From Patescibacteria group bacterium (GTDB lineage: Bacteria > Patescibacteriota > Minisyncoccia > JAHIHE01 > JAGLIN01), in contig JAYEHC010000102.1 of assembly GCA_034659355.1 (NCBI GenBank), positions 1 to 58,247 on the forward strand: a DNA stretch of 58,247 nt. The letters run 5' to 3'. Position numbers and translations under genes: made by a program. This document shows positions 1-58,247 of the stretch, one piece after another. Numbering within the stretch: the first letter of the stretch is position 1; each line of letters opens with the position of its first letter. The notes beneath the pieces are model-generated. The model had not been told where the DNA came from. It searched no databases and worked only from the letters and a program-made list of their open reading frames with translations.

Positions 1-2
1 TA

Positions 3-1307
3 AAAGAAAAGAATTCTAACGAGTCAGAGTTTATTCAAGCAGTTGAAGAAGTGGTTTATTCTTTAGAGGATTTTTTGAATGAAAATTCTGTTTATGTTGA
101 AAATAAAATTTTAGAACGTTTGACTGAACCTGATAGAACAATAATTTTCAGAGTATCATGGACAAATGACGCCGGAGAAATAAAAATTAACCGTGGATTC
201 AGGGTTCAATTTAATAATACTATCGGTCCCTATAAAGGCGGTTTGCGTTTTCATCCGTCAGTTAATTTGAGCATTCTAAAGTTTTTAGGTTTTGAACAAA
301 TTTTTAAAAATAGTTTAACAGGATTGCCTTTGGGTGGAGGCAAGGGTGGTAGTGATTTTGATCCTCGTGGAAAATCTGATAGTGAAATAATGAGGTTTTG
401 TCAAAATTTTATGACAGAATTATATCGTCACATTGGTCCCAATATTGATGTGCCAGCTGGAGATATTGGTGTGGGAGCGAGAGAAATTGGCTATTTATAT
501 GGTCAATATAAAAAATTAACCAAAGAATTTTCAGGAGTTTTAACCGGCAAGGGTTTAAATTGTGGCGGAAGCAATATTAGAACCGAAGCTACGGGATATG
601 GGGTGGTATATTTTGCGGAAGAAATGTTAAAACATATTGGTGACACATTATCAGGAAAAAGTGTTTTAATTTCTGGATCAGGCAATGTAGCTCAATATAC
701 GGCCGAAAAAGCAATAGAATTAGGGGCAAAAATATTAACCATGTCTGATTCTAATGGAACAATCTATGACGAAAAAGGATTAAATCAGGAAAAATTAGAA
801 TTTATTAAACATATTAAAAATATAGAGCACGGACGAATTAAAGATGTGGCCGATAAGTATAATCTAAAATATCTTGTCAATGAAAAACCTTGGTCAATAA
901 AAGCTGATATAGCTTTTCCTTGTGCTACTCAAAACGAAATATTTGGTCAAGATGCTGAGAAAATGATTGCAAATGACGTTAAAATGGTAACCGAAGGCGC
1001 AAATATGCCTTCAACATCTGAAGCGATAGAACTATTTAAGAAAAACAAAATTTTATTTGTTCCAGGCAAAGCATCTAACGCCGGCGGTGTTGCTGTTTCT
1101 GGATTAGAAATGAGTCAAAATAGTTTAAGATTATCATGGACAAGAGAAGAAGTTGATGAAAGATTAAAAATAATTATAAAGGAAATACATAGCCAAATAA
1201 TTAAATATGGCAAGAGAGATGATGGTTATATTGATTATATAAAAGGTGCTAATGTCGCTGGTTTTATAAAAGTGGCTGATAGTATGTTGACGCAGGGATT
1301 AACATAA
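3..1307 (+). CDS. gdhA: NADP-dependent glutamate dehydrogenase, 5' end cut by window edge
   Basis: ORF track gives 51..1307, but the frame stays open back to nt 3 (..NESEFIQAVEEV..), which matches the conserved GDH N-terminus. Catalytic box GLPLGGGKGGSDFDP and dinucleotide motif GSGNVAQY are present. Confidence 0.92.
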   Translation, partial: KEKNSNESEFIQAVEEVVYSLEDFLNENSVYVENKILERLTEPDRTIIFRVSWTNDAGEIKINRGFRVQFNNTIGPYKGGLRFHPSVNLSILKFLGFEQIFKNSLTGLPLGGGKGGSDFDPRGKSDSEIMRFCQNFMTELYRHIGPNIDVPAGDIGVGAREIGYLYGQYKKLTKEFSGVLTGKGLNCGGSNIRTEATGYGVVYFAEEMLKHIGDTLSGKSVLISGSGNVAQYTAEKAIELGAKILTMSDSNGTIYDEKGLNQEKLEFIKHIKNIEHGRIKDVADKYNLKYLVNEKPWSIKADIAFPCATQNEIFGQDAEKMIANDVKMVTEGANMPSTSEAIELFKKNKILFVPGKASNAGGVAVSGLEMSQNSLRLSWTREEVDERLKIIIKEIHSQIIKYGKRDDGYIDYIKGANVAGFIKVADSMLTQGLT

Positions 1308-1329
1308 ATAAATTTAAATTCACATTGCA

Positions 1330-1518
1330 ATGAAAAAAATTATTGAAGGTAATTTGTTTAACAGGATTGAAAAGCTTGGAGGTAAGGAATACAAACATGT
1401 CGGTTTTGAAGATGACGAAGGAAAATTTGGTGATTATTTAGAGGATATAGTTCCCACCGTTGGAACAGTAAAAAGAGCAAGACTGACGATAGAAGTTTCG
1501 GAAGATGGTAATGACTAA
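1330..1518 (+). CDS. hypothetical small acidic protein (62 aa)
   Basis: ORF only. It is co-oriented between gdhA and trxA and has no recognisable motif. Confidence 0.35.
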   Translation: MKKIIEGNLFNRIEKLGGKEYKHVGFEDDEGKFGDYLEDIVPTVGTVKRARLTIEVSEDGND

Positions 1519-1557
1519 ATGTTAAGTAAAAATTAATAATTAATTAAATTTAAAAAT

Positions 1558-1896
1558 ATGTCAAAAGTATTAAATCTAAATGGCGAACAGCAGTTTGCCG
1601 AAGAAGTTAGAAAGAGCGATTTACCTGTGTTAGTAGATTTTTGGGCACCTTGGTGTATGCCTTGTAAGATGATGGCTCCGACTTTGGATGAGCTATCGGA
1701 AAAAATGGATGGAAAAATAAAAGTTGCAAAGGTTGACACGGAAAATCAAGAAAATGCCAAATTGGCAATGGAATTCAATATTCAAAGTATTCCTAATATG
1801 AAATTATTTAAGGGTGGAGAAGTAATTGGAGAGTTTATCGGTTTAAGAGATTTTAATACTCTTAAAGGTGAAATTGAAGAAATAATTAATAAATAA
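1558..1896 (+). CDS. trxA: thioredoxin
   Basis: 112 aa with the WCMPCK (WCxPC) active site and a thioredoxin-like length. Confidence 0.92.
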   Translation: MSKVLNLNGEQQFAEEVRKSDLPVLVDFWAPWCMPCKMMAPTLDELSEKMDGKIKVAKVDTENQENAKLAMEFNIQSIPNMKLFKGGEVIGEFIGLRDFNTLKGEIEEIINK

Positions 1897-1897
1897 T

Positions 1898-2815
1898 ATG
1901 AATAATATTGATTTATGTATTATTGGTAATGGACCGGCAGGTTTGACAGCGGCCGTTTATGCTGCTCGTTACGGAATAAACCAAGTCCTTGTTGGTGATC
2001 TCCCAGGCGGATTGATGACTTCTTCTCATAAAATTTGTAATTATCCATCGGAAAAAGAAATTTCCGGAATGGAATTGTCTCAAAAAATGATTGACCAAGT
2101 TAATTTTTTATCCGTGCCGCAAATAATGGCTCAAGTCAAATCTATTTCAAAAATTGATAATAGTTACCAATTAGACCTATCTAATGGAGAAAATATAATA
2201 ACCAAAACTATTCTTATAGCCACCGGTACGAAGCATCGCCATCTGAATTTGTCTCGCGAAAAAGAATTAACAGGCAAAGGGGTTTCTTATTGCGCTACTT
2301 GCGATGGGATGTTTTATAAAAATAAAGTGGTGGCGGTTGTCGGTGGCAGCGATAGCGCCAATACTTCATCCCTTTATTTATCGCAAGTAGCTGATATGGT
2401 TTATCAAATTTATCGCAAAGATGCTTTACGCGGTGAGACTGCTTGGATAAACCAGATAAAAAATAATCAAAAAGTAAAAGTTATTTATAATAACGAAATA
2501 ACAGAATTGATTGGGGAGGAAAAATTATTGGCTATAGAGTTAAAAAATGAATTTGAAGGGAAAACAAAAATAACCATTGATGGTTTGTTTATAGAAATTG
2601 GTTCTGAACCGGATTTGAATTTATCTAAACAGTTAAATCTAAAAACAGATAGGGGTGGGTATATATTAACTAATCCGGATCAAATTACTAGTCAAAAAGG
2701 AGTTTGGGCGGCTGGTGATATAACTACCAATTCAAATTCATTTAGGCAAATTATTACTGCTTGTGCTGAAGGTGCGGTAGCTGTGGAGAATATTTTTAAA
2801 TTTTTAAGCAAATAA
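1898..2815 (+). CDS. trxB: thioredoxin-disulfide reductase
   Basis: FAD motif GNGPAGLTAAVYAAR, redox-active CATCDG, second dinucleotide motif VGGSDSA. Only a 1-nt gap separates it from trxA. Confidence 0.92.
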   Translation: MNNIDLCIIGNGPAGLTAAVYAARYGINQVLVGDLPGGLMTSSHKICNYPSEKEISGMELSQKMIDQVNFLSVPQIMAQVKSISKIDNSYQLDLSNGENIITKTILIATGTKHRHLNLSREKELTGKGVSYCATCDGMFYKNKVVAVVGGSDSANTSSLYLSQVADMVYQIYRKDALRGETAWINQIKNNQKVKVIYNNEITELIGEEKLLAIELKNEFEGKTKITIDGLFIEIGSEPDLNLSKQLNLKTDRGGYILTNPDQITSQKGVWAAGDITTNSNSFRQIITACAEGAVAVENIFKFLSK

Positions 2816-2888
2816 AGATTGTGCAAATAAAAAAATCAATTCAAAAAAAATATTTTGAAAAGATTAAAATAAATTGTTTATTAAATTT

Positions 2889-3578
2889 ATGTCCAAGCCT
2901 GTCTTAAAAGTAAAAAATTTAAATGTAAAATTGGGTAATAAGGAAATTATTAGCGACCTTTCTTTTGAGGTGAACAGAAGTGATGTTTTAATTATTTTAG
3001 GACCGAATGGTGCTGGTAAAACCACTTTGTTAAAAAGTTTATTGGGACTTATACCTAGTGAAGGAGAAATTATTTGGGCGTCAAAAAAAATCAGCTATCT
3101 TCCTCCGCAAGAATTGATTCAAAGAAAAAATTTGTTCCCGATGACTATAAAAGAATTTTTTGAATTTAAAAATATTGAACAAGAAGATATATTAAAAATT
3201 TTTCAGGAAGTAGGATTGGATTTGTCGTTATTAGAAAGACCGTTTGGCACTTTGTCTACTGGGCAATTTCAAAGAATGATAATTGCCTGGGCTTTGGTTG
3301 ATAATCCTGATATTTTATTGTTTGACGAAGCGACCTATGGGGTTGATGCTGGCGGAGAAGAAACTATTTATTCTCTTTTGCATAGAATTTGGCAACAAAG
3401 GCATTTAACAATTTTATTAGTTACTCATGATTTAAATATTGTTTATGAACATGCAAATAATGTGCTTTGCCTTAATAAAGAAAAATTATGTTACGGTAAG
3501 CCGTTAAAAGTTTTGACTCCGAAAAATTTGCAAAAAATTTACGGGACTGGAATAAAATTTTATAAACATACTCATTAA
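2889..3578 (+). CDS. metal (Zn/Mn-type) ABC transporter ATP-binding protein
   Basis: Walker A GPNGAGKTT, signature LSTGQFQR, Walker B ILLFDEA. It is paired with an ABC-3 type permease. ATG 2889 is preferred over the track's TTG at 2874. Confidence 0.85.
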   Translation: MSKPVLKVKNLNVKLGNKEIISDLSFEVNRSDVLIILGPNGAGKTTLLKSLLGLIPSEGEIIWASKKISYLPPQELIQRKNLFPMTIKEFFEFKNIEQEDILKIFQEVGLDLSLLERPFGTLSTGQFQRMIIAWALVDNPDILLFDEATYGVDAGGEETIYSLLHRIWQQRHLTILLVTHDLNIVYEHANNVLCLNKEKLCYGKPLKVLTPKNLQKIYGTGIKFYKHTH

Positions 3579-3582
3579 TAAT

Positions 3583-4356
3583 ATGGAATTTATTTTAATT
3601 TTAATTATGGGAAGCTTTGTCGGGGTTGCCGCTGGTTATTTAGGAACTCTAATGCTATCCAAAAGAATGGTTTTAGTGGCCGGTCCTTTAGGTCATTTAA
3701 CCTTGCCTGGTATCGCTTTGGCTTTTTTATTTGGCTTTGATGTATCCATAGGTGCTTTTTTAGTTGTTCTTTTAGGTATTGTTATAATTTGGTATCTAGA
3801 AACAAAGACTAAACTTCCGATGGAAGCTTTGACTGCTGTTATCTTTGCGGCTGGAGTCGCAGTTACTTTTTTATTTATTCCAGAAGAAAAAACTATTCCT
3901 GCCCTCATCGGGGATGTCACTCAGATATCTTTAACTACAACTATAATTACTGTCATTTTGTCTTTATTGGTTATTTTTACAACTAAAAAAATTTACAAAA
4001 AAATTATTTTGACTGAAATTTCTGAAGATATTGCTCGTTCCCAAGGGATAGATGTCAAAAAATATAACTTTATTTATCTGTTTTGTATAGCTATTATTGT
4101 ATCTTTGGGAGCCAGAATAGTTGGTGGATTAATGACTGCTGCTTTAGTGGCTATACCGGCCTGCACTAGCAAAAATTTTAGCAAAAATATTTCGCAATAT
4201 TCCTCATATGGGATGTTGTTTGGCGGATTAGGTTGTTTATTAGGAATATTTGGTTCTAATTTTACGAGTATTCCGGCTGGCTTGTTAATAATTTTTGTAA
4301 GCGTATTTTTCTTTTTAATTTCTTTAGTATTTAATTTTTATAAAAACCCAAAATAA
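3583..4356 (+). CDS. metal ABC transporter permease (ABC-3, ZnuB/MntB/TroCD-like)
   Basis: 257-aa multi-pass hydrophobic protein immediately after the ATPase. Size and topology fit the ABC-3 family. Confidence 0.8.
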   Translation: MEFILILIMGSFVGVAAGYLGTLMLSKRMVLVAGPLGHLTLPGIALAFLFGFDVSIGAFLVVLLGIVIIWYLETKTKLPMEALTAVIFAAGVAVTFLFIPEEKTIPALIGDVTQISLTTTIITVILSLLVIFTTKKIYKKIILTEISEDIARSQGIDVKKYNFIYLFCIAIIVSLGARIVGGLMTAALVAIPACTSKNFSKNISQYSSYGMLFGGLGCLLGIFGSNFTSIPAGLLIIFVSVFFFLISLVFNFYKNPK

Positions 4357-4357
4357 T

Positions 4358-5212
4358 ATGGCTATTATTTCTAATCCAATTAAAATCGCAATCACCGGAG
4401 GCAAAGGTGGAACGGGGAAATCAACTGTGGCGACTGCCTTGTCTTCAATTTTATCTGAAGATAAAAAAGTATTATTGATTGATGCTGATGTAGATTGCCC
4501 AGGAGACGATCTTTTGCTTGGTATTAAATTAAAAAAAGTAGAAGATGTCAAAAATATGATGCCGGTTTTTGATTCTAAAAAATGTATACATTGTGGAAAA
4601 TGTGCCGCAGTTTGTCCTGAAAACGCCATCGTCTTTGTCAAAGACAAAGATCCTATTTTTATTCCAGAACAATGTATTGGTTGTCGAGCTTGCAAAATAG
4701 TTTGTCCATCCGGAGCGATTACTGAATCAACGCAAGTTATCGGTGAAATTTCTATTGGTCAAAAAAAGAATTTAACTTTGTTATCTGGAAAAATGAAAAC
4801 TGGTATTGAAGAATCAAGTTTGGTGGTTAATGCAGTAAAAAAATTCTATGAAGAATGGGAAGAAGATTTTGATTATGTTATTATTGATACGGCTGCTGGC
4901 ACTCATTGTCCGGTGATTGCGGCTCTTTCTGGAAGCGATCGAGCATTGGCTATTACAGAACCGACCTCTTTAGGCGCTCATGATCTTGATTTAATTCTTT
5001 CTTTAGCTAAAAAATTAAAAATAAAAACTCAAGTTGTTATTAATAGAGCTAGCATTGGTCCAGAAGGCATTATCGAAAAAGTAATTAAAAAATATCATAC
5101 GAAAATTATTGCCAAAATTCCTTATAGTCAAGATATTGAAAAAAAATATTGTTCTGGATTACCAATTCAAAATATGGAAATTAAAAAAATAGCCAATCAA
5201 TTAAAAAAATGA
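4358..5212 (+). CDS. MinD/ParA-superfamily P-loop ATPase with inserted 2x[4Fe-4S] ferredoxin domain (COG1149-like)
   Basis: Deviant Walker A GGKGGTGKST. Two CxxCxxCxxxCP motifs (CIHCGKCAAVCP, CIGCRACKIVCP). DTAAG Walker B region. Confidence 0.85.
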   Translation: MAIISNPIKIAITGGKGGTGKSTVATALSSILSEDKKVLLIDADVDCPGDDLLLGIKLKKVEDVKNMMPVFDSKKCIHCGKCAAVCPENAIVFVKDKDPIFIPEQCIGCRACKIVCPSGAITESTQVIGEISIGQKKNLTLLSGKMKTGIEESSLVVNAVKKFYEEWEEDFDYVIIDTAAGTHCPVIAALSGSDRALAITEPTSLGAHDLDLILSLAKKLKIKTQVVINRASIGPEGIIEKVIKKYHTKIIAKIPYSQDIEKKYCSGLPIQNMEIKKIANQLKK

Positions 5213-6099
5213 AAAATTTAAAAACTGTTACAATTTTATCGGGTAAAGGAGGTGTTGGGAAAAGTAGTATTTCCGCTTCTTTAGCTTTTTTAATGGCTCA
5301 AAAAAATAAGATCGTAGCAGTGGATTGCGATGTGGATGCGGCTAATTTAGCTTTACTTTTTAGTTTAAACAAATTAACCAAAAATGAAAAAGTTTCTACA
5401 AACATAAAGGCTTTTGTGAATAAAAATGCTCAAGGATGTAAAAAAATAGTAGAAAATTGTGCTTTTTCCGCAATTTCATGGAATAGAAAAAAACAATTGC
5501 CGGAAATAAATAATTTTTTATGCGAGGGTTGTGGAGTTTGCAAATTGTTATGTCCAAATGGTATAGATATGAAGAAAGTTGAAAATGCGACCATTGGAGA
5601 AGGTCAAACTAGATATGGGTTTACTGTTGTTTCTGGTCAATTGGAAATGGGAGAATCTGGAAGCGGTAAGGTAGTGACTGTAGTTAAAGAAAGAGCTCAA
5701 AAAATAGCTAAAAAACAACAAGCAGAATATTTAATTGTTGATTCGGCTCCAGGGATAGGATGTCCGGTGATCGCGTCTATTCGGAGCAGTGATTATATTT
5801 TAGCGGTAACCGAGCCTACCCCAACAGCATTTCGAGCATTGCGGAGGGTTTTGGAAGTCGTGGAGCATTTCGGGATTAATTATGGTATTATTATAAATAA
5901 GAGTGATTTGAATAAAAATTTTGTCAAAGAAATAGAGAAATTTGCTAAAGAAAAAAAAGTCTCAATTATTGGGAAAATACCTTTTAGCAAAAATTTCGTT
6001 GAAGCAATGATAAAGATGAAGCCAGTGGTCGAAATTAATCCAAATTATCAAAAAATATTTCAAAAAATTATTAATCAAATAAATTTAGAAATAAAATGA
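5209..6099 (+). CDS. second MinD/ParA-superfamily ATPase with ferredoxin-like insert (COG1149-like paralog)
   Basis: SGKGGVGKSS Walker A. One intact CEGCGVCKLLCP motif and one degenerate Cys motif. ATGA overlap with the upstream paralog. Confidence 0.85.
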   Translation: MKNLKTVTILSGKGGVGKSSISASLAFLMAQKNKIVAVDCDVDAANLALLFSLNKLTKNEKVSTNIKAFVNKNAQGCKKIVENCAFSAISWNRKKQLPEINNFLCEGCGVCKLLCPNGIDMKKVENATIGEGQTRYGFTVVSGQLEMGESGSGKVVTVVKERAQKIAKKQQAEYLIVDSAPGIGCPVIASIRSSDYILAVTEPTPTAFRALRRVLEVVEHFGINYGIIINKSDLNKNFVKEIEKFAKEKKVSIIGKIPFSKNFVEAMIKMKPVVEINPNYQKIFQKIINQINLEIK

Positions 6100-7145
6100 A
6101 AGAAAAAATAGCCTTAATTTCAATATTAGCCAATGTATTCTTAGCAGTAGGAAAGATTTCAGTCGGTTTAATCTCTAATTCCTCGGCTGTTTTAGCGGAT
6201 GGATTTCATGCTTTTACAGATATTTTTGCTTCCGGGATTGGATATTTTGGCATTAAAGCATCTCAAAAACCAGTTGACAAAAGACATCCTTATGGTCATT
6301 ATAAATTTGAAGTTTTAGGCGGATTAATTATTACTTTTATTCTTTTTATCTCTGGTGTGGGGATTATTTATGAAGCCTATAAGAAATTTTTAAATCCAGA
6401 AGAAATAAAAATAAATTATTTGATTTTCGGGGTTATGTTTTTGTCTATTTTGATAAATTTTTTCACTTCTCGACTTAAAATTTATTATGGGAAAAAAGAA
6501 AATTCTCTGACTCTTCTCTCTGACGGAACACATGATAAAGCGGACGTGCTTGCCTCAGTAGCTGTTCTGAGTGGAGTATTATTTTCTAAATATTGGGTTT
6601 ACGCTGATCCTATTTTGGCAGTATTAATAGGACTGTATATTATTAAAGAGTCATTTCCATTAGGTAAAGAAGCCATTGACTCTTTACTTGATGTTTCTGC
6701 TGGAGAAGAAATAGAAGAGGAAATAAAATCAATCGCTGAAAAAGAAAATATTAAGATAGATTCTTTAAAAACACAGAAAAAAGGTTCTGCCATAACTGCT
6801 AATTTGGAAATAGATTTGCCAAGCAAATTAAACGTAGAAGAGGCGACTAAAATTTCCAATATTTTAAGAGAGAAACTAATACAAGCGATAGAACCTTTGG
6901 AATATGTGGTTATTCAAATTATCAGCCATGAGATAGAAACTGGATTTTACAAACCTGATTTTGGTCACGGATTCGGCTGGCAGAGAAAAGGTAGATTTAA
7001 AGATAAAATCCAAGAGGCGTCTAGCAAAGGTCCAGACGGTTATTGCGTTTGCGAAAAATGCGGTTATAAAACTCCGCACCAAAGAGGTGTTCCGTGTTCA
7101 AATTTAAAATGTCCTAATTGTAATGTTAATTTAGAAAGAGAATAA
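6096..7145 (+). CDS. cation diffusion facilitator (CDF) transporter with C-terminal Cys-rich zinc-ribbon extension
   Basis: CDF hallmarks SSAVLADGFHAFTDI and HDKADV. The extra tail GYCVCEKCGYKTPHQRGVPCSNLKCPNCN lies at about 7030-7142. ATGA overlap with the upstream gene. Confidence 0.85.
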   Translation: MKEKIALISILANVFLAVGKISVGLISNSSAVLADGFHAFTDIFASGIGYFGIKASQKPVDKRHPYGHYKFEVLGGLIITFILFISGVGIIYEAYKKFLNPEEIKINYLIFGVMFLSILINFFTSRLKIYYGKKENSLTLLSDGTHDKADVLASVAVLSGVLFSKYWVYADPILAVLIGLYIIKESFPLGKEAIDSLLDVSAGEEIEEEIKSIAEKENIKIDSLKTQKKGSAITANLEIDLPSKLNVEEATKISNILREKLIQAIEPLEYVVIQIISHEIETGFYKPDFGHGFGWQRKGRFKDKIQEASSKGPDGYCVCEKCGYKTPHQRGVPCSNLKCPNCNVNLERE

Positions 7146-7146
7146 T

Positions 7147-7422
7147 ATGCCAAGACCAAGACTTTGCAGAAAAATAAGATTTAATTCAGACATAACTTAT
7201 TTTAAACCTCAAGGAGTGCCAGTGAGATTTTTAGATATGGTAGAATTAACCGCTGAAGAAGTAGAAGCTTTGAGATTAAAAAATGACAAAAATTTAGATC
7301 AGAACGAAGCCGCTAAAATGATGAAAACTTCTCGAAGCACGTTTCAAAGGATTTTAGTTTCGGCATACAAAAAAGTGACCAACGCTATAATTGAAGGCAA
7401 AGCGATTAAAATAGTCAAATAA
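7147..7422 (+). CDS. DUF134/COG1342 predicted DNA-binding protein
   Basis: MPRPRLCRKI...YFKPQGVP...EEVEALRLKN..LDQNEAAKMM..SRSTFQRIL...GKAIKI closely matches the DUF134 consensus. Confidence 0.85.
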   Translation: MPRPRLCRKIRFNSDITYFKPQGVPVRFLDMVELTAEEVEALRLKNDKNLDQNEAAKMMKTSRSTFQRILVSAYKKVTNAIIEGKAIKIVK

Positions 7423-7430
7423 TTTTATGA

Positions 7431-7634
7431 CGAACAAATTTTAAAATATTCACGAAGCTTGGTTGGCAAATTAAAATATCTCAGAAATATAAATGCCGAA
7501 AATGTAATCATATTTGGCGCAATAATAATATCAGTCTCATTGGTATGTTTGATATAGAAATTGTTGAACAAGCGGTGTTTATGTGTTTGCGCTCTCTCTC
7601 TTTCAGTAGCGTTTCAAAAATTTTCAGAAGTTAG
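7431..7634 (+). pseudogene. possible IS1-like transposase N-terminal remnant (zinc finger plus HTH), no start codon
   Basis: The open frame RTNF..QKYKCRKCNHIWRNN..IEIVEQAVFMCLRSLSFSSVSKIFRS* resembles IS1 InsA (Y-x-C-x-x-C-x-x-x-W/F followed by an HTH). It sits in a 459-bp non-coding gap and lacks ATG/GTG/TTG. Confidence 0.3.
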
Positions 7635-7881
7635 TTTGAAAAAAATGTTTTTCTAAAAAAAGTTTTGTTTTCTCGCATTGAACAATTTCTATGCGAGAGC
7701 TGGTTTGCAATCAGTTTCAAAATGTTTAAAAAACACAAAAAACGAATTTGTGAATCCAACCTCGTATAAGAAAAACTGCAGACAAAATACACACATTTTT
7801 CCTGTTAATATTTTATTTTATTGACTTATCTTTGTAAAAGTTGTATCCTTAGGTTGTGATTATTAAAATTTAAGAAAAGCA

Positions 7882-8517
7882 ATGGAAAAAAATAATGAAG
7901 AGAACAACAAAGAGAATATAAATAACAATAAGACGGAAATAAAAAAAACAGAGAAAAGTAGTTCTTTTTTGTCTGATTTAAAAGATTTTTCTTTTGATAC
8001 AATAAAAATTGTTGTTATAAGTTTGGTTGTAATAATTGGGATTAGAACTTTTGTGATGCAACCGTTTTTTGTGAACGGGCAGAGTATGGAACCGAATTTT
8101 TATGATGGCGATTATCTTATCGTTAATGAAATTAGCTATCGATTTGACAATCCTCAAAGAGGAGATGTTATTATTTTCCATTATCCCAATGATCCTCGCC
8201 AGTTTTTTATAAAAAGAGTAATCGGGCTTCCCGGAGAAAAGATTGAAATAAAAAATAGCAAGATAACTATTTATAATAAAGAAAATCCTGACGGGCTCGT
8301 GCTTGACGAATTTTATCTTCCCAAAACCGCTGTGATAATAAAAGATTATTCTCAGGAACTTAAAAATGATGAATACTATGTTTTGGGCGACAACAGGACA
8401 GCGAGTTCCGATTCGCGTGTTTGGGGTGTTTTAGAAAAACGCTATATAGTGGGGAAAACATGGATTAGAGCTTGGCCATTTGGCAATTTTTCAATATTTG
8501 AAGGTGTTGAGTATTGA
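7882..8517 (+). CDS. lepB: signal peptidase I
   Basis: N-terminal TM segment. Catalytic GQSMEPNF (Ser), KRVIGLPGE (Lys) and GDNRTASSDSR boxes. Confidence 0.9.
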   Translation: MEKNNEENNKENINNNKTEIKKTEKSSSFLSDLKDFSFDTIKIVVISLVVIIGIRTFVMQPFFVNGQSMEPNFYDGDYLIVNEISYRFDNPQRGDVIIFHYPNDPRQFFIKRVIGLPGEKIEIKNSKITIYNKENPDGLVLDEFYLPKTAVIIKDYSQELKNDEYYVLGDNRTASSDSRVWGVLEKRYIVGKTWIRAWPFGNFSIFEGVEY

Positions 8518-8521
8518 TAAT

Positions 8522-8639
8522 GAATAATGAATTATAAATCAAGAATTATGGACAATAAACAAGAGACAAGTTGTCAATAATCTTTGTTTATTCTTTGTTT
8601 ATTCTTAATTTATTATTCGTTATTTGTTATTCATTATTC
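8522..8639. repeat. long imperfect AT-rich palindrome built from GAATAAT/ATTATTC-type heptamers
   Basis: GAATAATGAAT (8522-8532) is the exact reverse complement of ATTCATTATTC (8629-8639). Inner arms ATAAACAA/TTGTTTAT also pair. It lies between lepB and the flavoprotein gene. Confidence 0.45.
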
Positions 8640-8645
8640 AAATTT

Positions 8646-9188
8646 ATGAACATCGTTGCGATTTGCGGAAGTCCGCGAAATGGAAACACGGAATTTACAT
8701 TAAAAAGAATTCTTACTAAAGCGAGCGAGCTTGGAGCGAGTACTGAGCTTGTTTTGTTGCGTGAAAAAAGAATTGAGTTTTGCGACGGATGTTTGAGTTG
8801 CGAATCTTCGGGTAAATGCAAAACAAGAGACGATATGCAAATTATCTATCCAAGACTTGAAAACGCGGATTTAATAATCTTTGGCAGTCCGAATTATTTC
8901 AGTAATATGACAGGGATGATGAAAAATTTTGTTGATCGGATGAATCCTTATTATACAAACAAGGCGCTTAATGAAAAAAAGATGGTTGTTGCCGTAATTG
9001 GAGAGACAAATAACAGTAATTCAGTTGGAAAAGTTATAAATAGTTTTGAAGCTATAACTAATAGTTTTAAAATGTCTTTTGTTGGAGATCTTTTTCTGTC
9101 TGCAAAAGGTTCCCAAGATGTAGAGAATAGCCCAGATGATATAAAAAAGATAGATGAGTTTGCGGAGGGATTGATTGGAAATGATTAA
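8646..9188 (+). CDS. NADPH-dependent FMN reductase / iron-sulfur flavoprotein-like
   Basis: MNIVAICGSPRNGNT flavodoxin-like start, compact Cys cluster CDGCLSCESSGKC, GSPNYF motif. ATG 8646 is preferred because the track's 8571 start reads through the palindrome. Confidence 0.8.
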   Translation: MNIVAICGSPRNGNTEFTLKRILTKASELGASTELVLLREKRIEFCDGCLSCESSGKCKTRDDMQIIYPRLENADLIIFGSPNYFSNMTGMMKNFVDRMNPYYTNKALNEKKMVVAVIGETNNSNSVGKVINSFEAITNSFKMSFVGDLFLSAKGSQDVENSPDDIKKIDEFAEGLIGND

Positions 9189-9210
9189 ATCTGTCATTCT
9201 GAATTAACCT

Positions 9211-9413
9211 GTCATTCTGAACTTGTTTCAGAATCTACTCTCTTTTACATTTAACCGAATCCATAAATCACTAAACCTCTGAATAAGTTGAAAATGCAAT
9301 AATTGTGTTATTATAGAGAGGTAATTGTATTTGTGTCGCAGACGAAAGCGCAGTGAAAATAGGATAAGTCAAAATGTAATATAACGAAGATTCTGAAACA
9401 AGTTTAGAATGAC
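9211..9413 (-). repeat. 203-bp MITE-like element, copy A (GTCATTCTGAACTTGTTTCAGAATC terminal hairpins)
   Basis: Terminal inverted repeats lie at 9211-9235 and 9389-9413. Its reverse complement aligns by eye across most of its length with 33456-33633. A partial duplicate terminus lies at 9191-9205. Confidence 0.8.
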
Positions 9414-9477
9414 AAATTATTTGCAAGATAAGATGAAAGATATACAATTTTGTAAAAAGAATCCAATCAAGCATTTT

Positions 9478-9570
9478 TGTCGCCCCGTCGCAGTCTCCCG
9501 ATAGGGGACTGCGATGAGAAAACGCGTAATCCGCTGCAGTCCTATATTGAGAGACTGCAGCGAGGCGGAA
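9478..9570 (+). repeat. 93-nt double-hairpin element, copy 1
   Basis: TGTCGCCCCGTCGCAGTCTCCCGATAGGGGACTGCGATGAGAAAACGCGTAATCCGCTGCAGTCC..GAGACTGCAGCGAGGCGGAA. It recurs at 29408-29500 (inverted) and 47088-47180. Confidence 0.85.
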
Positions 9571-9596
9571 TTATGTTTGCATTTTAATAAAATAGT

Positions 9597-9653
9597 TTAA
9601 TGATTTATAGGTTTGATTGATGCAAAAGAGAGAAGATTCTGATACAAGAATGA
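9597..9653 (+). repeat. partial copy (one terminus) of the 203-bp MITE-like element
   Basis: TTTAATGATTTATAGGTTTGATTGATG...GATTCTGATACAAGAATGAC aligns with the right end of 33456-33633. Confidence 0.6.
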
Positions 9654-9676
9654 CAAATTATTTCTAACTCTACATT

Positions 9677-11008
9677 ATGCCAAGAATAAAAAAACAAACA
9701 AACAAGACGCCAAAACGCGCAAGAAAAAAAATGACTCCTTTGCAAGCAGTCAAGGGAATGAGAGAAATACTTCCTCAAGAGTGGTTTGTTTGGAATCATA
9801 TTTTAGACGCAAGCGAAAAATTGTGCCGCGATTTCGGGTTTGGAAAAATTGAAGTTCCAATTTTAGAGTACACGGAATTATACGAGAGAGGAGTGGGGCA
9901 AATTACGGATATAGTTGAAAAAGAAATGTATTCGTTTAAAACACAGGGAGGAGCTGCAGTGTCGCTAAGACCGGAAGGAACCGCCGGTATTGCAAGAGCG
10001 TATATTGAAAATGGAATGAGCAAATGGTCACAGCCGGTAAAGTTGTATTATACCGGTCCAATGTTTCGTTACGAAAAACCGCAAGCAGGAAGATATAGGG
10101 AGCATCATCAATTTGGATTTGAAGTTTTTGGCAGCGAGTATCCGGTAATTGACGCACAGATTATCCATTTAGCGTGGAAGATATTTCAAAAAATCGGAAT
10201 TAAAGATATCACTATTCAAATTAATAGCATTGGATGCGAAGAATGCAGAAGTAGTTATAAAAAATTGTTAGTTGATTATTACGAAATGAAAATGAATAAA
10301 CTTTGCGCTGATTGCAAAAAAAGACTGGCAAGAAATTCAATGCGTCTTCTTGATTGCAAAGAGGATAAATGTATGCAAGTTTCTTCATCGGCTCCGCAAA
10401 TAATTGATTATCTTTGCGAGGATTGCCATGATCATTTCAAAAATGTTTTGGAATTTTTGGATGAGCTTGAAATTCCTTATGTCTTGAACCCAAATCTTGT
10501 TCGCGGACTGGATTATTATACAAGAACAGTTTTTGAAATCTGGCCAAATAGTGAAAAGTCGGAATCAAGACAGTCTTCTTTCGGAGGAGGAGGAAGATAT
10601 GATAATTTAGTAAGATCTCTTGGCGGCGAAGATACTCCGGCAATTGGATTTTCCTTTGGAATTGAAAGAGTGGCGGAGGAAATTTTGAAAGACGGATTCA
10701 GTCCGAAAATAAAAGCGACGAAAAAAGTTTTTCTTATTCAGCTTGGAAATACAGCAAAGAAAAAAGCGCTAAAACTTTTTAACAAATTGATAGATAGCAA
10801 CATCTCAACCGGCGAGTCTATTGGACGCGGAAGTATAAAATCACAGCTAAAAATGGCGAATAAAACGAATTCAAAACTAGCTTTGATTATCGGACAAAAA
10901 GAGGCGATAGACGACACTGTGATTATTAGAGATATGAAAAGCGGAATACAAGAAATCGTGGTAATGGAAGAAGTGATTGCGGAAATAAAAAGAAGACTAA
11001 AAAAATAG
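9677..11008 (+). CDS. hisS: histidine--tRNA ligase
   Basis: AVKGMREILP, RPEGTAGIARAY, RYREHHQFGFEVFG and GGGRYDNL class II motifs. The start could instead be ATG 9731, which would drop an 18-aa Lys/Arg-rich leader. Confidence 0.9.
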   Translation: MPRIKKQTNKTPKRARKKMTPLQAVKGMREILPQEWFVWNHILDASEKLCRDFGFGKIEVPILEYTELYERGVGQITDIVEKEMYSFKTQGGAAVSLRPEGTAGIARAYIENGMSKWSQPVKLYYTGPMFRYEKPQAGRYREHHQFGFEVFGSEYPVIDAQIIHLAWKIFQKIGIKDITIQINSIGCEECRSSYKKLLVDYYEMKMNKLCADCKKRLARNSMRLLDCKEDKCMQVSSSAPQIIDYLCEDCHDHFKNVLEFLDELEIPYVLNPNLVRGLDYYTRTVFEIWPNSEKSESRQSSFGGGGRYDNLVRSLGGEDTPAIGFSFGIERVAEEILKDGFSPKIKATKKVFLIQLGNTAKKKALKLFNKLIDSNISTGESIGRGSIKSQLKMANKTNSKLALIIGQKEAIDDTVIIRDMKSGIQEIVVMEEVIAEIKRRLKK

Positions 11009-11013
11009 ACTCT

Positions 11014-11952
11014 TTATTTTTTTAAAAATGCGACTGTTAAATCTTCCGCCTTTTTGTAATTCTCAACCCATTTGGTTCTATTGTCTTTTCGAAACCAGGT
11101 CATCTGTCTTCTGGCGTATTGGTGAGTGCGAAATTTTACTTTTTGAATTGCCTCTTCTAGGACAATTTTATTTTCAAGATATAAACCGATTTCTCGATAA
11201 CCAATTCCGCTCATTGCGGGTAAATTAAAAGAGTATTTTTTAATTAAATTTTTTGCTTCTTTAATCAAACCCATTGCAATCATTTTGTCCACTCGTTGGT
11301 CAATTTTTTTGTATAATTTTTCTCTATCCATTTTTACACCGATTTGTAAAATATCAAATAATGGCGCTCCTTTAATTTGCTGGGCAGAAAATAGTTTGCC
11401 AGTGATTTCATAAACCTCCAAAGCTCTGATTAACTTTCTTTTATTATTCAGTCCAATAATTTCCGCTGATTTCGGATCTATTTTTTTAAGTTTAACAAAA
11501 AGTTTTTTAGCATTTAATTTGTCTAACCTTTTTCTAATTTTATCATCTGGCGACGCTTTGGGAATTTTTAAATTGTCGACAACTGAATTTATGTAAAGTC
11601 CTGTCCCACCGACTAAAAAAGGAACTTTGTTTTGTTTTTGAATCTCTCCGATTTTTTCAACAGCCAGTTTTTTATATTCCGCTACCGAGAAATCTTCGTT
11701 AGGATGAGCAAAATGAAATAAATAATGAGGAATGTTGTTTATTGGAATTGAATCGTGAATCGTGAATTGTAAATTGTGAATTTTTGAAAATGGTGATCCT
11801 GTTCCAATTGTCATATTTTTATAAATCTGCCTTGAATCGGCGTTGATAATTTCACCGTTAAATTTTTCCGCCAATTTCAAAGCCAGCTCCGTTTTTCCGG
11901 AGGCGGTCGGTCCGAGAATGACGACAAGTTTTGGTTTTTGATTGCTTGACAT
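11014..11952 (-). CDS. miaA: tRNA dimethylallyltransferase
   Basis: P-loop ILGPTASGKT, IINADSRQIYK, GGTGLYI. Contains a heptamer-repeat-derived segment KIHNLQFTIHDS. Confidence 0.9.
   Translation of the reverse strand: MSSNQKPKLVVILGPTASGKTELALKLAEKFNGEIINADSRQIYKNMTIGTGSPFSKIHNLQFTIHDSIPINNIPHYLFHFAHPNEDFSVAEYKKLAVEKIGEIQKQNKVPFLVGGTGLYINSVVDNLKIPKASPDDKIRKRLDKLNAKKLFVKLKKIDPKSAEIIGLNNKRKLIRALEVYEITGKLFSAQQIKGAPLFDILQIGVKMDREKLYKKIDQRVDKMIAMGLIKEAKNLIKKYSFNLPAMSGIGYREIGLYLENKIVLEEAIQKVKFRTHQYARRQMTWFRKDNRTKWVENYKKAEDLTVAFLKK
11746..11783. repeat. degenerate 7-bp tandem tract (GTGAATT/GTGAATC/GTAAATT units) inside miaA
   Basis: GAATTGAATCGTGAATCGTGAATTGTAAATTGTGAATT. Same heptamer family as 13161-13195, 45283-45307, 45704-45732 and 58086-58116. 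Confidence 0.7.
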
Positions 11953-11998
11953 ATTTTTTAGAAAAGATATTATTAAAATATAAGGAGGATGATAAATA

Positions 11999-12310
11999 AT
12001 GGTTATTCCTATAGGTATTGCCGAATCGCGGAGAAAAATGAAGCTTAAGTACGGAGAAGGAGAATGGCAAATTTTAGTTGAGAGAATGATAAAAAATTCT
12101 CCAGATGGGTTGAGCTATGATAACCTAACAAGAGGTTTGATAGAACATGAAAAGAAGGAGGGATATATTGATCCAAAGCTAGTTGACAAAATACATAAAT
12201 CGGTTATTACGATAACAAAAAGTAGGAGTTTTAAAAAACGGTTTTGCGGAGAAAGAATGAAAGGAGATAGCACGATGACATACAAGGTAAAAAAAGGAGG
12301 AGGTGCTTGA
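11999..12310 (+). CDS. hypothetical protein (103 aa)
   Basis: ORF with GGAGGA 7 nt upstream of its ATG. No recognisable motif. First gene of an opposite-strand trio between miaA and miaB. Confidence 0.45.
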   Translation: MVIPIGIAESRRKMKLKYGEGEWQILVERMIKNSPDGLSYDNLTRGLIEHEKKEGYIDPKLVDKIHKSVITITKSRSFKKRFCGERMKGDSTMTYKVKKGGGA

Positions 12311-12311
12311 A

Positions 12312-12767
12312 ATGACATATTGTCTGATAGAAGAAGGAAAGATGGGTGTAGTACATACGCATAGGGTAATAATTGAAGCTATTTTTAAGGTAAGCGAGGG
12401 CAATAAAGAAGAAAAGATAAATGAGATTAGGAAATTTATTAAAGAAAAGATAGGAGAATGGAAAAAAGTAAGCTTGGAATTTCTTAAACTAACTCTAAAT
12501 CCGCCTGAGTCGGGAAATGTTATTGAAGCTAAAGTGATTGTTTATACCTCTGAGCCGGTTTATTATTTGCCAAGGATTATTCCCATTCTAATTCGCTCCC
12601 CGGAAGTAGTAGAAAGAGAGATATATTTATATTTATCTTTTCTGGACCAGGAAATAAAAAAAGGGTTGCCGGGGGGATTTGAGATTAAAATAAAAAGGGA
12701 AAATGTAAAAGCGGAGCAGATTCTGTTTCCAGAAAAAGAGAGCAAAAAATATGTTATTCGGTTTTAA
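12312..12767 (+). CDS. hypothetical protein (about 151 aa)
   Basis: ATG 12312 is preceded by AAGGAGGAGGTG and overlaps the stop of the upstream ORF (the track uses GTG 12303). No recognisable motif. Confidence 0.45.
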   Translation: MTYCLIEEGKMGVVHTHRVIIEAIFKVSEGNKEEKINEIRKFIKEKIGEWKKVSLEFLKLTLNPPESGNVIEAKVIVYTSEPVYYLPRIIPILIRSPEVVEREIYLYLSFLDQEIKKGLPGGFEIKIKRENVKAEQILFPEKESKKYVIRF

Positions 12768-12842
12768 ATATAATTGAATAACTTTTTTTATTTGACAAAG
12801 TTTTTGGAGATGGTAAGGTAAAGAAAAAAGTAGGTAGATAAA

Positions 12843-13091
12843 ATGAAAAAAATAGACGGAATTGCTTACGGGAGAATAAACAAATTCTTGCGTAGCGATG
12901 GCAGAAGAGGCAAAGAGTTCACCATTCAAAAAATAGTCAAGGACACTGGTTTTTCTTCCCAAAGAGTTAGACTAACCATAGAGGCAATTTTAAAGAATGA
13001 AAAACTTTTTGCGGGAGGACCATCAGTGGTTAAAGGAGAAAGGGGGTATCGGTGTCGAACTAAATACCTTGATGATTTTCGAATTATTTAA
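12843..13091 (+). CDS. hypothetical small basic protein, possibly winged-helix DNA-binding
   Basis: 82 aa. The segment FTIQKIVKDTGFSSQRVRLTIEAIL looks like an HTH. Its 3' end overlaps the convergent miaB stop by 8 nt. Confidence 0.4.
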   Translation: MKKIDGIAYGRINKFLRSDGRRGKEFTIQKIVKDTGFSSQRVRLTIEAILKNEKLFAGGPSVVKGERGYRCRTKYLDDFRII

Positions 13092-14583
13092 CCATTTCTC
13101 CCTCCAACCCCCAAGCCCCCGCTTGGGTTATTTTTATGTTCAGAAATTTCCCAACGATGTCAGAATTGTGGGTTGCGAATTGCGAATCGTGAATTTTTAC
13201 ATTCTTAAAACTTCTAGTTTTTCCAGAAATTATTCTTGATTCTTGATTCTTGATTCTTGATTCGCTAACTAACACTTTTACAATTTTTCCAACATATTTC
13301 TCATTATTCTCCAAAGCTGTTTCCTCTAAAATCTCTGTTAGAATTTTCTCGCGGCGTTTTTTTTCTTGCCAGCTGACACTGTCATTTAACTTTGCCGCCG
13401 CGGTTCCCGGACGCGGAGAATATTTATTAAGATAAGCCATATCAAATCCCGCTTTTTTCATAATTTCCACTGTATTTAAAAACTGTTTTTCCGTTTCGCC
13501 CGGAAAGCCAATAATAATATCAGTAGAAATAGCAGCGTCGGGAAGATATTTTCTGATCATTTTTACTAACTCTAAGAAATGCCGAGAAGTATATTTGCGG
13601 TTCATTTTTTTCAAAATCTCGTCATCGCCTGACTGCAAAGCAAGATGAATATATGGCGTTACTTTCTCGCATTCGGCAATAATTTTAATCAGCTTTTCCG
13701 ACATATCTTTCGGATGGCTGGTCAGAAATCTAATCCAGAAATCTCCGGGAATAGCGTTGAGTAGTTTTAGAAGTTTTGGAAAATTGTTTATTTCTGCCAT
13801 TTTTGCGTTTCCTGTCATTCCCGTATTCCCTGTCATTCCCGCGCAGGCGGGAATCCACTTAGTCGGATTGGATATTTTATAAGGATTAGTGTATATAGAA
13901 TTATCAGATGTAGCAGTGGATTCTTGCCTTCGCAGGAATGACAAAATACACTTTTGATTTTCAACTTTCCCTTTATACGAATTCACATTTTGTCCCAATA
14001 AAATAATTTCTTTATAGCCCTGTTTAACTAAATCTTCAATCTCGCTTAAAATTTCTTCCGCCGGTCTTGAATATTCCCGCCCTCTGGTATATGGCACAAC
14101 GCAGTAAGAACAAAAATTATCACACCCGGTCATAATCGGCACATAGGCGGAGATTTTGCTTTGGCGGAGAGGTTTGATTCGAAAGTAAGAAATCTCCCTA
14201 GCCCTCTCTTTTAAAGGGGGAATAATAATATCTCCCCCTTTATCAAAAGGGGGTAGGGGAGATTTTATCATCTGTTCTATCTCCTCAATCCTAACAACCA
14301 AATCAAACATTTTCTCAAATTTCTTTTTATCGCTTTCCAAAACACAGCCTGTCAAAATAATTTTTAGGTTAGGATTTATTTTTCTGAGTTTCTTATATTT
14401 TTTAAATCTTCCCGAAATTCTGTTTAGCGCCGATTGCCTGACGGAACAAGCATTGATTATTATCAAATCAGCATTATCTTCCGACAATGTTTTTTGATAT
14501 CCCGCCGTTTCTAAAACTGCCGCGATTCTTTCCGAATCAGAATAATTCATTTGACAACCATAAATTTTAATAAAGTATTTCAT
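13084..14583 (-). CDS. miaB: tRNA-i6A37 methylthiotransferase (radical SAM) carrying several repeat-derived in-frame insertions
   Basis: UPF0004 start KIYGCQMNYSDSE, radical-SAM CDNFCSYCVVPYTRG, LLGQNVNSY, TSHP, C-terminal TRAM-like end. Atypical inserted peptides are SPLPPFDKGGDIIIPPLKERAREI, SFLRRQES..IPACAGMTGNTGMTGN, SRIKNQESRII and IHDSQFATHNS. Confidence 0.88.
   Translation of the reverse strand: MKYFIKIYGCQMNYSDSERIAAVLETAGYQKTLSEDNADLIIINACSVRQSALNRISGRFKKYKKLRKINPNLKIILTGCVLESDKKKFEKMFDLVVRIEEIEQMIKSPLPPFDKGGDIIIPPLKERAREISYFRIKPLRQSKISAYVPIMTGCDNFCSYCVVPYTRGREYSRPAEEILSEIEDLVKQGYKEIILLGQNVNSYKGKVENQKCILSFLRRQESTATSDNSIYTNPYKISNPTKWIPACAGMTGNTGMTGNAKMAEINNFPKLLKLLNAIPGDFWIRFLTSHPKDMSEKLIKIIAECEKVTPYIHLALQSGDDEILKKMNRKYTSRHFLELVKMIRKYLPDAAISTDIIIGFPGETEKQFLNTVEIMKKAGFDMAYLNKYSPRPGTAAAKLNDSVSWQEKKRREKILTEILEETALENNEKYVGKIVKVLVSESRIKNQESRIISGKTRSFKNVKIHDSQFATHNSDIVGKFLNIKITQAGAWGLEGEMVK
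13161..13195. repeat. degenerate heptamer tract inside miaB 3' region
   Basis: CAGAATTGTGGGTTGCGAATTGCGAATCGTGAATT, translated on the minus strand as IHDSQFATHNS. Confidence 0.65.
13232..13263. repeat. perfect 7-bp tandem repeat ATTCTTG x4.5 inside miaB
   Basis: ATTCTTGATTCTTGATTCTTGATTCTTGATTC, translated on the minus strand as ESRIKNQESRI. Confidence 0.9.
13832..13942. repeat. 111-bp GTCATTCC..GGAATGAC palindromic (MITE-like) element inserted in frame in miaB
   Basis: Termini GTCATTCCCGCGCAGGCGGGAATCCA and TGGATTCTTGCCTTCGCAGGAATGAC are inverted repeats, and each is itself a hairpin. Length is 37 codons. A partial duplicate terminus lies at 13811-13828. Confidence 0.8.
14192..14263. repeat. 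72-bp inverted pair of CCCCC..GGGGG hairpin units inserted in frame in miaB
   Basis: ATCTCCCTAGCCCTCTCTTTTAAAGGGGG ... CCCCCTTTATCAAAAGGGGGTAGGGGAGAT. Length is 24 codons. A solitary related unit lies at 22185-22206. Confidence 0.7.
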
Positions 14584-14712
14584 AAAAACACCATAACAAA
14601 AAAAAACGATTCAATCAAGGAATACTAAATCGCAAACTGGACAATTGATTTTAAAATCTTTATACTGGATACTATGAAGCAGTTTGATAATTAAGTTTTT
14701 ATTCATAAAACA

Positions 14713-15504
14713 ATGAAAATGAAAATTGGAATAGCGTTTAACCAACAGACAAAACCAAAAACAAAGCAACCAGCCCAAAAAATCGCTAAGTGGCTTAAGG
14801 ATAATGATTGTAAAATTTATTTTAATCCAACCAAGAAAATTTTGAAAAACGGATTGGATTTTGTTATTGTTCTTGGGGGAGACGGTTTGATTCTTCATCT
14901 GGCAGACCAAGTTGCCGATTTCGCAATTCCTTTAATAGGAATTAATTTTGGTCGCAGTGGATATTTATGTGATGTAGAATATAACAAGGTTTTTAAAAAA
15001 CTGGAAAAAATTCTCAAGGAAAATTTCAAAGTTAGGAAAGCAACCAGAATACAGGCAGAAATTTTTCGTAAAGATAAAAAAGTAAAGATAATCAGTGGAC
15101 TGAATGAAATCTTGATTGGCGGTATCAATAGAACGGTTTTTCTGGAAATTAAAACAAGAGACGAGAAAGAAGAATTTAAAGCGGAGGTTATTGGCGATGG
15201 GATTATAATTTCAACCCAAATTGGTTCTACTGCCTACAATCTAAATGCTGGCGGAGCAATGCTTCTGCTAGACGCATTTAGTGTTGTCGCAAGCAATGGT
15301 TTGTTTAAATCTAATTTTCTGTTGTCAAACACAAAATCATTTATAACTTCCGCAAAAGCGATTTTTGAAACGCAGATTTTAAATTTACACAAGCAAAATT
15401 TACTATATCTCACAGCAGATGGACAGAGAAGTTATAAACTGGAAAGTAATGATTTTATTATAATCAAGAAAGCAAAAGAAAAAACCCTTTTTGTGAAGCT
15501 TTGA
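14713..15504 (+). CDS. nadK: NAD kinase
   Basis: VIVLGGDGLILH diacylglycerol-kinase-like motif, NEILI, GDGIIISTQIGSTAYNLNAGG. Confidence 0.88.
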   Translation: MKMKIGIAFNQQTKPKTKQPAQKIAKWLKDNDCKIYFNPTKKILKNGLDFVIVLGGDGLILHLADQVADFAIPLIGINFGRSGYLCDVEYNKVFKKLEKILKENFKVRKATRIQAEIFRKDKKVKIISGLNEILIGGINRTVFLEIKTRDEKEEFKAEVIGDGIIISTQIGSTAYNLNAGGAMLLLDAFSVVASNGLFKSNFLLSNTKSFITSAKAIFETQILNLHKQNLLYLTADGQRSYKLESNDFIIIKKAKEKTLFVKL

Positions 15505-15742
15505 ATCTTAAATAGCGCAATTTATAGATGTGATATTTATGAATTAGATTGACATTTTTTATTATTATGCTAAATTATAATTATATTTAAGACAGATGAA
15601 AAAAAATTCTCTAAAATTAAATAACATTTACACAAGCCGAATTATTGGTTGTGTTGTGATGTATGTTTGGACAAAGCCTGTTAGATAGGTAATTGTTTTT
15701 TGTTGGATATAAAAAACAAAGCGCTGTTTAGCAGGTTTTTGA

Positions 15743-17425
15743 TTGGAGGAAAGAGAAAATGTTATTATTAATAAATTTAAACTTATGTTAGAAAATAAAA
15801 TTATAATTAAAAGCAAGCCAGTTGAAGGAGTGTTAATCGTTTTGAGCAAGGCAGCAAAAAAATTTGGGACGCAAAAAGTTTTTTCCGGTGTGGATCTGGT
15901 TGTCAATAAAAAAGACCACATTGCAATTATCGGTCCGAATGGAACTGGAAAAAGCACTTTGCTAAAAATAATTCTTGGGTTTCTTGAAAATGACGATGGA
16001 GAAGTAGAGAGAAACAAAGCTTTGCGTATTGGATACTTGCCTCAAGAAACGCATTGGAATTCTCTTGATTATGCGTTATTGGAAGAAATGAAATCGGCTG
16101 ACAAATCAATTTACGATTTAATTGTTAGAAAAAGAGGACTTGAAGATTTAATGGCTAACGCGGATGGCGCGAATTTGGAAGAAAAAGTAAATGAATACGG
16201 AGAAGTGGTTTCTGATTACGAGGCAAACAACGGTTATGAATATGAAGAGCTGGCGGAAGAAATTTTGCGAAATTTCAATTTTCCGGAAAACGAATGGGGG
16301 AGAAAGGTAAAATCTCTGAGCGGTGGAGAAAAAACAAGATTGGCTCTCGCAAAAATTGCTCTGCAAGAATCGAATTTGCTTGTTCTTGACGAACCGACAA
16401 ATCATTTGGACTTGGAAACAATCAGCTGGCTGGAAAATTTTTTAACCGGTTGGGAAGGAGCGATTATCGCTGTCTCTCATGATAAGAGATTTCTTGATTT
16501 GGTTTGCGATAAAACTTTTGAACTTCAAAGCGATGGTTTGGAAAAATATTATTGCAACTATTCTGGCTATTTAGAAGAAAGGGAAGCGCGCGAGCAAAAA
16601 AAGAAAGAAGAATATAAAAGGCAAGAAAAATATCTTGGGAAACAAAATGAATTTATTGAGCGATTTCGATATAAAGCGACAAAAGCCAGCGCGGTGCAAA
16701 GCAGAATTAAAATGTTGGATAAAATTGAGAAAGTTCAGGAACCGAAAGAAAATAGGAAAAGAGTTAAAATAAAATTTAACATTTCAAAAAGATTGCCACA
16801 GAAAGTTTTGGAGTTGAAAGATTTATTTATTGGCGGAAAAGATTTTCCGCTAGCGGTTTTTGCTGGTGATTGGATTGTGGAAAAAAACAGCAAGATAGGA
16901 ATTATTGGTCCGAATGGAGCTGGCAAGTCAACTTTTTTGAAAACTCTTGTTGGTAAAAATGAGGCGATTGAGGGAAGTGTAAAATTTTCTTCCGAAGTAA
17001 AAATTGGTTATTACGCGCAAGCGCACGAAGAGCTTGATCCGCGAAAAAATATCTTGGAAGAAGTGGCGTCAAAAGTTAGAAAAGGACAAGAAGAAATAAG
17101 AACTGTTTTAGGAGCCTTGCTCTTTTCCGGAGAAGACGTTTTTAAAAACATTTCTGATTTAAGCGGAGGAGAGCGGGCAAGAGTGGCAATCGCGGAATTA
17201 ATTCTTAGCGACTCCAATCTGCTTTTGCTAGATGAGCCGACCAATCATCTTGACCTTGAAAGCAAAAACGCAATGTCAGAAGTTCTGAAAAGTTTCAACG
17301 GTCCAATTTTGATAGTTTCTCATGACAGATCCGTTTTGTCTGAAATTTGCAATGTCATCTGGGAAATAAAAAACAACGAAGCAAAAGAATATCTGGGAAA
17401 CTATGATGATTATGAGAGAAAATAA
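15743..17425 (+). CDS. ABC-F family ATPase (two ABC domains, no TM region)
   Basis: Two Walker A motifs (GPNGTGKST, GPNGAGKST), two signature motifs (LSGGEKTR, LSGGERAR) and a charged linker. The track start is TTG 15743, and ATG 15785 is an alternative. Confidence 0.88.
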   Translation: MEERENVIINKFKLMLENKIIIKSKPVEGVLIVLSKAAKKFGTQKVFSGVDLVVNKKDHIAIIGPNGTGKSTLLKIILGFLENDDGEVERNKALRIGYLPQETHWNSLDYALLEEMKSADKSIYDLIVRKRGLEDLMANADGANLEEKVNEYGEVVSDYEANNGYEYEELAEEILRNFNFPENEWGRKVKSLSGGEKTRLALAKIALQESNLLVLDEPTNHLDLETISWLENFLTGWEGAIIAVSHDKRFLDLVCDKTFELQSDGLEKYYCNYSGYLEEREAREQKKKEEYKRQEKYLGKQNEFIERFRYKATKASAVQSRIKMLDKIEKVQEPKENRKRVKIKFNISKRLPQKVLELKDLFIGGKDFPLAVFAGDWIVEKNSKIGIIGPNGAGKSTFLKTLVGKNEAIEGSVKFSSEVKIGYYAQAHEELDPRKNILEEVASKVRKGQEEIRTVLGALLFSGEDVFKNISDLSGGERARVAIAELILSDSNLLLLDEPTNHLDLESKNAMSEVLKSFNGPILIVSHDRSVLSEICNVIWEIKNNEAKEYLGNYDDYERK

Positions 17426-17443
17426 TTACAATATCGTATAAAG

Positions 17444-18706
17444 TTAATTTTCTCTTCTAATATCTACTCCTAATTTTCTTAATCGTTCCTCAATTTTTTC
17501 ATAGCCTCGATCAACTTGATCAACTTTTTCAATGACACTTTGTCCTTCGGCGAGCAAAGCGGCGATAATTAAAGTTGCGCCAGCGCGGAGATCAAAACTA
17601 GTGATGGTTTGACCGTAGAGCGGAGTTGGTCCTGTAATAAGCGCGCGATGCGGATCGCAAATAATTGCGTTAGCTCCCATCTTGTTGAGTTCATTAATAT
17701 AGGCAAATCGTCCTTCATACATTGTGTCATGAACAAGCGTTGTACCTTCCGCTTGTGTAGCAAGAACGGCGAGAGGCGCTTGCAAATCTGTTGGAATTCC
17801 AGGGTAGGTTCTGGTTTCTATTTTGTTGACCGAATTAAATTTGTTTACTGGTTTAATTATCAATTTACTTTTTTTTGTTTCAAGATTCACTCCAATCTCT
17901 CTTAGCTTTTCCAAAACCAAATCAAGTTCATGCAAGTTGACATTGTTAATTTCTATGCTTCCTTTTGTAGCGGCAGCAGCGATGGCGAATGTTCCAACTT
18001 CAATCGGATCTGGAATTATTTTGTGGCGCGCGCCACGCATTTTTTCCATGCCTTCTATTTGAATTGTATGCATTCCAAGTCCTTTAATTCTGGCACCCAT
18101 TTTAACTAAAAATCTTGCCAGGTCTTGAATATGCGGTTCAATCGCGGCAATTTTTATTATTGTTGTTCCTTTTGCGAGTGTTGCCGCCATCATTAAATTT
18201 TCCGTGGCCGTGACAGAAAATTCTTTTAGAACGATAGTTTTTCCGACAAGCTCATCCGCTTCAAAATAATAAAAATTTTCATCTTGCGTGATTTTAGCGC
18301 CCAACGCTTCTAGCGCGTCAAAGTGAATTCCAATCGGACGCGCGCCGATAATGCATCCACCAGGGTGTTTAATTCTAAACTTTTTAAATCTGGCCAATAA
18401 ACTTCCAATCAGCAAAATTGAAGATCTCATTTTTCCAACCAGAGCAAAATCCATTTTTTCCGGATCAACGCCATCTCCCGCTTTAATTCGTAATTGCCGT
18501 TCTCCGACCCATTCTATTTCCACGCCCATACTTTCTAAAATATCTATCATTTTCAGCACATCAGTAATTAAAGGAATGTTGTCTATAAGACATTCTTCCT
18601 TTGTTAAAAGACAAGCGGAGAGAATTGGCGTGGTGGCATTTTTTGAACCCATCACGGCTATTTTTCCTTCCAGCGGAATTCCGCCATTAATAATAAATTT
18701 CTGCAT
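17444..18706 (-). CDS. murA: UDP-N-acetylglucosamine 1-carboxyvinyltransferase
   Basis: 420 aa with GSKNATTPILSACLL and the active-site Cys loop HPGGCIIGARPI. EPSP-synthase-type fold length. Confidence 0.92.
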   Translation of the reverse strand: MQKFIINGGIPLEGKIAVMGSKNATTPILSACLLTKEECLIDNIPLITDVLKMIDILESMGVEIEWVGERQLRIKAGDGVDPEKMDFALVGKMRSSILLIGSLLARFKKFRIKHPGGCIIGARPIGIHFDALEALGAKITQDENFYYFEADELVGKTIVLKEFSVTATENLMMAATLAKGTTIIKIAAIEPHIQDLARFLVKMGARIKGLGMHTIQIEGMEKMRGARHKIIPDPIEVGTFAIAAAATKGSIEINNVNLHELDLVLEKLREIGVNLETKKSKLIIKPVNKFNSVNKIETRTYPGIPTDLQAPLAVLATQAEGTTLVHDTMYEGRFAYINELNKMGANAIICDPHRALITGPTPLYGQTITSFDLRAGATLIIAALLAEGQSVIEKVDQVDRGYEKIEERLRKLGVDIRREN

Positions 18707-18858
18707 ATTTTTTATTTATGATTGATTAATTGTGATTTAATGGTATAATATATTTGGGTTGATAGCAAGAAAATATTTTTAGTTAGAATGACTTGTCTCA
18801 ATTTGTAATTTAGAGAAATCATAACAATTTTTTTATTTAATTTTTAATATTTTAATCT

Positions 18859-20061
18859 ATGCCATCTATCTGTTTTTATTTTCAAGTTCATCAGCCATAT
18901 AGAATAAAAAAATATTCTGTTTTTGATATTGGTCACGATCATAATTATTTTGAAGATGATAACTTAAATGAAAAAGGGAATAAGGCGGTTATGAAAAAAA
19001 TAGCGGAGAAATGCTACTTGCCAACAAACCAAGTTTTGTTTGATTTAATTCATCGTCACCCAGAATTTAAGATCAGTTATTCTTTTTCGGGAGTTGCTTT
19101 AGAACAAATGAAAAAATACGCGCCAGAGGTTCTTGAGTCGTTTCAGCGACTTGTTAAAACTGGTAATGTTGAAATTTTGGACGAGACTTATTATCACTCA
19201 CTTTCGTTTTTTTATTCGGACGAGGAATTTATAGAGCAAGTAAAATTGCACAGGAAAAAAATAAAAGAACTTTTTGACTATGAGCCGAGAATTTTTAGAA
19301 ATACTGAACTGGCTTATAATAATGAACTTGCCGCTCTTGTGGAAAAAATGGGTTACGATGGAATTTTAGCGGAGGGCTGGGAGCATTATCTTGGTTATCG
19401 CTCTCCTAATTTTCTTTACAATCCAAAAGGCGCTAATAAAATAAAGTTGCTTCTTAAAAATTATAAACTTTCAGACGACATTGCTTTTCGGTTTTCAAAT
19501 AAAGGCTGGGAAGAATATCCGCTAGATACCCCAAAATTTTGTCAGTGGGTGAATTCTGTAAATGGCAACGGACACACGATCAATCTTTTTATGGATTATG
19601 AAACATTTGGCGAACACCAGTGGAAAGATACGGGGATTTTTGATTTTCTTAGATTCTTACCGGAGGAATTGCTAAAACATCCGGACAATAATTTCAAAAC
19701 ACCTTCGGAACTTGTTGATTTATATAACTCGGTCGGCGAACTTGATATTCATGGCGTTTTAACTTGGGCTGATATGGAAAGGGATTTGAGTGCGTGGATT
19801 GGAAATTCTATGCAGAAATCAGCGCTCAAAAAGATTTACGAATTAGAGGAAGATGTCACAAATTCAAATGACAGTCAAATTATAGACGATTGGCGCAAAA
19901 TGCAAACAAGCGATCATTTTTATTATATGTGCACCAAATGGTTTTCGGATGGGGATGTGCATAAATATTTCAGTCCCTATGAATCTCCTTATGAAGCGTT
20001 TATAAGTTTTATGAATGTTTTGAATGATTTTAGATTCAGATTAAAAAAATCAAAGGTATAA
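18859..20061 (+). CDS. glycoside hydrolase family 57 (alpha-amylase/glucanotransferase-like)
   Basis: N-terminal CFYFQVHQPYR, TELAYN, and the DYETFGEHQW catalytic region typical of GH57. Confidence 0.8.
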   Translation: MPSICFYFQVHQPYRIKKYSVFDIGHDHNYFEDDNLNEKGNKAVMKKIAEKCYLPTNQVLFDLIHRHPEFKISYSFSGVALEQMKKYAPEVLESFQRLVKTGNVEILDETYYHSLSFFYSDEEFIEQVKLHRKKIKELFDYEPRIFRNTELAYNNELAALVEKMGYDGILAEGWEHYLGYRSPNFLYNPKGANKIKLLLKNYKLSDDIAFRFSNKGWEEYPLDTPKFCQWVNSVNGNGHTINLFMDYETFGEHQWKDTGIFDFLRFLPEELLKHPDNNFKTPSELVDLYNSVGELDIHGVLTWADMERDLSAWIGNSMQKSALKKIYELEEDVTNSNDSQIIDDWRKMQTSDHFYYMCTKWFSDGDVHKYFSPYESPYEAFISFMNVLNDFRFRLKKSKV

Positions 20062-20179
20062 AGTATAAAGATTGGGACTTTTTCATTATACTCGGAACTG
20101 CGAAATTTTCCAGAATCCACTATTATGGTTTAATTTTATAGAAAAGTAAACGGTGAATAGTAAAACAAAATGTAATAAT

Positions 20180-20232
20180 GGATCCCAGATTTTTTTCTTC
20201 CACTGTCGTTACAGAAAAAAATCTGGGATGAC
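20180..20232 (-). repeat. solitary GTCAT-stem-loop-ATCC hairpin unit
   Basis: GGATCCCAGATTTTTTT...AAAAAAATCTGGGATGAC has the same architecture as the termini of the GTCATT elements. Confidence 0.6.
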
Positions 20233-20248
20233 AAATAAAATTTAAAAT

Positions 20249-21214
20249 ATGATTGAAAAACTAGTTCTTATAGTCGCTATTTTGTTGAGTCAATTAAATA
20301 TCATCTCTGAAGATCAAAGCAAGATTGTTTTTTGGAATCAGTTTGCGGGAGAAAAAATGGTAAATCAGCGATCTGATTTACAAAAAGGAAATTGGTTTTA
20401 CAGCGACAATACTAATGTCTATAGGCGCGTGTTGCAACCGACACCGCGCAAAATTAAAGGCGTTTCTGATTTTAATGTTAAGGCAAAGTCGGCTATAGTT
20501 TTAGACGCTAAAACTGGCGCTGTTTTGTATTCTAAAAATTCAGACGAAGATCTTCCGATAGCAAGTTTGACGAAAATAATGACTGCGTTGGTTATTTTGG
20601 ATAATGTTGATTTAAACGCAGAAGTAATAATAAGCAGAAACGCTTTTAACACCGGGGGAAGCAAGAATGGTTTGGCGGTTGGAGAAAAAATAAGCGTGGA
20701 GAATTTACTTAGAGTAATGCTTGTTAATTCAAACAACATTGCCGCCGTTGCTTTGGCGGAACACACAAGCGGAAGCGCTGATAATTTTTCCGTATTGATG
20801 AATGAAAAAGCCAATTTAATCGGACTAGAAAATACGGAATTTTTTAATCCTTCGGGACTTGACGGCAAAGAAAATAATAATATCTCAACTGCCTATGAAA
20901 TGGCGCGACTTGTTGATTACGCTTTGGAAAAGCCGTTAATTTGGGAAATTTTGAGAATTCAAAAAATCACAGTTGCTTCTATTAATGGAAAAATAGAACA
21001 CCGTTTGAAAAACACAAATTTGCTTCTCGGGAAATTAAAAAATATAGTCGGTGGAAAAACAGGATTAACAAATGATGCGGGGCAATGTTTGATTCTGATT
21101 ATCGGCGATCCTAAAAATAATCATAGAATAATCAGCGTTGTTCTCAACGCTGAAGACAGATTTTCGGAAACAGAGAAGTTGGTAAAATGGATTTTTAAAA
21201 GTTATCTGTGGTAA
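20249..21214 (+). CDS. D-alanyl-D-alanine carboxypeptidase (serine-type, PBP5/6-like)
   Basis: SxxK (ASLTKIMT), SxN (VNSNNIA) and KTG (GGKTGLT) boxes, plus an N-terminal hydrophobic signal. Confidence 0.85.
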   Translation: MIEKLVLIVAILLSQLNIISEDQSKIVFWNQFAGEKMVNQRSDLQKGNWFYSDNTNVYRRVLQPTPRKIKGVSDFNVKAKSAIVLDAKTGAVLYSKNSDEDLPIASLTKIMTALVILDNVDLNAEVIISRNAFNTGGSKNGLAVGEKISVENLLRVMLVNSNNIAAVALAEHTSGSADNFSVLMNEKANLIGLENTEFFNPSGLDGKENNNISTAYEMARLVDYALEKPLIWEILRIQKITVASINGKIEHRLKNTNLLLGKLKNIVGGKTGLTNDAGQCLILIIGDPKNNHRIISVVLNAEDRFSETEKLVKWIFKSYLW

Positions 21215-21263
21215 TTTTTTTATTTGACAAGTTTTCGTTTTTAAGTAGCTTTCAGAAAAGCAT

Positions 21264-21289
21264 AGAGGATTCGGTCCTCTTTCTTTTTT
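21264..21289 (+). terminator. intrinsic terminator after the carboxypeptidase gene
   Basis: AGAGGA-TTCGG-TCCTCT hairpin followed by TTCTTTTTT. Confidence 0.55.
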
Positions 21290-21293
21290 AATC

Positions 21294-21325
21294 AAAAAAC
21301 ACCTTTACGCTTAAGGTGTTTTTTT
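21294..21325. terminator. bidirectional intrinsic terminator (serves rplT on the minus strand)
   Basis: AAAAAA-CACCTTTACGCTTAAGGTG-TTTTTTT: a GC-containing stem flanked by an A-run and a T-run, about 50 nt past the rplT stop. Confidence 0.7.
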
Positions 21326-21376
21326 ATTAGAACAGCTAAAGCTATTTTAACCCTCGGTTTAAGCCGGGTAGAATTT

Positions 21377-21733
21377 TTATTTAACTGCTATTTTCACTTT
21401 CTCAACAATTTTTGCGAAAACTTTTGGATTGTTTATCGCTAAGTCAGACAAAATTTTTCGGTCGATTTCAATTTTGGCGAGTTTGAGCGCGTTAATAAAT
21501 TTGCTGTAACTTAATCCGTGTTCTCTAACTCCCGCGTTCAGTCGTATTTGCCATAAACGACGCATTACCCTTTTTTTAGTTCTTCGATCGCGATATGCTT
21601 GAGTTCCTGCTTTCATTAACGCTTCTTTAGCAGCTTTATATTTCTTGCTTCTCGCGCCTAAAAATCCGCTTGCTTTTTTAATAACTTTCTTTCTTCTCTT
21701 ATTGGCCATTACGCCTCTTTTAATTCTGGTCAT
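21377..21733 (-). CDS. rplT: 50S ribosomal protein L20
   Basis: [27 protein letters not shown] matches the L20 consensus. Confidence 0.95.
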
Positions 21734-21794
21734 ATTGTTATAGTAATTAGTAGTAATTTATAGTAATTCTCTTGAATTACAAAATGCTGTTTTT

Positions 21795-21869
21795 GGAGTT
21801 CAGACTTTAGTCTGTAAAAATGCAGAAAAAGAAAATCATCATTTTCTTACAGGTTAAAACTTGAACTCC
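21795..21869. repeat. 75-bp palindromic element in the rpmI-rplT spacer
   Basis: GGAGTTCAGACTTTAGTCTGTAA...TTACAGGTTAAAACTTGAACTCC, with termini GGAGTTCA/TGAACTCC inverted. It is flanked by TAGTAATT-type short repeats. Confidence 0.6.
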
Positions 21870-21961
21870 GGTGAATTCTCTAATCATATTTTTGAGTTTC
21901 GTAATTCAAAGTAATTAGTAGAATGATTAATTGCAATCAATTACAATTAGTTATCATAAAG

Positions 21962-22153
21962 TTATTTTACCAATTGTCTCTTAATCGCTTTTTTAACTCC
22001 TGTTGTTATTTCTTTATCTTGTCTTTTTTGCCTGGTTTTATTGCCTGATTCGCGCGAATTAAAATGATCCTGATTAGCGGTTCTGGCAATAATCTTTCCC
22101 TTTTTAGTTACCTTAAATCTTTTCGCAATCGCTTTTTTAGTTTTAATTTTCAT
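21962..22153 (-). CDS. rpmI: 50S ribosomal protein L35
   Basis: MKIKTKKAIAKRFKVTKKGKI matches the L35 consensus. Confidence 0.93.
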   Translation of the reverse strand: MKIKTKKAIAKRFKVTKKGKIIARTANQDHFNSRESGNKTRQKRQDKEITTGVKKAIKRQLVK

Positions 22154-22217
22154 TATACTTATAAATTATTTTTTAATCTGCACACCCCGCCTCTCTTAAA
22201 AGGGGATTTTTTAACAA

Positions 22218-22769
22218 TCAACTCTTTTTATACTCTATAACAATACTCAATCCCTGCGACTTTTTTTTCTGACTTTTTTCTTTTATTATCTCTCGTTCTT
22301 CTGTTGCCGGATCCGCTTTTGACAAATCAGAAATTATTTGTAAAAAGTCATTAAACTTTTCATTGGCAAAATCTTTGTTTGCTTTTTCTCTTCCTTTTAA
22401 AATCATATCTATCTTAACTCTGTTTCCCTTTTTCATAAACTTCAACGCATTTCTCGCTTTAAATTCAAGATCGTGCTTTTCTGTTCTAACGCTTAAACGA
22501 ATTCCTTTTACTTCCACTTTTTTTTGTTTCGCGCCATGTTGTCTTTTTTGTTTGGTGAGTTTATATAGATACTTGCCATAGTCCATAATTTTACAGACAG
22601 GAGGAGCGGCATTTGGCGAAACTTCAACCAAATCAAGTTCTTTCTCATGCGCCAAGTTTAAAGCGCTTTCAAGCTTCATAATTTCAAGCTTTCCGTTTTC
22701 TTCGTTTATAACCGCTATTTCAAGCGACTGAATTTGTCTGTTAATTCTAAATTGTTTTGCTTTTGCGAT
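22218..22769 (-). CDS. infC: translation initiation factor IF-3, probable non-AUG start
   Basis: The track ORF (22218..22679) starts inside the conserved N-domain. The frame is open upstream as (I)AKAKQFRINRQIQSLEIAVINEENGKLEI-MKLESAL.., back to a TAA. The candidate starts are ATC 22769 and ATT 22745. Confidence 0.85.
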   Translation of the reverse strand: MAKAKQFRINRQIQSLEIAVINEENGKLEIMKLESALNLAHEKELDLVEVSPNAAPPVCKIMDYGKYLYKLTKQKRQHGAKQKKVEVKGIRLSVRTEKHDLEFKARNALKFMKKGNRVKIDMILKGREKANKDFANEKFNDFLQIISDLSKADPATEEREIIKEKSQKKKSQGLSIVIEYKKS

Positions 22770-22830
22770 ATGTTTAAATTAACTGATTATTTTTTACCAA
22801 TTTGTAAAATAACTTTACTAAACTACAAAC

Positions 22831-22859
22831 AGTATAATACTATCTGCGTAGTTAGTCAA
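22831..22859 (-). promoter_or_regulatory. sigma70-like promoter for the infC-rpmI-rplT operon
   Basis: On the minus strand: TTGACT (22859-22854), a 17-nt spacer, then TATACT (22836-22831). Confidence 0.5.
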
Positions 22860-22885
22860 TACTATGTGCAAGTCCACGAACAGAA

Positions 22886-22914
22886 TTGACAAAAGTCTAT
22901 TTTTTTGCTATTAT
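22886..22914 (+). promoter_or_regulatory. sigma70-like promoter for the small secreted peptide gene
   Basis: TTGACA (22886-22891), a 17-nt spacer, then TATTAT (22909-22914), about 45 nt upstream of the ATG. Confidence 0.55.
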
Positions 22915-22959
22915 TTAAAAAGCTAGAAGGAAAATTAATATAGAATTGAGGTGATAATT

Positions 22960-23124
22960 ATGAAAAAAATATTTTCTATTTTCTCTGTTATGTTAGTATC
23001 TGTGTTTATATTTAGTATGATGACCTCTTCCGTTTTAGCAGGAGATCATTGGAATGAACACCATGACGGAGAAGAGGGTGCAGGAGAAACAAACCAGAAT
23101 GAAGTTCGTGAACATTGGGAATAA
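22960..23124 (+). CDS. small secreted His/Trp/Glu-rich peptide (54 aa, not in ORF track)
   Basis: GAGGTG lies 6 nt before the ATG. Sequence MKKIFSIFSVMLVSVFIFSMMTSSVLA|GDHWNEHHDGEEGAGETNQNEVREHWE shows a signal peptide with an A-x-A-like site. It has its own promoter and terminator. Confidence 0.6.
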   Translation: MKKIFSIFSVMLVSVFIFSMMTSSVLAGDHWNEHHDGEEGAGETNQNEVREHWE

Positions 23125-23171
23125 TGTAATATGTTTTCGCGCGAAACAAATGGTTATAATTTTGTTTTAGG

Positions 23172-23205
23172 AACTAGGTTTTCAATTGAAAATCTAGTTT
23201 TTTTA
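23172..23205 (+). terminator. intrinsic terminator after the small peptide gene
   Basis: AACTAGGTTTTC-AATT-GAAAATCTAGTT hairpin running into TTTTTTT. Confidence 0.7.
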
Positions 23206-23295
23206 TATTCGTACTACAACAAATCTGCTAGAACTAATATTTCTAAAAACGCCTTTAAATTTATTTAAACTGGAAAATTAGTGCAAGCTATAAAT

Positions 23296-23833
23296 ATGTC
23301 TGGAAATAAAACAACGCAAAATAAAAAAATATTATAGTTTCAGGATCAATGGTCTATGATCAGATTATGAATTTTCTAAGGTTTTTTAAGGAACATATTT
23401 TACCGGAAAAGATTTATATTCTTAATGTCAGTTTCGTTATTGATGAATTGAAAGAAAGTTTTGGCGGAACTGCCGGCAACATCGCTTATAATTTATCTCT
23501 ACTAAAAGAATCTTCCGTTGTTCTGGGAATAGTCGGCAATGATTTTGCCAAATATAAAAAACGATTTAAAAAATTAAAAAAAGAATTTCCAGAATTAAAT
23601 AAAATTGTTAAAAATAACACTATTCCAACTGGCTGGCTAATTGAACAAATTAAGGGATTAAAGGGCAAAAAATTGGTGGAGTGATGATTTCAGAAAAGCA
23701 TCGCAATTTTATTGTGAATACGGAAAATGCTAAGGCGGAAGATGTTGTAATTTTAATAAGCTTGATCAAGCAAAAAGTCAGAAGCCATTTTGGCATTCAG
23801 TTAAAAGAAGAGATTGAGTATGTGGGATTCTAA
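23296..23833 (+). pseudogene. chimeric gene remnant: PfkB-family kinase N-terminus joined to MurB C-terminus, with two A-run frameshifts
   Basis: IIVSGSMVYDQIMNF..ILPEKIYILNVSF..ESFGGTAGNIAYNLSLL..GNDF is a PfkB/adenosine-kinase-like N-terminus. IPTGWLIEQIKGLKGKK then (frame +1) GGVMISEKHRNFIVNTENAKAEDVVILISLIKQKVRSHFGIQLKEEIEYVGF* is a UDP-N-acetylenolpyruvoylglucosamine reductase C-terminus. Frame breaks fall in A7 (23322-23328) and A6 (23665-23670). Confidence 0.6.
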
Positions 23834-23838
23834 CTTCT

Positions 23839-24013
23839 GTCATTTCTGTGTAAATGGGAATCCAGATGTAATTTCATAAATAACTTCGTTCGCTTCAGTC
23901 TTCTGACTGGAGTGTCTTGCGGTAAAAATAAATTTGCGAAATCACAAAAGGCTCCAGTCGGGAGACTGGAGCCAACAGATATTTTACTTGGATTCCTGTC
24001 TCCGCGGGAATGA
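23839..24013. repeat. 175-bp GTCATT..AATGAG MITE-like element carrying an internal GGCTCCAGTC..GACTGGAGCC hairpin
   Basis: Termini GTCATTTCTGTGTAAATGGGAATCCA and TGGATTCCTGTCTCCGCGGGAATGAG are inverted. The internal hairpin at 23951-23974 recurs at 57987-58010. Confidence 0.7.
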
Positions 24014-24021
24014 GCTTAAAA

Positions 24022-25647
24022 TTATTTGTACTCAATTTTTTTCAAAGAATAAATAATTCCTATGGAAATAACCGATAATAACAAAACCTTATCATTAAAA
24101 AGCACAACATCAAATAATCCGTAGCCAAATATCCAAACAGCGTAGACGAAAAAACTTCCCGCAAAAATTTTAGCGGGTTGGCTTTTTAAATTTCCAAAAA
24201 GCCAGTAAGATTTTTGAAGAATTTCTCTTAAAATAAACAAAAATATTATTAATCCAAATAAACCAATCTCGGCGGCAATTTCAAAATAAAGATTATGCGC
24301 TGATGATCCTATTTTTGAAACAACGCAATTTTGTTCTAAAATCAACGGAAAATTTCCCACTCCTACTCCCAAAAAAGGGCGCGCAGAAATTGAATCAATA
24401 GTTGCCAGCCAAATTTCCATTCGTCCTTTGTTAGAAGCCTCTGAAAAGTCATAAATTGAAGAAGCTCTTTCAAAAAACGCTGAATCGTTTTGCTGGTTTA
24501 TTTTGTTTTCACTCCAAGAAATTTGAGTGAACTGATTTTGTTTAAGAATAAAACTTGAAGCGGGAATAACAAAGAAAAAAATAAAAACGGAAAAAAGAAT
24601 TAATTTGCCGCTCTGTCGCGCGGAAGCGGTTAGTTTTATTTTTTGAAAGCGAGGTTTGAGCTTATAAAATTTATAAGGGTTTAATAAATAAATTCCGGTA
24701 ATTAAACCAAAAAAGGAGCTTAACCAAATGCCTCGCGATCCTGAAAAAATAATTGCTGAAAAAGAAAGGGTTAAAAAAAGAGTTAAGATTTTAAGCAATG
24801 GATATTTTGAAGATAAATTTTGAGATGAATAAAAAATTATCAAAAATAAAGTAAAAGGCATAACAAATAAAACAAAAAGCGCGAAAGAATGCGAGTCTGG
24901 CATTACCGAAAACATTCGCAAAGTTGGTGGCAGATTGTCGTAATAGGAGAACCAAGTGTTGCTATAAGAGAGAAGCGCGCTTAAATTTTGACCGTAAAAA
25001 ACACTGATTACTCTCTGATCCCAAAAATGCCAAAAGATATGCAAGGGGACAATAAAAGTGGTAAATAATTGTATAAAACCGATTAAAACCGTAATGACAC
25101 CGGCAAAAAAAACCGCTTTAATAATTCTAAGCAGTTGCTTTTCGTTTTTAATTACAGTAATAATTATTGGAAAAAGAAGGGCAATGTTCAACAAAAAAAT
25201 AATTTCTTTAATTCCCGCGCCGATATTTTTAGCAACTAGCAAAGACGCTAAGTTAATAAAAATAAAAACAAGAAAAAATAAAAATAATTTATAAAAAGAA
25301 AGTTTTTTAAACGCAATCATTTTTTCTTCCAGAGTTTGCTTTGTTAAAATAAACGCAGACCGTTTTTGTTTGAACAACAAACGCAAAGCTAAGATAATAA
25401 CTAAAATTCGCCAAGAACTGAATGAATCAGAAATACCGTCAATTGGCAAAGCGGTAAAAAGCGGAATGGAAATAATAAAAAGAATTAACGCTTCAGTAAA
25501 ACTAAGAACCAGAAAGCTGATAATTAAAATAAAAAATAAAAAATACCTCATCTCCAAAGGAAGAATATCAATCGCCATTAAAACAATCATTAATAGTTCT
25601 AACAAAAAAAATATTGCGGTTAAATTAAAGTATTTTTTTATTTGCAT
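24022..25647 (-). CDS. O-antigen ligase/polymerase-like (Wzy_C family) polytopic membrane protein
   Basis: 541 aa with many TM helices and a FSGSRGIWLS motif in a central loop. The start may be a downstream Met because it overlaps the upstream gene by 23 nt. Confidence 0.65.
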   Translation of the reverse strand: MQIKKYFNLTAIFFLLELLMIVLMAIDILPLEMRYFLFFILIISFLVLSFTEALILFIISIPLFTALPIDGISDSFSSWRILVIILALRLLFKQKRSAFILTKQTLEEKMIAFKKLSFYKLFLFFLVFIFINLASLLVAKNIGAGIKEIIFLLNIALLFPIIITVIKNEKQLLRIIKAVFFAGVITVLIGFIQLFTTFIVPLHIFWHFWDQRVISVFYGQNLSALLSYSNTWFSYYDNLPPTLRMFSVMPDSHSFALFVLFVMPFTLFLIIFYSSQNLSSKYPLLKILTLFLTLSFSAIIFSGSRGIWLSSFFGLITGIYLLNPYKFYKLKPRFQKIKLTASARQSGKLILFSVFIFFFVIPASSFILKQNQFTQISWSENKINQQNDSAFFERASSIYDFSEASNKGRMEIWLATIDSISARPFLGVGVGNFPLILEQNCVVSKIGSSAHNLYFEIAAEIGLFGLIIFLFILREILQKSYWLFGNLKSQPAKIFAGSFFVYAVWIFGYGLFDVVLFNDKVLLLSVISIGIIYSLKKIEYK

Positions 25648-28120
25648 TATTTTTTTTAAAATATATTAAAAACAAGACAATCATTAAGGCAATTAGGCTT
25701 AAATAAACAGAGTAAAAGAAAGATTTTGGATGATAGTTGAAAACGATATGATGTTTTCCTTGAGGGACGAAAATTCCTCGAAAAGCAATATTTGTCGGGT
25801 AAATTTTAACTTCCTTATTATCTAGATAAGCTTGCCAGCCAGGATAGTAAGCGTCTGTCAAAACTAGATAGCCGTTCTGTTTAAGATCAATTTCAAGCTC
25901 CACTTTATTCGGGTGATAACTAACAATGCTAGCTGGTTGCAGAGAAAGATTGGAGTTGTTTTCATTATTAAACGCCGTTGATAAATTAGCGTCTATCTCT
26001 ACCGTAGCCGTTTTTTTCGGCTGAAAATCTTCGCTCAAAAAAACATCGACCGCCTGTTGATGGCTGTCAACCGAATGAATATTAAAAACTGTAAACGCTC
26101 TTGGCAAAACGGCTTTATTTTCATAGATATTAATTGTTTGGTCGGTATAAACCAAAGAGAGATTTTTTTCTAAGGCTAATTTTTCATTTTCTAAATCATC
26201 TTTACCTTGCGCGAAATATTTTATTCCCAAAAGGTTAAATATCTTTTGATTAAAAAATTTATAAATAAATCTGTCATCAATTCCTCCAAAGTGCCGCTCA
26301 AAAGTTTCATATCTGTTTATTTTGATAATTTCATAGCCTCGCACATCTTGAATATTCCAAATAACACTTCCGTTAGGCAGTAGAGAAGAACTGAAATTTT
26401 CCAGACTTTCTTTATAACTGGTAACGCGATAACAGCCAAGGTTTTTTTGCAAGAATTCAATTGCGGGTGTTTTAGGATAAACAAAATTATAAGGAATAGC
26501 GGGATGATAAGAATAGCCATAAAAACATAATTCTCCAGCGATCAATAAAATTAAGAAAACTTTTCCAGCCAATCTTTTTTTAGCAGGGTGAAGCGACGAA
26601 GACAAAAATAACCAAAAAATAATATTAAGAGAAATAAAAAGCGCAAGTAACAACTTTTTTTCCGTTAGCCAAATCTCCGGAGTGACAAATTGCGAAGCCG
26701 ATTTTCGCCAAACTAAAACTGCTAAAAAGATTGATGACACAATTCCCAAATAAAAAATATTAAAAACAATAGCTTTCTTTTTTAGTTGACGATATGTTTT
26801 ATTTTTTAAGAAATAATCTATTCCGTAGCCAGCCAGAATAGCTAAACTAAAAACGAAGATGAAACGCAAACGGCCAATAGCGGTGACATTAAAAATAGGC
26901 AGATAATTAACTAAACGAAAAATAGGCAACGAAATAAAAGCGCCGCAGCAGACAATGGCTGTCGCGCCCCAAAAATAAATTTCTTTTCTATTGTTTATTT
27001 TTTTAAGAAATGCGCCAAACAAAGCGAAGGAAGCGAAAATCAAAGGAATAATTCCAACATAAAAAGCGCTTTCACTGTAATTCAGAGATCCCCAATATTT
27101 CTTTAAAACCGGATTGCCAAAAAAATCCGGATAAATCAAAATAGTAAAATTTTCCAAAGAGTGTTTAATATCTCTAAGATTATGCCAGCCATTCCATTCG
27201 TGTCCCGCAATTTGAAAAAAGTTGGCGCCTGCCACACCGCCTCTGCCTACTACTAACGCTTCGCTCTGTTCTAAAAATTCTATAGTTGGTATTAACTGAA
27301 CAAGGGCAATCATAAATCCCAATACTGTAGCAATTGCCAAAAATTTTGCTCTTGATAGGATAACTTTATATTTTTCGCGATATGGTTTTAATTGGCTTAA
27401 ACGAAAAAGAGCGTAAAAAGCGGTTAAACAAAGAATGAATAAAGAAATTTCCGGATTGCCGCCAAAAAATTGAAAACCTATTGCCAAAGCAAACAAACCT
27501 ATCCATAATTTTTGCGGTTGGCGAATAATTTTATCAGTTCCCAAAAGTAAAAACGGCAGCCAAATAATTACGCTGACTAGCGGATATCCCAGCCAAATAA
27601 TAAGCGGACCAGAAAACATAAAAATCAAACCGCTTGCCACGCTTCCCATTTTGCTTATTTTTAAATTTCTGGAAAATAAGTAAGTAAAAAAACCGGCTAA
27701 GAATAATTGAAATATTCCGGAAAATAGCGACCAGCTTTTAACCGGCAAATGCAGAAGATAAGAAAATAATTTTGAAATTTCAAAAATTGAAGACTGATCA
27801 TTCGCCAAAAATGGCAAGCCAGTTAAACTATAAGGGTTCCAAAGAGGGATAAAACCCCTTACAAGACCTTCTCTTATAAAATGTTGCCAAGGATGCATTT
27901 GAAAAACCAGATCAAAAAGAAGTCTATTTCCGGGAAGAGCTTCTGCCTGAATATTTGAATTGCGATAAAAATTATCAATGTGATATAAAGTCTCAGCGGG
28001 AACCAAGCTTAAATTTCCCAGAATTGCTTTGAAAAAAAAGCAAAAAAGGATAAACAACAAAAAAATAATAACGCCTAAGTATTCATTTTTTATAAAAATT
28101 TTATGGAATAAATCTGGCAT
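25625..28120 (-). CDS. YfhO-family (GT-C type) membrane glycosyltransferase-like protein
   Basis: 831 aa. The N-terminal two thirds are polytopic, with LWNPYSLTGLPFLANDQSSIFE typical of YfhO. A large extracytoplasmic C-domain and terminal TM anchor follow. Confidence 0.7.
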   Translation of the reverse strand: MPDLFHKIFIKNEYLGVIIFLLFILFCFFFKAILGNLSLVPAETLYHIDNFYRNSNIQAEALPGNRLLFDLVFQMHPWQHFIREGLVRGFIPLWNPYSLTGLPFLANDQSSIFEISKLFSYLLHLPVKSWSLFSGIFQLFLAGFFTYLFSRNLKISKMGSVASGLIFMFSGPLIIWLGYPLVSVIIWLPFLLLGTDKIIRQPQKLWIGLFALAIGFQFFGGNPEISLFILCLTAFYALFRLSQLKPYREKYKVILSRAKFLAIATVLGFMIALVQLIPTIEFLEQSEALVVGRGGVAGANFFQIAGHEWNGWHNLRDIKHSLENFTILIYPDFFGNPVLKKYWGSLNYSESAFYVGIIPLIFASFALFGAFLKKINNRKEIYFWGATAIVCCGAFISLPIFRLVNYLPIFNVTAIGRLRFIFVFSLAILAGYGIDYFLKNKTYRQLKKKAIVFNIFYLGIVSSIFLAVLVWRKSASQFVTPEIWLTEKKLLLALFISLNIIFWLFLSSSLHPAKKRLAGKVFLILLIAGELCFYGYSYHPAIPYNFVYPKTPAIEFLQKNLGCYRVTSYKESLENFSSSLLPNGSVIWNIQDVRGYEIIKINRYETFERHFGGIDDRFIYKFFNQKIFNLLGIKYFAQGKDDLENEKLALEKNLSLVYTDQTINIYENKAVLPRAFTVFNIHSVDSHQQAVDVFLSEDFQPKKTATVEIDANLSTAFNNENNSNLSLQPASIVSYHPNKVELEIDLKQNGYLVLTDAYYPGWQAYLDNKEVKIYPTNIAFRGIFVPQGKHHIVFNYHPKSFFYSVYLSLIALMIVLFLIYFKKNNANKKIL

Positions 28121-28122
28121 AT

Positions 28123-28851
28123 TTATTTATATTTTCCCTTGATTAGACCCCATTTAATTTGAAGCAGTTCTTTTAGCGTTCCTAAATATGAATTTAGCGT
28201 AACCTTGCTATTAACATCATTTGTCCAAATTACAGGGACAGCTTTTATTTTATAATTATTTTTTTTCGCCAAAATCAAAATTTCAATATCAAAACCCCAG
28301 CGGTTTATTTCTAATTTTGGAAAAATATCTTCCACGAACTTTTCTGAAAAACATTTAAATCCACATTGAGTATCTCTAATTCCTGAAATAACTAAGAGCT
28401 GAATTAAAAAATTTCCCAAATCTCCCAGCAGTTCTCTGTAAAATGGCTGATGTTCTTTGATCTGACTGTTTTGCAGGTCGCGGTTGCCAATTACTATTTC
28501 ATATCCTTTTTGAAAAAACGGAAGGAAATTCCGAATTTGTTCTATGTCTGTGGCATTATCGGCGTCCATAAATAATCTAAATTCTCCGCGCGCTTTTAAT
28601 ATTCCTTGTCTAACCGCATAGCCCTTGCCATAATTTTTTTGATTGGAAATTATTTTTAGTTCCGGAATGCTTTTTTGTAAATCCTGCACCAGATTCACCG
28701 TTCCGTCGCAAGAACCATCGTCAACGACAATTATTTCATAATTATAATTCCGGGCTGTCAAAAATTTGTCAATTTTCAATAAAGTGTCCTTGATTCTATT
28801 TTCTTCATTGTAAGCTGGAATAATTACCGACAAATAAATTTTTTCCTCCAT
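28123..28851 (-). CDS. GT2 polyprenyl-phosphate glycosyltransferase (CsbB/GtrB/DPG-synthase-like)
   Basis: SVIIPAYNEE, VDDGSCDGT and MDADN (DxD) motifs. It lies 2 nt upstream of the YfhO-like gene. Confidence 0.85.
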   Translation of the reverse strand: MEEKIYLSVIIPAYNEENRIKDTLLKIDKFLTARNYNYEIIVVDDGSCDGTVNLVQDLQKSIPELKIISNQKNYGKGYAVRQGILKARGEFRLFMDADNATDIEQIRNFLPFFQKGYEIVIGNRDLQNSQIKEHQPFYRELLGDLGNFLIQLLVISGIRDTQCGFKCFSEKFVEDIFPKLEINRWGFDIEILILAKKNNYKIKAVPVIWTNDVNSKVTLNSYLGTLKELLQIKWGLIKGKYK

Positions 28852-28934
28852 AATTCATTGTATAGTTTTTTTAAAATCAAACTAAAAAAGCTTTTTAAGA
28901 GTTATTATAAAAGCTTTTTATTTCTTAAAAAATG

Positions 28935-29337
28935 TGGAGATGGCGGGAATTGAACCCGCGTGTAGTTAATCCGTTTAAAAACTTTCTACCAATATAGATT
29001 GCTTAAAGAGTTTAAAACTAGCAAGTATGAAACAATCAAAAATCTTGCTAATTCGAATTTAGAACGGTTTCGGATGTTTATCTCTAAACAAAATAAAGTC
29101 CTATCTTGATGTATGACACCGGATTTTGCCTATCAAGATTTAGCAAACCGATGGCTGTCAGCCTAAATTTAGGCAACAGCGCCAGCAAAACTAACTTGTC
29201 TACTCGAAAATAGATTTGCTAATTTGCTTGTAAGTGTTTCTTTTGCACTTATATTTTGCAGGCAATTTTTATGAGATTAGCCGGCATGCTCAATTGGCAA
29301 TTTTTAAAAAAGATCACTATCGAATCCAATCATCCCC
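28935..29337 (-). ncRNA. ssrA: tmRNA (transfer-messenger RNA)
   Basis: On the minus strand the RNA starts GGGGAUGAUUGGAUUCGAUAG and ends GCGGGUUCAAUUCCCGCCAUCUCCA. The ends form a 7-bp acceptor stem with G3:U. A T-arm is present. The tag frame ends ..SFAGAVA-UAA, with the stop at 29171-29169 inside the palindrome GCCUAAAUUUAGGC. CCA is not encoded. smpB is adjacent. Confidence 0.9.
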
Positions 29338-29407
29338 AGGAGCATTTTAATATTTTAACATTTAAATAATCATATTAATGATATTTGGAATAATTTAATA
29401 TTTGATA

Positions 29408-29500
29408 TTCCGCCTCGCTGCAGTCTCTCAATAGAGAACTGCAGCGGATCGCGCGTTTTCTCGTCGCAGTCCTCTATCGAGAGACTGCGACGGAGCGACA
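29408..29500 (-). repeat. 93-nt double-hairpin element, copy 2 (inverted)
   Basis: It is the reverse complement of the 9478-9570 and 47088-47180 consensus and lies between ssrA and smpB. Confidence 0.85.
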
Positions 29501-29541
29501 ATAATTTGATATTTGATATTACGGATAGCATTACACAATTA

Positions 29542-29991
29542 CTACTCTTTATTTCTTAACATTCTTTTCATTTTCACTTTATCCTCTCGTTTCTTAATAT
29601 CTTCTCGTTTATCAATTTTCCTTTTTCCTTTTCCTATTCCGAATTCAAGCTTAATAAGCCCACGCTTAGAATACACCTTAATAGGCGCTAATGTCAAGCC
29701 TTTTTGTTTGACTTTTCCGATTAGCGATTTTATTTGACTTTTACGAATAAGCACTTTTCTTGATCTTTCAGGGTCGTAAGTAGCTGGCATATTAAGCGGT
29801 TGATAAGCGGAGATGTTGGCGTTTGTCAAAAACGCTTCGTTGCCTTTGATTGTTACGAAAGCTCCTTTTAAGCTGATGTGTCCTGTTTTAATTGATTTCA
29901 CTTCATATCCTTTTAAAACCAAACCGCCCTCTATTTTTTCAAGAATTTCATAATCATAATTTGCTCGTTTGTTGAATGCGAATGTTTTCAT
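29542..29991 (-). CDS. smpB: SsrA-binding protein
   Basis: NKRANYDYEILEKIEGGLVLKGYEVKSIK.. and a basic C-terminal tail fit the SmpB consensus. Confidence 0.93.
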   Translation of the reverse strand: MKTFAFNKRANYDYEILEKIEGGLVLKGYEVKSIKTGHISLKGAFVTIKGNEAFLTNANISAYQPLNMPATYDPERSRKVLIRKSQIKSLIGKVKQKGLTLAPIKVYSKRGLIKLEFGIGKGKRKIDKREDIKKREDKVKMKRMLRNKE

Positions 29992-30136
29992 AATTATAGT
30001 TTAACATAAGAAAGGAGAAATTTGCAATGGTTGAATTTATCCGGATAGCAAAGTTGATTTTATAAAAATTTGGTGTTATTCTATATGTGATGGATAAGAG
30101 AAATACAACAAATCCTAGAAATTTAACGATTTTTAA

Positions 30137-30961
30137 ATGAAGAAAGAAATCAGTTCAAAAATAGTAGCGTTTGTTTTCCTGCTGGTAATTTCCGCGTTGA
30201 TAATTTTTTTAAACAGCCTTGGATATTTAAACGGCGTAAAAAACGGCGCGCTTTATGCCGCAGTTCCAACACAGGGAATATTTCAAACATCTTTAGCGGA
30301 TATAAATGATTTTTTTCAGACGATTGAAAGCATTGGCAAATTTAAAAAAGAAAACGCGACGCTCAAAAATGAAAATTTAAAATTAACTTATGAAATTTCA
30401 AAATGCAAGGAAACAAAAAGAGAGAATGAAATTTTGAAACGGCAACTTGATTTTTCAGAAGATTTGTGTTTAAAGGGAGCATGTTTTCAGTGGGAAATGG
30501 GGAGGATTATTGGAAGAGATCCAAATAATTATGGAAAATACATCATCATTAATCTGGGAACAAAAAACGGAGTAAAAGAGAATCAAGCAGTTGTAATTTC
30601 TGGCGGCGTCTTGATTGGAAAAGTCGTGGAAGTGTTTAGCAATTCTTCAAAAGTGATGCTTATTACAAGTTCTGACAGTCTTATAAATTCCATCGCTCAA
30701 ACAACGCGCGCCAACGGTATTGTCAAAGGGAAATACGCGACGGGAGCGAAGCTGGAGATGATCAATCAAAACGAGGAGCTTATCTCTGATGATTTGGTTA
30801 TTACTTCCGGTCTAGAAAGCAGAATACCGAAAGGACTTTTGATTGGAAAAATATCAAACATAAAAGAATCGGCGAATAAAGTTTTCAAATTCGCCGATTT
30901 AAATCTTTTTGCCGATTTCAATCAAATTGAAGAAATTTTTATTGTTAAGAATTATGATTAA
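30137..30961 (+). CDS. mreC: rod shape-determining protein MreC
   Basis: N-terminal TM, coiled-coil (ENATLKNENLKL), beta-barrel domains with GVLIGKVVEV and GLLIGKISNI. Followed by mreD and PBP2. Confidence 0.8.
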   Translation: MKKEISSKIVAFVFLLVISALIIFLNSLGYLNGVKNGALYAAVPTQGIFQTSLADINDFFQTIESIGKFKKENATLKNENLKLTYEISKCKETKRENEILKRQLDFSEDLCLKGACFQWEMGRIIGRDPNNYGKYIIINLGTKNGVKENQAVVISGGVLIGKVVEVFSNSSKVMLITSSDSLINSIAQTTRANGIVKGKYATGAKLEMINQNEELISDDLVITSGLESRIPKGLLIGKISNIKESANKVFKFADLNLFADFNQIEEIFIVKNYD

Positions 30962-31496
30962 CAGAAAAGTGAATAATTATATATTTTTGCCAGTTTTGTT
31001 TTTGATTATGTTTTTGCAAATAACTTTTATTCCGCAAGCGTTTTCCGACTTAATTGTCCCTAACTTAATTTTGATTTTACTAATAGCGGTTTCAGTTTCA
31101 TCTGAATCAACGGATATATTTTATGTCTCGTTTTTCTGCGCTTTTTTGCTAGACATATTTTCGGATCTTTATTTTGGACCGATTATTATCAGCGTTCTAA
31201 TAGCAGTTTTCATTTCGTCATATCTTGCCCATTATTTTTTAAAAAAACTTTTTTCTCTAAATTTAGTTTTGATTTCTTTTTTGGGAATTACTGCTTATAA
31301 TATTTTATATTTTGTTTTGATAAATTTAGATAATTTTCAACAAGTTTATGATCTAACTGAATTAAACAGGCTAGCCGTTATAATTATCTTTGAGATAATT
31401 TATACGGCGATTTTTATCTATCCGTTTGCGTACGGTGTTGGAATTTCAATATTTGATTTTAAAAATAAGAATGAAAACCAAGTACTTTATAAATAG
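30954..31496 (+). CDS. mreD: rod shape-determining protein MreD-like membrane protein
   Basis: Small polytopic membrane protein overlapping the mreC stop. ATG 30954 is preferred over the track's 30909. Confidence 0.6.
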   Translation: MINRKVNNYIFLPVLFLIMFLQITFIPQAFSDLIVPNLILILLIAVSVSSESTDIFYVSFFCAFLLDIFSDLYFGPIIISVLIAVFISSYLAHYFLKKLFSLNLVLISFLGITAYNILYFVLINLDNFQQVYDLTELNRLAVIIIFEIIYTAIFIYPFAYGVGISIFDFKNKNENQVLYK

Positions 31497-33366
31497 AAAA
31501 GATAATAATGAGACAGAGCTGGAAGAAATTTTTGCGGGACCAATGCAGGAAGAAGTGAACAAGGTTGAGAATTTGATTAACAAGAAAAATATAAAAATAA
31601 CGGAAGCAATATTTTTCGCTATTTTGTTCGCGCTTTTTTTGCAAGCGGCGTATTTGCAGATAATTAAAGGGGATTATTACGCAAAAAAATCGGAGAGAAA
31701 TTATACGAGAACAACAGCTGTGAAATCTCCGAGAGGAATAATTTATGACAGAAATCAAAATCAGATTGTTTTTAATGTACCGGTTTTTGATCTGGTGATA
31801 ATTCCGTATGATTTTTTTAAAGAAAAAGATAAAATAAGCGAAAAAATTTCTAACTTGTCTAAGGTAATTAATTCTAATAAAAATGATTTTGATAAAAAAA
31901 TTAAAGGAATAGAGCCGTCTTCGTATCAGCCATTCTTAATTCTAGAAAATATTGATAAGGAAGACGCGTTGATCTTTGAAGAAAAAATAAAAGATATTGA
32001 TGGAGTTGAACTTGAAAAAAGTTCTATCAGAAACTATATTGACGGCAATTACTTTTCCAATATTGTCGGGTATAACGGCAGGATAAACGAGAATGAACTT
32101 AAAAAGCATTCTGACTATTTACCTAATGATATGATAGGAAAAAATGGTTTGGAATTAATTTACGAAAAACAACTCAGGGGAAAATACGGAAAACAAGAAA
32201 TTGAAGTTGATTCTTTTGGAAGGAAAATAAAAATTATAGAACGAGAAAATTGCGAACCGGGGAATAATCTTGTTTTAAATATTGACGCTGGATTGCAAAA
32301 GAAAATCTATGACGAGCTTATTATAATTACGGAAAAACTGGAAACAAAAAATGGAGCGGCTGTTGTCGCTATCAATCCTAAAAACGGAGCGGTTTTGGCT
32401 CTGGTTAGTTTCCCGTCTTATAATAATAATCTTTTTGCTGGCGGAATAAGCGACAGCGATTATTATAGATTATTGAGCGATGAAATGAAACCGCTTTTTA
32501 ATAAAGCCGTTTCAGGAGAATACCCTCCCGGATCAACAATTAAGCCATTAATCGGAGCGGCGGCGCTTCAGGAAAATATTATATCTCCAAGCAGAATTAT
32601 AGTTGGCGGTGAAGCGATATATATTGGCTCTTATCGGTTTTTGGATTGGAAGGCGCATGGTTCGGTTAATCTGGTAAAGGCGATTGCGCAATCTTGCAAT
32701 ATCTATTTTTATACGGTTGGCGGGGGTTATGGCGGAATAGAAGGATTGGGAATTAAGAGAATTAAAAATTACGCGAATCTTTTCGGTCTTGGAAATACGC
32801 TTGGAATTGATATTCCCGAAGAAGGCGCCGGACTTGTTCCTGACAAAGAATGGAAAAAAAATGTGAAAAATGAAAAGTGGTATATAGGGGATACCTACCA
32901 TGTTTCTATCGGACAAGGAGATATTTTGACAACTCCCTTGCAGGTTGCCGTTTATACGGCGGCAATCGCTAATGGCGGAAAATTATTTCAACCGCAAGTA
33001 GTTAATAAAATAATTGATTTAAACAGCGAGGTAGTTGAAGACCTTGAACCGAAAATAATCAGGGAAAATTTTATAGATTTGGAAAATATAAAATGGATTC
33101 AAAAAGGAATGAGGGAAAATGTCATCTCTGGCTCCGGAAGAGCCTTAGCTAATCTTGCTGTTGAAGTAGCAGGAAAAACAGGAACGGCGCAATACGCGAG
33201 AAATAAAAAGACGCATGCTTGGTACACAGCTTACGCGCCTTATGATGATCCGGAAATCGCTTTAGCGGTTTTAATTGAAGGAGGAGGAGAGGGACACGCC
33301 GCGGCAGTGCCGGTGGCGAGGGAGGTATTGGGGTGGTATTTTGGGGAAGATAAAAATTTAGAATAA
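31471..33366 (+). CDS. mrdA: penicillin-binding protein 2 (elongation transpeptidase)
   Basis: TM anchor, PBP dimerisation region, SxxK (GSTIKP), SxN (QSCNIYF), KTG (GKTGTAQ). ATG 31471 is preferred over the track's 31426. Confidence 0.88.
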   Translation: MKTKYFINRKDNNETELEEIFAGPMQEEVNKVENLINKKNIKITEAIFFAILFALFLQAAYLQIIKGDYYAKKSERNYTRTTAVKSPRGIIYDRNQNQIVFNVPVFDLVIIPYDFFKEKDKISEKISNLSKVINSNKNDFDKKIKGIEPSSYQPFLILENIDKEDALIFEEKIKDIDGVELEKSSIRNYIDGNYFSNIVGYNGRINENELKKHSDYLPNDMIGKNGLELIYEKQLRGKYGKQEIEVDSFGRKIKIIERENCEPGNNLVLNIDAGLQKKIYDELIIITEKLETKNGAAVVAINPKNGAVLALVSFPSYNNNLFAGGISDSDYYRLLSDEMKPLFNKAVSGEYPPGSTIKPLIGAAALQENIISPSRIIVGGEAIYIGSYRFLDWKAHGSVNLVKAIAQSCNIYFYTVGGGYGGIEGLGIKRIKNYANLFGLGNTLGIDIPEEGAGLVPDKEWKKNVKNEKWYIGDTYHVSIGQGDILTTPLQVAVYTAAIANGGKLFQPQVVNKIIDLNSEVVEDLEPKIIRENFIDLENIKWIQKGMRENVISGSGRALANLAVEVAGKTGTAQYARNKKTHAWYTAYAPYDDPEIALAVLIEGGGEGHAAAVPVAREVLGWYFGEDKNLE

Positions 33367-33455
33367 AAAAATGCGAAAACAACATTGCTATTATGCCTAC
33401 ATAGGCTCTGACAAACATAATACTAAAATTTTCTCATCTTTTGTTCTAAAACTTT

Positions 33456-33633
33456 GTCATTCTGAACTTGTTTCAGAATCTTCGTTATATTAGGTTTTGA
33501 CTTATCCTATTTTCATCATACTTTCGTCTGCGACGCAAACACAATCATCTCTTTATAATTATACAATTATTGCATTTTCAACTTATTCAAAGGTTTAGTG
33601 ATTTATAGGTTTGATTAGCTGTAGCAGAATGAC
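33456..33633 (+). repeat. MITE-like element, copy B (178 bp)
   Basis: It starts GTCATTCTGAACTTGTTTCAGAATC and ends ..GCAGAATGAC, and aligns with the reverse complement of 9211-9413. Confidence 0.8.
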
Positions 33634-33672
33634 ATTATTATTATTTTAGCTTAAATTATAAATTGAAAGTTT

Positions 33673-34053
33673 ATGCTATCTCATGAACAAAATTGCGAAC
33701 AAATTTTTCGGGAGGCGTGCCGAGTTTTAAAACTTCGCGGTTTTAATTTTAAACCGAAAGTAATTAGAACAGGGGATGGGTATATTAAGAACTATAAACT
33801 TGGCTATACTAATTTGAAATCAAAATTGGTGGTTATTGATATTTACACACAAAAATTAAAAAAGCCGAAAAAATACAGCAGCATTCTCGCCGTCATCGCG
33901 CACGAACTGGCGCATCATCAAAAAAAGCCTTATCGGCAGTTTTATAAATTTCGCTGGATTAACAGAATTCATTATCCGAAATTTTACGATCAAGTAGTGA
34001 AGAATATCAAGAAGTTTAAAAAAGACGGAGCGTTGAGGAGATTTTATGAATGA
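33673..34053 (+). CDS. small HExxH protein, putative zinc metallopeptidase-like
   Basis: 126 aa, basic, with AVIAHELAHH. Its stop overlaps the mnmA start by 8 nt. Confidence 0.45.
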   Translation: MLSHEQNCEQIFREACRVLKLRGFNFKPKVIRTGDGYIKNYKLGYTNLKSKLVVIDIYTQKLKKPKKYSSILAVIAHELAHHQKKPYRQFYKFRWINRIHYPKFYDQVVKNIKKFKKDGALRRFYE

Positions 34054-35185
34054 AAATAAAAAAATAATTGTTGCAATGTCTGGCGGAGTTGATTCGGCTG
34101 TGGTTGCAGTTTTACTAAAAGAACAAGACTATGAAATAGAAGGCGTTTTTATGCGGTTGGGAATTGCGAGGGATGATCAAGCTGAAAAAAACGCCGGGAG
34201 AATAGCAAGAAAGCTGGGAATTAAATTTTTCGTAGTTGATGTAAGCAAGGAATTTAAAAAGAAGGTAATTGATTATTTCATTTCTGAATATAAAAAAGGG
34301 CAAACGCCAAATCCCTGCGTGGAATGCAATCGGGAAATTAAATTTGGAATTTTGATGGAAAAGGTTTTGAAAATGGGAGCGGATTATGTTGCAACGGGAC
34401 ATTATGTTCGCTTGCAAAATGTCATTGCGGGGAAGGTACGATTGAAGCAATCCCGTAGCTACAAATCACAGGGCTTAGTTGCGGAATTGTTTCACTTCGC
34501 TCGCAATGACAGTAAGAACGGAATTGCAAAATTCAGATTGCTAAAAGCGAAAGACGAAAATAAAGACCAGTCATATTTTCTATATACTTTAAATCAGAAA
34601 AAATTAAAACGCTGTTTGTTTCCGTTGGGGGATTATACAAAAGACGAGGTAAAAAAAATTGCCAAGAAATATAATCTTAAAATTGACAATGAAAAAGAAA
34701 GTCAAGAAATTTGTTTTATAACAAGCAAATACTACGGCGATTTTTTGCGGGAACGCTTAAAACTAAAGGCGGGAGATATAATTGACGCGAATAATAATAT
34801 CTTAGGAAAACACAAGGGGTTGCCTCTTTATACAATCGGGCAACGGAGAGATATTGGTATTGGCGGGACGGGACCTTATTTTGTAATTGGGATGAACCGC
34901 GGGAAAAACCAGCTTGTTGTAAGCGATAACAAAAACGACAAAAATCTATTTTCTAAGAAGCTGGCTGTAAAAAAAGTAAATTGGGTTTCGGGAAGTATTC
35001 CCAAATCGCCGTTTAAGATAAAAGTAAAAACAAGATATAGAATGAAAGAGTGTTTAGCGGTTATTGATAAAATCAACAATAAATACACCGTGAAATTTTT
35101 AAAACCTCAACGCGCTGTTATGTCGGGACAGTCAGTCGTATTTTATAAAGGCAACGAAGTTTTGGGCGGGGGAATTATAATTTAA
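34046..35185 (+). CDS. mnmA: tRNA 2-thiouridine(34) synthase, with an in-frame repeat insertion
   Basis: PP-loop VAMSGGVDSAV, NPCVECN, ATGHY, KDQSYFL. An extra roughly 30 aa (VIAGKVRLKQSRSYKSQGLVAELFHFARND) lies between GHY and KDQSYFL. Confidence 0.9.
   Translation: MNENKKIIVAMSGGVDSAVVAVLLKEQDYEIEGVFMRLGIARDDQAEKNAGRIARKLGIKFFVVDVSKEFKKKVIDYFISEYKKGQTPNPCVECNREIKFGILMEKVLKMGADYVATGHYVRLQNVIAGKVRLKQSRSYKSQGLVAELFHFARNDSKNGIAKFRLLKAKDENKDQSYFLYTLNQKKLKRCLFPLGDYTKDEVKKIAKKYNLKIDNEKESQEICFITSKYYGDFLRERLKLKAGDIIDANNNILGKHKGLPLYTIGQRRDIGIGGTGPYFVIGMNRGKNQLVVSDNKNDKNLFSKKLAVKKVNWVSGSIPKSPFKIKVKTRYRMKECLAVIDKINNKYTVKFLKPQRAVMSGQSVVFYKGNEVLGGGIII
34421..34510. repeat. 90-bp GTCATTGCG..CGCAATGAC palindromic element inserted in frame in mnmA
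   Basis: Termini GTCATTGCGGGGAAG and CTTCGCTCGCAATGAC are inverted repeats. Length is 30 codons. Confidence 0.75.
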
Positions 35186-35306
35186 AATTTGAGATATTGC
35201 GCATTTCGCAAATTTAAAAAAGTTTGATAAAAGTATGCTAATCTGGTATACTTCTGTTATGTGAGAATGATTACAAATTAAATTATATTATTTATAATAA
35301 GTGTTT

Positions 35307-36674
35307 ATGAAAACAAAAAAGAAAGACAAAATTATTGCTAAAAAAGGGGATAGAAAAGTAAAGAAAGTAGCGAAGAATACGAAAGCCAAGACAAAGAGAA
35401 CAAACAAAATAAAAATTAAAAAAACGGTAAAGAAGCAAGGTGTAAAAAAAGCGATAAAAAAACCTTCTAAAAAACAAAAACAGAAAATTGCTGCTAGAAA
35501 AAAGAAGAGAGAGAGAAGAGCTATTTCTAAAAAAGTTGGTAAAAAAATAGTAAAGAAGATAAAGACGACAAAAAAAATCGGAGTTAACGATGATCAAATT
35601 AAAGAACTGCTGAACAGGGGAAAATCAAGAGGATTTATAACACAAGAAGAAATTGTTCATATTATTCCCGATGTTGAAGATGATATAGTGGGTTTGGAAT
35701 ATCTATACGAACAATTAGAGCAGAACAATATAGAAGTACGCGATACCGTTGATATTATTGATCTTTCCGACAAAAATGAAGATGCTAGCAAAAAAAGTCC
35801 TAAAGAAATTAAAGCGGAAATGAATGCTTTGTCGCTTGATAATATTTTTAACGATTCTGTTCAAATGTACCTTCGCGAAATAGGAAGAGTTCCTCTTTTG
35901 AGCGGGGAAGAAGAAATTCAACTTTCAAAAAGAAAAGAAAGAGGCGATGTTGCGGCAAAACAGAAACTGGCGGAAGCAAATCTTCGTCTGGTTGTTAGTA
36001 TCGCAAAAAAATATGTTGGCAGGAGCGCTAATCTAAGCCTGCTAGATTTAATTCAAGAAGGGAATATTGGATTGTTTCGCGCGGTGGAAAAATTTGATTA
36101 TCATAGGGGATATAAATTTTCAACTTACGCAACTTGGTGGATAAGACAGGCAATTACCAGAGCTATCGCGGATCAATCAAGAACGATTAGAATTCCTGTC
36201 CATATGGTTGAAACAATAAATAAATTCTCGCAAACTACAAGACGACTTGTTCAAGATCTTGGACGCGAACCTTTACCGGAAGAAATTGCTTCCGAAATGG
36301 AAATAGAGGTTGAAAAAGTAAGGCACATTATGAAAATATCGCAGGACACCGTTTCTCTGGAAACATCCGTTGGGGAGGATGATGATGAAAGCACTTTGCG
36401 CGATTTTATAGAAGACACCGATACTGTTCTTCCATCTCAAAACGCGGGACGGCAACTTTTAAAGGGATATGTTAAAGATATTCTTGTTGAACTTTCTCCC
36501 CGAGAACAAAAGATTCTGAAAATGCGTTTCGGCCTGGAAGACGGTGTTACGCATACTTTAGAAGAAATTGGACAAGAATTTGGCGTAACCAGAGAAAGAA
36601 TTAGACAGATTGAAGCCAAAGCGTTGGAAAGAATAAGAAAGCATCAAGAATCAAAAAAATTAGAAGATTATTGA
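35307..36674 (+). CDS. rpoD: RNA polymerase sigma-70 factor with about 90-aa lysine-rich N-terminal extension
   Basis: Region 1.1-like [19 protein letters not shown], region 2 [24 protein letters not shown], region 4 [20 protein letters not shown]. The N-terminus is [11 protein letters not shown]...[12 protein letters not shown]. The track start GTG 35301 is also possible. Confidence 0.92.
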
Positions 36675-36876
36675 GTTTGAATTGTAGATATCAATTGCTA
36701 GTTTGGAGTTGCGCTCCGAACCTTGTCGCGTTGACAGTGAATTTTATCAATAGCTTGAGATATGGAACCGGCAAAATCTAAATTAGCAATTTCGCAAGGT
36801 TAAAACCTTGCGAACCCTCAACTAAATCTGGGTAGAAATTCTTTTTTTCAAACATTTTAAAAAATTTGCCAATCTC

Positions 36877-38004
36877 ATGCTAACAAATTTATCAAAAAAC
36901 AAAATAGGCGCTTTTCCCGCGCAGTTTATTAGGAAGATGATTAAAGAAGGAGAAATAATAAACGCGGATGAAAATAATATTCAACCGGCGAGTATTGATT
37001 TAAGCATTTCAGATGAGGGATATAGAATGAGAGGCGCGTTTTTGCCGAGAAAGAACGAAAGCGTTAGAGAAATTATCAAGGAAGAGTCTTTGTATAAAAT
37101 AGACCTTAATAATCCTTTAGAGAAAAATGGTATATATTTAATTAGGATTAATGAAAAGTTAAACTTGCCGAAAAATATCTTTGCGTTTTCTTCGTCAAAA
37201 AGTTCCGTAGGAAGAGTTGATTTGCAAACCAGATTGATTGTGAATGGCTATTCAAGATTTGACAGTGTTCTCGCTGGCTATCAAGGCGAACTATGGCTTC
37301 AGGTTATCCCAAAGTCTTTTTTAATAAAACTTAATTTTGAAGATAAATTAAATCAAGTTAGATTTTTTAACGGCGAAGCGAAAATCGGCGGTAAGGAAAT
37401 AGAAAAAATTTACGCGGAGCAAAAACTTCTTTTTAATGAAAATTCAGAACCTGCCAGTCCCGGAGAAAAGATAGCGAAAGACAGTAATGGCGGCATTGTA
37501 ATGAATATAAATTTAAATGGAGAAAAAAGCGATGGGATAGTAGGCTATAAAAATTTGCTGGTTGACTGCGTTTTGGATTTTTCAAAAATGAATTATTATA
37601 ACCCAGACGACTTTTTTGAACCGGTTTATGCTCCGCAAAATGGCAAGCTGATTTTAGAAAAAGAATCGTTCTATATTTTTTCCACAAAGGAGCTAATTAG
37701 AGTTCCCGGCAGTCTTGCTTCGGAAATGATCGCTTACGATATTTACAATGGGGAATTCCGCAGTCATTACGCCGGATTTTTTGATCCGGGATTTGGCTAT
37801 GGCGAAGATGGAGAAATCAAAGGACGGCAAGCGGTTTTGGAAATTAGGTCTTATGAAAACAATTTTATCTTCCGGGATGATCAGCCGATTTGCCGAATGA
37901 ATTTTGAGAGACTGATTGAACCCGCCGATTTTATCTACGGCGAAGAAATCGGCTCGCATTACGCAAATCAGTCTGGACCGAAATTAAGCAAGCATTTTAA
38001 ATAA
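36877..38004 (+). CDS. 2'-deoxycytidine 5'-triphosphate deaminase, long (about 370 aa) DCD form
   Basis: The N-terminal IQPASIDLSISDEGYRMRGAFLP and overall size resemble the long-form DCD family. No kinase or other fused domain. Confidence 0.7.
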   Translation: MLTNLSKNKIGAFPAQFIRKMIKEGEIINADENNIQPASIDLSISDEGYRMRGAFLPRKNESVREIIKEESLYKIDLNNPLEKNGIYLIRINEKLNLPKNIFAFSSSKSSVGRVDLQTRLIVNGYSRFDSVLAGYQGELWLQVIPKSFLIKLNFEDKLNQVRFFNGEAKIGGKEIEKIYAEQKLLFNENSEPASPGEKIAKDSNGGIVMNINLNGEKSDGIVGYKNLLVDCVLDFSKMNYYNPDDFFEPVYAPQNGKLILEKESFYIFSTKELIRVPGSLASEMIAYDIYNGEFRSHYAGFFDPGFGYGEDGEIKGRQAVLEIRSYENNFIFRDDQPICRMNFERLIEPADFIYGEEIGSHYANQSGPKLSKHFK

Positions 38005-38136
38005 TAGACCCCTTGCGTAATTATTTCCTATTACAATTTCCAGATTTTGTTTCCAGATTTTATTTTATTTTTTTAAAAAATATGTTATAATTATGACAGT
38101 TCAATTAACCAACAATTTTAAAATTTAAATTAATGT

Positions 38137-41100
38137 ATGATCAAGTTATTTATAAAGTCTAAAATCACATTATTTTTTTTGTCGCTTGCAGTTTTCGCTT
38201 TTTTTTCTTATAGCGATAATAATAGCGTTCAATGTATAAAAAATGCAGAGGCTAGTTTATGCAAAGGTCCCGCTGATGTTGTGTTGGTTATAGATCGTTC
38301 GTCAACAATGGCTAATAGTTCAAAATTTGATATTACCAAAACTGCTAGTGTTGGTTTTATAAATGAGCTGTTTGCCACTGATCCAGATCCAAGTTATGGC
38401 GAATGCGCTTATCATCAGATTGGTCTGGTTGCTTTTAATAATAATATAGATAGTGAGTCATTGAACCAAAGCGGGTCCTTCATACAAAGTATTATAAATC
38501 AGAGCGATGGAATTCTTGGTAATGCTTATCCAATTGGTTATCGTAGAACTTCAAGTGCTATAGATATAGCAAAAAATAAGTTAGATTCTGAATCGAGCAA
38601 CGCTAACGCTTGCGCGACAAAAACAATGATTGTTTTAACGGACGGATCCCCGGATTATGATATAGATTTGGCTAAAGCGAATGCTGACCTTGCCAAGGCT
38701 AAAGGAATTAGAATTGTTTCCGTCGGTCTTAAATTAGATGAAATTACTAATCCTGCAGAAGAAGAAGAAGCAGAAAATTTTATAAAAAACATAGCTTCAA
38801 CATTTTCTGACTGCTACTATACTTCTGATTTTGGAAATACATTAGATTACTGCACCTCAATTTCCGGTGATAATTTAGAAGTAATTTTAACAACAGTTTA
38901 TAATAGTATCACGGATTCTATTTGCGATGAAATCCCGCCAGTTTTAAATATCCATAGAACTCCGCAGGGAACGCTTTATAATGTTGATGAATTATTGATT
39001 AAATCTATCGCTACTGATATTACCGGATTTAAAAGTCACAATTTAATCTGGAGCGATAATTGGCCAGATGATTTAGTGAATATTGAATGCGCTAATCTTT
39101 CGGGAACTGAAATAGAATGCGACACCGAAGCAATCGGTCCGTTTTCTTCCGGAAAGATATTGAATTATCGTTCAATGGCGGTGGACGCTAATGATAACGA
39201 AGGGGCTATTGATGATCCAAATCCGAGAGCAGCAACAGTCGCTACAGTTTCTTTGGATGTTCCAAATTTATTTAGAAATACGGACAATACAATTAGTGTT
39301 GATATTCTTGACCCGAACGGAAAAGCTGATTTTGATGATTTTTATATCACCATTGACACGCCGGCTTTAGGGGGTGTGGAAATAGAAAAGGCAACAATGA
39401 ATTGTTCCGGAAGCGGAAGCGAGAGAATCTGCGTTTATAGTTTTAATCCCGGGTGCGATTGGACGAATGGAATAACTGACGGTTTCGCAAATAATATAGA
39501 TGTCAATATCTATATTTACGCGGATAGCGATGATATGGATATTCGTCAAATAGCTTCTACTGAAAACCAATCACTTGCTTCATATTTTGAAGGTCCTTCT
39601 CTTATTTATCCCGGGACTTGTTCTGACGAAATAAATAATAATTGTAATTATATAAATAGTGATCCTAATCAACCGATTATTGATTCAGATGAAATATCTT
39701 GCGATACGGAAAATCCTTTGATTAGTAATTCTCGCGCTCCAAGCGGCGATGTTTATGATGATGATTCAATACTTCTTACATCTGATGCTACGGATGATAA
39801 TGGAATCAAACAACACATTATTTATTACAAAGAAAACAGTGGAGCTCGGCAAACTGCCTTTGATTGTAATGATACTAATGTTGATTCTTGGTGTGATGAA
39901 GATGCAAGTCAAAGTATAACAAATATTTCAGCTACGATAGGACCTTTTATCGCTGGAACGCAGATGAGATATCGTTCAATGGCTATTGATTATTCCGGGA
40001 ATAATAATGAAGCTTGGACAGAGCCGGCGTTATTCACTATAAAAAGTAGGGAGTGTGAGGGAGTCGGGGATTTAGGCGCGTGTCTGATTACTCCCGGCGG
40101 GAAATGCTGTGGCGGAGTCTGTAATGTTGCGATTTCAAATCCTGATTCTTACAATGTTGATTATTGCGCCATGGAAATGTGTAACGGAACTTCGTGGCGG
40201 TGGGGAATTGACTATACCAAAAATGATATTACTGACTGTAGCGACGACGGAAATTCTGACGGCTGTTATCCTTACGGAATAGGAGGATGTGAAGATAGGG
40301 ATTATTCCTGCGGGGATGGCTATTGCGTGGCAAGTACTACCAATCAGAATGGCGACGAGTGTATTGGGCTGGATTTTTATGACTATGAATGCAATAGCGG
40401 TTCGTGTGATTTTTCAGTTTTTAATAATGATCCAAGATGCGATGTAATATTAGACAATCTTTCTATCAACGCTTATAATAGCGATGATGTTTTGATAGTC
40501 GGAAGTTCCAGCTCTCTTACAAACGGGGAAGTGCTAAACAATTTAACAAATAAAGTTTCTTTAAATTCCGTTACGAGTGACACCAATGGCATTAGCGAAC
40601 AAAAAATATATTGGAAGAAAAGTGCTGAAATTGATTTTAGTATTGAAAATTGCGATGTTTCATCGTGCGGAGACACTTTAAACCCTTGTGATTGTTCGAA
40701 AGACATTGGCGCGTTTAATGCTGGCGAGATAATAGAATTTTACGCTTCATCAAAAGATGACAGTGTCAATCAGACAGAAGAAATTGAAGGAAGTTCCAAT
40801 GGTTTGAGATATTATTATTATGACGGAACTAATTTTGATGTTTATAAGGGGAGTGATGTTGATACGGATATAGATCATCACTGGAGCGGCAACCAGGTTA
40901 TCATTAACAGCAACAGCTGGGAAGATCAGTATGATTCAGTAAGCATAGTTTGGGATGGATTAGTAAGCCCGGATGTTTTGGGGGAGCACATTTTTTATGT
41001 TTCAATTGATGATGGGATGAGATTATATTTAGACGGAAATTTGGTTATTGACAAATGGTTTAGTCAGACAACCGAATATTACACAGCTTATGATTTTACT

Positions 41101-43971
41101 TCGCTTGAACCGATATCAATAAGGATTGAATGGTATGAAGGCTATGGTAGCGCCACGATGAGATTAGGATGGGATTCACCCAACGGATCAAAAGTTTATC
41201 CGATTCCTTCCGACAATTTAGTCGCTCCCTATTCGTTTGTTGTCCGTAACGGAGAATGCTATGATGTCCCCGGCGGAAATAGGCCGGATTTAACCTTTTG
41301 CGATTCAGGTAATGGCAGATGTTGCGGGGGAGTTTGCGATAGTTCTCAAGATTCAAATCCATACGATAGCGAATGTTCCGTTGACACATGCAATGGAACA
41401 GATTGGATTTATGAAGCGGGAAATGAAAATAATCCTTGCGGGTCAAGCGACACTTGCTTTGATTATTATTCTCCCAATAATCTTTTTTATAGCGGTTGTA
41501 TAACCGGTGGAAATAAATGTTCTTCTGGATATTGCGCTATTGCTTCAAGTTTAACTTCCACGCCTGCTTGTAGCGGAAACTTGCTTACTAATTATAGCTG
41601 TAATCCTGACAACGCGACAGGAACTTGTCAGGTAAAAGACACGAATATAGATTGTTCCATTGTCGGAGATTATGATAATGATTCTGCCTCTGGCGGTACT
41701 GCTTGCAACTGCGATTGCGATAATTATGATCTTGAAGAAAAAGTTTATTCCTCGCTGAATTTTGACGGGGTGGATGATTATGCGTATATATCTGACAGTT
41801 CAACTATGCAAGTTTCTTCATATACTGTTAGTGTATGGATTAAGCCGTCGCTTCAAAATGAATTTTATAGCGGTATTATTGGAAAACCTGGACGCAATTA
41901 TAATATGTGGTTGCTTAATGCTGACACAGACAATACTGGATATATTCATCATCGTTTTCACGATGATTCTAGTTGGAATTCTGGTTGCCTAGATACTCCT
42001 GCTGGATCTGTGCCTACTGATGTTTGGACAAATGTAACTATTACCAATGATGGTGTTAAATGTAGAACATATATTAATGGAGTGGAAAGTACAAGCGGCG
42101 ATGTTAGCGGTTCGCTTGTTGTAGATCCTGGCATTACATATATTGGTCGCAATCTTGATGGTAATAGTGAATATTATTTTAAGGGGAATATTGACGATGC
42201 TCGCATTTACAACCGCGCGCTTTATCCTGAAGAAGTTTTGGATCACCATAACGGAATTTTTGCGGATGATACGGGATTGGTTGGTCATTGGGATTTTGAT
42301 GAAGAGACGGGAGTAACGGTTAATGATATTTCTAGCAATAATAATAACGGGATATTAGAAAACGGTCCGCAGTGGATGAAGCATTATCATGAGAGTCCCA
42401 TTGGAAATAACGGGAATGTGCCAGAAAATTGGCAGGTTTGCACTGACGGAAAAGATAATGATTGTGATGGAACAAGTGATAATTATAATAATGACGACGG
42501 TATTTCTAATTGTGATGGTGAAATAGACGGTGTTTCTGTTAAAGCAAGCGCTGAAAATAGAGACGGGGTTAAAAATGATAATCTGTTTGGCACAGATTTT
42601 GATTTAACAATTGACGATGTTGATATTGAAAGAACAAGTAACGATTTTACAATAACAGCAAACGCAACCGATTATTTTCTAATCCGGCAAATAGTAATTG
42701 AATGGACAAATGATAATTGGATAAGTAGCAATAGTAAGGAGTGTGAAGATACTGGGATTTGCAAAGTGTGCATTGAGGGCGGAACATGCGGAGAGGGAAA
42801 TGATTTAATTCCCTCCTCATCATTGTCAGCGGGAAATACTTTCAACTTTAGAGTTTGCGCTTGGGACAACAGCGTTAATAATAATCAAGGATGCACAGAA
42901 TATCATGGTATCACAATATTGAACTCAAATATAGTGCCTGAAATAACCCCCTTGTCATTTCAAGAACCGGATTTTTGTGATGGAAATTTGAGTTATATAC
43001 TAAAGTGGAATTTTAGCGATCCGGATGGTGATGGACAGTCATCTTATGAAATTGAAGTTAAAGAAGGAAACAACGACTTTACTGATAATCTCACAGTTTA
43101 TGCTAAAAAATATCCTCCTGATCCGTATTTGTCTTCATATTATCAAATTTTAAGCGGTGATTTTGTAAATGACAATGAAATGGAATATAACAAAACATAT
43201 TATTGGCGTATTAAAGTCACTGATAATCGAGGAGGCGGATATGAACAATCTACGGACTGGATAGAAGGACCATCATTTGATACTCCTGAATATAAATATC
43301 CGCAAGTTGATTTTAGCGCAATTTCAGATCATTCAGGTAATTGTTTATATGGATTTGAATTTTTTGGCGCGGAGAACAGGTGCGATTTTGGAGAAGACAT
43401 AACATTTTCAGATGATTGTGAGAATCTTGTTGAGTGTACTAGTTCTAATAACAAACAGTGTTTGTCGACAAATTTCGCAAAGTGTAATCTTGTAAATAAT
43501 CTTTGCGTGTCTTGCGAGGATAATTCCGAGTGCGTTAAATTTAATTCTCCAAATGTCAGCTATTCTTGTAATATAGAAAGTGGGATATGCGAGGCTTCTG
43601 GTTCTTGCCTTACTAGTGATGATTGCAAGGCTGTTGATATCGCAAGATGCGACACAGGAGTTTGTATTTTATGCGATGATGATTCGCAATGTACTAACAG
43701 TAAGTTTGGAACCGTCGATATTGACTATTTTTGCAATAGTAGCGGAAAATGCGAAGACAGAGAATCTCGTAGGTGGTATTTTTATGATAGTATAAATATA
43801 AACAGCAACGACCCCAACCCAGTGAATAACTACATTAATTCAAGCGTTGACACTTATATTGTAACTCTAAAAATAAAAGATGTTTTAGGAAATATTTGTT
43901 CCAAGAGAAAAAATATATTTTTAGGTGGAATGGAGTATCCCAGATGGAATGAAATGCCTCCCTCTAATTAA
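38137..43971 (+). CDS. giant secreted multidomain cysteine-rich surface protein (vWA, repeated Ig-like modules, PA14, LamG, MopE-like motif, PKD-like C-terminus)
   Basis: 1944-aa uninterrupted ORF with signal/anchor KITLFFLSLAVFAFFSYS. Domain motifs are listed in the separate sub-features. Confidence 0.85.
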   Translation: MIKLFIKSKITLFFLSLAVFAFFSYSDNNSVQCIKNAEASLCKGPADVVLVIDRSSTMANSSKFDITKTASVGFINELFATDPDPSYGECAYHQIGLVAFNNNIDSESLNQSGSFIQSIINQSDGILGNAYPIGYRRTSSAIDIAKNKLDSESSNANACATKTMIVLTDGSPDYDIDLAKANADLAKAKGIRIVSVGLKLDEITNPAEEEEAENFIKNIASTFSDCYYTSDFGNTLDYCTSISGDNLEVILTTVYNSITDSICDEIPPVLNIHRTPQGTLYNVDELLIKSIATDITGFKSHNLIWSDNWPDDLVNIECANLSGTEIECDTEAIGPFSSGKILNYRSMAVDANDNEGAIDDPNPRAATVATVSLDVPNLFRNTDNTISVDILDPNGKADFDDFYITIDTPALGGVEIEKATMNCSGSGSERICVYSFNPGCDWTNGITDGFANNIDVNIYIYADSDDMDIRQIASTENQSLASYFEGPSLIYPGTCSDEINNNCNYINSDPNQPIIDSDEISCDTENPLISNSRAPSGDVYDDDSILLTSDATDDNGIKQHIIYYKENSGARQTAFDCNDTNVDSWCDEDASQSITNISATIGPFIAGTQMRYRSMAIDYSGNNNEAWTEPALFTIKSRECEGVGDLGACLITPGGKCCGGVCNVAISNPDSYNVDYCAMEMCNGTSWRWGIDYTKNDITDCSDDGNSDGCYPYGIGGCEDRDYSCGDGYCVASTTNQNGDECIGLDFYDYECNSGSCDFSVFNNDPRCDVILDNLSINAYNSDDVLIVGSSSSLTNGEVLNNLTNKVSLNSVTSDTNGISEQKIYWKKSAEIDFSIENCDVSSCGDTLNPCDCSKDIGAFNAGEIIEFYASSKDDSVNQTEEIEGSSNGLRYYYYDGTNFDVYKGSDVDTDIDHHWSGNQVIINSNSWEDQYDSVSIVWDGLVSPDVLGEHIFYVSIDDGMRLYLDGNLVIDKWFSQTTEYYTAYDFTSLEPISIRIEWYEGYGSATMRLGWDSPNGSKVYPIPSDNLVAPYSFVVRNGECYDVPGGNRPDLTFCDSGNGRCCGGVCDSSQDSNPYDSECSVDTCNGTDWIYEAGNENNPCGSSDTCFDYYSPNNLFYSGCITGGNKCSSGYCAIASSLTSTPACSGNLLTNYSCNPDNATGTCQVKDTNIDCSIVGDYDNDSASGGTACNCDCDNYDLEEKVYSSLNFDGVDDYAYISDSSTMQVSSYTVSVWIKPSLQNEFYSGIIGKPGRNYNMWLLNADTDNTGYIHHRFHDDSSWNSGCLDTPAGSVPTDVWTNVTITNDGVKCRTYINGVESTSGDVSGSLVVDPGITYIGRNLDGNSEYYFKGNIDDARIYNRALYPEEVLDHHNGIFADDTGLVGHWDFDEETGVTVNDISSNNNNGILENGPQWMKHYHESPIGNNGNVPENWQVCTDGKDNDCDGTSDNYNNDDGISNCDGEIDGVSVKASAENRDGVKNDNLFGTDFDLTIDDVDIERTSNDFTITANATDYFLIRQIVIEWTNDNWISSNSKECEDTGICKVCIEGGTCGEGNDLIPSSSLSAGNTFNFRVCAWDNSVNNNQGCTEYHGITILNSNIVPEITPLSFQEPDFCDGNLSYILKWNFSDPDGDGQSSYEIEVKEGNNDFTDNLTVYAKKYPPDPYLSSYYQILSGDFVNDNEMEYNKTYYWRIKVTDNRGGGYEQSTDWIEGPSFDTPEYKYPQVDFSAISDHSGNCLYGFEFFGAENRCDFGEDITFSDDCENLVECTSSNNKQCLSTNFAKCNLVNNLCVSCEDNSECVKFNSPNVSYSCNIESGICEASGSCLTSDDCKAVDIARCDTGVCILCDDDSQCTNSKFGTVDIDYFCNSSGKCEDRESRRWYFYDSININSNDPNPVNNYINSSVDTYIVTLKIKDVLGNICSKRKNIFLGGMEYPRWNEMPPSN
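38269..38916 (+). other. von Willebrand factor A domain of the giant protein
   Basis: DVVLVIDRSSTM with MIDAS D-x-S-x-T at 38293-38307. MIVLTDGSPD and IRIVSVGL strands. Confidence 0.75.
40795..41235 (+). other. PA14-like carbohydrate-binding domain of the giant protein
   Basis: GLRYYYYDGTNFD...VWDGLV.P...GEHIFYVSIDDGMRLYLDGNLVIDKW...IRIEWYEGYGSATMRLGW matches the PA14 pattern. Confidence 0.7.
41740..42390 (+). other. LamG/concanavalin-A-like lectin domain plus the start of a second truncated one
   Basis: LNFDGVDDYAYISDS..YTVSVWIKPS...GNIDDARIYNRALYPEEV, followed by GLVGHWDFDEETGVTVNDISSNNNNGILENGPQW. CTDGKDNDCDG (a MopE-like metal motif) follows at about 42440-42475. Confidence 0.7.
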
Positions 43972-44070
43972 TAGTTTAGTAAAAAAACCGTTTTTGATTT
44001 GTCGTATTGATATTTTCCTAGTATAATAAGATTATTAGGGTTTTAATGTTATAATAAATAAATATTTTTT

Positions 44071-45276
44071 ATGAAATTTAAATATAAAGCAACAACAATA
44101 GAAGGAAGAGAACAAAAAGGAAGAATTGAGGCCGGAAGTATTGAGAGGGCTGTTGAACTGCTCCAAAAACATAAGCTGATTATTGTTTCAATTAAACCAA
44201 TAAGAGAATTTGCTTCTTTTACTAAAATATTTTCTTTCTTAAACAGAGTTAGCAAGAAAAAAGTCGTGATGTTTTCAAAAGAGCTTTCTGTTTTGCTGAC
44301 AGCGAATATACCGCTTGTGGAAGCGTTAAAAATACAATATGAGCAAGAAGATAATCCCTATTTCCGCGAGCAGATATTTATGATTAGCAAAATGGTTGAT
44401 GACGGTGCTCCTTTTTCAGTCGCTCTGTCTCGTTTTCCAAATATTTTTTCAGATTTTTATGTGAACATTGTTAAATCTGGCGAAGCGTCCGGAAAACTGC
44501 AAGAATCGCTCTATCATTTGTCAGCCTATATTGAAAAACAACATATTTTGACAAGCAAAGTTAAAAACGCTCTAATGTATCCAGCTGTTATTATGGGAGG
44601 ATTTGGGTTGGTTGGATTAGGAATGATGGCTTTTGTTGTTCCGCAGCTTATTAGCGTGTTTGAAGGCAGTGGACAGGAACTTCCGCTTCCAACAAAAATT
44701 TTAGTTGCGTCTAGCAATTTCATACAAGGAAATTTTATTTTGATATTAATTTCGTTGATCGTTTTCGGTTATATCATTAAAAAATATGTTAGCACTATAG
44801 AAGGAAAAGAAAAAGTTGATAAATTTATTTTGATGTTGCCTCAGTTTAAAACAATCTTTCAAAAATTTTATTTAGCTCGGTTTGCGGAAAACCTATCAAT
44901 GCTTATTGGAAGCGGTATTCCAATAGTTAATGCTCTAAAAATTTCTGGGGATGTTGTTGGAAACGAGGTTTACAAAAAAGTGGTTTATAATAGCGTTGAT
45001 GAAGTAAAAATGGGAGGATCTATCGCTTATGCTTTTGAAAGAAGCAATAATGTCCCTCCGCTTATAGCAAAAATGATTAGAGTTGGGGAAAAAACAGGAA
45101 GAGTTGATATTGTTTTGAAAGATGTGGGAAAGTTCTATACAAAAGAAGTTGATATAGCCGTTGACGGACTAATGTCTTTAATAGAGCCTATTATGATCTT
45201 TGTTCTTGGCGGGGGAGTCGGTCTTCTCGTTGCTGCTATCTTAATGCCTATCTATCAAATGACAGAAACGATGTAA
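44071..45276 (+). CDS. pilC: type IV pilus / T2SS platform protein (GspF/PilC family)
   Basis: 401 aa with two T2SSF repeats (LSVLLTANIPLVEAL, LSMLIGSGIPIVNAL) and three TM segments. Confidence 0.88.
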   Translation: MKFKYKATTIEGREQKGRIEAGSIERAVELLQKHKLIIVSIKPIREFASFTKIFSFLNRVSKKKVVMFSKELSVLLTANIPLVEALKIQYEQEDNPYFREQIFMISKMVDDGAPFSVALSRFPNIFSDFYVNIVKSGEASGKLQESLYHLSAYIEKQHILTSKVKNALMYPAVIMGGFGLVGLGMMAFVVPQLISVFEGSGQELPLPTKILVASSNFIQGNFILILISLIVFGYIIKKYVSTIEGKEKVDKFILMLPQFKTIFQKFYLARFAENLSMLIGSGIPIVNALKISGDVVGNEVYKKVVYNSVDEVKMGGSIAYAFERSNNVPPLIAKMIRVGEKTGRVDIVLKDVGKFYTKEVDIAVDGLMSLIEPIMIFVLGGGVGLLVAAILMPIYQMTETM

Positions 45277-45282
45277 GGGTTT

Positions 45283-45732
45283 GAATTGTGAATGGAGAAT
45301 TGTGAATAAAAATAAGAAAATTATGAATAATAGTTCAGAAAAAATAAAATCATTTACAGATTTAAATGCATGGAAAGAGTCTCATAAGTTGGTGTTAATG
45401 ATTTACAAGATTACCAAAAATTTTCCTAAGGAAGAAATGTTTGGGTTAACAAGTCAAACAAGAAAAACTGCGGTTTCCGTGATATCTAATATCGCCGAAG
45501 GTTTTTCAAGACAATCCTATAAAGAGAAAATCCAATTTTATTTTATAGCCCAAGGATCATTAACAGAAATACAAAGTCAATTATTGATTGCAAGAGATTT
45601 GAATTATATCAATAAACAGGATTTTAATAATGTCGCTGACCAAGCAATTATAGCTCATAAGCTTTTATGTGGTTTAATAAAAAAGTCAAAAGATATTAGT
45701 ACTCACAATTCACAATTCACAATTCACAATTC
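45283..45732 (+). mobile_element. rRNA-IVS-style cassette: four-helix-bundle ORF bracketed by inverted heptamer repeats
   Basis: The left arm GAATTGTGAATGGAGAATTGTGAAT (45283-45307) is the near-exact reverse complement of the right arm CACAATT x4 + C (45704-45732). Together they enclose the four-helix-bundle coding region. Confidence 0.55.
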
Positions 45733-46273
45733 TAATAACAAAAACGGTTTTACCTTGCTTGAATTAACTATTGTTATGGCTATTATAAGTATTATGAGCA
45801 TTATAGTAATTGTTGGGTATAGCAGTCAACGAGATTCTAAAGCGTTGTCTTTGGGAGAAAGTCAAATTATTAACGATATTAGAATTGCGCAGGGAAAGTC
45901 TTATAATATTTTAAGCATTAATGGCACATCTTTTCCGGAAGGCGGATATGGAATTAGATTTACAGAAGATTCTAATAAATATCTGATATTTGCCGACAAT
46001 GATAATAACAGGATATATACTAATATGACGGAAAATTATGAAGAAGTTGAACTTCCTAAAAATGTTAAGATCAGTTGTTTAGAAAAAGGAAGTGGATGTC
46101 TTGGTAGCGGTGGCTTTGCGGATATCGTTTTTCAGCCTCCTTATGGCAAGGTGTTTATAGATGGAGATGAAAAAACGATAGCGGGTGATTTCATAAATCT
46201 TGAAATTGAAATCAAAAATCAAGGCGGTTCTACTAAAACTATTGAAACGAGCAGTTCAAGACTGATAAAATAA
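45323..46273 (+). CDS. four-helix-bundle (23S rRNA IVS protein family) domain fused in frame to a prepilin-type N-terminal cleavage/methylation protein
   Basis: aa 1-125: FTDLNAWKESHKL..FGLTSQTRKTAVSVISNIAEGFSR..AQGSLTEIQSQL. Then THNSQFTIHNS (heptamer tract). Then NKNG|FTLLELTIVMAIISIMSIIV plus a pilin-like globular part. No start codon precedes the pilin part. Confidence 0.75.
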   Translation: MNNSSEKIKSFTDLNAWKESHKLVLMIYKITKNFPKEEMFGLTSQTRKTAVSVISNIAEGFSRQSYKEKIQFYFIAQGSLTEIQSQLLIARDLNYINKQDFNNVADQAIIAHKLLCGLIKKSKDISTHNSQFTIHNSNNKNGFTLLELTIVMAIISIMSIIVIVGYSSQRDSKALSLGESQIINDIRIAQGKSYNILSINGTSFPEGGYGIRFTEDSNKYLIFADNDNNRIYTNMTENYEEVELPKNVKISCLEKGSGCLGSGGFADIVFQPPYGKVFIDGDEKTIAGDFINLEIEIKNQGGSTKTIETSSSRLIK

Positions 46274-46305
46274 AAATTAATGTTATAGAAAGTGTTAAAA
46301 CTAAG

Positions 46306-46866
46306 ATGAAAATATTTTCAAAAAAACAAAATAAAAACGGATTTAGCATAATAGAGGTTATTGTTGCCACTGGAATTATTACAATTGGAATTATTCCTAT
46401 CATTGCGCTATTTAATCAAAATCTGAAAAGCGAAATTAGAAATAAAAATGTGCTTATTGCCACTTATCTTACCAATGAATCAATTGAAATTGTCAGGCAA
46501 AAAAGAGACAATAATTGGTCTGCGGGAGTAGATTGGATGACAGATATTCCAACTGGAGATGTTATCGTTGGGCTTGATAACAACAATGATATTAGAACAG
46601 GATGGGAGGTTGTTACGCCCGGAAGTATTGGCTACAGAAAAATTTATTTATCCGATGATGATTCTTATGTTCAATGTGATAATAGTTCTCTTGGCTCTTG
46701 GACAGAAACACCTTTTGAGAGATATTTAACGATAGATACTGGCGCGGGAACAAGCGGATGTCTTGCGGGACATGAAGATGATTGTATGCGGATAACTTCC
46801 TATGTTCTATTTGGCGGAACTCAAATTGTTGAAGTAACCGCTTACTTATACGATGACTGGAAATAA
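46306..46866 (+). CDS. prepilin-type (pseudo)pilin
   Basis: MKIFSKKQNKNG|FSIIEVIVATGIITIGI class III signal with Glu+5. Confidence 0.85.
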   Translation: MKIFSKKQNKNGFSIIEVIVATGIITIGIIPIIALFNQNLKSEIRNKNVLIATYLTNESIEIVRQKRDNNWSAGVDWMTDIPTGDVIVGLDNNNDIRTGWEVVTPGSIGYRKIYLSDDDSYVQCDNSSLGSWTETPFERYLTIDTGAGTSGCLAGHEDDCMRITSYVLFGGTQIVEVTAYLYDDWK

Positions 46867-47087
46867 TAAATTTATAAATAGGGGCTGCTGATTTTCTCCA
46901 ATTATTCCTCCCCTTGAATAAGAGGAGGCTAGAAGGGGTTTGAAAAACTGGCTTAAACAAACTGAATTATTTTTTAAAATATTTCTGAATTTATCTCTTT
47001 TTATAAAAAATAGATAAAAATCAGCAGAGCCTATTTAAATTCTTCATATGAAATGCAGCTATAATAAATTTAGGACTTCTTCATTTT

Positions 47088-47180
47088 TGTCGCCCCGTCG
47101 CAGTCTCTCGATAGGAGACTGCGACAAGAAAACGCGCAGTCCGCTGTAGTCCTCTATCGGGAGACTGCAGTGAGACGGAA
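47088..47180 (+). repeat. 93-nt double-hairpin element, copy 3
   Basis: TGTCGCCCCGTCGCAGTCTCTCGATAGGAGACTGCGACAAGAAAACGCGCAGTCCGCTGTAGTCC..GAGACTGCAGTGAGACGGAA, located between two pilin genes. Confidence 0.85.
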
Positions 47181-47213
47181 ACAAAAAAAAGGGAACAGTA
47201 ATAAATTCTTTAT

Positions 47214-47759
47214 ATGAAACACAATTATAATAAATTACATAATAAAAACGGTTTTACACTGGTGGAAACACTGGTGGCTGTTGGGATATTTTCCATAGTA
47301 GTTTCTGTGGCAGTCGGAGCATTTATTGGAAGTAGCAGTTCGCAAAAAAAAATTATAGAACTTTCCGACACTCAAAGAGAAGCGAGTTATTTAATAGAGA
47401 CAGTTTCCAGAGAGTTAAGAATGGCAACGGCGATAAATCCAGATCAAGAAAATAACAATACTCACAAGATAGAATTCACTAACTATGAGTCTATTTTAGT
47501 AGAATATTGCCGAGCTGACCAAAGTGGAAATTGCGATAATAGCGGTGATTATTTTGCGCGCGACGGGGAGATTATAAATTCTTCTAAGATAAAAATAACA
47601 AACTTGATTTTTTATGTAACTGATAATTTTGATGGTCTGGCTCCCGTTGAAGATAAAAAACAACCAGTTATTACCGTCTCTATGAAAGTGCAATCAACTG
47701 GCAAGTATGGCACGGAATTTGTATTACAAAACAGTATTGCGTTGAGATTATATAACTAA
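47214..47759 (+). CDS. prepilin-type (pseudo)pilin
   Basis: MKHNYNKLHNKNG|FTLVETLVAVGIFSIV class III signal. Confidence 0.85.
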   Translation: MKHNYNKLHNKNGFTLVETLVAVGIFSIVVSVAVGAFIGSSSSQKKIIELSDTQREASYLIETVSRELRMATAINPDQENNNTHKIEFTNYESILVEYCRADQSGNCDNSGDYFARDGEIINSSKIKITNLIFYVTDNFDGLAPVEDKKQPVITVSMKVQSTGKYGTEFVLQNSIALRLYN

Positions 47760-47770
47760 TAATTTAGAAT

Positions 47771-48199
47771 ATGAAAGATGGAAATCTGACGATAATTAAA
47801 AAAAATCAAAAAGGGCAAGCGGCTTTGCTGATCGTATTAATTGTAATGGGTTTATTATTGTTTGTTAGTTTAGTCTTAACGAATATGATTGCGAAACGGA
47901 CAAAAACAACTAATGACGCTTTGCAATCTGTCCAAGCGTACTATTTAGCGGACTCTGGAACAGAACAGCTTTTATATTTGTGCAAGGCGCTTCCAGAAGG
48001 TCATTCAGATGAAGTAAAGCCTGCTAGCGGTTCGTCGGATTTAATACCAAGCGGTCCGGGAAAACAAGGTATTGATTTTGACGGTGGCGGTGTTGACGGT
48101 TATTTTAAAGCTGTTAGAGAACAGAGCGCTCCGCTCCTAGTCCTAAAAATCACCGGCTATTATAAAAATACCGCGAGAGCCGTGCGATTGTCTTACTGA
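47771..48199 (+). CDS. PilX-N-like pilus assembly/minor pilin-like protein
   Basis: KGQAALLIVLIVMGLLLF hydrophobic N-terminus without the G|F site, and QAYYLADSGTEQ resembling the PilX_N pattern. Confidence 0.55.
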   Translation: MKDGNLTIIKKNQKGQAALLIVLIVMGLLLFVSLVLTNMIAKRTKTTNDALQSVQAYYLADSGTEQLLYLCKALPEGHSDEVKPASGSSDLIPSGPGKQGIDFDGGGVDGYFKAVREQSAPLLVLKITGYYKNTARAVRLSY

Positions 48200-48393
48200 T
48201 GTTCACGATAAAATTTACTTTGAGATTATCTTGATAATAGTTCTTATTCCAATTGTTACATTTTTTCTGATGCGCGTTTTTAATATAGCGTAAAGTTAGA
48301 GAATGTGTTTTTAAAAAGAACAAGCAAATGTTTGCCATCTGACTTTTATTCAGTTTATTGAAACTTAATTTATAATTCATCTAATTAAAAATC

Positions 48394-48957
48394 ATGAAAA
48401 AAGAAATAGCAAAAAGAAAAATAAAACAAAAAAAGAAACAGCAAAAATACCAAGGAGAAACAATTTACTTTGAAATAATTTTGATGATTATTCTTATTCC
48501 GACCATTGTTTTATTTCTAGTGCCCATTTTTCAAAAACCTCTTTTTGAAAATACGCAGAGACAGTTGCCTACAAGAATTCACAAGATTGCCAGTAAAAAT
48601 TCTGTGGAAATTGTAGCTGAAAAAAATATTTACAGAGCGGGAGATGAAATAGTTCTTTCTATAAAAAATAATTCAAATAGTTCCATATATTTTGAACCGT
48701 GCGAATATCTGAATAATTTTGAAAAGAAAGTCAATGGTGTTTGGGTGGATGAAAGCAGTATTGTTAAAAATAAAATTTACGATTCTAATAATTTTAGAAA
48801 AGGGGAAAATGTGACTAGTTGCAGATTAAATTTGCCAAAATTGGGCATTGGAATATACAGAGTTGTTGTTAAGGTGTATTATAATTGTCAGATGCCTGGT
48901 GAAGCTACATGTTCAGATTCAAAAACTTTTTATTCAAATGAGTTTAGAATTTATTAA
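48394..48957 (+). CDS. hypothetical membrane-anchored protein
   Basis: Lys-rich N-terminus, one TM (IILMIILIPTIVLFLVPIF), and a beta-rich C-domain with 3 Cys. No family recognised. Confidence 0.45.
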   Translation: MKKEIAKRKIKQKKKQQKYQGETIYFEIILMIILIPTIVLFLVPIFQKPLFENTQRQLPTRIHKIASKNSVEIVAEKNIYRAGDEIVLSIKNNSNSSIYFEPCEYLNNFEKKVNGVWVDESSIVKNKIYDSNNFRKGENVTSCRLNLPKLGIGIYRVVVKVYYNCQMPGEATCSDSKTFYSNEFRIY

Positions 48958-48958
48958 A

Positions 48959-50230
48959 ATGCCAAATAAAATAAAAAAAATTCAAGCAAGAGAAATTCTT
49001 GATTCTCGCGGCAATCCAACTGTTGAAGTTGAGGTTATTTTAGATAATAAAATCAAGACAGAAGCGTCAGTTGCGTCTGGCGCGTCAACAGGGAAATTTG
49101 AAGCATTGGAATTGAGAGATGGGGACAAATCAAGATATGGCAAAAAAGGCGTTTTGCGAGCGTGTAAAAATGTTAATCAGGGAATAAACAAAGCGCTGGC
49201 TGGGCAAAGCGTAACAAGTCAGAAAAAAATAGACAAGATTATGCTAGAATTGGATAGAACTGAAAACAAATCAAGTCTAGGCGCAAACGCGATTTTAGGA
49301 GTGTCGCTTGCTTGCGCCAAAGCTGGAGCTAAAGTGGCAAATAAACCGTTGTATAACTATCTTATAAAAACCTACAACTTAAAATCCGCAACCTATAATC
49401 TGCCCACCCCGATGTTTAACATCTTAAATGGCGGTAAGCACGCAAATAGCGGTCTGGCGATTCAAGAATTTATGATTGTGCCATTGGGAATTAAATCCGT
49501 GAAAGAAAAGATTAGAGCGGGAAGTGAAATTTTTTATAATTTAAAAAATATTTTGTCCGAATTTAATTATTCAACCGGCGTAGGGGATGAAGGCGGGTTT
49601 GCTCCAAAGCTGGCCAGTCATTATAAAGCGTTTGATTTAATCGGCAAAGCGGTTAAAAAAGCGGGGTATAAAAAAGGAGAGGAGATATTTTTCGCTGTTG
49701 ATGTAGCGGCGAATTCGTTTTTTGTTTTAGAAGATAATAAATATATTTTAAAACCCGAAAATATTTCTTTAGATTGTCAAAAATTAACAACGCTGTATTT
49801 AAAATGGATTGAAAAATATCCCTTGTTTTCGATTGAAGACGGTTTGAGTGAGGAAGACTGGGAAGAATGGAAAGAGATGAAGAAAAAGTTGATTGCCAAA
49901 AATAACAAACTTATGATAGTAGCGGATGATTTAACAGTTACGAATACAAAGAGATTGCAAAAAGCGATTGATTATAATTGCGCGAATGCGATTATTATCA
50001 AACCCAATCAAATTGGGACTTTAACGGAGACAATAGAATGCGTAAAAACAGCGCAAAAAGCTGGTTGGAAAATCATTGTTTCTCATCGATCGGGAGAAAC
50101 CTGCGATGATTTTATCGCGGACTTAGCAGTTGCCGTCAACGCTGATTTTCTAAAAGCGGGATCGTTATCTCGCGGGGAAAGATTGGCAAAATATAATCGA
50201 TTGATGAAAATAGAAGAAGAAATACAGTAG
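48959..50230 (+). CDS. eno: enolase
   Basis: KIQAREILDSRGNPTVEVEV, SGETCD (variant of the enolase SGETED box), LKAGSLSRGERLAKYNRLMKIEEE. ATG 48959 is preferred over the track's 48848, which overlaps the upstream gene. Confidence 0.93.
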   Translation: MPNKIKKIQAREILDSRGNPTVEVEVILDNKIKTEASVASGASTGKFEALELRDGDKSRYGKKGVLRACKNVNQGINKALAGQSVTSQKKIDKIMLELDRTENKSSLGANAILGVSLACAKAGAKVANKPLYNYLIKTYNLKSATYNLPTPMFNILNGGKHANSGLAIQEFMIVPLGIKSVKEKIRAGSEIFYNLKNILSEFNYSTGVGDEGGFAPKLASHYKAFDLIGKAVKKAGYKKGEEIFFAVDVAANSFFVLEDNKYILKPENISLDCQKLTTLYLKWIEKYPLFSIEDGLSEEDWEEWKEMKKKLIAKNNKLMIVADDLTVTNTKRLQKAIDYNCANAIIIKPNQIGTLTETIECVKTAQKAGWKIIVSHRSGETCDDFIADLAVAVNADFLKAGSLSRGERLAKYNRLMKIEEEIQ

Positions 50231-50238
50231 AATATGAA

Positions 50239-52218
50239 TCACAAAATTCTTTCTGGATCAATATCAATTATCCAGTTTTTTTTGACTAAATTTAATACTA
50301 AATTTCTCAATTTAATATCTTTGCAAGTTGACTTAATAATTATGTGCCAGCGATATTTACCAAATTCTTTATAGCTGGAAGCGGGAAACGGCTTGACAAT
50401 CTCGAACTTGTTTTTCAGATTCTTATCGTTTTTTATTTTACTGTCCAAAATTCTAAACATTCTTTCCGCTTCCGCTTGGCAATTTTGGGAATTAAAATCT
50501 TTATAAATTAATTTAATAAGTTGCGCAAATGGAGGATAGCCAATTTTATTTTTTAAGATAGCTTTTCTATTCTTAATTTCTGCCAAATAAAATTTGTGAA
50601 GATTACCATTCTTAATAATTTTAAATAAATTATTGTCTGGTTTGTGGCTTTGAATGATAACCTGATGGTTTTTACTAACTTTATTATAAAGGAACATTAG
50701 AAACTGAAATGATTTTTCGCGAGAGTTAAACTCTGGCTGGTTGAAAATTATTTCTGGAAATAAAATTGCTGTTAGGGCAAGATTTTCCAGATTCCAATTT
50801 TTTAAAACCATTTGCGTGCCGATTAAAACATCAATTTTTTTATCTATAAAATCCTGATATATTTTAATTCGTTTTGATTTATTGGAAGCAGTATCGCTAT
50901 CCAAACGATTTATTTTTATATTTTTATTGGCGAACAATTTTTTTATCGCCCTTTCAATTTTTTCTGAGCCATAGCCAAAAGAGCTTATATTTTGTCCCGC
51001 GCATTTTGAGCATTTTTTAATCAAGCCTACTTTTTCTTGGCATTTTTGGCAATATAAATAATTTCCGTAAGAAATCAATGTTGTTTCGCAGTTTTTGCAT
51101 TGCGCTATCCAGTGGCAATCACGGCATTGAGTGATCGTATTATTTCCCAGTCGCGGAATAAAAATAATTGCCTGTTTTCTTTGATAGATATTTTCCAGCA
51201 AGCTCTTCTGTAAATCTTCGGATAAAACAGAATAATTTCCTTTTTGGTGTTCGGTATTTAAGTCTACGAGATGAAAATTAAGATTATTGGGCAAAGGCTT
51301 GAATCTGTCCGAGTATTTATTCTGCGCGTCATAATAATTTTTTACACTTGGCGACGGAGAAGATAAGATAATCTTTGCTTTCCAAATCTTCGTCAATTTT
51401 TCCGCAACTGTTACTCCATGATATCTGGGATTCATATCCCATTGTTTATAACTTGAACTATGTTCATCGTCAACAATAATTAGTTTTAGATTTTGAAACG
51501 GCGCAAAAACCGCTTGTCGCGTTCCGATAATAATTTTTATAGAGCCATTTTTTATTTTCTGCCATTCATTAAAATATTGATTTTTGGTTAGCTCGCTTGT
51601 CAAAATCGCAATCTTATCTTCTCCGAATTTATTTTTGTAAAAATTGGAAAAATTATAAATATCAAAATATTCCGGAAGTAAAACCAACACTTGATTTTTC
51701 CCCTTGATATTTTTCTTAATAATCCTGCTGTATAAATCGTGTCTTTCCGCTTGTAAATTATGAATAAAAAGAATTTTATTTTCAAGTTTTAAATTTTTTA
51801 GTTTGAGCGCGGATACGGAACTTAGTTCCGAGAGGCGTGAAAGTTCAATCTTTTTTCTAGGCTTATTTTTTGTGATAGCCGGAACGATAGTTTTCATAAC
51901 TAAACTCAACGGCGTATAATAATACGCAGAAATATATTCAGCTAGTTTGATTTGCTCTTTAGATAAGGCTATAGAATTATCCAGCAAGCCATTAATAGGT
52001 TGCAGTTTATATTTAAAATTTTTAAGATCTTCCTTTTTTAACTCGCAAACCACACCTATAATTTTTCTGTTTCTAAAAAAAATTTCAACCAGCATCCCGG
52101 TTTTTATTTTTTTTTCAAATTTATCCTGAACCGCATAACTAAAAACTTGTGTTACGCCTTGGGGCAATTTTGTGGCAGGGGCAATTTTTGCAATCAGTCT
52201 TTTGTTGTCATTCTTCAT
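50239..52218 (-). CDS. priA: primosomal protein N' (replication restart helicase)
   Basis: VDDEHSSSYKQ (DExH-like) and the Cys-rich zinc module CRDCHWIAQCKNCETTL..CQKCQ..CSKCAG. 659 aa. Confidence 0.85.
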   Translation of the reverse strand: MKNDNKRLIAKIAPATKLPQGVTQVFSYAVQDKFEKKIKTGMLVEIFFRNRKIIGVVCELKKEDLKNFKYKLQPINGLLDNSIALSKEQIKLAEYISAYYYTPLSLVMKTIVPAITKNKPRKKIELSRLSELSSVSALKLKNLKLENKILFIHNLQAERHDLYSRIIKKNIKGKNQVLVLLPEYFDIYNFSNFYKNKFGEDKIAILTSELTKNQYFNEWQKIKNGSIKIIIGTRQAVFAPFQNLKLIIVDDEHSSSYKQWDMNPRYHGVTVAEKLTKIWKAKIILSSPSPSVKNYYDAQNKYSDRFKPLPNNLNFHLVDLNTEHQKGNYSVLSEDLQKSLLENIYQRKQAIIFIPRLGNNTITQCRDCHWIAQCKNCETTLISYGNYLYCQKCQEKVGLIKKCSKCAGQNISSFGYGSEKIERAIKKLFANKNIKINRLDSDTASNKSKRIKIYQDFIDKKIDVLIGTQMVLKNWNLENLALTAILFPEIIFNQPEFNSREKSFQFLMFLYNKVSKNHQVIIQSHKPDNNLFKIIKNGNLHKFYLAEIKNRKAILKNKIGYPPFAQLIKLIYKDFNSQNCQAEAERMFRILDSKIKNDKNLKNKFEIVKPFPASSYKEFGKYRWHIIIKSTCKDIKLRNLVLNLVKKNWIIDIDPERIL

Positions 52219-52433
52219 ATAAAATCTTTATTTTTTGCTAATTTCACATTTTCACTTATACTTTCATTATATATCTTTATTTGCATTAGTCCAAACAATT
52301 AACGCAGATAATTTTTATTGCGCTGGGCAAAATTTCCATTGCGACGAAATTTATAAGCATAACAGTTTTCTTTGACTTTTTCCAGTTTTTTGCTAAGATA
52401 TAGACATAAGATTTAATTTTATATTCAATCAAA

Positions 52434-54218
52434 ATGCACAAATACAGAACGCATAATTGCGGAGAGTTAACTAAAAAAGATAAAGATAAAAAAGTTATTT
52501 TATCAGGATGGGTAAATAGCCGTCGGGATCATGGCGGGCTTATTTTTGTTGATTTAAGAGACAAAAAAGGATTAACGCAGATTACTTTTGATCCGCAAGT
52601 TTCAAAAGAATCATGGGAAATGGCAGAGAATTTGAGAAATGAATTTGTAATCAGAGTTGAAGGAAAAGTTATTTTGCGTCCAAATAATATGATCAATTCA
52701 AAATTGAAAACAGGAGAAATTGAAATTGAAGCGGATAAGATTAACATCTTGTCAAAATCAAAAACACCGCCGTTTGAAGTTGAAGAGATAGAAGGAATTG
52801 ATAAGGCGAAAAATGTGAACGAGGAAATAAGATTGAAATATAGATATTTGGATATCAGGCGAAAAAAAATGCGGGAGAATTTAGAATTTCGTCACAACGC
52901 TATAAAATTAATCAGAGACTATTTTGATAAAAATGGTTTTTGGGAAATTGAAACGCCGTGTTTGACAAAAAGCACGCCAGAGGGCGCAAGGGATTTTCTT
53001 GTTCCGTCTAGAATGCATCCTGGCAAATTTTACTCTTTGCCACAGGCTCCTCAGCAATATAAACAGCTTTTGATGATTGGAGGAGTGGAAAGATATTTTC
53101 AAATCGCCAGATGTTTTCGCGATGAAGATCAGCGTGGCGCGCGACAGCTTGAATTTACACAACTAGATTTGGAAATGTCGTTTATAGAACAAGAAGATAT
53201 TTTAAAATTAGTAGAAAAGATATATATAGAAATTGTGGAAAAACTGACCAATAAAAAGATAATATTCAAGCCTTTCCCAAGATTGAATTATGAGGAAGTA
53301 ATGAAAAAATACGGAAGCGATAAGCCAGACTTGAGATATAAAATGGAAATAGAAGATGTTAGTGAACTGGTTGAAAAATGCGGGTTTCAAGTTTTTACTA
53401 AAGCTGTTGAGAGTGGGGGAGCGGTGCGGGCAATTTGCGCGAAAGGCGCAAGCAAATTTTCTAGAGCGGAGATAGATAAACTGACAGAACTGGCTAAGGA
53501 ATTTGGCGCCAAAGGACTGGCGTATATAGTAATTAAGGAAAATGAATTACAGTCGCCAATCGTAAAATTTTTGGGTGATGATTTATCTCAAAAAATCGTA
53601 GAGAAAATGGGTGGCGAAGCAGGGGATATAATATTTTTTGGCGCGGATAATGAAATAACTGTTAGAAATGTTTTGGGAAATATCAGAATAGAATTGGCGA
53701 AAAAACTTAATTTAGCCGATGATAACAAATTGGCGTTTGCGTTTATTGTAAATTTTCCCTTGTTTGAAGAAAAATTAGAAAACGGGCACTATGCGCCGGC
53801 GCATAATATGTTCACAATGCCGCAGGAAAAAGATTTGCCGCTTTTGGAAAATAATCCTCATCAAGTTAAATCATATCAGCACGATTTAGTGTTAAACGGC
53901 AATGAAGTTGGCGGGGGAGCTCTTAGAATTTATAAAAGGGAGATTCAGGAAAAGATTTTTGATTTAATCGGTTTTAGCGAAGAAAAAAAGAAAAATTTTG
54001 AACATATGTTGAAAGCATTTGAATATGGTCCGCCGCCACACGGAGGAATGGCAATGGGGCTTGATCGATTAATTATGATTCTATGTAACGAAGCGGATAT
54101 CCGCGAAGTGATTGCTTTCCCAAAATCGGGTGATGGCAAAGATTTAGTTATCGACGCGCCGAGCGAGATTGCCAAAGAACAACTGGACGAAGTGCATATA
54201 AAACTTAGAAAATTGTAA
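52434..54218 (+). CDS. aspS: aspartate--tRNA ligase
   Basis: OB-fold start SGWVNSRRDHGGLIFVDLRD, motif 2 FRDEDQRGARQLEFTQLD, motif 3 GPPPHGGMAMGLDRL. Confidence 0.93.
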   Translation: MHKYRTHNCGELTKKDKDKKVILSGWVNSRRDHGGLIFVDLRDKKGLTQITFDPQVSKESWEMAENLRNEFVIRVEGKVILRPNNMINSKLKTGEIEIEADKINILSKSKTPPFEVEEIEGIDKAKNVNEEIRLKYRYLDIRRKKMRENLEFRHNAIKLIRDYFDKNGFWEIETPCLTKSTPEGARDFLVPSRMHPGKFYSLPQAPQQYKQLLMIGGVERYFQIARCFRDEDQRGARQLEFTQLDLEMSFIEQEDILKLVEKIYIEIVEKLTNKKIIFKPFPRLNYEEVMKKYGSDKPDLRYKMEIEDVSELVEKCGFQVFTKAVESGGAVRAICAKGASKFSRAEIDKLTELAKEFGAKGLAYIVIKENELQSPIVKFLGDDLSQKIVEKMGGEAGDIIFFGADNEITVRNVLGNIRIELAKKLNLADDNKLAFAFIVNFPLFEEKLENGHYAPAHNMFTMPQEKDLPLLENNPHQVKSYQHDLVLNGNEVGGGALRIYKREIQEKIFDLIGFSEEKKKNFEHMLKAFEYGPPPHGGMAMGLDRLIMILCNEADIREVIAFPKSGDGKDLVIDAPSEIAKEQLDEVHIKLRKL

Positions 54219-54233
54219 TTTATTATAAATTTT

Positions 54234-55841
54234 ATGCCAAACCAAATATCTAAACAAACGAAAGAACTCATTGAAGATTATAAAGAAGTTATTGCTTTGG
54301 AAAAAAGTTATAATAAAACAGATGGAGAAAAAATAAAAGTTCATCAAGTTTCAAGCAAAATCGCTTTCCTGTATGAGAGAATAAGAAACGCCGTTGATTA
54401 TAAGGATGAGCATTTACTGAGAAAAAATGCAATTGAAAGAATCTTAAAAAGAAGACTATCAACGGAAAAAAACGAGCTTAATGTCGCGAAATTTTTAATT
54501 TTTGAATTAATCAGAGCGAAATATTTGCCAGAAAATGAAATTCCGGAAAAAAGAATATATGATATAAAAGAAATAATTGAAAAATACACTTTGCTCATCA
54601 ATGAAATTCCGGAAAAATCTGACAACGGAAAAATTGATTCAGAATATTTATTTGATTGGCTTGTCGGAGTCGCGGCGTGCGAAATAGAAGAAAAAATTGT
54701 TCCTTATAAAAGAGAGAGTGTGATAATTAAATTTGTCAGACAGATAATAGACAAAAAATTGAAAACTCCGGAGAAAATAATAAGCAGGGAAAATAAAGAA
54801 ATCCAGATTCATATCGCCGTGCTTAGAAACTTTACAAAGTCTGATCTTTCTTTAATTAGATACAGACTAATGCAAACAAAACACCCTGAATGGTTTTTTG
54901 CTCCTTCGGAAGAGTTAATTATAAAACTGGCAAAAAACATAGATTGGCTGGTTAACGATATAGAAAAACAAATTGACAATCCGCTGGGAGAAAGTTTTTC
55001 CAGATTTATTAGAAAAAACTTAGCATTCTTTACGGTTTTGGAAGATGTAGTTCGTAAAGACCCTAAAAATATAAGCAAAATATTTTCGCATCATTTTCAC
55101 ATTGAAGACGCGATTAAGGAAGCGTGTGTAAAGAAATACAAAGAAGCGAAAACAAAATTAAGAAGAGCGGCGGTTAGAAGCATTGTTTACATTTTTGTGA
55201 CTAAAATGATTCTTGCTCTTATTATAGAACTTCCTTTTGATAAATATATCATCGGACATATAAACTATCTTGCTCTGGGAATGAATTTGCTTGTTCCTCC
55301 GCTTTTGATGTTGATTGTTGTGCTAACAATTAAAGTTCCCAGCAAAAAAAATACCGATCTTATAGTTACTGGAATAAAAGAAATGGTTTATGATAAATAT
55401 GCAAGTCAGCCGTTTGCAATTAAGGGAATTCTGTCCAGAGGGTTATTCTTTTCTAAAATGTTTAGATTTTTTTATGTCTTAATTTTTCTTGTTTCTTTCG
55501 GATTAATAATTTTTGTTTTGAAGAAATTTAATTTTAATGTTATTAGTATTGGTTTGTTCCTGTTTTTTTTAAGCGTTGTTAGTTATTTTGGAATAAGAAT
55601 ACGGCAAGGAGCAAGAGAATTGGTGGTTGTTAAACAGAAAGAGGGGATTATATCTTTTGCAATAGACCTATTTTCAATTCCTATTTTAAAAATGGGACAA
55701 TGGCTTTCGGTAAAGCTTTCCAGTATCAATATCTTTGTTTTCATCCTTGATTTTATAATAGAAACTCCATTTAAAACATTCGTGGAGATATTTGAAGAAT
55801 GGATTTATTATATTAAAGAAGAAAGAGATAAGATACGATAA
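54234..55841 (+). CDS. hypothetical membrane protein (soluble N-terminal half, about 5 TM C-terminal half)
   Basis: 535-aa ORF 15 nt after aspS. No motif recognised. Confidence 0.5.
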   Translation: MPNQISKQTKELIEDYKEVIALEKSYNKTDGEKIKVHQVSSKIAFLYERIRNAVDYKDEHLLRKNAIERILKRRLSTEKNELNVAKFLIFELIRAKYLPENEIPEKRIYDIKEIIEKYTLLINEIPEKSDNGKIDSEYLFDWLVGVAACEIEEKIVPYKRESVIIKFVRQIIDKKLKTPEKIISRENKEIQIHIAVLRNFTKSDLSLIRYRLMQTKHPEWFFAPSEELIIKLAKNIDWLVNDIEKQIDNPLGESFSRFIRKNLAFFTVLEDVVRKDPKNISKIFSHHFHIEDAIKEACVKKYKEAKTKLRRAAVRSIVYIFVTKMILALIIELPFDKYIIGHINYLALGMNLLVPPLLMLIVVLTIKVPSKKNTDLIVTGIKEMVYDKYASQPFAIKGILSRGLFFSKMFRFFYVLIFLVSFGLIIFVLKKFNFNVISIGLFLFFLSVVSYFGIRIRQGARELVVVKQKEGIISFAIDLFSIPILKMGQWLSVKLSSINIFVFILDFIIETPFKTFVEIFEEWIYYIKEERDKIR

Positions 55842-55866
55842 TATTTTTTGACCAAAATTTGACCAA

Positions 55867-55900
55867 AAAAAGAGGGCGTATTAATTGCCCTTTTTATTTT
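55867..55900 (+). terminator. probable intrinsic terminator
   Basis: AAAGAGGGC-GTATTAATT-GCCCTTTTT followed by a T-rich run. Confidence 0.5.
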
Positions 55901-56004
55901 GTGCAAATAATTGCTATAAGCAACATCACCAAAGGCGCCGTCTCGCCATAGTTGCGAAATATACTATAAAGCAATTTATTTACCCTTTAAGGGTTAAATT
56001 TCAG

Positions 56005-56128
56005 AGTGTTGTTTATACTTTATAAGATTTTTAATACCAAGCAGTAGTTTTATCTGATTTAAGAATAAAAACTTCTCTAAATCCAATTTTGAGCTTTATA
56101 AGGAATATTTAAAAGTATAAACAACACT
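56005..56128. repeat. perfect 17-bp inverted repeat separated by 90 bp
   Basis: AGTGTTGTTTATACTTT (56005-56021) pairs with AAAGTATAAACAACACT (56112-56128), inside a gene-free gap. Confidence 0.8.
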
Positions 56129-56510
56129 AGCGATTCTTACACTTTAAGCAATAAGTTCTAATCTAGCGCAGTATATATTATAGAGAAGCGAGTTTAAAAT
56201 ATAATAACAATGTCGCACAAGATAGCTTTTACGACATTGAGATAGATTCTCCGTAAAATTTCCTTTTTTTAGATTATATGAATTATACTTTTTCTTCGTT
56301 ATTTTCTATAAGATTCTACCGTTAAAAGATTCTATTATTAAAAGTTTTGCCAATTAGCTTGCTTTGATTTTCTTTACTGATAATATTTTTAACAAGAGTT
56401 AAATGTTCTTTCGCGCTCTTTTTTATGTAGTAAAAAGTTTATGCGCTTACGCCTGTGGATTTAAAGCAGTAGAACTAAGAAAAATTCATCATACGACTTT
56501 AATCAAATTT

Positions 56511-56540
56511 GAAGAACACTGAAGAACACTGAAGAACACT
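56511..56540. repeat. perfect 10-bp tandem repeat GAAGAACACT x3
   Basis: Read directly from the sequence. Confidence 0.95.
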
Positions 56541-56840
56541 TTAAAGAAATAATTGGCGATAAAGGCAATGGCGGAATGTGTAAATTCTTAAAAGAAAACA
56601 AGATTACAGACGGCATAGAAAAAAGAGGAAAAAGAAAGAAAGATCCGCCCATTCCCAAGAAAAGATTTGTTTCCACCCGAAATAAGAAAGACGGTCTAGA
56701 ACAAACAAATTTATACATTTCCACTCTGAAAACCATTATTAAATGATTTTCAAGGCAAAGATTTATAGATTAAAAGATTATTTTTGGAGAAAATAAACAG
56801 AGCCTAAATAAATTTGTCATAGGTTCGTTATTATTATAAA

Positions 56841-57431
56841 TTATCTAAAAAACAGTCTTTCAATTTGTTTTAAAATATCTTTCGCTTTCCAGCTCTTTCT
56901 GCCCTCTACGATCTCGCCGAGAATAAAAGCGTTGAGCATCCCGATTAGAAGATAGGTGGCAATTTTGCTGTTAATAAAACGACTTCGTTTTTTATAAATA
57001 AGAAATTCTTTGATAGTGGGCTCTAGCTGGCAGGCAATTTCTACTTTCAATTCAGCAATAAAATTAATAATATTATCATTATTTTTGGACAATTTCTGCA
57101 TTGTCAATTTTACCAGATTTCTTTTTTCCAAACAAAAATCAAGATAAGTTGTTATTGTCTTGCGAAAGCGTTTTTCTATGGATAAATTTTCATTGCTGAT
57201 CACTTTTTGAATCGTTTCCGAAAATTCTCTAAAAGCTTCATCTAAAACTTTCAAATAAATTTTCTCTTTGCTATCAAAATGATAATACAAAGCCGCCTTC
57301 GTAATTCCCAAAGAATCGGCGATATCCATCATTGAAACGCCCAAATATCCAAACTGCGCGAAAAGATTTTCTGCAGTGTCAATGATCAAATCCTTAGTTG
57401 ATAAAGTTTTTGAATTTTGGGAAGTGATCAT
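56841..57431 (-). CDS. TetR/AcrR family transcriptional regulator
   Basis: N-terminal HTH LFAQFGYLGVSMMDIADSLGITKAALYYHFDSKEKI. 196 aa. Confidence 0.88.
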   Translation of the reverse strand: MITSQNSKTLSTKDLIIDTAENLFAQFGYLGVSMMDIADSLGITKAALYYHFDSKEKIYLKVLDEAFREFSETIQKVISNENLSIEKRFRKTITTYLDFCLEKRNLVKLTMQKLSKNNDNIINFIAELKVEIACQLEPTIKEFLIYKKRSRFINSKIATYLLIGMLNAFILGEIVEGRKSWKAKDILKQIERLFFR

Positions 57432-57522
57432 AATAAAAATTTAAGGATTAATTTATAGATGTTTTAGATAAAAAGTAAGACTTGAATAAAAAAACGGTGG
57501 AGTGAAATGTATTCTTTACTTT

Positions 57523-57672
57523 TCACTCCAGAGCTTCTTGTTTTCCAATTGCTACCATCAGGATTAACCTGATGGTCAAGTCATCTTTCGATATTCCCAG
57601 CTTGTAAGCTTTTTTTTTCAAAGCTTTTCTTAGCGGGTTTACGAAAATGGTTTCTATTATTTTTTTAAACAT
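57523..57672 (-). CDS. small hypothetical protein (49 aa, not in ORF track)
   Basis: A strong SD (AAAGGAGGA) lies 8 nt before the ATG. Sequence MFKKIIETIFVNPLRKALKKKAYKLGISKDDLTIRLILMVAIGKQEALE. The stop is embedded in the hairpin GGAGTGAAA..TTTCACTCC, followed by ACCGTTTTTTT (a minus-strand terminator). Confidence 0.5.
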   Translation of the reverse strand: MFKKIIETIFVNPLRKALKKKAYKLGISKDDLTIRLILMVAIGKQEALE

Positions 57673-57711
57673 TTCTTGTTTCCTCCTTTATTTTTTGTAG
57701 GTCATTTGCCT

Positions 57712-57772
57712 ACTTACTTACCAGTCGGTAAATAACTGTGGGTAAGTATATATCAGGTAAAAATCTTGTCAA
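57712..57772 (-). promoter_or_regulatory. sigma70-like promoter plus palindromic candidate operator upstream of the small ORF
   Basis: On the minus strand: TTGACA (57772-57767), a 16-nt spacer, then TATACT (57750-57745). Inverted repeat TTACC-N4-GGTAA at 57718-31, nested in ACTTAC...GTAAGT (57712-47). Confidence 0.45.
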
Positions 57773-57986
57773 GTTTTTTTGTTTCTTATTTCATTCTTAA
57801 AAAAGTTTGAAGGTTTGTTCTCTATGCTAAAAATAATCCTTTAAATAAAGGGTTATCATTAAATTACCAATAATTTAAGTAAAAAAAATAAGCGAAGGAA
57901 AATCAATTAAAAAACTTGTGCAGTTGTTCTTATTGTCTTAACACATCCCTTAATCCCCTCTTAATAGGACTTTTCTATACGCAAAA

Positions 57987-58055
57987 GGCTCCAGTCAGGA
58001 GACTGGAACCAACAATAGCACGAAGGCTCCACAGCCCTAAAGGGACTATGGAGCC
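57987..58055. repeat. two GGCTCC..GGAGCC-type hairpin units
   Basis: GGCTCCAGTCAGGAGACTGGAACC (57987-58010) and GGCTCCACAGCCCTAAAGGGACTATGGAGCC (58025-58055). The first is near-identical to 23951-23974. Confidence 0.7.
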
Positions 58056-58085
58056 AACAACGCATAACTTTGTTATAAGTTATAG

Positions 58086-58116
58086 GTTGTGAGTTGTAAG
58101 TTGTAAGTTGTAAGTT
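58086..58116. repeat. 7-bp tandem repeat GTTGTAA/GTTGTGA x4.4
   Basis: GTTGTGAGTTGTAAGTTGTAAGTTGTAAGTT, located next to the 3' end of tRNA-Pro. Confidence 0.9.
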
Positions 58117-58122
58117 AAAGTG

Positions 58123-58195
58123 TCGGGGCGCCGGGATTCGAACCCGGAGTCCCTTGGTCCCAAACCAAGTGCGTTAGCCGTTACGCTACGCCCCG
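58123..58195 (-). tRNA. tRNA-Pro (anticodon UGG)
   Basis: Minus strand: CGGGGCG-TA-GCGT-AACGGCTA-ACGC-A-CTTGG-TTTGGGA-CCAAG-GGACT-CCGGG-TTCGAAT-CCCGG-CGCCCCG-A. This is a 73-nt cloverleaf with the anticodon loop UU-UGG-GA. CCA is not encoded. Confidence 0.93.
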
Positions 58196-58247
58196 ATATA
58201 AGCTACTTTCTAATCATATAGCAAAAACAGAATAAGTCAAACAAACA

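Follow-up and report, generated by a model that had tools for sequence, protein, structure and literature searches.

A giant VWA-LamG protein encoded beside pilC as a candidate PilY1-like adhesin of a conserved type IV filament module in Patescibacteria

PilC of Streptococcus sanguinis is a modular minor pilin that carries a lectin module. PilB of the same organism is a modular minor pilin with a VWA module (PMC8179133). In proteobacteria, PilY1 shares its locus with the genes of the four core minor pilins; the protein carries a type I signal, followed by a VWA domain near the N-terminus, and forms a priming and tip complex, with a proposed role in both priming and tip adhesion (PMC7541494, PMC8833165). 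Patescibacteria live attached to other microbes; how they recognize and hold their hosts is largely open, and the experimental data come from the Saccharibacteria model only. Host binding by the saccharibacterium TM7x depends on cell-wall glycans, and its proposed tip adhesins are large proteins from the type IV pilus (T4P) locus, with lectin-like folds and without a PilD signal (PMC11623550). The four-helix-bundle IVS family, a member of which is also encoded at the locus treated here, is described as functionally uncharacterized (10.1101/2024.02.27.582315).

Here we analyze a 58,247-nt stretch of contig JAYEHC010000102.1 from a Patescibacteria group bacterium (the window, to which all coordinates refer). 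It encodes a giant protein whose gene, as a preliminary description of this DNA had stated, lies 99 nt upstream of pilC in the same orientation. The giant is a constituent of a conserved pilus gene module, and we consider it best explained (probability roughly 0.55) as a type IV filament adhesin that is PilY1-like and not itself a pilin. The features of the locus are collected in Table 1.

Table 1. Features of the giant-pilC locus in window coordinates
Feature	Coordinates	Strand	Description
Giant gene	38137..43971	+	1944-aa ORF; secreted or anchored, Cys-rich, multidomain putative adhesin
N-terminal signal peptide or membrane anchor, aa 1-27	38137..38217	+	Read from sequence
VWA domain, aa 47-232	38275..38832	+	Pfam PF00092, E 3e-15, 57 bits (cut-off 23.8)
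PA14 domain, aa 887-1021	40795..41199	+	Pfam PF07691, E 5e-13, 49 bits (cut-off 24)
Laminin_G_3 (concanavalin-A-like lectin), aa 1210-1367	41764..42237	+	Pfam PF13385, E 3e-24, 86 bits (cut-off 27.6)
CTDGKDNDCDG motif, aa 1435-1445	42439..42471	+	Sequence motif
C-terminal module	42934..43968	+	FN3/Ig_Rha78A_N-like; PKD-like, split by Cys-rich insert; YPRWNE tail
Giant-pilC spacer	43972..44070	+	99 nt
pilC (pilC/gspF-type platform protein)	44071..45276	+	401 aa; Pfam T2SSF (PF00482) x2, E 1e-54
5' inverted-repeat arm	45280..45314	+	Tandem heptamers (GAATTGT-like), directly after pilC stop
IVP-prepilin 1 fusion	45323..46273	+	316-aa (316/330-aa) ORF; 23S-rRNA-IVS four-helix-bundle protein, linker and prepilin 1 in one frame
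3' inverted-repeat arm	45694..45735	+	(CACAATT)x4, translated as linker
Prepilin 2 (GFSIIE), PilV/GspI-like	46306..46866	+	N_methyl 21.4 bits; NCBIfam PilV 3.5e-6, sub-cut-off
GC-rich two-hairpin repeat element	47078..47180	+	Inserted in prepilin 2-prepilin 3 spacer; not a pilus part
Prepilin 3 (GFTLVE), ComGE/ComGF/GspJ-like	47214..47759	+	N_methyl 31 bits; ComGE 7e-8, ComGF 1e-5, sub-cut-off
Fourth pilin-like protein	47771..48199	+	142 aa, without G/F and E5; PilX/GspK/ComGG-like hydrophobic N-terminus GQAALLIVLIVM

The giant protein begins with MIKLFIKSK-ITLFFLSLAVFAFF-SYS, in which a basic n-region precedes a 14-residue hydrophobic core, and this layout is kept in the homologues, in agreement with the signal or anchor proposed in the preliminary description. 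The prepilin motif G/FxxxE (slash, cleavage site) is found neither in the giant nor in its 11 homologues, and the N-terminus is therefore not a prepilin signal; judged by its residues, it could be an uncleaved anchor. The layout from VWA to LamG is common to these 11 homologues, which are all from Patescibacteria (34-57% identity), and the earlier VWA, PA14 and LamG assignments all score above the Pfam cut-offs. The MIDAS-like residues of the VWA domain are D53-x-S55-x-T57, T138 and D169. Its DRSST motif begins at nt 38293 with D53, as had been read, and the site is of the form DxSxT, with Thr replacing the second Ser of the canonical DxSxS. Among 12 homologues, D53 and S55 do not vary; RRT138 and LTD169G are kept in most of them, the two most distant showing LISG. 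In a PDB search, the closest solved structures are the integrin alpha-2 I domains, which bind collagen.

The solved relatives of the PA14 and LamG domains are carbohydrate-binding modules: PA14 matches the PA14 domains of clostridial RsgI3-type sensors (E 1e-22), and LamG is related to an arabinanase CBM, a sialidase CBM and the tetanus-toxin HC jelly roll. PA14 is restricted to some homologues, and column identity at aa 901-1000 is only 0.15 because most homologues lack the domain. An NCBIfam match to TafC of archaeal Tat-fimbriae spans the LamG region only (40 bits vs 410), and this identity is rejected. The CTDGKDNDCDG string, earlier called a metal motif, is present and nearly invariant across the family, but the Pfam models MopE (PF11617) and PKD (PF00801) do not match the giant at E 0.1. 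The many Cys-rich segments of the preliminary description correspond to 88 Cys (4.5%), concentrated at aa 600-800, 1000-1200 and 1700-1900.

Across the family, a constant C-terminal tail module is combined with variable heads. In the giant, Ig_Rha78A_N at aa 1622-1715 scores just under the Pfam cut-off. The AF2 model of the last 355 aa has a mean pLDDT of 64, the FN3 and Cys-rich parts being confident and the PKD halves and tail lying below 50. A beta-propeller of the PilY1 type is absent by Pfam (E 0.1), from the AF2 model and by Foldseek, whose best matches to this model are FN3 domains and which yields no other fold. The C-terminal 71 aa match many PKD-repeat proteins in a profile search; therefore a divergent split PKD is likely present near the C-terminus. 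An exhaustive search of representatives, used in place of a word-indexed search with the tail module that gave one extra protein only, places a [YL]P[KR]WNE-type tail at the extreme C-terminus in about 21 representative clusters. Many shorter tail matches may be gene fragments, and the evidence is therefore confined to the complete small proteins of two lineages. L003 encodes a giant and, beside the pilus genes, a 423-aa protein (L003:682-1953) that over its final 58 aa shares 36% identity with the C-terminus of the giant. In L019, a 450-aa protein (L019:8526-9878) fills the giant's slot, with the Ig_Rha78A_N/PKD layout and a TWNE tail joined to a different head.

No terminator-like site is found within the 99-nt giant-pilC spacer, where a strong terminator had been named in advance as evidence against the pilus link. 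The spacer contains a promoter-like TTGTCG-17-TATAAT at 43999-44027, which is given no weight because such matches (60 found vs 46 expected) are as frequent as in shuffled sequence. The pilC product scores 362 bits with NCBIfam GspF and 292 bits with PilC, both under the equivalog cut-offs; in relatives it is 67-88% identical and nearly always 401 aa long. Three prepilins with a G/F junction had been reported downstream, and their N_methyl motifs (PF07963) do score above the cut-off of 21.2 (31.0, 21.4 and 31.2 bits), but the first is not a stand-alone protein, forming instead the C-terminal half of a fusion. Its predicted structure (pLDDT 86) is a lollipop of a helix and a beta-sheet, for which Foldseek returns nothing at E < 0.06. 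Orthologues of prepilin 2 are 50-55% identical across 6 aligned loci, and those of prepilin 3 are 55-61% identical. The fourth gene, reported as PilX-N-like, does encode a hydrophobic N-terminus in the style of PilX/GspK, but HMM support among PilX/GspK models is no better than GspK at E 0.096; its other weak match is the tapirin N-terminus (0.002), and it has no N_methyl motif above the cut-off. The gene is nevertheless kept in place in 9 relative lineages (35-55% identity, tblastn).

In gene order, the best NCBIfam matches of the four pilin-like proteins are GspH/ComGD, PilV/GspI, ComGE (ComGF and GspJ weaker) and tapirin N-terminus/GspK, all sub-cut-off, and PDB profile searches with the four match the N-terminal helix only, not the globular domains. 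PilB, PilT, PilD and PilM are missing from the window, as described before, and a major pilin is missing too (Pfam, 45 ORFs including every ORF of at least 200 aa). The GC-rich element between prepilins 2 and 3 occurs in three copies in the window, with none expected by chance; it is bracketed by a 35-nt direct repeat that duplicates the start of prepilin 3, and the gap has no match in Rfam.

The proposal of a pilus-linked adhesion module is supported: it survives each of the refuting conditions named in advance, among them a lack of conserved adjacency in relatives. The giant, at 34-57% identity, adjoins pilC in all 11 lineages in which the pilC side is readable. In 10 of these it is immediately upstream of pilC (L001, L005, L006, L008, L009, L010, L014, L015, L016 and L018), and in L003 it lies inside the same pilus cluster. 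The gap to pilC is 5, 5, 8 and 18 nt in four lineages (among L001, L005, L009 and L014). Four pilin-like genes accompany the pair in nine of the 11; in L005 their place after pilC is taken by pilB, and the L018 contig stops inside pilC. In reverse searches, the giant is found on 3/3 long contigs that carry prepilin 1 orthologues and beside 3/4 readable close orthologues of pilC (L017, L018 and L021, of which L017 is the same lineage as L015, and L021 the same as L014).

In relatives, the complete module begins with a membrane protein of 185 aa, PilN, a PilO-like protein and two small membrane proteins; then come the giant, PilC and, in H-I-J-K order, four minor-pilin-like proteins. PilN, the PilO-like gene and the two small membrane protein genes stand directly upstream of the giant in most relatives; the PilN, a 286-aa protein beginning MSSINLLPK, scores 41 bits (cut-off 22.8), and a 226-aa protein with a TM segment and a Cys-rich part is encoded directly 5' of the giant. 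What the window retains of this module is the giant together with PilC and the four pilin-like genes. The PilN-PilO-sm111-cys226 set is not found in it by BLASTP and profile HMMs over all six-frame ORFs, and the genes upstream of the giant are housekeeping genes (dCTP deaminase, sigma-70). L005 likewise has no PilN set adjacent to the giant.

The analogy to PilY1 is strengthened because the downstream genes match minor-pilin families in order, and because in relatives the giant is flanked by PilN (above its cut-off) and by a PilO-like gene. As a PilY1-like adhesin, the giant would be Sec-exported, rich in disulfides and dedicated to a type IV filament module that is conserved in a Patescibacteria clade of the Paceibacteria/Parcubacteria type. 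After export, its FN3-like/split-PKD/[YL]P[KR]WNE tail may dock on the priming complex of four minor pilins, so that the giant would be carried out at the filament tip. The variable head (VWA with its MIDAS-like site, PA14 in some members, and one or two LamG domains) would there bind ligands, either proteins or glycans, on the surface of a host or partner cell. Heads appear exchangeable on the constant tail, which may bear either the giant VWA-PA14-LamG head or small GWISF-repeat heads. Docking through the C-terminus, location at the tip and class of ligand are what we infer from this arrangement. In the literature on CPR pilus loci, no description of this protein family was found.

Other readings have to be set against this one. 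The giant may be a cell-surface or envelope adhesin, co-expressed with the pilus but outside the filament, with retraction bringing the partner into reach. It would be held by its own N-terminal helix, which could act as the uncleaved anchor considered above, or by the neighbouring small membrane protein with a Cys-rich ectodomain; in relatives, the gene next upstream of the giant is always that of the 226-aa protein. A two-step model, with a pilus acting before a surface adhesin, has been proposed for TM7x (PMC11623550), and a giant that lacks the PilY1 docking domain would suit such a role. What a surface adhesin leaves unexplained is that the invariant C-terminal tail is kept while heads are swapped and that the giant abuts pilC and the minor pilins so tightly (5-18 nt); we regard it as somewhat unlikely.

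Less probable still is that, in a cell with no outer membrane, a pseudopilus of the type II secretion or Com kind handles the giant as cargo and drives it across the wall or S-layer. The top family score of PilC (GspF), the best matches of the four pilins (GspH, I, J and K, or ComGD-G) and a module without a major pilin all point that way, but these scores are all sub-cut-off, the PilC families cross-match, and PilN is a typical part of T4aP alignment complexes. In type II systems, moreover, the genes for cargo usually lie outside the machinery operon, and no secretin or wall channel is seen here, nor is one known. Finally, the adjacency of the giant and pilC might be incidental and the giant an unrelated surface protein, as its housekeeping neighbours in the window and the promoter-like site in the spacer would allow; adjacency in 11/11 readable lineages, down to 34% identity and while the flanks change, refutes this idea and leaves it hardly any probability.

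The first prepilin of the module is encoded in an unusual context. The 316-aa ORF after pilC matches Pfam 23S_rRNA_IVP (PF05635) with 123 bits (cut-off 33.8) and TIGR02436 with 115 bits (cut-off 24) in its four-helix-bundle part, which runs to about 45700, and N_methyl with 31 bits in the same frame. A heptamer-encoded linker (THNSQFTIHNS) leads to the prepilin, whose GFTLLE starts at 45746; the predicted cleavage junction lies between DISTHNSQFTIHNSNNKNG and FTLLEL (G at 45746, F at 45749). Between the four-helix-bundle and prepilin domains there is no stop codon and no ATG, GTG or TTG. P0020-P0027 carry this fusion too (57-62% identity), as do at least 7 other clusters; in all, it recurs in at least 16 protein clusters. 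The two heptamer arms flank the four-helix-bundle part, are 85-89% complementary and are closed in the RNA MFE fold (z = -3.75); the element sits in the pilus operon, not inside an rRNA gene.

The four-helix-bundle IVS gene may be a selfish cassette, flanked by inverted tandem heptamers, that settled in the leader-peptide region of a prepilin. Translation would make its product a prepilin leader of ~140 aa that stays on the side of the cytoplasm, and prepilin peptidase would free the four-helix bundle and the mature pilin at the G/F junction. If translated, this would be the longest prepilin leader known to us. Slipped-strand changes in the in-frame heptamer tract could also switch the pilus tip complex on and off. 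We offer only tentatively both the proposal that the giant represents a PilY1-independent class of tail-docking adhesins and the proposal that a selfish IVP cassette occupies the leader of a minor prepilin.

The locus provides a defined, conserved and testable candidate for host attachment, in which one protein with three classes of binding module is genetically tied to pilus priming genes. The combination of a constant tail with exchangeable heads suggests that host range could evolve through head swaps. The giant is a candidate to fill the role of PilY1 without the PilY1 docking domain, and such a substitution matters for understanding tip-complex assembly where the outer membrane is presumed to be absent. 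If the fusion is translated, it would be the first expression context outside rRNA for the very widespread, uncharacterized four-helix-bundle IVS protein.

Compared with known systems, the segment 45323-45700 is a clear member of the 23S rRNA IVS family (PF05635/TIGR02436; S23p) and, like it, lies in the loop of a long inverted repeat; it differs in being located in an mRNA between pilC and a prepilin, in frame with the latter, and in its tandem-heptamer arms. A bAvd/IVP match had suggested a DGR that diversifies the giant, which is rejected: the Avd model gives 27 bits (cut-off 80), and there is no reverse transcriptase among the 45 scanned ORFs. In S. sanguinis, which has no outer membrane, PilB and PilC also present VWA and concanavalin-like lectin modules on a type IV pilus, but these two are true pilins. 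The class III signal and alpha-1 helix that they possess are both missing from the giant, which joins VWA and lectin modules in a single chain that is not a pilin. PilX1 and PilX2 of Nanosynbacter lyticus TM7x resemble the giant by description, as large proteins of a T4P locus without a PilD signal and with lectin-like folds (L-type jelly roll; propeller), but belong to another phylum-level lineage, have other domain sets and sizes, and are reported without a VWA domain (PMC11623550). The counterpart proposed here is PilY1 of the type IVa pili of Pseudomonas aeruginosa and Myxococcus xanthus. PilY1 shares with the giant a non-pilin nature, an ordinary signal-like N-terminus (predicted for the giant), an N-terminal VWA domain and a place beside four core minor pilin genes, which for the giant are pilin-like genes of sub-threshold class assignment in the window and 9 relative lineages. 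Because it lacks the C-terminal beta-propeller (PilY1 domain), the giant is not a member of the PilY1/Neisseria PilC adhesin family. It is about twice as long, belongs to a Patescibacterium presumed to have no outer membrane, and carries its 88 Cys, PA14 and LamG lectin modules and an FN3/PKD/tail module of its own.

The giant gene lies in DNA of about 33% G+C, whose proteins are labelled at NCBI as Patescibacteria group bacterium. The VWA, PA14 and LamG domains assigned to its product in the preliminary description all exceed their Pfam gathering scores (see the table), and a near-threshold match to Ig_Rha78A_N covers residues 1622-1715. The DRSST motif starts at nt 38293, as described. Its MIDAS-like D53 and S55 are invariant across 12 family members, and most members keep T138 (RRT) and D169 (LTDG); the protein thus has a MIDAS set of the form DxSxT...T...D. 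The CTDGKDNDCDG string (residues 1435-1445) is nearly invariant in the family, though neither of the models proposed for checking, Cu-binding_MopE and PKD, reached E 0.1 on the giant. Its 88 cysteines (4.5%) are clustered, and the N-terminus runs from basic to hydrophobic in a signal/anchor layout; the prepilin motif sought there is absent. Among solved structures, the VWA domain is closest in sequence to integrin alpha-2 I domains, and PA14 and LamG are closest to carbohydrate-binding PA14, CBM and toxin-HC jelly rolls. No literature description of this giant family was found.

Features of the giant-pilus module in the window and in relatives (L, loci of relatives; P, database proteins or protein clusters from other metagenomes; IVP, four-helix-bundle 23S-rRNA-IVS protein)
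Feature	Position	Strand	Details
Giant gene	38137-43971	+	ORF, 1944 aa
VWA	giant aa 47-232		Pfam 57 bits (gathering score 23.8)
PA14	giant aa 887-1021		Pfam 49 bits (gathering score 24)
Laminin_G_3	giant aa 1210-1367		Pfam 86 bits (gathering score 27.6)
pilC	start 99 nt 3' of giant		401 aa, two T2SSF domains
IVP-linker-prepilin frame	45280-46273		330-aa ORF
ORF	46613-46960	-	115 aa
Inverted repeat	46875-47037		32-nt arms (78% complementary), 99-nt loop
Direct repeat	47036-47070 and 47202-47236		35 nt, 86%
GC-rich element	47078-47180		~100 nt, two hairpins; three intergenic copies in window, none expected by chance
GC-rich element, other copies	about 9468-9570; about 29408-29510	+; -	
tmRNA; smpB	28932-29337; 29542-29991	-; -	tmRNA 115 bits
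Module gene 1 in relatives			185-aa membrane protein
Module gene 2 in relatives			280-aa protein starting MSSINLLPK; PilN 41 bits vs 22.8
Module gene 3 in relatives			~210-aa PilO-like protein, named from position and layout only
Module gene 4 in relatives			~110-aa membrane protein
Module gene 5 in relatives			~220-aa membrane protein, Cys-rich ectodomain
Giant directly 5' of pilC			spacer (nt): L001 5, L005 18, L006 177, L008 48, L009 8, L010 ~290, L014 5, L015 201, L016 415, L018 ~160
pilC then pilB	L005:8638-11805		pilC 81% identical; pilB T2SSE
Cys-rich protein just 5' of module	L008:2846-3361; L004:6080-6535		150-170 aa, weak T4SS_pilin (VirB2/TrbC-like) match
Small protein with giant-type tail	L003:682-1953		423 aa; GWISF-type repeats, then FN3-like/PKD layout, ends LPKWNE
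Small protein with giant-type tail	L019:8526-9878		450 aa; GWISF-type repeats, then Ig_Rha78A_N + PKD, ends ...KPTWNEVEPE
Junction repeat, no ORF	L008:14410-14484; L009:17789-17859		z about -5.5
Junction repeat	L010:9400-9583		114-nt loop
Junction repeat with separate IVP gene	L003:4748-5211		
Junction repeat, pilin ATG in loop	L001:11220-11335; L006:14360-14490		3' arm translated as 21-aa leader
IVP-prepilin fusion	P0020-P0027		57-62% identity; linker QNSKFKIQNS, encoded by (CAAAATT)n
IVP fused to another pilin type	P0033, P0036, P0039, P0040		
More distant IVP-prepilin fusions	P0063, P0090, P0102		
Internally deleted IVP remnants	P0030, P0080		still in frame, without other start codon

Downstream of pilC follow the 330-aa ORF with GFTLLE, prepilin 2 (GFSIIE), a 347-nt spacer, prepilin 3 (GFTLVE) and a 142-aa protein with a hydrophobic N-terminus in the style of PilX/GspK. 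Their best NCBIfam matches, all below cut-off, are GspH/ComGD, PilV/GspI, ComGE (ComGF and GspJ being weaker) and tapirin N-terminus/GspK, respectively. The previously reported order of pilC, three G-F prepilins and a PilX-N-like gene holds, but the first prepilin is an in-frame IVP fusion and not a stand-alone gene. The giant is preceded by genes for dCTP deaminase, sigma-70 and MnmA, and the pilin cluster is followed by those for a small Ig-like protein and enolase. PilB, PilT, PilD and PilM, already reported missing, were not found among the 45 window ORFs scanned with Pfam, which include every ORF of at least 200 aa. No terminator-like hairpin was found in the 99-nt gap between giant and pilC, where a strong terminator had been named as evidence against linkage; one promoter-like match there has no weight in AT-rich DNA.

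Eleven homologues of the giant share the VWA...LamG layout at 34-57% identity. The loci compared were homologue contigs, five species-representative genome loci, and contigs found from orthologues of pilin1 (the first prepilin) and from PilC, with module genes placed by tblastn. The adjacency proposed earlier is conserved: the giant lies directly upstream of pilC in ten loci, and L003 has the same cluster rearranged (pilC, pilins, PilN set, giant); the contigs of L004 and L012 stop at the giant. Searching from pilin1 recovered a giant on three of three long contigs, and searching from PilC orthologues (at least 68% identity) recovered it in L017, L018 and L021, of which L017 and L021 belong to the lineages of L015 and L014, respectively. 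No giant was found beside distant PilC proteins (<40% identity), and in L019 a 450-aa protein occupies its slot upstream of pilC. Synteny across relatives excludes chance adjacency, and an incidental association of giant and pilC is highly improbable.

Five genes precede the giant in most relatives. None of them was detected in the window by BLASTP or profile HMMs; the module is thus split in this genome, and the other machinery must be on other contigs. In L005, pilC is followed by pilB and not by minor pilins, and the five genes of the PilN set do not adjoin the giant on its upstream side, so close relatives differ in how the module is split. Of the loci examined, L005 also has the AspRS and 535-aa protein that flank the module in the window. 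Two other loci encode a small Cys-rich protein just 5' of the module.

Only some members of the giant family have PA14, LamG domains differ in number and there are additional inserts; the conserved part is the last ~350 aa. In an AF2 model of the C-terminal part (mean pLDDT 64), FN3-like and Cys-rich domains are confident, while two PKD-like halves and the tail are of low confidence. Foldseek returned FN3 domains, and no beta-propeller was found in the modelled C-terminus. When a profile built from the last 71 aa was compared with 1.84 billion representatives, ~21 clusters matched end to end at the extreme C-terminus (giants and shorter proteins), the remaining matches being generic PKD repeats. 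Two complete small proteins combine a giant-type tail with other heads, and both are in pilus clusters. We infer that these proteins are tied to the filament machinery by their C-terminal module.

Within the giant-pilin interval, the most unusual element is the IVP-prepilin fusion. One frame encodes IVP, a heptamer-encoded linker and prepilin; the IVP domain occupies residues 27-129 of the 330-aa ORF (123 bits with Pfam, 115 bits with TIGR02436), no stop codon or ATG/GTG/TTG lies between it and the prepilin G-F, and NCBI annotates a 316-aa product starting at ATG 45323. The IVP part is flanked by inverted arms of tandem heptamers, with GAATTGT-like units just past the pilC stop as the 5' arm and (CACAATT)x4, translated in frame as THNSQFTIHNS, as the 3' arm. 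The predicted RNA fold closes these arms around the IVP part (z = -3.75). Because prepilin leaders face the cytoplasm, the topology is compatible with the predicted translation of the fusion. Candidate events at this junction are cleavage of the translated fusion at G-F, processing of the stem, and frame switching through slippage of the heptamers. The IVS protein family has been described as functionally uncharacterized (10.1101/2024.02.27.582315).

At least 16 protein clusters derived from other metagenomes contain such fusions, and in L014 and L015 they lie directly 3' of pilC in modules with a giant. In every relative, the stretch from the pilC stop to the pilin1 G-F contains an inverted repeat built of tandem 7- or 8-mers; its unit sequence differs by lineage, and an IVP ORF may be present in its loop or missing from it. 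Mismatches occur in the sense-strand stems of L001 and L006, and in L001, for which alone this was computed, the antisense RNA folds much better (-46.6 vs -27.4 kcal/mol; z -6.5 vs -2.4). IVP is also called fused to DHFR, RNase H, radical SAM, gamma-carbonic anhydrase, sigma-70 r2, NuoD, short-chain dehydrogenase and other N-terminally hydrophobic proteins (unrelated fusions P0064, P0095, P0104, P0105, P0110, P0119, P0124, P0053, P0056 and P0068). In the protein sequences, repeat-like linker peptides join IVP to these unrelated proteins, as would fit stop-free repeat arms, so that ORFs may run through the junctions.

The spacer between prepilins 2 and 3 holds another inverted repeat, and the 115-aa ORF overlapping it is probably spurious. 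It also holds a GC-rich element without a match to any Rfam family, bracketed by a direct repeat that duplicates the prepilin 3 ATG and first codons; this resembles an insertion that duplicated its target. A further copy of the GC-rich element sits between tmRNA and smpB, which adjoin in the ordinary arrangement.

The giant very probably functions with this filament system (probability about 0.85), and display at the filament tip is somewhat favoured. A cell-anchored adhesin, to be set beside the N-terminal signal/anchor layout on one side and the tail shared with pilus-cluster proteins on the other, is unlikely; cargo of a pseudopilus, to be set beside the Gsp-type matches of the neighbouring genes and their scores below cut-off, is less probable still. 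Support for the preliminary proposal of a pilus-linked adhesin comes from comparative genomics.

In Streptococcus sanguinis, a lectin module is grafted on the minor pilin PilC. In PilB of the same species, a VWA module is grafted on a minor pilin (PMC8179133). The proposed adhesins of the saccharibacterium TM7x are large T4P-locus proteins that have lectin-like folds but no PilD signal, and glycans of the host wall play a part in its binding (PMC11623550). PilY1 of T4aP, which is not itself a pilin, carries a type I signal and, at its N-terminus, a VWA domain; it is encoded together with four core minor pilins, primes assembly with them and comes to lie at the tip (PMC7541494, PMC8833165). The giant fits the functional class formed by these examples. 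The defining C-terminal propeller of PilY1 was tested for and is absent, so the giant does not belong to the PilY1 family. The sequence comparisons support a putative PilY1-like, pilus-linked adhesin in Patescibacteria that lacks the PilY1 docking domain.
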